Shown: positions 1 through 24,819 of the stretch, piece by piece
Numbering within the stretch: position 1 is the first letter of the stretch
Layout: every line of letters begins with the position of its first letter
DNA from: a virus
Lineage: Duplodnaviria; Caudoviricetes
Direction: 5' to 3' (one strand)
DNA: 24,819 nt
IMG/VR virus record: IMGVR_UViG_3300005713_000264
Span: 1 to 24,819 of that record
The notes under the pieces: model-generated
Databases searched by the model: none
Told to the model about the DNA's origin: nothing
Seen by the model: only the letters and a program-made list of their open reading frames with translations
Position numbers and translations under genes: made by a program

Positions 1-521
1 CCAAACCCGGCATTGCCGCCGCCCATCCCCATCGCCCCGAGCATCGAGGGCGTCCCGCCGCCGGGCTCTTCCACCAAGTACTGCGGCGCCGCCGCCCCTT
101 CGATGTCGCGGAGCACATCGACCCACTGCCCGTTGATTTGCATCTTTTCGTTCTTGATGTCGCCAACCACGCCCCCGCGTTTCTGAATCTCCGGCACGAG
201 CGACGTCAAATAGTCCTGCGTCGCTTGCTTCCGCGCCGCTTCGCCCGTGAGCCCCTGCACCGTCGGCGCGAAACTATTGATAGCGGCGTCGATGTACCCC
301 CGCACGCTTGTATTCGGACTCTGAAACACACTCGGCGTCGTCGAGGGCGTCGTCGGCGTCGTCTCCTCTTTCACCGTCGGCGGCTGTTTCCCATCGCCGT
401 CCAACGAGTAGCCCGGTTCAGGCTTCGTCTCCATCTGTTGCAGGAGCGCTTGCCGGTCGAGTTCCTCGTCGTCCTCTTCTTCGTCCTCGCGCCGTCTCGG
501 ATCGTCCTGGTCTGCGATCAC
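1..521 (-). CDS. Hypothetical protein, runs off the window edge; candidate internal virion/ejection protein
   Basis: Not in the ORF track. Hand translation: GTG at 521 overlaps the upstream TGA (GTGA), GGAGGG RBS upstream, open to base 1: MIADQDDPRRREDEEEDDEELDRQALLQQMETKPEPGYSLDG...QINGQWVDVLRDIEG...GMGGGNAGF. Function inferred from position only. Confidence 0.75.
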   Translation of the reverse strand, partial: MIADQDDPRRREDEEEDDEELDRQALLQQMETKPEPGYSLDGDGKQPPTVKEETTPTTPSTTPSVFQSPNTSVRGYIDAAINSFAPTVQGLTGEAARKQATQDYLTSLVPEIQKRGGVVGDIKNEKMQINGQWVDVLRDIEGAAAPQYLVEEPGGGTPSMLGAMGMGGGNAGF

Positions 522-1732
522 GCTGGTACCCTCCGTCGAATACACTCGGCCGTCGTCGTCCCCTCGTAGGAGTACGACAAGATGTCGCAGTCACACGTCA
601 ACAATTCAGGGGGATTGCGCTGCCGTTGCGCGATCACCAGATCTGGGTGTTCTTCTTTGAACAACCGATCCAACAGCCCCGCATTTTGACAATCCTGGTA
701 CACCGTCCGATCCAGGCCGTACGGGTGAATCAGAATGTTCGATTCGACGCCCACCCGACGCCGCGCCGCAATCTGCCGGAGCAACGCGCCATCGCCACAG
801 CCCAAATCAATCACCGTCTCAAACGACCGATTCGGCAACGCCTGGAGCAACACCGCATGCGCGGCGAACATCGCCTCGTCCGACATGAATCCATTGCGCG
901 GTTCCCACCCCATTCCCTCGCGTCGATACGGGAACGAGAGGCCCGTCGCCCCTTCCTTCGGGTACCCGTCGCCCTGAAAACACACCTCCGTTTTCGAGGC
1001 CAGCGCATCCGTCGGGACGATCGCGCGGAAAACCGGCGTGAAGATTTCCGCGATGCCGTGCAGACTCGACCACTTCACCGGCCACGACAACATCTGCCGT
1101 GCCCACGTCTGCGCCGGTTCTGGCATCAGCTCGCGGAGCTTCGTTGCTATGTGGAGCGTCGGCAGACAATCAAACGCACACGGCAAATGCGGCACCGGCC
1201 GTACACCAAACCAGCGCAAGAGCATGTTCGTCCCGCGTACGTGGACATACCCTTCCGCCATCGGCCCCGTCGTATCGAACCAGTGCTCCTGGTCCCACAC
1301 CCGCGAAAAGAACGTGCGGCAACACGCGGGATACCCGAGCAAACGCCCGATCGTCTCGTTGTCACTCGTCTCCCAGGCCTTCGCCCAAGCGTCGAGATGC
1401 GCCGGCCGCGTGATCACCACGCGCAAATCAAACGGCTCCCCCAGCCGGACGGGTTGCGACGCCGACGCATAGGCGAGGCTCCGGGCCACTTTCCCCACGG
1501 GCAACACGACAAGCCCGTGCGCCGCCATCGCTTTCGCGAGATCCGTCAGTCCTTCTGGCGCGACCGTCTGCAACGTACTGTCCCTGAGCCCCACAATCAC
1601 CGACTGCCGTTCCGCCTCGACAAACGCCGCCGACACCAGCGAGAGCCGCGGTTCCCAGACTGCCCGTGCCGCCGCCGAGGTCCACGTGATCCGCGGCGAG
1701 AATTCCGGAATCCGGAACGGGAGGCGTCTCAT
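518..1732 (-). CDS. DUF483-like Cys-motif domain fused to a class I SAM-dependent methyltransferase domain (404 aa)
   Basis: Start moved to ATG 1732 (MRRLPFRIPEF), overlapping the rSAM stop (ATGA). Motifs GRLLGYPACCRTFF and HLPCAFDC; C-terminal methyltransferase motif I VIDLGCGDG. Confidence 0.75.
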   Translation of the reverse strand: MRRLPFRIPEFSPRITWTSAAARAVWEPRLSLVSAAFVEAERQSVIVGLRDSTLQTVAPEGLTDLAKAMAAHGLVVLPVGKVARSLAYASASQPVRLGEPFDLRVVITRPAHLDAWAKAWETSDNETIGRLLGYPACCRTFFSRVWDQEHWFDTTGPMAEGYVHVRGTNMLLRWFGVRPVPHLPCAFDCLPTLHIATKLRELMPEPAQTWARQMLSWPVKWSSLHGIAEIFTPVFRAIVPTDALASKTEVCFQGDGYPKEGATGLSFPYRREGMGWEPRNGFMSDEAMFAAHAVLLQALPNRSFETVIDLGCGDGALLRQIAARRRVGVESNILIHPYGLDRTVYQDCQNAGLLDRLFKEEHPDLVIAQRQRNPPELLTCDCDILSYSYEGTTTAECIRRRVPA

Positions 1733-2946
1733 CGTCGGCCTCCCTGGTCCGTGTGATCGCCGTGATGATCGCCGTGCGGCACGTCGCCATGCCCCGAGAC
1801 GAGGCCAGCCGCCACGCCGAGGAGCTGCGCCTCGATCATCGGCCGCTGCGGCGACTGCGAGATCGGGACGAGGCCCTTCGCCGCCAGCTCGTCTTCGAGA
1901 TCGGTGAAGAGGGCCATCAGCAGGCCACAGTGCATCGAGCGATTGCGCCAGTCCCCGTCCAACCCCTCCCCTGGACAGTGCCCGCCGCACGCCGCAAAGA
2001 ACCGACACCCCTGACAGCCCCCATCCTCGAAGGGCGTCAGGTACAGCACGAGCGATCGTTCCCGGCCCGCGGTGTCGGCCTTCATGAACGACACGCCCTG
2101 CTTTTCCGTCCGCCCGCAATTCTTCCGGCCGCCCTGCCCATCAATGCCACGCACGGCTGCGGTCGTCAGCGGATCGCAATGATTCAGCACACAGTTCGCG
2201 CCCGGTTCGCGGAGCAACGACAACCGCAGATCGTCAAACGGCGAGACGTGCGAAAAGCCCACCAACGCCTCGCGCAGCCGGCGCATCACCGCAATCGAGC
2301 GCGGCGTCGAGAGCTGGAGCAACGCGCCGTCTTCGGTATCCACTTCGAGCGTGTGCAGATTGACATACCGGAGGCCCTGGTCTCGGAGCGTCAGGAGCCA
2401 GTGAATGAGCTGCATCACATCCCCGTCCGTCCGCGCATTACCGGCGCTCACGGTCACAATGAGGCTGACGCTGAGATGCTCCGCTAAGAGCCGTTCGAGC
2501 GCCGCTTGACTCTTCGCCGTAATCGCATCGGTCGTCGCGTCTTTGCCGTCCTTCGCCCGCCGTGTCCGATTGAGTACCCCCGGCCCATCGAGACTCACGC
2601 CAATGGAGACCCCGTACTGCTTGAAGAGCGCCATGTGCCGATCGGTAATCAACGACGCATTCGTCTGAATCCCCGGCGTCACGCCCTTCTCCTGTCGCCC
2701 CCAACGAAACAACGCTTCGAGGTCCTTCAACGGCAGGAGCAACGGCTCGCCCCCGAACACCGCGAAATTCGTTTTGTGCCCCTGACTATCGAGCTGCCCG
2801 ACGCCTTCCGCTTCCGCCGCGCGCTGCATCTTCACGAGGTCGTACACCGGGCCGCGCTCGTTGCCGGCTTTGCGCATCGGCTCCTGGTAGCAGTACAAAC
2901 ACCCAATGTTGCACGCGACGCCGAGCGGTTGCAGTTCAATGCTCAT
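1729..2946 (-). CDS. Radical SAM protein with C-terminal SPASM domain (anSME/peptide-maturase-like)
   Basis: CNIGCLYC (CxxxCxxC), FGGEPLL, IQTNA, GVSLDGP; SPASM cysteines ANCVLNHC, KNCGR, CQGCRFFAACGGHC (Cx2Cx5Cx3C), MHC. Start ATG 2946 (alternative TTG 2952). Confidence 0.95.
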   Translation of the reverse strand: MSIELQPLGVACNIGCLYCYQEPMRKAGNERGPVYDLVKMQRAAEAEGVGQLDSQGHKTNFAVFGGEPLLLPLKDLEALFRWGRQEKGVTPGIQTNASLITDRHMALFKQYGVSIGVSLDGPGVLNRTRRAKDGKDATTDAITAKSQAALERLLAEHLSVSLIVTVSAGNARTDGDVMQLIHWLLTLRDQGLRYVNLHTLEVDTEDGALLQLSTPRSIAVMRRLREALVGFSHVSPFDDLRLSLLREPGANCVLNHCDPLTTAAVRGIDGQGGRKNCGRTEKQGVSFMKADTAGRERSLVLYLTPFEDGGCQGCRFFAACGGHCPGEGLDGDWRNRSMHCGLLMALFTDLEDELAAKGLVPISQSPQRPMIEAQLLGVAAGLVSGHGDVPHGDHHGDHTDQGGRR

Positions 2947-2948
2947 GG

Positions 2949-5024
2949 TCAAATGTCCGTGTGATTCGCGTCGTTGTGCAGGCCCGCGTCCTGGTGCGCC
3001 GCGTCCCCGTGCCCCGTGTCACTGTGCCCTTGATCCGAGTGCGTCTGATCGGTGTGCGGCACATCCGCATGCCCATCTGAGTGCGCCGCGTCGGTATGGG
3101 ACCCGTCACTATGCGGCGCATCGCTATGCGTATCGACGTGCGCCGTATCGAGGTGTGCGTCCTCGTGCCCAGCGTCCGTGTGCGTATCGGTGTGCGGCAC
3201 GTCCGAATGCGGCACGTAGGACGAGGGCCGATCGTCGTGATCGTCCCCGTGGGGCGTATCCCCGTGCGCAACATCCTGATGCGCCACATCATCATGCGCG
3301 ACGTCCCCGTGCGATCCGTCCTGGTGCGGATAATCGCCGTGCGAATCCCAGTGCGACGGCGGCGTGCCGCCGCCGAAAAAATCCTGATGAATGTCGTTGT
3401 GCTCCGCGTCGCCGTGCGCCTGATCAATGTGCGCCGTATCGGTGTGCGCGTCGAGATGTCCCGCATCCGCATGAGAATCCGTGTGCCCGTCGCCGTGATT
3501 CTGGTCGCCGTGCGCAATGTCCCCGTGCGCGACGTCCTGGTGCATATCGACGTGCGCGGAATCCCAATGCGTGTCGGAATGCGCGTCATCCGAATGCGTG
3601 TCCGCATGCCCGAGGTCCGCGTGCCCCGCGTCGCCGTGCGCGACGTCATAGTGCACGTCGTTGTGCACCACATCCAGATGCGCCACATCGACGTGCTCCG
3701 CATCGGCGTGCGGCGCATCCGCGTGCGTGACGTCACTATGAATCTCGATGCTGGTGTAATCCTCCTTAATCATCAGAATGATCTGCCCGTAGAGATACAC
3801 GCCGGTCCCCCAGACCGTCGCGCCACTCGCATCTTTATAGAAAATCAAGAACTGACTACCTGGGCTCGTCGTACAAATCGCATTCGGCACCAGCCCCAGC
3901 GAATCCTGCGCAAAGCCCAACGTCTGCCACACCGTGCGCGCCGCAATGCGCCCATCCGGAATGGCCATGATGAGCTGTTGCGCCCCGCCGCCCGGCGTCG
4001 TGTTTTGCAACACGTACGTGACGGTCATCTTGTTCCCGTCCACCTGATACATGAGCGTCGCCACGTTCCCCGCCGTCACCGTCCACGTCCCCGGATACGC
4101 CGAAAACCACCCGGCGTTGTACGGCATGTCAATCCACTGATCCGCTTTCGAGAGCACACGCCAGCCCCCACCACGGACCTTCTGCATCTGCACCGATTCC
4201 CGCGGATTGAGGATGTAGCGCACCCCCGCCGGACAATAGACCCGCGACGACACCGTCGCGTACGACGCCGCATGAATCAAGGACACTTCAAACGTCCCGT
4301 CATTCACGACCGTTTTCACTTCGTCATCCGGCACCGCCGTAGACTCGAACCCGTTGATGTACAGATTCGCCGCCGTCGGCAACAACCGAAACGTCTTGAT
4401 CGCGCGGGGCATCGTAATGACATTCTGCGCGACCGAAAACTGGAAGTACCCAATCGACTGATCCAACGTCTGCGACGCAATAATCCATCGCGCCTTCAGC
4501 GCGTTATAAATGAGCGTCACAAACGACGCCGGGTGAATGACAAACTCTGCCTGCGCATTCACCAGCGCCGGGTACCGAGGCAACCGGAAGCGATTCCGCG
4601 CCGCCGATGCCTGTCCCTCCGGCGACGCATCATGCGCCAACCGCACCGCGTAGCCCACCTCGGTAATGTTTTCGACAATCAACACTCGACCATCAAGAAT
4701 GGTCCCGTGCAAATCCTGCGGCACCTGGAGCCCGGTGACCATCGCCCCATCCACCTGGGGATCCAGCCGGAGCACCGCCGCATCGTCCAACCCCGGCGGC
4801 GCGTAGTTATGGGTGACCGAGGCCATCAACTTATCCGTCACAATCCCGTCGTAGACGACGCGGCCCGTCGTCACCGTATTCGTGTGCAGCTCTTTGTGCG
4901 TCCCGTCCTCGTTGTGCTCGACGTTCCAACTCGCCCGAATCCGCGACACGAGATTGTCAAATTCATCGACGAGCGCAGCCCCAATCGCCTGGAGTTTCTC
5001 GCGATTGATGAGCATCAACTTCAT
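2949..5024 (-). CDS. Tail fibre/receptor-binding protein with C-terminal His-x-Asp repeat domain (691 aa)
   Basis: Start moved to ATG 5024 (TAATG overlap with nozzle gene). N-terminal helix and EHNEDGTH motif, two related beta-rich modules and a third beta domain, then 263 aa of HxD repeats; follows adaptor and nozzle genes. Confidence 0.8.
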   Translation of the reverse strand: MKLMLINREKLQAIGAALVDEFDNLVSRIRASWNVEHNEDGTHKELHTNTVTTGRVVYDGIVTDKLMASVTHNYAPPGLDDAAVLRLDPQVDGAMVTGLQVPQDLHGTILDGRVLIVENITEVGYAVRLAHDASPEGQASAARNRFRLPRYPALVNAQAEFVIHPASFVTLIYNALKARWIIASQTLDQSIGYFQFSVAQNVITMPRAIKTFRLLPTAANLYINGFESTAVPDDEVKTVVNDGTFEVSLIHAASYATVSSRVYCPAGVRYILNPRESVQMQKVRGGGWRVLSKADQWIDMPYNAGWFSAYPGTWTVTAGNVATLMYQVDGNKMTVTYVLQNTTPGGGAQQLIMAIPDGRIAARTVWQTLGFAQDSLGLVPNAICTTSPGSQFLIFYKDASGATVWGTGVYLYGQIILMIKEDYTSIEIHSDVTHADAPHADAEHVDVAHLDVVHNDVHYDVAHGDAGHADLGHADTHSDDAHSDTHWDSAHVDMHQDVAHGDIAHGDQNHGDGHTDSHADAGHLDAHTDTAHIDQAHGDAEHNDIHQDFFGGGTPPSHWDSHGDYPHQDGSHGDVAHDDVAHQDVAHGDTPHGDDHDDRPSSYVPHSDVPHTDTHTDAGHEDAHLDTAHVDTHSDAPHSDGSHTDAAHSDGHADVPHTDQTHSDQGHSDTGHGDAAHQDAGLHNDANHTDI
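2952..3740 (-). repeat. Coding repeat: 53 His-x-Asp motifs, mostly with 1-2 residue spacers
   Basis: Counted by hand: blocks of 26, 9 and 18 units separated by FFGGGTPPS and RPSSYVP; every His in the tract has Asp at +2; DNA is degenerate, not a perfect tandem repeat. Confidence 0.97.
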
Positions 5025-6940
5025 TACGCGCTGCCCTCTTCCGATCGCGGACGCCACGCGAACTGATCCAAACTCCACTGTTGCGACACCGCGGACCCCG
5101 CGGGATCGCGAAACACAAACTGCACGAGATTCGCCCCCGTCATGCTCAAACTATCGAGCGGTCGGACCACGTACGGCTCGCCCACCGCACTCGCGACGAG
5201 CGTCACCTGCCGAGACAGCGCTTCAATCCCAAAGTTCCGATAAATCAACACCTCCATCGTTGCCGCCCCCGCCTGCGCCACAAGCACCGCCGAGAGCACC
5301 CCAAACTTTTGATAGACCTTCCCCACCGCAAACGGCGCCGTCACCACGTACGCGTGATACGGCTGGCCGTTATCCGTCACCCCGGTATCGCCAAAATGGA
5401 TGTACGTCGTCCCGCCCCCCGCGAGGCCCGTCAGCTCCGTCCCAAACACTGGCCGCATGATCCGGTTCGCATCCTGGAAGAGCGTGAAGCAGGCCGCCAG
5501 CGCCGGCAATCCGTCGTGATAGAGCGACGCATCGTACTGCGTCTCATACACAAAGAGCCGCGACGGCGTCGTCGCCGCCCCGAGCGGGACGCTGTACCAG
5601 ACCTGATCGAGTTCGGGGTAGTGCACCATGCGCGGCGGAACAAGCGCGTTCTTATTCCACGTTTTCCACGTCCCCTCGACATTCCCGCCCAAATCCTCGA
5701 CGCCCTGCCGGCCGATCCGACACAGGCCCTTGGCTTCGTCCAAAAAATAGACACACGGCAACCCCGTCGCATCGAGCCCGGAAATCGCCCCGCGCATCGT
5801 CGCGCCGCGCGACCAGCTCTCGGTCACAGGCGCATACGCCGAGGCCACAATGCCAGTCCGCACCATTTTATAAATGCGACTCCGTTTGAACGGATAGACC
5901 GCGCCATTGACGCCGGCCACAAGTCCCGTGATCCCGCCCCCCGAGAGGCCGTCAAACGTGATGTATTGCAGCGTCGCCTGCGGAATGCGCTCGTCATTCC
6001 CGACGCCATCATCCGAGGCGACCGGCGTCCACCACACGGTCGCGTCATTCCCTGGCGTGAAGTACGACCCCGCCAGCACAAGCCGATCCTCATCGACCGT
6101 CACATGCCGCGCTGCGCCGGGCGCCACATACTCCCCCGTCGCCTCAGACAAAGGAAACGTCGCATAGCCCGTCGTGTACGGCGTCTTATCGGTATAGCTC
6201 GACGTCCCAATCGGCACCGTCGCAATCCGATAGAACAAGATATTGTCGAGACTCGCTTCGACTTCCCAATGCGTCTGTCCTTCAGAGGTCACGAGGGTCG
6301 GGCCCTCGGTCACCTGTTTCGTCACCACCGCCCCGTCCGCCAACCCCGAGGGCACGAACGTGAACACGTTCGACGCTTCCGCCCGCCGCACCGTCACACC
6401 ACTCACTTGCTCGATGTACCGAATCCGGTAGTACCGCGTCCCCGTAAACGTCCCACCTGTCGAAGAATTCGAGACACTGATATTCGGCGTCTGCGCAAAG
6501 CCTGCCCACCGAAGCACCGTCCCGTTCCACACCAGCAACCGATCAAACCCGCCCTTCGCCGCAATGAACAACTTGCCGTGCAGACTCACCGCGTTCGCGT
6601 CGTAATTGTTCGCGCTCACCGTGACGAAGTTATTCGCCCGCGCGACGCCGCCCTGCCACGTCCCGCCGACGCGCCGATCGATATTGCCGTTCGCATCGAT
6701 CGCCCACAGCTCGTCGTTCGCCATGTTGTTCGTCGGCGTGTGACGAAAGAGCGCGACGACCGACGCGGTAAACGGCGCCCCCGTCATGTCGATCCCCGTC
6801 GAACCGCGCCGCTTCGCGCCGAGCGCGCCGTTCCGGAAATCCACATTCCGGGCGTCGGTCATTTCATTCGATTTCAGCAGCAGCGGACTATCCGAGTCGT
6901 TGATGCCGCCGCGCAGATCGGTGAGGAGAATCGGATCCAT
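5024..6940 (-). CDS. Tail nozzle/packaged-DNA stabilisation protein (P22 gp10/T7 gp12-like role)
   Basis: 638 aa, beta-rich; N-terminal DLRGGIN...DARNVDF..GAL.KR.G pattern typical of podovirus nozzles; follows adaptor gene with TAATG overlap. Confidence 0.75.
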   Translation of the reverse strand: MDPILLTDLRGGINDSDSPLLLKSNEMTDARNVDFRNGALGAKRRGSTGIDMTGAPFTASVVALFRHTPTNNMANDELWAIDANGNIDRRVGGTWQGGVARANNFVTVSANNYDANAVSLHGKLFIAAKGGFDRLLVWNGTVLRWAGFAQTPNISVSNSSTGGTFTGTRYYRIRYIEQVSGVTVRRAEASNVFTFVPSGLADGAVVTKQVTEGPTLVTSEGQTHWEVEASLDNILFYRIATVPIGTSSYTDKTPYTTGYATFPLSEATGEYVAPGAARHVTVDEDRLVLAGSYFTPGNDATVWWTPVASDDGVGNDERIPQATLQYITFDGLSGGGITGLVAGVNGAVYPFKRSRIYKMVRTGIVASAYAPVTESWSRGATMRGAISGLDATGLPCVYFLDEAKGLCRIGRQGVEDLGGNVEGTWKTWNKNALVPPRMVHYPELDQVWYSVPLGAATTPSRLFVYETQYDASLYHDGLPALAACFTLFQDANRIMRPVFGTELTGLAGGGTTYIHFGDTGVTDNGQPYHAYVVTAPFAVGKVYQKFGVLSAVLVAQAGAATMEVLIYRNFGIEALSRQVTLVASAVGEPYVVRPLDSLSMTGANLVQFVFRDPAGSAVSQQWSLDQFAWRPRSEEGSA

Positions 6941-7614
6941 TACGGCACGCCCATCGGTCCCCAGCGGCGCGTGCCGATGTCCTCCCAGTCCCGACTGTTT
7001 TGCTTGCGCGAGAAGTACGCGCGCTTCGCCAGGAAGTAGCGGAGATCGGCGCGACGCGTCTCGTACTCCAGCTTGAAACTCTTCTGATACGCCGTCTGCC
7101 GTTCAATCTTCAACGCCTCGTCGTAGAGCACGCCGTGCACCAGCACATCGTGAAAATCGACGGGAAACGCGGGGGCATCCCCATCGGCCACCATATCCGT
7201 GCCCAGGGCGAGCACATCCGCCCGGAGCGTCGAAATCGTGGACGGCTTCGGGTACAGCGTGATCGTCATCGAATCTTTCAGATGATTCGCAATCGCATAG
7301 ACCCGCGGGTACCCCGACGTGTTCTGGTCCGCGTCCTCTTCACGAATGTCGTTCATCGACACTTCGCGCAAGACGCCTTTGATGTGGACTGGGTCGAAAA
7401 TCGTGAAGACGTGCGCGACGTTCGCGTAGGTGAGCTGCGGATCGCCGATGATCGTGTCCTTGACGACCGTCGCGCGTCGCACCTTCTCCATGCCCACGCC
7501 GCTGGTCACTTCGGCATTCCGCAGATTCAATTCGGTTTTGATGCGCGTGCGCGCCTCGGCCGTCGTCAGGTTCAGCCGATTCATCACGGCGTTCTGAAGT
7601 TCTAAGAACGTCAT
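6940..7614 (-). CDS. Head-tail adaptor protein
   Basis: 224 aa; MTFLELQNAVMNRL start, GYPRVY, LYPKP and PAFPVDFHDVLVHG patterns typical of podovirus adaptors; synteny. Confidence 0.75.
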   Translation of the reverse strand: MTFLELQNAVMNRLNLTTAEARTRIKTELNLRNAEVTSGVGMEKVRRATVVKDTIIGDPQLTYANVAHVFTIFDPVHIKGVLREVSMNDIREEDADQNTSGYPRVYAIANHLKDSMTITLYPKPSTISTLRADVLALGTDMVADGDAPAFPVDFHDVLVHGVLYDEALKIERQTAYQKSFKLEYETRRADLRYFLAKRAYFSRKQNSRDWEDIGTRRWGPMGVP

Positions 7615-7618
7615 GACG

Positions 7619-8161
7619 TTACTCGCCCGGTTTCATCTGCGCGAGCAACGCCTGACGATTCAGCTCGTCTTCGTCCTCCAACTGCGACCGTTTCAGATCC
7701 GCCTGCGCCTCTGGCGTCCAATCGGGCGTCGCCCCCGCGCCCATCTCCCCCGCCGCCGCACCGAGCGCGGCCAACGCATCCGCGTCAGGCGACGCCGCCT
7801 TGTACACCTCCAGATCCGTGGGCAACGGCGGCGCCTCCAGCACGGGAAATTTCGACTTCATTCCCGCCGTACCCGAGGGCGTCGTGCGACCGAACGCGCC
7901 AGAAATCGCCGAGGCCGCCCCCGGCAACACCGCCCCCAACCCCGGAGGTAACGCCGGCCTCGGCGCCCCCTTCCCCAACGCCCCAGAAATCGCTCCAGGC
8001 AGCGACCCGAGCCCCGGCAGGTTTGGCATCGGCCGCGCCGCGCCAGGCAACGACGGCGCCGGCAACGTCCCAACCCCCGGCAATTTCGGCACCGGCAATT
8101 TCGTCCGCCGCGCCGCCTTCGTGAGCTGGTCCCCAAACGACAACGGATTCCACCACGCCAT
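7619..8161 (-). CDS. Pro/Gly-rich low-complexity hypothetical protein
   Basis: ATG with AGAGGGGG RBS; repeated LPG and AISGA motifs; acidic C-terminal helix EDEDELNRQALLAQM. Confidence 0.7.
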   Translation of the reverse strand: MAWWNPLSFGDQLTKAARRTKLPVPKLPGVGTLPAPSLPGAARPMPNLPGLGSLPGAISGALGKGAPRPALPPGLGAVLPGAASAISGAFGRTTPSGTAGMKSKFPVLEAPPLPTDLEVYKAASPDADALAALGAAAGEMGAGATPDWTPEAQADLKRSQLEDEDELNRQALLAQMKPGE

Positions 8162-8181
8162 ACGAGGCCCCCTCTAGAACA

Positions 8182-8228
8182 ACACCCCGCCCAGATCGGC
8201 GGTATCGCCTCGCCGACGAGCGGGGTGT
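8182..8228 (-). terminator. Intergenic stem-loop, possible weak terminator/attenuator between head and tail genes
   Basis: ACACCCCGC (8182-8190)/GCGGGGTGT (8220-8228) with inner TCGGCG/CGCCGA stem; only a weak U-rich tail on the minus strand. Confidence 0.45.
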
Positions 8229-8246
8229 CGATTGACGCGCCGCGCC

Positions 8247-8429
8247 TTACAACGTCAGATTCACGCCACGCCAGATCCCGAAGGCTTGCAACAACCACAG
8301 GACCAGGAGCAAGACGACCAGCACCCGAATCACGAGCCGAATCGGCGGCGACATAGGGATGTACGTTTCCACCAGGTACAAACAAAGCCCGAGCACGATC
8401 AACACGACGATCACAGTGATGATCGACAT
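8247..8429 (-). CDS. Small two-TM membrane protein, Thivi_2564-family-like
   Basis: 60 aa; two hydrophobic helices joined by ETYIPMSPPIR, the YIPM signature recalled for that family. Confidence 0.8.
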   Translation of the reverse strand: MSIITVIVVLIVLGLCLYLVETYIPMSPPIRLVIRVLVVLLLVLWLLQAFGIWRGVNLTL

Positions 8430-8434
8430 GCCCG

Positions 8435-8884
8435 TTACTCCGTCGCGACCTTGACGCCCTGCATCTCCTGGTGAATCAACACCAAGAGATCCGCCAACCC
8501 CCGCGGGGCAATCCGCGCAATCGCCATGCGATCGGCTTCGGTTTTGTTCGGGAAGAACAAATGCAACGACGTCAGGCCTTCTTCATCCCGTTCAATCACC
8601 GTCCACTGCCGAGAGTGATACCGCCCGTGTTTGAGCCCGTTGAGCAACGTGATCTCCTCATCGGTCAACCGACCATCCGAAATCGGATGCCCGTTCTCAA
8701 ACACCCGACGACGCAGTCGAGGGCGCTGCCGTTTCCCCGTGGGATTCCAGGGCGTGACATACGTCGCCTGGGCCACCGTCTGTTGCGGGACCGGCTGCGC
8801 TTCCTGAATCTGCGTCAGCCGTTCGAGGACCTGAAGAATCGTCTTCCCGTCCCCCGTCGGCGCGTTGTCCTTGCCGTCAGTCAT
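8435..8884 (-). CDS. Hypothetical protein in head module
   Basis: 149 aa; AGGAGG RBS; fills the gap between flanking genes. Confidence 0.8.
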   Translation of the reverse strand: MTDGKDNAPTGDGKTILQVLERLTQIQEAQPVPQQTVAQATYVTPWNPTGKRQRPRLRRRVFENGHPISDGRLTDEEITLLNGLKHGRYHSRQWTVIERDEEGLTSLHLFFPNKTEADRMAIARIAPRGLADLLVLIHQEMQGVKVATE

Positions 8885-8895
8885 CTCGTCCCTCC

Positions 8896-9366
8896 TTACG
8901 CGCCGTTCACGTCATCGACGTACGGATACAGAATCTGCACCGCCACCGCCGCCGCGGTCGTCGTCGAAGCCCGCGTGATCGCGTTGTAGATTTCATCCCC
9001 CGCGACGCGCCCATCGCCCACGACACCATCCGCGCCTTCCCGTCCGACGCGCGCATTGTCCGCACACGCCGCCGCCACCTGCGCTTTGACGCCCATCGGC
9101 GCAAACACACAGAACCACCCGAACTTCCCCGCCACCACCGGCCCGCCCGCCACCGCCACCGGCCCGATCGCATTCGCCGCGAGCAAGGTCGTGACCGCCA
9201 ACTCGTCGTAGGTCACCCACGACCCTTCCAGGCAGTTCGCCACGCCTTTCAGGTACACCCACAACCGGCTCAACTCGTCTTTCGCCGACATCCCCAGCGC
9301 GTTCTTCTGAGTGTCGTGCACCGCATCCGTGTTGCCTTCAACCGGGACATCCGTAAATTTCGCCAT
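8896..9366 (-). CDS. Probable capsid decoration/minor capsid protein
   Basis: 156 aa Ala/Gly/Val-rich with WVYLK and FGWF motifs; directly downstream of major capsid; GGAGG RBS. Confidence 0.65.
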   Translation of the reverse strand: MAKFTDVPVEGNTDAVHDTQKNALGMSAKDELSRLWVYLKGVANCLEGSWVTYDELAVTTLLAANAIGPVAVAGGPVVAGKFGWFCVFAPMGVKAQVAAACADNARVGREGADGVVGDGRVAGDEIYNAITRASTTTAAAVAVQILYPYVDDVNGA

Positions 9367-9385
9367 GACTCACTGCCTCCCCGCC

Positions 9386-9427
9386 GGGCGCCGCGCGTCA
9401 GTGTCCCCACACCCCCGCGCGGCGCCC
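9386..9427. other. Perfect 12-bp inverted repeat after the major capsid gene
   Basis: GGGCGCCGCGCG (9386-9397)/CGCGCGGCGCCC (9416-9427), inner GTGT/ACAC; no U-tract, so mRNA-stabilising hairpin is more likely than a terminator. Confidence 0.7.
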
Positions 9428-9437
9428 TGACCCCCCG

Positions 9438-10370
9438 CTAGACTTGTGTCAAGACAAAGCCCCGGCTCTTGTTGTTCGTCGTGAACTGGAGCATCGAGTA
9501 CAGCTTCGAAACGTAGCCGTGCGCGTTCTGGATCTCCTGCGTCTCGCCGCGATCGCGGAAGAATTCCTTCGAGACCTTGAGATTCGTGTGCTTCGTGTTG
9601 AAACCGTAAATCCGCGTCCCGCCGTACGGCGAGAACACGTACCGCCCGGTCTTGAACGCGAGCGTCCGGAAGCCGACCTTCGCGTCCTCGACGTCGATGT
9701 AGCGCGCGAGGGTTTGAATCGAGCCTTCGTAGATGGCCTGCGTATCGCCGTCACTGACGAGGAGCGTGGGCATCGAGCCGCCCGTGCCCTTCGCCGCTTC
9801 GTTGAACGCCTTCGTGAGCTGCGCCTGGATGTTCGTGCCGGCCGCGGCGTACGTCGCGGTGTAATGCCGCCACCACGCATCGGCCGCTGAGTCGATGCCC
9901 CCGACGTTGCCCTGCCCAGAGTCCGGATAGATCCCGAGCAAGCCCAGGAACCCGTCCGTCGCCGCCGCGAACAGCGCCTCTTCGATCAGATCGTCATGCG
10001 TTTCCGCGCCGTTCTCGATGATGGACTTCACGAGCGCGACCTTCTGATTCTCCGACGGGTTCTTCGCCTCGTCCCCTTTACTCCAGACCATCTCGACGCT
10101 GAGCTGGCCGGGCGTGTAGACCGCCGTCGTCAGCACATCAGTCTTCGTCAGCGACGTCGTTTCCAGATCCGTCGCGAGAAAGCCCGAGTTCGGCGACCGA
10201 CGATAATCGAGCGGTTCCTCGATCGTCGGCCCCATGCTGATTTTCTTGATCCCGTTCTGCTTATCGAGTTCGCGCATGAGCGCGGACTCGGCCCACTGAT
10301 TCGCCGGCTTCTTCATCGCCGCGATGACCGCGGGATAGGACGCCGCCAGAATCTGACTGACAGTTGGCAT
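9438..10370 (-). CDS. Major capsid protein (podovirus-type)
   Basis: 310 aa; GPTIEEPLDY, FLGL, GNVGGIDSAADAWWR motifs; strong codon bias; AAGGAGTGAGG RBS; follows scaffold. Confidence 0.85.
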   Translation of the reverse strand: MPTVSQILAASYPAVIAAMKKPANQWAESALMRELDKQNGIKKISMGPTIEEPLDYRRSPNSGFLATDLETTSLTKTDVLTTAVYTPGQLSVEMVWSKGDEAKNPSENQKVALVKSIIENGAETHDDLIEEALFAAATDGFLGLLGIYPDSGQGNVGGIDSAADAWWRHYTATYAAAGTNIQAQLTKAFNEAAKGTGGSMPTLLVSDGDTQAIYEGSIQTLARYIDVEDAKVGFRTLAFKTGRYVFSPYGGTRIYGFNTKHTNLKVSKEFFRDRGETQEIQNAHGYVSKLYSMLQFTTNNKSRGFVLTQV

Positions 10371-10526
10371 ACCTCACTCCTTCCGTCTCAACGACGGAGC
10401 GCACCAATGCACGTGGTCTGACCGTCTCGCCGTCAGGACGCGAACGACGTGCCTGAAGAGGTATCCCCGAGTCAGGCGCCGGGGAGAGTGCGACGTGATC
10501 TGGCTCACGTCGCCAAGCCAAAGTCG

Positions 10527-11615
10527 TTAGGACAAACTGCGCGCGGCGTTCCGGATGATCGTGTCGATCTCCTGGTCGCCTTCCACCTTCGTCAGCTCCG
10601 CGGGCGGCAGGCCCGGTCGGAGCGAGCGGGGCGAGGCCGCCTGTCCATTGAGTTCCTTCTGAATCCGGGCGCGTTCTTCCGCTTCGATCTTCGGCCGCGC
10701 CGCCCGTTCGCCCGCGATGACAACGACGCGATAGGCCTGATCGAGCTGCATCCGCTCATTGCCCGGTTTCATCAGTTCTTCTCGAATCTTCGATTCGTAC
10801 TGCGCAAAGAGCGGCCAGTTCGCCCGCGCGTCCGAGAGCACTCCGCCCTGGCGCGTGAAGGCCTGCTCGATGCGCTCACGCGCCGCGCGCTCCTGGTGAA
10901 TCGGCGCCATCTCGCCGCGAATTTTGTCCAGCTCCGCGTCGTACGCCTGCTTCGCTTGATTGAGGCGCCACTGCCACAACTGATTCGCGCGCTCGACGCT
11001 GTACCCCATCCCGCCGCCATCGAGGAGCGTGTCGGGTTCCGGCTCCTTGTCTTCGGCCGGCGCGGCCGGCGGCGGGATCGCCGCGGTACCGCCCCGTGCC
11101 ACGATCGCCTGCGTGATGAGCGCATCAATCCGCGCCTTGTACTGCGGAATCGCTTGCAGGATCTGGAGAAACGCGTCGGGGTTACTCTCCGCAATCTGAA
11201 ACGCGCGCATCCGTTCGGTAAATTCCGGCGTCTCGTACTGCTTCGCGCGTTCGAGCTGATCGGCGGCCTGCGCCAAAATCTGTTCGTGCTGTTTGCGGAC
11301 GCGACTCAAAATCGCCTGATGCCGCGCGACGCCCATCCGGCCACGCAGACGCCCGTCCTTCGCGAGGAGTTCCTGTTCAAGCGCGCCCAGTTCCGCTTCT
11401 TCGGTCTGCTCCGGCGTCATCACCGGGGGCGCGGCCGTCGGCGGCGGCGCGGCCGGAGCCGACTCGGCCGGCGCCGCACCACGGTCCGACGCCGCACCCC
11501 CCTCGGGGACTGCACTGCCCGAGGCCTCTGACGGCGCGGGGTCCGGCGCGGGCGCTTCGCTCGCGCTCAGATCCGCCGCCGCCGATTCGATGATGCCGGT
11601 GATTTCGTCACTCAT
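10527..11615 (-). CDS. Capsid scaffolding protein
   Basis: 362 aa; acidic Pro/Ala-rich N-terminus, coiled-coil centre, short C-terminal helix; just upstream of capsid. Confidence 0.75.
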   Translation of the reverse strand: MSDEITGIIESAAADLSASEAPAPDPAPSEASGSAVPEGGAASDRGAAPAESAPAAPPPTAAPPVMTPEQTEEAELGALEQELLAKDGRLRGRMGVARHQAILSRVRKQHEQILAQAADQLERAKQYETPEFTERMRAFQIAESNPDAFLQILQAIPQYKARIDALITQAIVARGGTAAIPPPAAPAEDKEPEPDTLLDGGGMGYSVERANQLWQWRLNQAKQAYDAELDKIRGEMAPIHQERAARERIEQAFTRQGGVLSDARANWPLFAQYESKIREELMKPGNERMQLDQAYRVVVIAGERAARPKIEAEERARIQKELNGQAASPRSLRPGLPPAELTKVEGDQEIDTIIRNAARSLS

Positions 11616-12042
11616 CAGTCCCTACCTGTTGCCGTCGCTCCCGCTGTTCGTCCGGCGTCAAGAGCGCCATCGGCCGCGGGTCATACCCAGGCGGCGGCGA
11701 CGTCGCCCACCGTGTCGTGAACTTCGATTTGTCCGTGCCCGGCAGCGGCTTGTGCTCGACGACGTTCATGTACCCTCGCGCCGCCGCCTCGCGCCGCATC
11801 TCGGACTTCGACGTGAACCGTTTCGGCGTGCCGTCCGGATGGCAGATCGCATGCTCGATCACGACATCGCACGCGTCGCCAATCACCGTCGGCGCCTTCG
11901 CCACGACCGCCCGCACCGACACCATGGACGCGCCACAGGCCGCGCACACGGGCACGGTGGCGTCATCGTCCCAGGCCCAGTGATCGAGGCCCACCGCACA
12001 GGGCGCACAGGTCCACCGCGTCGCGCGATAGGTCCGCGTCAT
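11608..12042 (-). CDS. Zinc-ribbon protein (FmdB-like)
   Basis: CAPC...CAACG cysteine pairs and FTSKSEMR motif; between portal and scaffold. Confidence 0.7.
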   Translation of the reverse strand: MTRTYRATRWTCAPCAVGLDHWAWDDDATVPVCAACGASMVSVRAVVAKAPTVIGDACDVVIEHAICHPDGTPKRFTSKSEMRREAAARGYMNVVEHKPLPGTDKSKFTTRWATSPPPGYDPRPMALLTPDEQRERRQQVGTDE

Positions 12043-12590
12043 GTCGTGGGCTCCCCCTCCGCCGCGAACGTCACCACCGGTAACGCCTTCGCGCCCTCCG
12101 GCAGTCCCCCGAGATTGACGCCGATCATCACCTTCACGCCGCCGCCCACGCTGTCTTTGGCCACCGGCGCGACCACCGGCTCGTCGCCGGCCTTAATCGT
12201 CTGCAGCGCCCATTCCGCCGGCCGCGCGTCCCCGCGCAGCGCCGAAATGCGCGCCGCGTCCAGATGCAACCTCGCATATTCGGGCAACGCCTCCCGCAAC
12301 GACAGCCGGACCTCCTCCAGCAACTCCTTCGCCAGGCGCGGCGTCACCGGCACAGGCAGCGGCGGCCGATTCGTCACGTAACAGGTCTGGCAAAGGCCAT
12401 CGGCCACCGCAATCCGGTTGCGATGACAGAGCGCCCGTTGATAGCCGACCGGCGGCCGGCCCCGCTGCTGCAAGTACTGCGTCGGCGTCAGCGCCTTGTG
12501 CGTCTTTTTCGACGGCTGCATCTCCGCCATCGGCGTCGGATGCATGAAATTCCGCTTCGTCCGCCCCTTCGTCGGCGTCGGGTCACTCAT
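12039..12590 (-). CDS. Hypothetical protein, possible small terminase subunit
   Basis: 183 aa; basic N-terminus, CH...GLCQTCY motif, helical core ending AEWAL, C-terminal strand VKVMIGVNL; ATGA overlaps at both ends. Confidence 0.5.
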   Translation of the reverse strand: MSDPTPTKGRTKRNFMHPTPMAEMQPSKKTHKALTPTQYLQQRGRPPVGYQRALCHRNRIAVADGLCQTCYVTNRPPLPVPVTPRLAKELLEEVRLSLREALPEYARLHLDAARISALRGDARPAEWALQTIKAGDEPVVAPVAKDSVGGGVKVMIGVNLGGLPEGAKALPVVTFAAEGEPTT

Positions 12591-14740
12591 GGCATCAACC
12601 TCGCGCCACTCTCCGCGCGCTTGAGAATCGGCTGCACGGTCTCGGGCGGCGTCACCGGCGCGAGACGCGGCGGCCCCGGCGGCGCCCCGCCGCCCGGCGC
12701 CATCCCCGGCCCCGGTTGGCGCACCATCATTTTCGAGACCGCATCCTGAATCATCGTCGCCGCCGCCTGAATGTCGGCCGGCGTGAGCTGGATGCCGGTC
12801 TTGAGGAGCAGCGCCACGGCCATCGGATTGAGCAGGTCCTCGCCGCTGAAGCGATACGAAATGTTCGGCGCCTCGGGCTTGTCCTCGGGCGGCTCTTTGC
12901 GAATCAGCTTGTTCGGATCGTGGCCGTGCAGTTGAATGAGTTCCCGTTCGAGCTGCGACCGATCGACCGACTTACTGTTCGCCGTCAGGTTGTAGAGCTT
13001 GAGCGTGTTGGTCTGCCGCGTCTGCAAATCGACGCGATCGGAACTATCGGCGACGATGTCCCACAGAAATTCGCCGAGGAGATCGGCAGGCTCCACCGGC
13101 TGGAGTTCTTCGCCGCCGAGCTTCGGCACCCGCACGTACTTCGTCCCGGCGCGAAACTTCTGCATGAGCGAGAAGAGGACTTCGGCGCCTTCGACGAGGA
13201 ACCGATTCGTGCGGCCCTTCTCGTAATCGAGCCGCACCTGCCCCGCACTCTGCACGATCTTCGCTTCCGTCGCACTGCGTTCGTTCGGCGTCTGCGTCCC
13301 GAGCTGATTGTTCGACAGACTCCACGACCGATCGAGATCGGCGCCGATGATCGTCTGAAACTGAAAACTCTCGCGCGGATAGGTGGCCCGCGCCACTTCC
13401 CCAATCATCCGCGAGCCGTCGCCATTGACCGGCACGATGTCCTGATACTCGCCGCGCTTGAGCGCCTCGGCAATCTCGTCATCGACGAGATTCACGTTGT
13501 ACCAGCGGATCGGCACGCTGTGATCGCGCTGCCGGAGCATCTGCGATCGCGATCGAATCAGCTCACGCACCTGCGGCCGGCCCGCTTCGGTATCCGAGGG
13601 GGGAATCGCCGTATCCGACACGTAGGTGAGCGTCGCCACACGCACCGGCAATTTCCGGAGCCCCTTGTAATAGCCCGGCCGCCCCGGCGTCTCGGGCGTG
13701 CCCTCGGGCGCCTCCAGCGTGGGCGGCTGCGCCGGCACCGCCGGCTGTTCGGGCACCCACTCCTGCCAGTCGGTCTGGTCGTACTCGACCGGCTCATCAT
13801 GCCCCTCGACGAGCACGAGCCGACGAATGCAGTTGGGATGGAACTTGTCCGTGTCAAAGAGCCACGCGTAGTACCAAATCTGTGTCACGCGCACGTACTG
13901 CGTCGCATCGACGTAGAGCTGCTCGATGTCGTCCGTCAGCCCGCGGGGCCGGCGCGATCCGGTCCCCTCAAACTCCGGGGGCACACTCGGCCACGTCTTC
14001 TTCGCCGCCTCGATCGTCATCCACGACTGCACGCCGAGCCACGGCGCCTGATCCCAGTTGCTCGATCGAAATTCCGGCGGCCAGAGAAAATCCGCGGGAC
14101 TGACGCGATCCCACGTGAACTTCTGCGCGACAATTTTCTTCACCGTGACCGTCGTCGGCGCCCCCGGCGTGAGCCCGCCAAACGGATCGACGAGGGGCAC
14201 CCCCGGCATGGCCATCTGGACGTCTTCGGTGTGCCGTTCCAGCCCGATGAGCGAGACCATCACGCCGGCCGCGTTGATCACATCCGCCAGACACTCGTCG
14301 ATCATGTAAGCGGCCTGACACTCGTAGTGCAGCACGTCGTTCAGATCGGCCGTGACCTTCGCCGCCTTCTCCTCGAACTCCGGCGCTTTCGCACTCGCCA
14401 CGATCTTCGGGAGCTGATAGTTGAGCTGCGCCGCCTTCTGCTTCGATCGCGCCCAGTCCTCCGGCAGACTGAGCCGATCCGGCTCGCTGCCCTCTTCGAC
14501 CCCGCCCGCGCCAAAGGGCCGCTGCACCCGATGCCGCACGTTCTGCTGCCACTTGGTGAGGAACTGCTCGCGATATTTCTCACTCGCGGCAATCCGCGCC
14601 CGCCACTCGTCGGTCTGTTTCTTCGTGAGCTTCGACGGATCGCGCCGCATCGGCGCCACGGCCGGCGCGGCGGGCGGGGGCGGCGCCGCGAGCGCCGCCA
14701 CGCCCCCAGGCGCGAGCGGATCGAGGCCCTGGTCGATCAT
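12587..14740 (-). CDS. Portal protein (717 aa)
   Basis: Start moved to ATG 14740 (ATGA overlap with terminase stop); size, RVSPADFLWPP and RSATEA motifs; follows TerL. Confidence 0.88.
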   Translation of the reverse strand: MIDQGLDPLAPGGVAALAAPPPPAAPAVAPMRRDPSKLTKKQTDEWRARIAASEKYREQFLTKWQQNVRHRVQRPFGAGGVEEGSEPDRLSLPEDWARSKQKAAQLNYQLPKIVASAKAPEFEEKAAKVTADLNDVLHYECQAAYMIDECLADVINAAGVMVSLIGLERHTEDVQMAMPGVPLVDPFGGLTPGAPTTVTVKKIVAQKFTWDRVSPADFLWPPEFRSSNWDQAPWLGVQSWMTIEAAKKTWPSVPPEFEGTGSRRPRGLTDDIEQLYVDATQYVRVTQIWYYAWLFDTDKFHPNCIRRLVLVEGHDEPVEYDQTDWQEWVPEQPAVPAQPPTLEAPEGTPETPGRPGYYKGLRKLPVRVATLTYVSDTAIPPSDTEAGRPQVRELIRSRSQMLRQRDHSVPIRWYNVNLVDDEIAEALKRGEYQDIVPVNGDGSRMIGEVARATYPRESFQFQTIIGADLDRSWSLSNNQLGTQTPNERSATEAKIVQSAGQVRLDYEKGRTNRFLVEGAEVLFSLMQKFRAGTKYVRVPKLGGEELQPVEPADLLGEFLWDIVADSSDRVDLQTRQTNTLKLYNLTANSKSVDRSQLERELIQLHGHDPNKLIRKEPPEDKPEAPNISYRFSGEDLLNPMAVALLLKTGIQLTPADIQAAATMIQDAVSKMMVRQPGPGMAPGGGAPPGPPRLAPVTPPETVQPILKRAESGARLMP

Positions 14741-16215
14741 CCGGCCCTCAACACCGCAGGCGCCCAGTTCTCGACCCCGCGGCGCCGTTCCCGACGCGCG
14801 ATCAGCCGCCGCCGCCAGACCAGCTCCGGCGTCTCGCGCGGTTCTCGCGAGGGGCCGCCGCGATCCTGCGCGAAGTAGCGCAGACAATCCGCCGCGTCAT
14901 CCTCGGTCCCGACCGTCTGAATGTCCTGCGGATCCTTCGGATCGATCACCATCGTCGGGAACGTCCGCACCGTGTGCGGACAGCCGCTTCTGAGGACGCG
15001 CAGCCGGGGAAACGTCACCGGCCCGTCGTTCCGGAGTTCCGTCCGCGTGTCGCGGAGCCACGTGTGCAGCGTCACCCACCCCGCCACGCGCTGCTTATCC
15101 GCTTCGATCATCCCCACGCCGGCCTTCTCGAAATGCTCCGCAATCGACGGGCCCTCGTGTTCTTGCCACATCGCCGTGTCGCCAATCGTGTAGCGAATCT
15201 TCAGCCCCACGCTGCGCCGCGTAATCTCCGCCGCCGCGTCGGCGGGCACGAGTTCCTTGAACACAAATTCCTGAAACACGATCGCGGACCCGTCGGTCAG
15301 ACACGCGATCCACAGACACAGCCCCGGATTGCCGCCCACCGAATAGCCCCAATCGACCACGCGCACAATCTGCACATGCGGCGCGAAGACGATCGGCTGC
15401 CCCCGCCACGTCGGCAACGTGTCGATGACATGCCACGGCCGCCCGTCCTTGGTCTCCGCCCACTCGGAGAAGAACTGCCCCTCGACCACCCACTCCCCAT
15501 ACCGCAGCGCTTTTCTGAGCGCCTCCGAGGGCAGATTCTTCAGCTTCTTCTCGTAATCCGCCTGATTGACGTACGGGTTGTCGTCCATGTTGCAGGTGAT
15601 GCGCTGGTAGTCCTCCGGCGTGTACTCGGGCGCCTCGTCATACGTCGGGTTGTGATCGATGAAGAGCTTCTTCACCCAGGCCGCGCCCGGCCCCACCGGG
15701 TTGGTCGCGAGCCGCACGAGCGGCACATAGCCCGGAATCGGCGAGCGCAGACTCGTGCACATGAACGTGAACTGCCGGTAGGTGAACGTCGCCGCCTCAT
15801 CAATCCCCAGCCACTCGAATTCCGAGGACAGATAGCGCGTGAGCGTCGCATCGTCCTCGGCGTGCCCAAAATGGAGCAGCGATCCGTTCGGAAACCGCAG
15901 CACGAAATCCGTCGCGTGCCAGGCGCGGGGATCCAACCCGAGCTGCGTCAGCTCGTAGGGCACGAAATTCAGATGCGAGAGCCGCAGCTCCGGCATCGAG
16001 CGGCGCACGATAATCGCGCGGAAGCGCGGCGTGGTGAGACACCGCAGATACGCATCCCACCGGAGCCAGATCGACTTGCCGCCGCCCCGGCCCCCTTCGA
16101 GGAGGACATAGGGTTTGTCCGACTCGTGCCCGCGCTTCTGATGCGCCAGCATCCGATAGACCACCGTGGCCTGGCCGCCCTTCTCGACCGTGACCGCCTC
16201 GGCGACCGCCCCCAT
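14737..16215 (-). CDS. terL: Terminase large subunit
   Basis: Walker A GGRGGGKS, Walker B WLGIDEA, coupling motif LATNP, nuclease residues VVDWGY and DDAADCLRY. Confidence 0.95.
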   Translation of the reverse strand: MGAVAEAVTVEKGGQATVVYRMLAHQKRGHESDKPYVLLEGGRGGGKSIWLRWDAYLRCLTTPRFRAIIVRRSMPELRLSHLNFVPYELTQLGLDPRAWHATDFVLRFPNGSLLHFGHAEDDATLTRYLSSEFEWLGIDEAATFTYRQFTFMCTSLRSPIPGYVPLVRLATNPVGPGAAWVKKLFIDHNPTYDEAPEYTPEDYQRITCNMDDNPYVNQADYEKKLKNLPSEALRKALRYGEWVVEGQFFSEWAETKDGRPWHVIDTLPTWRGQPIVFAPHVQIVRVVDWGYSVGGNPGLCLWIACLTDGSAIVFQEFVFKELVPADAAAEITRRSVGLKIRYTIGDTAMWQEHEGPSIAEHFEKAGVGMIEADKQRVAGWVTLHTWLRDTRTELRNDGPVTFPRLRVLRSGCPHTVRTFPTMVIDPKDPQDIQTVGTEDDAADCLRYFAQDRGGPSREPRETPELVWRRRLIARRERRRGVENWAPAVLRAG

Positions 16216-16435
16216 CGCTTAGAGGTGCCGCCTTCAGGGCGGTTCCTCACGGTCGAGGGGCCCCTTTTTTTTGGGGGGTGTACCGTTGTACCGGAGTCGA
16301 TTTTTGACGACGGTACGCGCAAGTCCTTTCGAGGCAAGCACTTCGGGGAAAATAGGGCTGTACCGGGGGCTTTCCGATCTTTATATGTACTTCCCTCCCT
16401 CTTTGTTCCCCCTTTTATAGGTACTCTTTTTCTTT

Positions 16436-16460
16436 AGAGAGAGAGAGAGAGAGAGAGAGA
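16436..16460 (+). repeat. (GA)n dinucleotide tract, about 12 units
   Basis: Directly visible within an AT-rich patch. Confidence 0.95.
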
Positions 16461-17042
16461 TGGTATAAATAGGGGGCGAAAGCCATTTTCGCCCAATAAA
16501 ATCAGGCACTTTTGCTGTACCACCTCTACATAGTCCCCCCAAATCATAGCCCCCCCTCGTCTTCCGGAACCGCCTGCGTATGCAGGAGATGCGCGTACCG
16601 TCGTGGACGACGGTACACCGCGGTACAGATGAGTTTTTTGGCACTTTCGCCCCTATGATTCTGGCCGTTTTCCCCGTACCGCGCCTTCCAGGACGAGACA
16701 GCCGTGTGTCAGGGATTGCCCAAAATGCGCGGCGGGTTGGGTCCCCGCGGAGCGGCTGGCCGCCGAACTGGCGAACGAAGACCTTCGTAGGACGATTAGG
16801 TCGAATGACCGAATCACCGTCATTAGGTCATGTGACCTAGCGCCCGTGCCGTGCCTGTTGTGGCCGTATCCTCTTATACGGCATGCACTTACCGCCATTC
16901 TGCCTGGTCGATGCCTGCGTGCCCGGCGCCACCGAGGTCCGGGAAGAATCGCCCGGAGAAGTCAGAATCGAGGCCAGACGTCCGAGAATCATGGTATGAT
17001 CGTCCCCGTAAGTCCTTCCGTTTTAACGAGTTAACAAAATCA

Positions 17043-17070
17043 GCGTCTGATACTGAGAGTTATGTTGACT
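17043..17070 (+). other. dif-like XerCD recombination site
   Basis: GCGTCTGATAC-TGAGAG-TTATGTTGACT, 11-6-11 layout; right arm matches the E. coli XerD arm TTATGTTAAAT at 9/11. Confidence 0.6.
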
Positions 17071-17170
17071 TGAGCGGGCAGCGCTCAGGGCGTCAGCAGC
17101 CCGGACGCCCCCGCCCCGAGGCCCCGTTTGCCTGCCTCGTCGGGCCTTGCCGACCCCCGCCGCGCGCCAC

Positions 17171-17199
17171 TTGACAATCAAAACCATCTGTGCAATCAT
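17171..17199 (+). promoter_or_regulatory. Sigma70-type early promoter
   Basis: TTGACA, 17 bp, TGc-AATCAT (extended -10-like), upstream of AAAGGAGA RBS. Confidence 0.65.
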
Positions 17200-17229
17200 C
17201 ATTATCGTTGTATTTGTAAAGGAGACCTG

Positions 17230-17397
17230 ATGATCAACCTACCCGCCACCCTCGACGCCATCGCCATTCTCGACAAGGCGGCCTCGCATGCGGCCTGCCA
17301 CATTGCCAGCGCTGTGCCCTTCGTCTTCGTGAACAACGCCAAGAAGCGCCTTGACAAAGAAGTCAACGACTACCTCCGCGGCACGGAGGCCAAGTAA
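17230..17397 (+). CDS. Hypothetical protein (55 aa)
   Basis: ATG 17230 with AAAGGAGA RBS: MINLPATLDAI...GTEAK. Confidence 0.7.
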   Translation: MINLPATLDAIAILDKAASHAACHIASAVPFVFVNNAKKRLDKEVNDYLRGTEAK

Positions 17398-17399
17398 CC

Positions 17400-18134
17400 A
17401 TGCGCACAATGACATCGAAATTCGCCGGGACCTGCACGCGGTGCAAGTCCCGATTTCCCGCGGGCGCCACGATTGAGTGGGCGCCCGGCGAGGGGGCGCG
17501 CCATGCGGACCCCGCCGTCTGTCGCGCGGCGCTGGCCGCCCCGCGGCCGACGGCGCCCGCGCCCGTCACGGCCGAGATGGACGCGCGTCCGATTCTCGCG
17601 TTTCTGACCGCGGCCCAAGGGCGCGGGCTGAAGTTCCCGAAGGCCCGATTCCTGGCGCCCGACGGCCGCAGTGAGATGCGGCTCTCGATTGCGGGCGCGC
17701 AGTCGAAGACGCCCGGCGCCGTGCACATCGTGATTGCCGACGAATGGCAGGGACGGATTTTCCCGGACGGCCGCCTGGCGGGCCCCAAGGTCACGCCCGC
17801 GCTCGTCGCGGCCTTGACCACCATCGCCGCCGCCCCCGCCATCGCGGCCAAGGAGTACGCCGCGCTCACCAGCCGCTGCAGTTTCTGCGGCCTCGAACTG
17901 ACCGACGCGGGCTCGGTCGAAGTGGGCTACGGCCCGATTTGCGCCGACCGGTACGGGCTGCCCCACACGGCCAAGGGCACGCCCGCGGCCCTCAGTGCTG
18001 ACGCCCTGGTCGAAGACACCCCGGCCGACGTGCCCGTGCCCGTGGACGGGTACTGGCAGCCGGGAGACGCCCGACGCGCGGCACGGTCGCTCGGCCTCGC
18101 GTTCGAGCAAGTGTTAGACGACGTGCCCTTCTAG
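17400..18134 (+). CDS. DUF6011-like zinc-finger protein
   Basis: N-terminal KFAGTCTRC zinc motif; CSFCGLELTDAGSVEVGYGPIC signature; ends DDVPF. Confidence 0.8.
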   Translation: MRTMTSKFAGTCTRCKSRFPAGATIEWAPGEGARHADPAVCRAALAAPRPTAPAPVTAEMDARPILAFLTAAQGRGLKFPKARFLAPDGRSEMRLSIAGAQSKTPGAVHIVIADEWQGRIFPDGRLAGPKVTPALVAALTTIAAAPAIAAKEYAALTSRCSFCGLELTDAGSVEVGYGPICADRYGLPHTAKGTPAALSADALVEDTPADVPVPVDGYWQPGDARRAARSLGLAFEQVLDDVPF

Positions 18135-18187
18135 GCTTCCCCTGACCCCCGACGGGCGCGGCCCGTCGGGGGTCGCCGGGAGGCCTA
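18132..18187 (+). other. Long intergenic hairpin
   Basis: 14-bp perfect stem GACCCCCGACGGGC/GCCCGTCGGGGGTC (18144-18174) extended by TAGGCTTCCC/GGGAGGCCTA; no U-tract. Confidence 0.75.
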
Positions 18188-18218
18188 TGACGGGCCACCA
18201 AGGAGAAACGAGAGAACC

Positions 18219-18617
18219 ATGCATCGCCCCACCTGCTACCCGCACCGCGACCGCGTGCCCGACCGGGTGACGCTCGAATGTCCCATGTGCCGCCGGATCC
18301 GCCTGGAACAACGGATCGTCCGGAAGACCGTGACGGCGCTCCTCGCCGCGGGCTATCGCCTGGCCACCGACCAAGGGACGCACGACGAAGCCGAACGGCG
18401 GCCCGAGACCCCGACGGCCGACCGGGACACCATCCTGGCCGAGATGATGGAGACCGACGACGAGTTTTTGCTCTGCTACCTCGGAGACGAGACGCGCCCG
18501 CGCTGGGTCCGCTTCGTCTACGGCAGCGACGGGTACGACGTCATCAACGACTACACCACGAGCCTAGAGACCGTGCTGGCGCCCATCCACGCCTACTGTG
18601 ACAGCTACGCAGGCTAG
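18219..18617 (+). CDS. Hypothetical phage protein
   Basis: 132 aa; AAGGAGA upstream; WVRFVYGSDGYDVINDY motif. Confidence 0.8.
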   Translation: MHRPTCYPHRDRVPDRVTLECPMCRRIRLEQRIVRKTVTALLAAGYRLATDQGTHDEAERRPETPTADRDTILAEMMETDDEFLLCYLGDETRPRWVRFVYGSDGYDVINDYTTSLETVLAPIHAYCDSYAG

Positions 18618-18631
18618 GAGGCCTGCATCCC

Positions 18632-18844
18632 ATGACCAAGAAAGACTACGTTCGCCTCATTGCCGATCTCGGCGCCACGCTCGCCGCGACTCAGGACACC
18701 GACGCGCCGCCCCGCGCGGTGCTGGCCACGTTCGCGGCCCACTTCGCGGGCACCGAGACGAAGGAGAATCCAAGGTTCGATCCGAATCGGTTCACGGCCG
18801 CCCTCGATCAGGCCTTCGACCTGGTGCAGGCGGCCCGCCGATGA
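18632..18844 (+). CDS. Hypothetical phage protein
   Basis: 70 aa; AGGAGG RBS; MTKKDY...NPRFDPNRF..A pattern seen in phage early proteins. Confidence 0.8.
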   Translation: MTKKDYVRLIADLGATLAATQDTDAPPRAVLATFAAHFAGTETKENPRFDPNRFTAALDQAFDLVQAARR

Positions 18845-19038
18845 CGACGACGCGCCGCCCCGAGACCGACGACGCCCGGCAGCCCGATCTACCGGGCGCC
18901 GAGACCGTGCGAGACCAAGAAGTCCCGCACCCGACGTGGACGCTGCCGCGCGCCGATCCGGCCGACTTCGACTTGACGGCCGAATCGGGCGCGGGCCAGA
19001 CGCTGAACTTGTTCACTGAAGGAGACGACGCCCCATGA
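18841..19038 (+). CDS. Small acidic hypothetical protein (65 aa)
   Basis: ATGA overlaps at both ends; MTTTRRPETDD...QTLNLFTEGDDAP. Confidence 0.7.
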   Translation: MTTTRRPETDDARQPDLPGAETVRDQEVPHPTWTLPRADPADFDLTAESGAGQTLNLFTEGDDAP

Positions 19039-19256
19039 CCCGCCCTGATCCGCTCGACACCGTCCCGACTAAGCACGACACGCGCCGCGCGATCCGCCTC
19101 GGGCAGATTGACCGCGACGACGAGTGCAGCCAGTGCGGAGACCCGCTCCGCGACGTGGGCCACTTTTGGAGTACCGACCACGGGAACTACGACACGATCC
19201 GCTGCGCGGAACAACACGCCGAAGACCTCGACCGCCTGACTGACAAGGAGAACTAG
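19035..19256 (+). CDS. Hypothetical protein with CxxC motif
   Basis: 73 aa; AAGGAGA RBS; CSQC...CAEQH. Confidence 0.75.
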   Translation: MTRPDPLDTVPTKHDTRRAIRLGQIDRDDECSQCGDPLRDVGHFWSTDHGNYDTIRCAEQHAEDLDRLTDKEN

Positions 19257-19262
19257 ACCGCC

Positions 19263-19553
19263 ATGAGTAGACGCCTGCAAGATCACGACTTCGACACCGA
19301 GAACGGCCCGTGCTACGTGATCACGTGCAACGGGTTCCGCCTGGCCGTCGCCTACAAAGACGACTGGTGCTACGGCCCCTCGCGTCACCTGGGCACGGCC
19401 GACGACGACGAGGCCGCTCGCCAGATCATCAAGGCCGACATTCGGCAGCACTGGACCGAGAGAAACGGCCTCCCCGTGTGGACGATCTCCGACCACGGCA
19501 ACGCCTGTCGGATCCGCACGATCCGCCTCCGGCGCCGCGAGGCCGCCCGATGA
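19263..19553 (+). CDS. Hypothetical phage protein
   Basis: 96 aa; AAGGAGA upstream; PVWTISDHGN motif. Confidence 0.75.
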   Translation: MSRRLQDHDFDTENGPCYVITCNGFRLAVAYKDDWCYGPSRHLGTADDDEAARQIIKADIRQHWTERNGLPVWTISDHGNACRIRTIRLRRREAAR

Positions 19554-19723
19554 TCGCGCATCTCCGCGCCGTCGCCCGCGGGCTGGGCGCGCTGGGCGCG
19601 CTCACCCTCGGGCTGGCCGCGATGGCGCTCGGGCTCGTCGCCGCGCTGGGCGTACTGCTCGGCTACCTCGGGCTCGGCTATGCGCTCGGCTACGGGCTCG
19701 GGCGCCTCGTCGGCCTGTGGTAG
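19550..19723 (+). CDS. Small Gly/Leu-rich membrane protein (57 aa)
   Basis: ATGA overlap; almost fully hydrophobic with repeated Gly spacing (LGYLGLGYALGYGLG). Confidence 0.65.
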   Translation: MIAHLRAVARGLGALGALTLGLAAMALGLVAALGVLLGYLGLGYALGYGLGRLVGLW

Positions 19724-19742
19724 GCCGCCGGACTTGGGCGCC

Positions 19743-19772
19743 TTGACAAATCATATGATTCTGTGAGACGCT
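19743..19772 (+). promoter_or_regulatory. Early promoter with palindromic operator
   Basis: TTGACA followed by perfect palindrome AATCATATGATT (19749-19760); -10 weak. Confidence 0.65.
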
Positions 19773-19802
19773 GATCGGACGCGGTCAAGGAGGCCGCAGC
19801 AC

Positions 19803-20300
19803 ATGACACGACTTCCGAAGAAAGCCTGGCACATCATCGGGCGCGGCTGGAATGGCTGGCACGCCAAAGGGATTGACGTATCGAGTTCCGGCGGAGACCT
19901 GCAGCCGCGCCCCTGGCACGCGGGCGGGATGACGACGGGGTACCTCGAAGAGGCCGTCGAAGGCGCGCTCGTCTACGACGCGAGCGAGGCCGACCGCGAG
20001 ACGTTCGCGCGCCTCATCATCTCCGGTCCCATGGTGGATCCGCGCCTGGCGCCTGACGCGGGCGCCCCGCTGGACGAGGAGACGCGCGAGGCGGCCGCCC
20101 GCCTGGCACCCGCGCTCGGGGGCACGTTCGGCCGCCTGGCAGCCGCGGCCGCGACCGGCCGGTACCGCGGGCTCGACTCGGTCGGGATTGCCGTCTACCG
20201 GCAGCTGCTCGCCACCGTGCCAGGCATCAGGATCGGCACGGTCCGCGATGGGGCCCTCGTATGGGACGCGCCCGCGGGCGCCGTCGGGGAGGCCCGATGA
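19803..20300 (+). CDS. Hypothetical protein
   Basis: 165 aa; AAGGAGG RBS. Confidence 0.8.
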   Translation: MTRLPKKAWHIIGRGWNGWHAKGIDVSSSGGDLQPRPWHAGGMTTGYLEEAVEGALVYDASEADRETFARLIISGPMVDPRLAPDAGAPLDEETREAAARLAPALGGTFGRLAAAAATGRYRGLDSVGIAVYRQLLATVPGIRIGTVRDGALVWDAPAGAVGEAR

Positions 20301-20551
20301 CCTCGACCACGACCGCGCGCCAAGACGGACCGACCGTCCTAGCGCGCGTCCGCGCCTCCTTCGGCCAATGGCTGCAGGCGGCCGACGTCGCCGCGCTGGC
20401 GGCCGACGCCCGGACCCGCCTCACGCCCGTCTTGGTGCGCTGCGGGGGCTGCCGGTTTGTGGTTCCGGCCGACCAAGCGCAGCACCTGATCGACATCATC
20501 ACGCGCGAGGGGTCCGACTATGTCCGGGACGCCTCGCTCGCCCGCACGTGA
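20297..20551 (+). CDS. Hypothetical protein (84 aa)
   Basis: GGAGG RBS, ATGA overlap; MTSTTTARQDG...RCGGCRF. Confidence 0.7.
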   Translation: MTSTTTARQDGPTVLARVRASFGQWLQAADVAALAADARTRLTPVLVRCGGCRFVVPADQAQHLIDIITREGSDYVRDASLART

Positions 20552-20561
20552 CTTGGCACAC

Positions 20562-20598
20562 TTGACAAACATAGGATTCTAGAAATAGAATCCTATGT
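20562..20598 (+). promoter_or_regulatory. Early promoter overlapped by a 13-bp inverted repeat
   Basis: TTGACA-18 bp-TAGAAT; ACATAGGATTCTA-GAAA-TAGAATCCTATGT (20569-20598). Confidence 0.8.
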
Positions 20599-20639
20599 CT
20601 CGACACCGCGGCCTCGGGAGGCCGCAGAAAGACGGACCG

Positions 20640-21230
20640 ATGACGACGAAAACGAAGACCCCGCCCGACACCACGCGCCTTGCCCTCTACCTCACGACCG
20701 AACAGACCGCGGAGTACTTCCACGTGATCGCCCGCGTGGTGACGATTGGACTCACGCGCCACGAACGCGAAGACATCGACGCCGGACTGACGGTGTCGGC
20801 CACGTCCACCACGATCCGGAACCTCGGAAAAGAGACCGTCCGCGGACTCTACTTGGCCGACTTCCGGATCGACTCGCAAGGGACGAACGGAGACGCCGAT
20901 CGCCACCTGTACGCCTGGCAGTACCGGTACCACGACGTCTACGACGTGGATCGACCGAAGGCCGAGGCCATGGCCAAGACGCTCAAGACGCTGGAGACGC
21001 GCCTGGCCAAGACCGACGAGACCTACGGCCGCCCGAAGACCTTTGGCAGCTACGTCGCGCGGCTCGCCGTGGCGCTAGGCGCGGACACGATCCTTCGGCC
21101 GCGCGCCGACACGTCGCGCGGCTGGAGTTACGCCGACACCGAGCACACGTGGCACACGATTCAGGCTGGCGTAGACGTCATCGATCACCTGGTCCGCACG
21201 TGGACCGACCGACGGGAGCGTGTCGCATGA
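20640..21230 (+). CDS. Hypothetical protein (196 aa)
   Basis: Start moved to ATG 20640 because the track start at 20595 sits only 3 bp after the -10 box. Confidence 0.75.
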   Translation: MTTKTKTPPDTTRLALYLTTEQTAEYFHVIARVVTIGLTRHEREDIDAGLTVSATSTTIRNLGKETVRGLYLADFRIDSQGTNGDADRHLYAWQYRYHDVYDVDRPKAEAMAKTLKTLETRLAKTDETYGRPKTFGSYVARLAVALGADTILRPRADTSRGWSYADTEHTWHTIQAGVDVIDHLVRTWTDRRERVA

Positions 21231-21523
21231 GTTACAAGCTGTGGATCGCCTGCGAAGTCTACGACGACGACGCCGACCGGCCCGCGGGGGAGATCGATCT
21301 CCCCCTCGGATCGTTCGCGACCTTCACCGAAGCATCCGACGCCCGCGCCGCGGCAGAAGTCCTGTCCGCCCTTGGCGTGGACGCCACGCTGCGCGACCAC
21401 GTGGCGACCGCCTGCCGTCAAGCGGCGGCTCGCCTCACCGCGCAAGACCGTCCGGGCGCCCGCGCCTTGGGCGCCCAGCTCGACCGCTGGGCGCTCGCGC
21501 TAGGCGCCTTGACAGAATCATAG
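21227..21523 (+). CDS. Hypothetical protein (98 aa)
   Basis: GGGAG RBS, ATGA overlap; MSYKLWIACEVY. Confidence 0.7.
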   Translation: MSYKLWIACEVYDDDADRPAGEIDLPLGSFATFTEASDARAAAEVLSALGVDATLRDHVATACRQAAARLTAQDRPGARALGAQLDRWALALGALTES

Positions 21524-21537
21524 GATTTTAGTATCTT
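21509..21537 (+). promoter_or_regulatory. Early promoter with operator in the spacer
   Basis: TTGACA-17 bp-TATCTT; AATCATAGGATT at 21516-21527. Confidence 0.8.
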
Positions 21538-21578
21538 AGGACTCGCGGCGATGGACGCCGCAGAAAGAGAGCCCCGCA

Positions 21579-22103
21579 ATGTATCGCGTCTTTACCCGCA
21601 CTTGGTGGATCCGCAATCCGACATGGCCCGGCGGCCGCGAGCCCGGCGCCGGACCGAAGCACACGCTCGCCAAGAACGTGGAGACCGAAGACGAAGCGCG
21701 CGCCCTGTGCGCCGAGTACAACGCCACGCACGAGCCCGGCTTCCTCAGCCGCAAGGCGGAATACGAAGGAGCAGTAATGTTTCCCGACGACCGCTACCTC
21801 GTGATCTGCCGCCTCGGGAAGACCGAACGCCACGACGAGCCCGCGTATACCTTGGCGACTCGGCAGACGTTCGCCACGTGGCAGGACGCCCGCGCCTATG
21901 CGCGGACCGTCGCCCGCTCCCGACGGCCGCTCGTCGTGAGTGGCCGCTTCCATCAACTGCGCGAGCCCGCGCCCCTCGTCGTGGACGAGGTGCCGTGCCG
22001 CCATCCGAAGTACTACACGATCAACGAAGCGTACGGCCAGCATCGGTGTCTGACGTGCGGCTTCCAATTCACCGCGGCCCGGCGCCGCAGAAAGTTGACC
22101 TGA
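21579..22103 (+). CDS. Hypothetical protein; probably two genes (second start 21777) read as one
   Basis: 174-aa ORF with internal AAGGAG-CAG-TAATG junction at 21766-21779; C-terminal CRH...CLTC zinc motif. Confidence 0.65.
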   Translation: MYRVFTRTWWIRNPTWPGGREPGAGPKHTLAKNVETEDEARALCAEYNATHEPGFLSRKAEYEGAVMFPDDRYLVICRLGKTERHDEPAYTLATRQTFATWQDARAYARTVARSRRPLVVSGRFHQLREPAPLVVDEVPCRHPKYYTINEAYGQHRCLTCGFQFTAARRRRKLT

Positions 22104-22105
22104 CC

Positions 22106-22885
22106 ATGACCCGCACGACTCCGCACACGACGACGATTCAGCTCTGGCCCGGGGGCCACAGCTACACCTTTCGCGGCGACCCGAATGGGCCGCCCAATCA
22201 ACGCAGCCTCCAGGATCCCAACATGCGCACGACGTGGCGCAAAGGGACCGACGCCGAATGGCGCGCGATTCAGATCGCGCAGACGGCGGAGCACTTTCTG
22301 CGGAACGACGTGCTGTGCTGTGACTCCTCGCTCATCGACGAGCTGATCAAGCTCGAACACACGACCGCCGGGCCGCAGGACTTGGCACGGGCGTTCAGCT
22401 ACGACGAGATCGAGAACCTCTATCCGGACGCCTCGTCCTGGGACGCCGAGACCTGCCGCGACTGGATCCGCGAGCACTGCGAGGGAGAGCAGCCGACGCG
22501 CCCCGTCGTAGCGGTTGATCCCGAGGACGGCACCGTCCCGCACGCCGCAGGCTGCGCCACGCACACCGTCCCCGCGGCGGAGTGTACGTGCGGGAAAGCA
22601 GACGGCACGCTCGAAGTCTTGGACCCCGACGCGGACACCGACGACGGGCGCCACGGCTACCTCACCGAGCTACGCCAGGTGGTCGCTGATCACGCGGAGG
22701 CGGCCGAGGTCTTCGAGTGGTGGCGCGTGTCCTCGTGGCTGTGCGACCAGCTCCGCGCGGCGGGCTACGTCGTCCTCGACAACGGGTACGGGCACTGGTG
22801 GGGCCGGACCTGCACCGGGCAGGCCGTCATCATGGACGGGACGCTGCAGACGGTCGCCGCGCGCCTCGTCAAGGAGACCGCGTAA
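22106..22885 (+). CDS. Acidic Trp-rich phage hypothetical protein (259 aa)
   Basis: Start moved to ATG 22106; C-terminal EVFEWWRVSSWL...WWGRTCTGQAVIMD motif recalled from phage early proteins. Confidence 0.8.
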   Translation: MTRTTPHTTTIQLWPGGHSYTFRGDPNGPPNQRSLQDPNMRTTWRKGTDAEWRAIQIAQTAEHFLRNDVLCCDSSLIDELIKLEHTTAGPQDLARAFSYDEIENLYPDASSWDAETCRDWIREHCEGEQPTRPVVAVDPEDGTVPHAAGCATHTVPAAECTCGKADGTLEVLDPDADTDDGRHGYLTELRQVVADHAEAAEVFEWWRVSSWLCDQLRAAGYVVLDNGYGHWWGRTCTGQAVIMDGTLQTVAARLVKETA

Positions 22886-23116
22886 ATGCCCCGCGGACGC
22901 CGACCGGGCACGTTTCTGCCAGGGACCTTGGCCGGGTGGCTCTCGCGCGCCCGGCCCGGCGAATCCTTCTGGACCGACCAAACGCAACGGGCCGCCGATA
23001 CGACGGCCCGGCGCGCCGGGCGCCACGTGCAGACGCGCGTGTACGTGGCGCTCCATCCCGAGACCTTGGACGTCGTGAAGCTCACGCGCGTGACGATCAC
23101 CCCGACGCCCGATTGA
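22886..23116 (+). CDS. Hypothetical protein
   Basis: 76 aa; AAGGAGA RBS; abuts upstream stop. Confidence 0.7.
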   Translation: MPRGRRPGTFLPGTLAGWLSRARPGESFWTDQTQRAADTTARRAGRHVQTRVYVALHPETLDVVKLTRVTITPTPD

Positions 23117-23132
23117 TGATAGGATTGATAAC

Positions 23133-23417
23133 ATGAGTAACCGTACGACGAAGAAGACGACGAAGACGAAGACGAAGACGAAGACGACGCTCCCGCCCGA
23201 CCCCGAGCAAATGAACGACGAGCGCGCCGACTGGGCCGCCGTGGCGCTCGACATGTTCCAGGCGACGACCGGCGCCGAGGACCCCGATGCGTTGGCGGAT
23301 CTGCTGGCCGACCTGATGCACTGGTGCGACCGGCACGACACTGCCTTCGAGGCCGAGCTGACGCGCGCCCGACACTTCTATCGAGAGGAGACGCTCGCTC
23401 ATGGAGAAGAACGCTGA
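23133..23417 (+). CDS. Hypothetical protein with Thr-Lys repeat N-terminus
   Basis: 94 aa; (ACGAAG)4 at 23160-23183; DLLADLMHWCDR motif. Confidence 0.8.
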   Translation: MSNRTTKKTTKTKTKTKTTLPPDPEQMNDERADWAAVALDMFQATTGAEDPDALADLLADLMHWCDRHDTAFEAELTRARHFYREETLAHGEER

Positions 23418-23556
23418 CACCACGAGCTACATTCTGCGCGACATTCCCACGGACTTGTGGCGCCGGGTGAAGAGTACGGCGGCGCTGCGCGGCGAGAGTC
23501 TGAAAGAGGCGTTGATTCAACTGTTGATCGACTACACGAAAGGATCGCACGGCTAA
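23401..23556 (+). CDS. Ribbon-helix-helix (Arc/CopG-like) DNA-binding protein (51 aa)
   Basis: Not in ORF track. GAGGAG RBS; MEKNADTTSYILRDIPTDLWRRVKSTAALRGESLKEALIQLLIDYTKGSHG shows strand, helix, G-x-S turn, helix. Confidence 0.85.
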   Translation: MEKNADTTSYILRDIPTDLWRRVKSTAALRGESLKEALIQLLIDYTKGSHG

Positions 23557-23777
23557 TGCCGATCATGCTCAGTAAGACCTACGACGCGCTGCGCTCCGCG
23601 CAAGGCGTCACCGAGGAACAAGCGCGCACGGCGGCGGAAGAAATCGCCGGATTCGAAAGTCGCTTTGCCGCCTTGGAATCGGACTTGAAAGTTCTCAAGT
23701 GGATGGCGGGCGCGAGTCTCGGGCTGCACGTGGCGGTCTTGGCGTTTCTCTTGCGCCTGCTGAGTGGCGTCCGATGA
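23556..23777 (+). CDS. Coiled-coil plus C-terminal TM protein (DUF1640-like, 73 aa)
   Basis: Start moved to ATG 23556 (TAATG); YDALRSA..TEEQA..AAEEIA...DLKVLKWM then a hydrophobic helix. Confidence 0.75.
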   Translation: MPIMLSKTYDALRSAQGVTEEQARTAAEEIAGFESRFAALESDLKVLKWMAGASLGLHVAVLAFLLRLLSGVR

Positions 23778-24083
23778 GCGCGCCCGATCTCGTCCAGCTC
23801 GCGAAGGACTACGTCGCCAATCGGATCTACACGTCGCGCGACGTGCCGCCCGACTTGGTTGACGACGTGCTTCCTGTCGCTGGGCCTGATGAACGCGAAA
23901 CAGCGCAAGGCGTTTGTGAAGCGGGCGCCCGGCCTCGTCTACGAGTACACGTCCAAGGCCATGCCGATGGGCGTCAATGGGTATCCCATGTTTACGAGCT
24001 GTCATGTCTTGACAGCGCCCGAGACCGAGGAATTTGGCCGCCTCGTTCAGGCCCTGATTACGGCCATGGAGAACGTGAAGTAA
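23774..24083 (+). pseudogene. Phage hypothetical gene split by a +1 frameshift near 23858 (real or assembly error)
   Basis: MSAPDLVQLAKDYVANRIYTSRDVPPDL continues as LTTCFLSLGLM...GLVYEY...NGYPMF in the +1 frame, ending at a TAATG coupled to the next gene. Confidence 0.65.
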
Positions 24084-24433
24084 TGAAACGTATGATTTGG
24101 CTCCCCCTCGTCATCTCGCTCGCCGCTTGTGGGGGCAAGAGTCCCACGACCCCCTCGGTCCCACCCCCGCCGCCCGCGCCCGCGTGTGAAACCAACCGGA
24201 CGACGGAAGTGACCTTCAAGAACAACGGCCCCTTAACCGTAGACGTCATTTTCGACGGCAACATCATCGGCACCTTGGCGCCGTTCGCGTCCGGCCTGAC
24301 GCGCACGGTGGCGGCAGGCGTGGCGCATCCGCTCCGGTTTCAGCTCCCGAATAGCTCGTTTACGCTGTGCACCCCGTCGGCGCCCGTCCCCGTGCAATGC
24401 ACGCTCCAGACGTACGCGTCCTGTTTCTACTGA
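24083..24433 (+). CDS. Lipoprotein (116 aa)
   Basis: Signal peptide MKRMIWLPLVISLAA-C (lipobox), Pro-rich tether, beta-rich domain with four more Cys. Confidence 0.85.
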   Translation: MKRMIWLPLVISLAACGGKSPTTPSVPPPPPAPACETNRTTEVTFKNNGPLTVDVIFDGNIIGTLAPFASGLTRTVAAGVAHPLRFQLPNSSFTLCTPSAPVPVQCTLQTYASCFY

Positions 24434-24458
24434 TTCAGCACGCCCTCGCTCTCATACC

Positions 24459-24492
24459 AACGCGCCTGGTTCGCCGGGCGCGTTTTTTTTTT
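24459..24492 (+). terminator. Rho-independent terminator
   Basis: AACGCGCCTGG-TTCG-CCGGGCGCGTT stem with UUCG loop and a 10-T tract. Confidence 0.9.
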
Positions 24493-24694
24493 GGCGCGAA
24501 GTGTCAGACCGGAGACCTTGCTCCGTCCTGATCAAGGGGGGCGGGGCGTGACGGCGCCGTCCCTCCCGGAATCGACCGGGTCCCCTTGACATTAGTCGCC
24601 GGGTCCACGCCCCGCCTCCCGCGTTTTTTTTTTTGGCGCCCCGACCGTGACGAATCATAGGGGCGGGCGCACCTCTGTGGTGGAGGGATTGCCC

Positions 24695-24819
24695 ATGACC
24701 GCCTCGACGCCCGCCAAGCCCGCCGACGAGCCGGAACGCAAACTGAAATTCTGGCAGACGCCCCGCGAGGACCGTCCGCGGACGGCGCCGCTCCCGACCT
24801 CGCCCCGCCCCGACCGTGA
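24695..24819 (+). CDS. Hypothetical protein, truncated by window end
   Basis: GGAGGG RBS at 24682-24687; MTASTPAKPADEPERKLKFWQTP... open to the end. Confidence 0.55.
   Translation, partial: MTASTPAKPADEPERKLKFWQTPREDRPRTAPLPTSPRPDR

Follow-up and report, generated by a model that had tools for sequence, protein, structure and literature searches.

Characterised triceptide enzymes join Trp, Phe, or Tyr to Asn or Asp, and His to Ala, Arg, or Lys, according to the accessible portions of the published work (PMC11002830, PMC11499958). In the HXS system (HxsA–D), a host anti-phage defence, a His-x-Ser repeat protein undergoes radical SAM (rSAM) maturation, and the available part of the report describes a gain of 8 Da on one HxsA repeat together with cleavage, not a loss of 2 Da on each (PMC13128918). 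An "rSAM module" has been published for the Thermus phages Cumys and phiMa, with DNA modification proposed as its function in the sections available (PMC11437467; bioRxiv 10.1101/2024.08.14.607894). Within such partial texts, this module and the unrelated HXS defence system were the only related descriptions found in print. Here, we describe a cassette of three genes, P0001, P0002, and P0003, in a viral window of 24,819 nt (the whole stretch of DNA analysed).

Gene layout of the cassette

The morphogenesis operon begins at the terminase large subunit, with a portal-like gene next, and the three coupled cassette genes are located after the head-tail adaptor in a podovirus-type order. The features are as follows.

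14737..16215, minus strand: terminase large subunit (PF04466 and PHROG matches)
9438..10370, minus strand: major capsid protein, podovirus type (NF033394, 152.7 bits, cut-off 80)
6940..7614, minus strand: SU10-type head-tail adaptor (PF24175, 44.2 bits, cut-off 27)
5024..6940, minus strand: 638-aa gene, putatively in the podovirus tail nozzle slot, judging by position
2949..5024, minus strand: P0001, 691 aa, probable tail fibre or appendage with HxD array, placed after the adaptor and the 638-aa gene
3762..4847, minus strand: three predicted beta-rich domains of P0001, residues about 60–421 (AlphaFold2 pLDDT mostly 70–94)
2955..3740, minus strand: array of 53 His-x-Asp (HxD) triplets of P0001, residues 429–690
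1729..2946, minus strand: P0002, 405 aa, rSAM/SPASM enzyme without an N-terminal recognition domain (PF04055, 45.5 bits, above cut-off)
1927..2193, minus strand: SPASM region of P0002, eight Cys and a C277-G-R-T280 motif
1747..1791, minus strand: four HxD triplets at the P0002 C-terminus
518..1732, minus strand: P0003, 404 aa
923..1732, minus strand: DUF483-like domain of P0003, with GYPxCC and HLPCxxxC (invariant Cys/His, fold match)
518..901, minus strand: compact class I SAM-methyltransferase-like domain of P0003 (DLGCGDG motif invariant in the alignment)

The first-pass annotation had described three joined genes in a tail operon, and the junctions bear this out: P0001 overlaps the upstream 638-aa gene at TAATG (5022–5026), a 2-nt gap (2947–2948) separates P0001 from P0002, P0002 and P0003 overlap at ATGA (1729–1732) with a GGAGG site upstream, and P0003 overlaps the next gene at GTGA (518–521). 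The 638-aa gene, which is syntenic in loci L167, L021, and L029, matched no family and no PDB entry. As had also been claimed, no short leader-bearing precursor, protease, exporter or other transporter, or sulfatase was found among the window proteins scanned.

P0001 carries a dense His-x-Asp array

The reported count of 53 His-x-Asp motifs at the end of the fibre proved exact, with all 53 His of residues 426–691 lying in HxD, compared with a mean of 11.3 and a maximum of 20 in 5000 composition-preserving shuffles of the array. The spacing was 5 (35 times) or 4 (14 times), and the array was present in 14/14 full-length relatives. AlphaFold2 predicted the unmodified array to be disordered (pLDDT 30–42), without a regular fold. 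A DNA minisatellite origin was excluded by the mixed codons (CAC 37 and CAT 16 for His; GAC 27 and GAT 26 for Asp) and by the scarcity of repeats, TRF detecting only five patches of 2–4 copies each.

P0001 is probably a tail fibre, as judged only from its operon position and fold likeness: ten of ten Foldseek matches in the PDB at E ≤ 1e-3 were tailspike, baseplate, or 6O38 chains, with whole-chain TM scores of only 0.11–0.17. The earlier "tail fibre" label therefore stands on these two grounds and not on sequence family, since P0001 had no sequence match in Pfam, PHROG, NCBIfam, or PDB. Its first and second beta-rich domains are copies of one module that is repeated in P0137. We infer that P0001 is present in the virus particle.

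Of the 2388 His across viral arrays, 2347 lie in Hx[DN]; Pro never occupies X2, and the spacing ranges from 3 to 9. The units vary among HxD, HxN, and FxN, position 1 being H/F/Y/W and position 3 D/N; in the FxN variant at locus L043, FxN accounts for 37 of 46 motifs and the array matches Pfam Pentapeptide_3/4 (E 2e-15). This HxD/HxN/FxN variation follows the substrate pattern of three-residue cyclophanes, with first and third residues of the kinds that characterised triceptide enzymes join.

The enzyme P0002 and its partner P0003

P0002 belongs to the radical SAM/SPASM superfamily, having a CxxxCxxC motif, a GGE motif, and C-terminal auxiliary-cluster Cys; together with the PF04055 match, these vindicate its description as a complete enzyme. 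The CxxxCxxC Cys (12/16/19) were present in 195 of 198 family members, the other three being truncated, and all eight SPASM Cys (252, 257, 277, 311, 314, 320, 324, and 340) in 198/198, with R279 in 192/198 and T280 in 168/198. Thr occupied position 280 in 106/118 Asp-type loci versus 2/12 Asn-rich loci, but the independent pairs behind this covariation number 5, with a median p of 0.125 in sign tests. The four HxD triplets at the C-terminus of P0002 had been overlooked previously; at least two such tail triplets occur on the rSAM itself in 54/61 viral and 12/72 cellular clusters.

In P0003, C137, C138, H182, C185, and C189 were invariant in 44/44 aligned sequences, and this conservation suggests that the DUF483-like domain probably holds a metal site. 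The proposed DUF483-like/methyltransferase fusion agrees with the fold matches (two Atlas clusters at TM 0.85 and 0.82, in which 20% and 43% of members, respectively, carry DUF483) and the class I methyltransferase motif, but DUF483 itself (PF04467, cut-off 25 bits) gave no Pfam match to P0003 and only 20.4–23.5 bits, below the cut-off, in 3/7 relatives. The methyltransferase-like domain is shorter than in most relatives; its alignment profile picks up numerous PDB entries for class I methyltransferases.

Enzyme, array, and partner co-occur

The trio recurs in many bacteria and in phages that number in the dozens and are unrelated to one another. Conservation of the array and the GYPxCC gene beside the rSAM, which the first-pass annotation had put forward as a check, was found in 58 and 60, respectively, of 61 viral enzyme clusters, where "array" means [HF]-x-[DN]; the array was present in 49/50 well-flanked clusters. 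The control motifs HxE, HxxD, KxD, HxK, and HxQ gave 0/61 at the same threshold. One viral locus of P0002's own clade (L024), a 30%-complete record, had no array. Among 72 cellular clusters, the array was found in 51 and the partner in 68; an array was absent from 14/51 well-flanked ones at six motifs and from 10/51 at four. In two genomes with the rSAM–partner pair, no three-unit HxD run rose above control.

Conversely, HxD arrays seldom lacked the rSAM: when diverse arrays were found by DNA pattern alone, the family was in the locus for 15/19, and three of the other four had an rSAM cassette or partner gene elsewhere in the partial record. The two genomic outcomes that the first-pass annotation had named as refuting its idea were thus both decided in favour of that idea. 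Tail genes flank the cassette in 7/10 viral neighbourhoods scanned, alpha-KG-HExxH hydroxylases scored above cut-off in 3/10 cellular loci scanned, and the rSAM and partner are fused in 17/72 cellular clusters. The cassette is thus not restricted to phages. Arrays are carried by unrelated tail proteins; in cellular versions, the carriers are Tat-type proteins, other loci having large proteins or, in some cases only, short peptides.

Proposed modification and alternatives

Gene order, the motif, the enzyme's cofactor motifs, the two-way co-occurrence, and array portability are direct observations. Because the trio recurs so widely, the enzyme likely modifies, and probably cross-links, triplets of a virus-particle protein. 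Judged from sequence, we consider it likely that a P0002-family enzyme modifies the His-x-Asp triplets on the probable fibre; that the cassette installs the predicted cross-link from the His ring to Asp C-beta there, a reading drawn by analogy, has a slightly better than even chance.

P0002, likely helped by P0003, would modify P0001 in the host cytoplasm before assembly. A 5'-deoxyadenosyl radical would take H from Asp C-beta, and the radical would add to the imidazole two residues upstream, with the auxiliary clusters accepting the electron and each triplet losing 2 Da. R279 and T280, beside an auxiliary cluster, may recognise the Asp or Asn side chain. The P0003 partner would be a co-factor protein that the reaction requires, and the methyltransferase, an optional part of it, would add 14 Da. 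In the weakest step of the scheme, the product would not be excised as a peptide and would remain attached to the virion, where it would form an acidic, imidazole-rich extension, stiffened and resistant to proteases, with a role in adsorption or particle survival. Metal binding by the array after modification is possible.

We rate it as rather unlikely that the enzyme pair alters the same triplets in another way, for instance by epimerising residues, by decarboxylating or desaturating Asp, by forming a His-N link, or by making, together with the methyltransferase, a composite change resembling the +8 Da of HxsA; the HxsA precedent, as given in the available text, favours this reading (PMC13128918). 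The separate clade of P0002 with its anSME-like two-cluster ligand set points the same way, as does the dedicated partner, in which four Cys and one His are invariant and for which triceptide clusters have no need. The strict i/i+2 spacing, with an aromatic residue first and Asp/Asn third, is nevertheless closer to cyclophane substrates, which this pattern suits better than it does epimerase substrates.

It is improbable that the array stays unmodified and functions as a fibre that binds metal or resembles pentapeptide repeats, with the rSAM and partner being metal or assembly helpers or acting on another substrate. The His/Asp-rich composition, the period near 5, and the Pentapeptide_3/4 match of the FxN variant are consistent with such a fibre, and the rSAM could store metal in its own HxD tail; a loose parallel for His/Asp metal ligands is provided by the HxH iron sites of T4 gp37. 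However, FxN units, which are unable to bind metal, substitute for HxD (37/46 in L043), the 3–9 spacing disrupts a regular beta-helix and no fold is predicted, and the catalytic motifs of the rSAM are fully conserved. Installation of an unknown DNA modification, the role put forward for the Thermus module, is very improbable: although homologues adjoin deazapurine DNA-modification genes in cyanobacteria in the text available (PMC11437467) and one cyanobacterial genome has the rSAM–partner pair without an array, the phage cassette lies among tail genes and is tied to the repeat protein in 58/61 clusters, and no Que/Dpd family was found in 80 proteins of 10 cellular neighbourhoods and five single genes.

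Extending the cross-link reading, we tentatively propose, at somewhat less than an even chance, that phages of several tail types staple dozens of HxD units on tail appendages into a poly-cyclophane chain via a dedicated, undescribed rSAM family and a DUF483 partner, RiPP chemistry thereby building a structural polymer on the virus particle, and that bacteria use the same portable tag on exported proteins. If true, radical-mediated side-chain cross-linking would join the list of ways in which structural proteins of phages are known to be modified, DUF483 would gain a function, and a portable, apparently leader-light tag for protein rigidifying would be at hand; the His–Asp link would be new to the parts of the literature examined.

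Comparison with known systems

Like the triceptide synthases compared (XncB/XyeB, OscB/GrrM, MscB/FxsB, YxdB, HaaB, YhhB, HtkB, and ChlB), P0002 is a SPASM-type rSAM without an N-terminal recognition domain, and its locus has a linked substrate with aromatic-X2-X3 motifs. In the triceptide literature examined, His1 and Asp3/Asn3 are known separately and a His-to-Asp link is not described. HExxH hydroxylases in some cellular neighbourhoods also recall triceptide pathways. Unlike triceptide clusters, the cassette has a DUF483-like partner, and its substrate is the tail of a large protein with dozens of units and no protease or transporter.

NCBIfam returned 41 rSAM matches for P0002, of which the 25 listed were all far below cut-off. 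Scores (bits/cut-off) were 34.5/450 for TIGR04496, 42.1/310 for TIGR04261, 48.1/370 for TIGR04269, 68.9/445 for NF041707, and 79.7/425 for NF041718 (the best); P0002 is thus far from every characterised cyclophane synthase, which counts against the cyclophane reading. In a tree with 5 GrrM, 8 FxsB, and 1 AmcB-like comparison rows (XyeB, HaaB, YhhB, and HtkB rows absent), 23 P0002-family rows formed their own branch (SH-aLRT 100, base unresolved), outside the GrrM, FxsB, and AmcB-like clades. Unlike the GrrM, FxsB, and AmcB-like rows, P0002 retains the N-terminal SPASM Cys, which also counts against the cyclophane reading, and it has more auxiliary-cluster Cys than GrrM/FxsB. HxsB (32.9/370 bits) was likewise on a separate branch, and anSME (TIGR03942) scored 66 against a cut-off of 349. 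With its own clade and such low scores, P0002 is therefore not a member of the triceptide, Hxs, or anSME families, and so not of the XyeB, GrrM, FxsB, or Hxs groups that the first-pass annotation had cited as precedents. anSME is its best PDB sequence match (75.8 bits) and shares the eight-Cys auxiliary ligand pattern, but has Asp after the third auxiliary Cys where P0002 has Gly-Arg-Thr.

The HXS system resembles the cassette as proposed here, in that maturation of a His-x-X repeat depends on rSAM chemistry and the repeat belongs to an extracytoplasmic protein that is not a peptide; as far as the available text goes, the HXS system is host-encoded, with two unrelated rSAMs, HxsD, and five basic HxS repeats (PMC13128918), versus one rSAM and an acidic, phage-encoded array here. 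P0001 and P0003 had no NCBIfam match to Hxs families. HxsA is the only characterised His-x-X repeat protein, and its +8 Da on one repeat, in the portion of the report consulted, also speaks against the cyclophane reading (PMC13128918).

The Thermus rSAM module comprises the same three genes, Cumys_13 (54 HxD), Cumys_12 (47% identical to P0002), and Cumys_11 (36% to P0003), directly following baseplate and collar-fibre genes. Cumys differs in being a baseplate-bearing phage, with the array on a 95-aa domain and a partner without methyltransferase. In its available text, the paper lists the first gene as unknown, leaves the repeats unmentioned, and contains neither "histidine" nor "tail fiber" (PMC11437467); the three-gene module had thus been recorded in Thermus phages before, but not its repeats. 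Because the cultured Thermus phages phiMa, Cumys, and phiLo carry the cassette and grow on a tractable laboratory host, the idea is directly testable.

Probable fibre gene and operon organization

The morphogenesis operon lies on the minus strand of this virus record and includes the following genes.

minus strand, head of the operon: terminase, then a portal-like gene
minus strand: major capsid protein, podovirus type (NF033394, above cut-off)
minus strand: SU10-type adaptor (PF24175, above cut-off)
minus strand: unassigned 638-aa gene between the adaptor and P0001
2949-5024, minus strand: P0001, probable tail fibre (691 aa)
1729-2946, minus strand: P0002, radical SAM/SPASM enzyme (rSAM; 405 aa)
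518-1732, minus strand: P0003, partner protein (404 aa)

Between the 638-aa gene and the next gene at 521 there are four junctions, each an overlap or a 2-nt gap, bearing out the first-pass annotation's view that overlapping or near-abutting start and stop codons join the P0001–P0003 cassette. A 180-aa Pro/Gly-rich ORF (7619-8161, minus strand) between the adaptor and upstream genes was unmatched in the three closest relatives; its end looks similar to the beginning of the gene at 521, a likeness that is not significant. A 60-aa hydrophobic ORF without an NCBIfam match (8247-8429, plus strand) lies opposite, within the structural operon, and a 25-nt AG run (16436-16460) lies in the non-coding region separating late from early genes.

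As first annotated, P0001 ends in 53 His-x-Asp (HxD) motifs; shuffled controls had a mean of 11.3 and a maximum of 20 (5000 tries), and all 53 His in the last 266 residues fall within HxD. Codon use across the array is varied and TRF detects no more than short patches in it, which shows that selection on the protein, and not DNA slippage, has shaped the array. It is common to all 14 full-length relatives, whose N-terminal parts are 37-54% identical. The AlphaFold2 model has three beta-rich domains (residues about 60-421) and an unstructured array (pLDDT 30-42). All ten Foldseek PDB matches at E<=1e-3 were tail structures, seven described as tailspike or baseplate and three being chains of 6O38 (listed as a chaperone-substrate complex), a structure in which a chaperone binds a tail fibre of a phage; whole-chain TM was 0.11-0.17. 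Together with its place in the operon, these matches make P0001 a probable tail appendage.

Co-occurrence of the rSAM, the array and the partner

The cassette is real and widespread. We collected 246 rSAM loci: from viruses, 4 stretches, the best 79 of another 141 and three GenBank Thermus phages; from genomes, the best 80 of 260 stretches; and from metagenomes, the best 80 of 435. The source genome of one cellular row, L145, is flagged unpublished. Clustering at 90% identity left 61 clusters from viruses, 72 from cellular genomes and 55 from metagenomes. An array was called when an ORF held at least six [HF]-x-[DN] per 50 residues, with an additional four-motif variant. Among these best-row loci, arrays accompanied the rSAM in 58/61 viral clusters (49/50 well flanked), 51/72 cellular clusters (37/51 well flanked, 41/51 at four motifs) and 33/55 metagenome clusters (10/13 well flanked). 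At the six-motif threshold, the control motifs HxE, KxD, HxK and HxQ gave 0 in all three sets and HxxD gave 1/188 clusters; DxH also appeared, a side effect of the period of 4. A profile made from the same loci detected the partner in 60 viral, 68 cellular and 48 metagenome clusters, so that the anticipated neighbourhood of rSAM, array and GYPxCC gene was recovered. No array was found in L024, a viral locus of the window's clade whose record is 30% complete. In one cyanobacterial and one acidobacterial genome with the rSAM–partner pair, runs of three HxD units did not rise above control; hence there are other substrates, or a substrate may be very short.

Conversely, a DNA pattern for five HxD units retrieved 122 loci, 80 of them flanked, from viral contigs (33/64 parts). 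Diverse arrays were present in 19 of the 80, and the rSAM family was at the locus in 15 of these (12 contigs; several shared with the forward search), which argues against HxD arrays commonly lacking it. The other four belong to a single group of large partial genomes: in one the complete cassette lies at a distance of about 40 kb or more, and in two a partner gene occurs elsewhere. The remaining 61 flanked loci were low-diversity tandem repeats or unparsed, without rSAM.

In P0003, a Cys/His domain is fused to a short methyltransferase domain of class I, as annotated. The Cys/His domain resembles DUF483-bearing clusters in predicted fold (TM 0.85 and 0.82) and not in Pfam score, with no hit on P0003 and sub-threshold hits on 3 of 7 relatives. 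The methyltransferase motif was found in 46/59 viral and 20/68 cellular clusters of the best-row loci, and this part is therefore optional. The rSAM and partner are fused in 17/72 cellular clusters (best 80 of 260 genome stretches).

Array carriers

As a tag, the array is portable. In phages, 42 carriers have it on a 95-aa Trp-repeat domain and 10 are distal-tail or LamG proteins; the others include collagen fibres, Phage-tail_3 proteins and the P0001 type. Tail genes flank the cassette in 7/10 scanned viral neighbourhoods and in the Thermus phage Cumys. In cells, the array ends large unannotated proteins (26 related carriers) or lies in 45-113 aa peptides; 14/25 small cellular carriers matched a twin-arginine regular expression, 13 credibly by eye. 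An alpha-KG-HExxH peptide hydroxylase scored above cut-off in 3/10 cellular neighbourhoods and a B12-rSAM RiPP methyltransferase occurred in 1/10. Within viral arrays (best 79 of 141 stretches plus 7 loci), 2347/2388 His belong to Hx[DN], Pro never occupies the middle position and motif spacing is 3-9; HxN or FxN replaces HxD in some phages.

The Thermus phage phiLo (L007:14807-19100) encodes large HxD proteins with 72, 101 and at least 18 motifs; all three lie at a distance of 4-8 kb from the rSAM and on the other strand. In L325, tens of kb separate the HxD protein from the cassette. These arrangements suggest that the rSAM acts in trans. In the large phages L074, L075, L083 and L085, several fibres are collagen-like and free-standing array proteins abound in HxN and FxN, some with Cys-rich ends. 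In myxobacteria (L100, L104, L128, L147), the gene directly upstream of the rSAM encodes a crystallin- or LamG-domain protein of 1100-1600 aa that ends in only 2-4 aromatic-x-Asp units; in L100 and L104 the rSAM is fused to the partner. In L144:9932-17208 (Bradyrhizobium) and in L153, the cluster that holds the rSAM and partner also encodes another rSAM, a B12-rSAM RiPP methyltransferase, an HExxH hydroxylase and a methyltransferase; no HxD substrate was found. L113:9499-12696, on a contig assigned to a Nitrososphaeraceae archaeon, has the cassette among transposases.

Residue 280 and array type

T280, in the C277-G-R-T280 motif of P0002, was the top column discriminating Asp-type from Asn-rich arrays: Thr occurred in 106/118 Asp-type versus 2/12 Asn-rich rows (Fisher p 1e-7, relatedness ignored; 58/198 rows carried no label, 10 intermediate rows were set aside and one was misaligned). 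Ala, Gly or Ser was paired with Asn-rich arrays in four separate lineages. With only five independent pairs (3.8 the same way, 0.0 opposite, median p 0.125), the covariation is suggestive only. Two rSAM paralogues, tandem or nearby, occur in L004:6056-9184, L294 and L022:4320-9176, one with a 19-HxD tail; in L004/L294 one has CTRT and one CTRA. Such pairs are possibly separate enzymes for different triplets. In L288:8423-13243, a divergent family member has the CGRT motif replaced, and its carrier mixes HxD with about 20 HxE.

Predicted modification and comparison with known systems

In the portions consulted, an account of Cumys and phiMa, another Thermus phage, notes the three-gene unit as an rSAM module, possibly DNA-modifying, and does not mention histidine or a tail fibre (PMC11437467). 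In the open full-text literature, covered mostly as listings, we found no account of an rSAM that acts on HxD-repeat proteins or modifies virion proteins, in agreement with the earlier statement that no described case on a phage structural protein was known; triceptide supplements could hold P0002-family members. The portions consulted of PMC12186529, PMC9062424 and PMC13434306 held nothing bearing on this family.

By analogy, the uncharacterised P0002 system is a putative RiPP-type repeat maturase. According to the portions consulted, triceptide enzymes link an aromatic ring with the C-beta of the +2 residue; among the pairs are Trp/Phe/Tyr with Asn/Asp, and His with Ala/Arg/Lys (PMC11002830, PMC11499958). 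The interchange of His/Phe and Asp/Asn in the arrays fits this grammar, and fits poorly with metal binding. We consider it quite likely that the cassette modifies the array triplets, and lean slightly towards a His-Asp C-beta link as the predicted product. For the repeat protein of the His-Xaa-Ser system, the portions consulted show rSAM-dependent maturation, consisting of one +8 Da change together with cleavage (PMC13128918), a warning that chemistry on HxD arrays may differ from a cyclophane link.

P0002 is complete by sequence, as annotated, and its own C-terminus carries four HxD. P0002 does not belong to any of the named rSAM families tested: NCBIfam scores were far below every cut-off among the matches listed, and in a tree with GrrM, FxsB, AmcB-like, anSME and HxsB rows (from the family search), 23 family members formed a single branch (SH-aLRT 100) within an unresolved base. 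Like anSME, the family keeps eight SPASM Cys, of which the GrrM, FxsB and AmcB-like rows lack the first three. At the place following the third Cys, anSME has its Asp and this family G-R-T.
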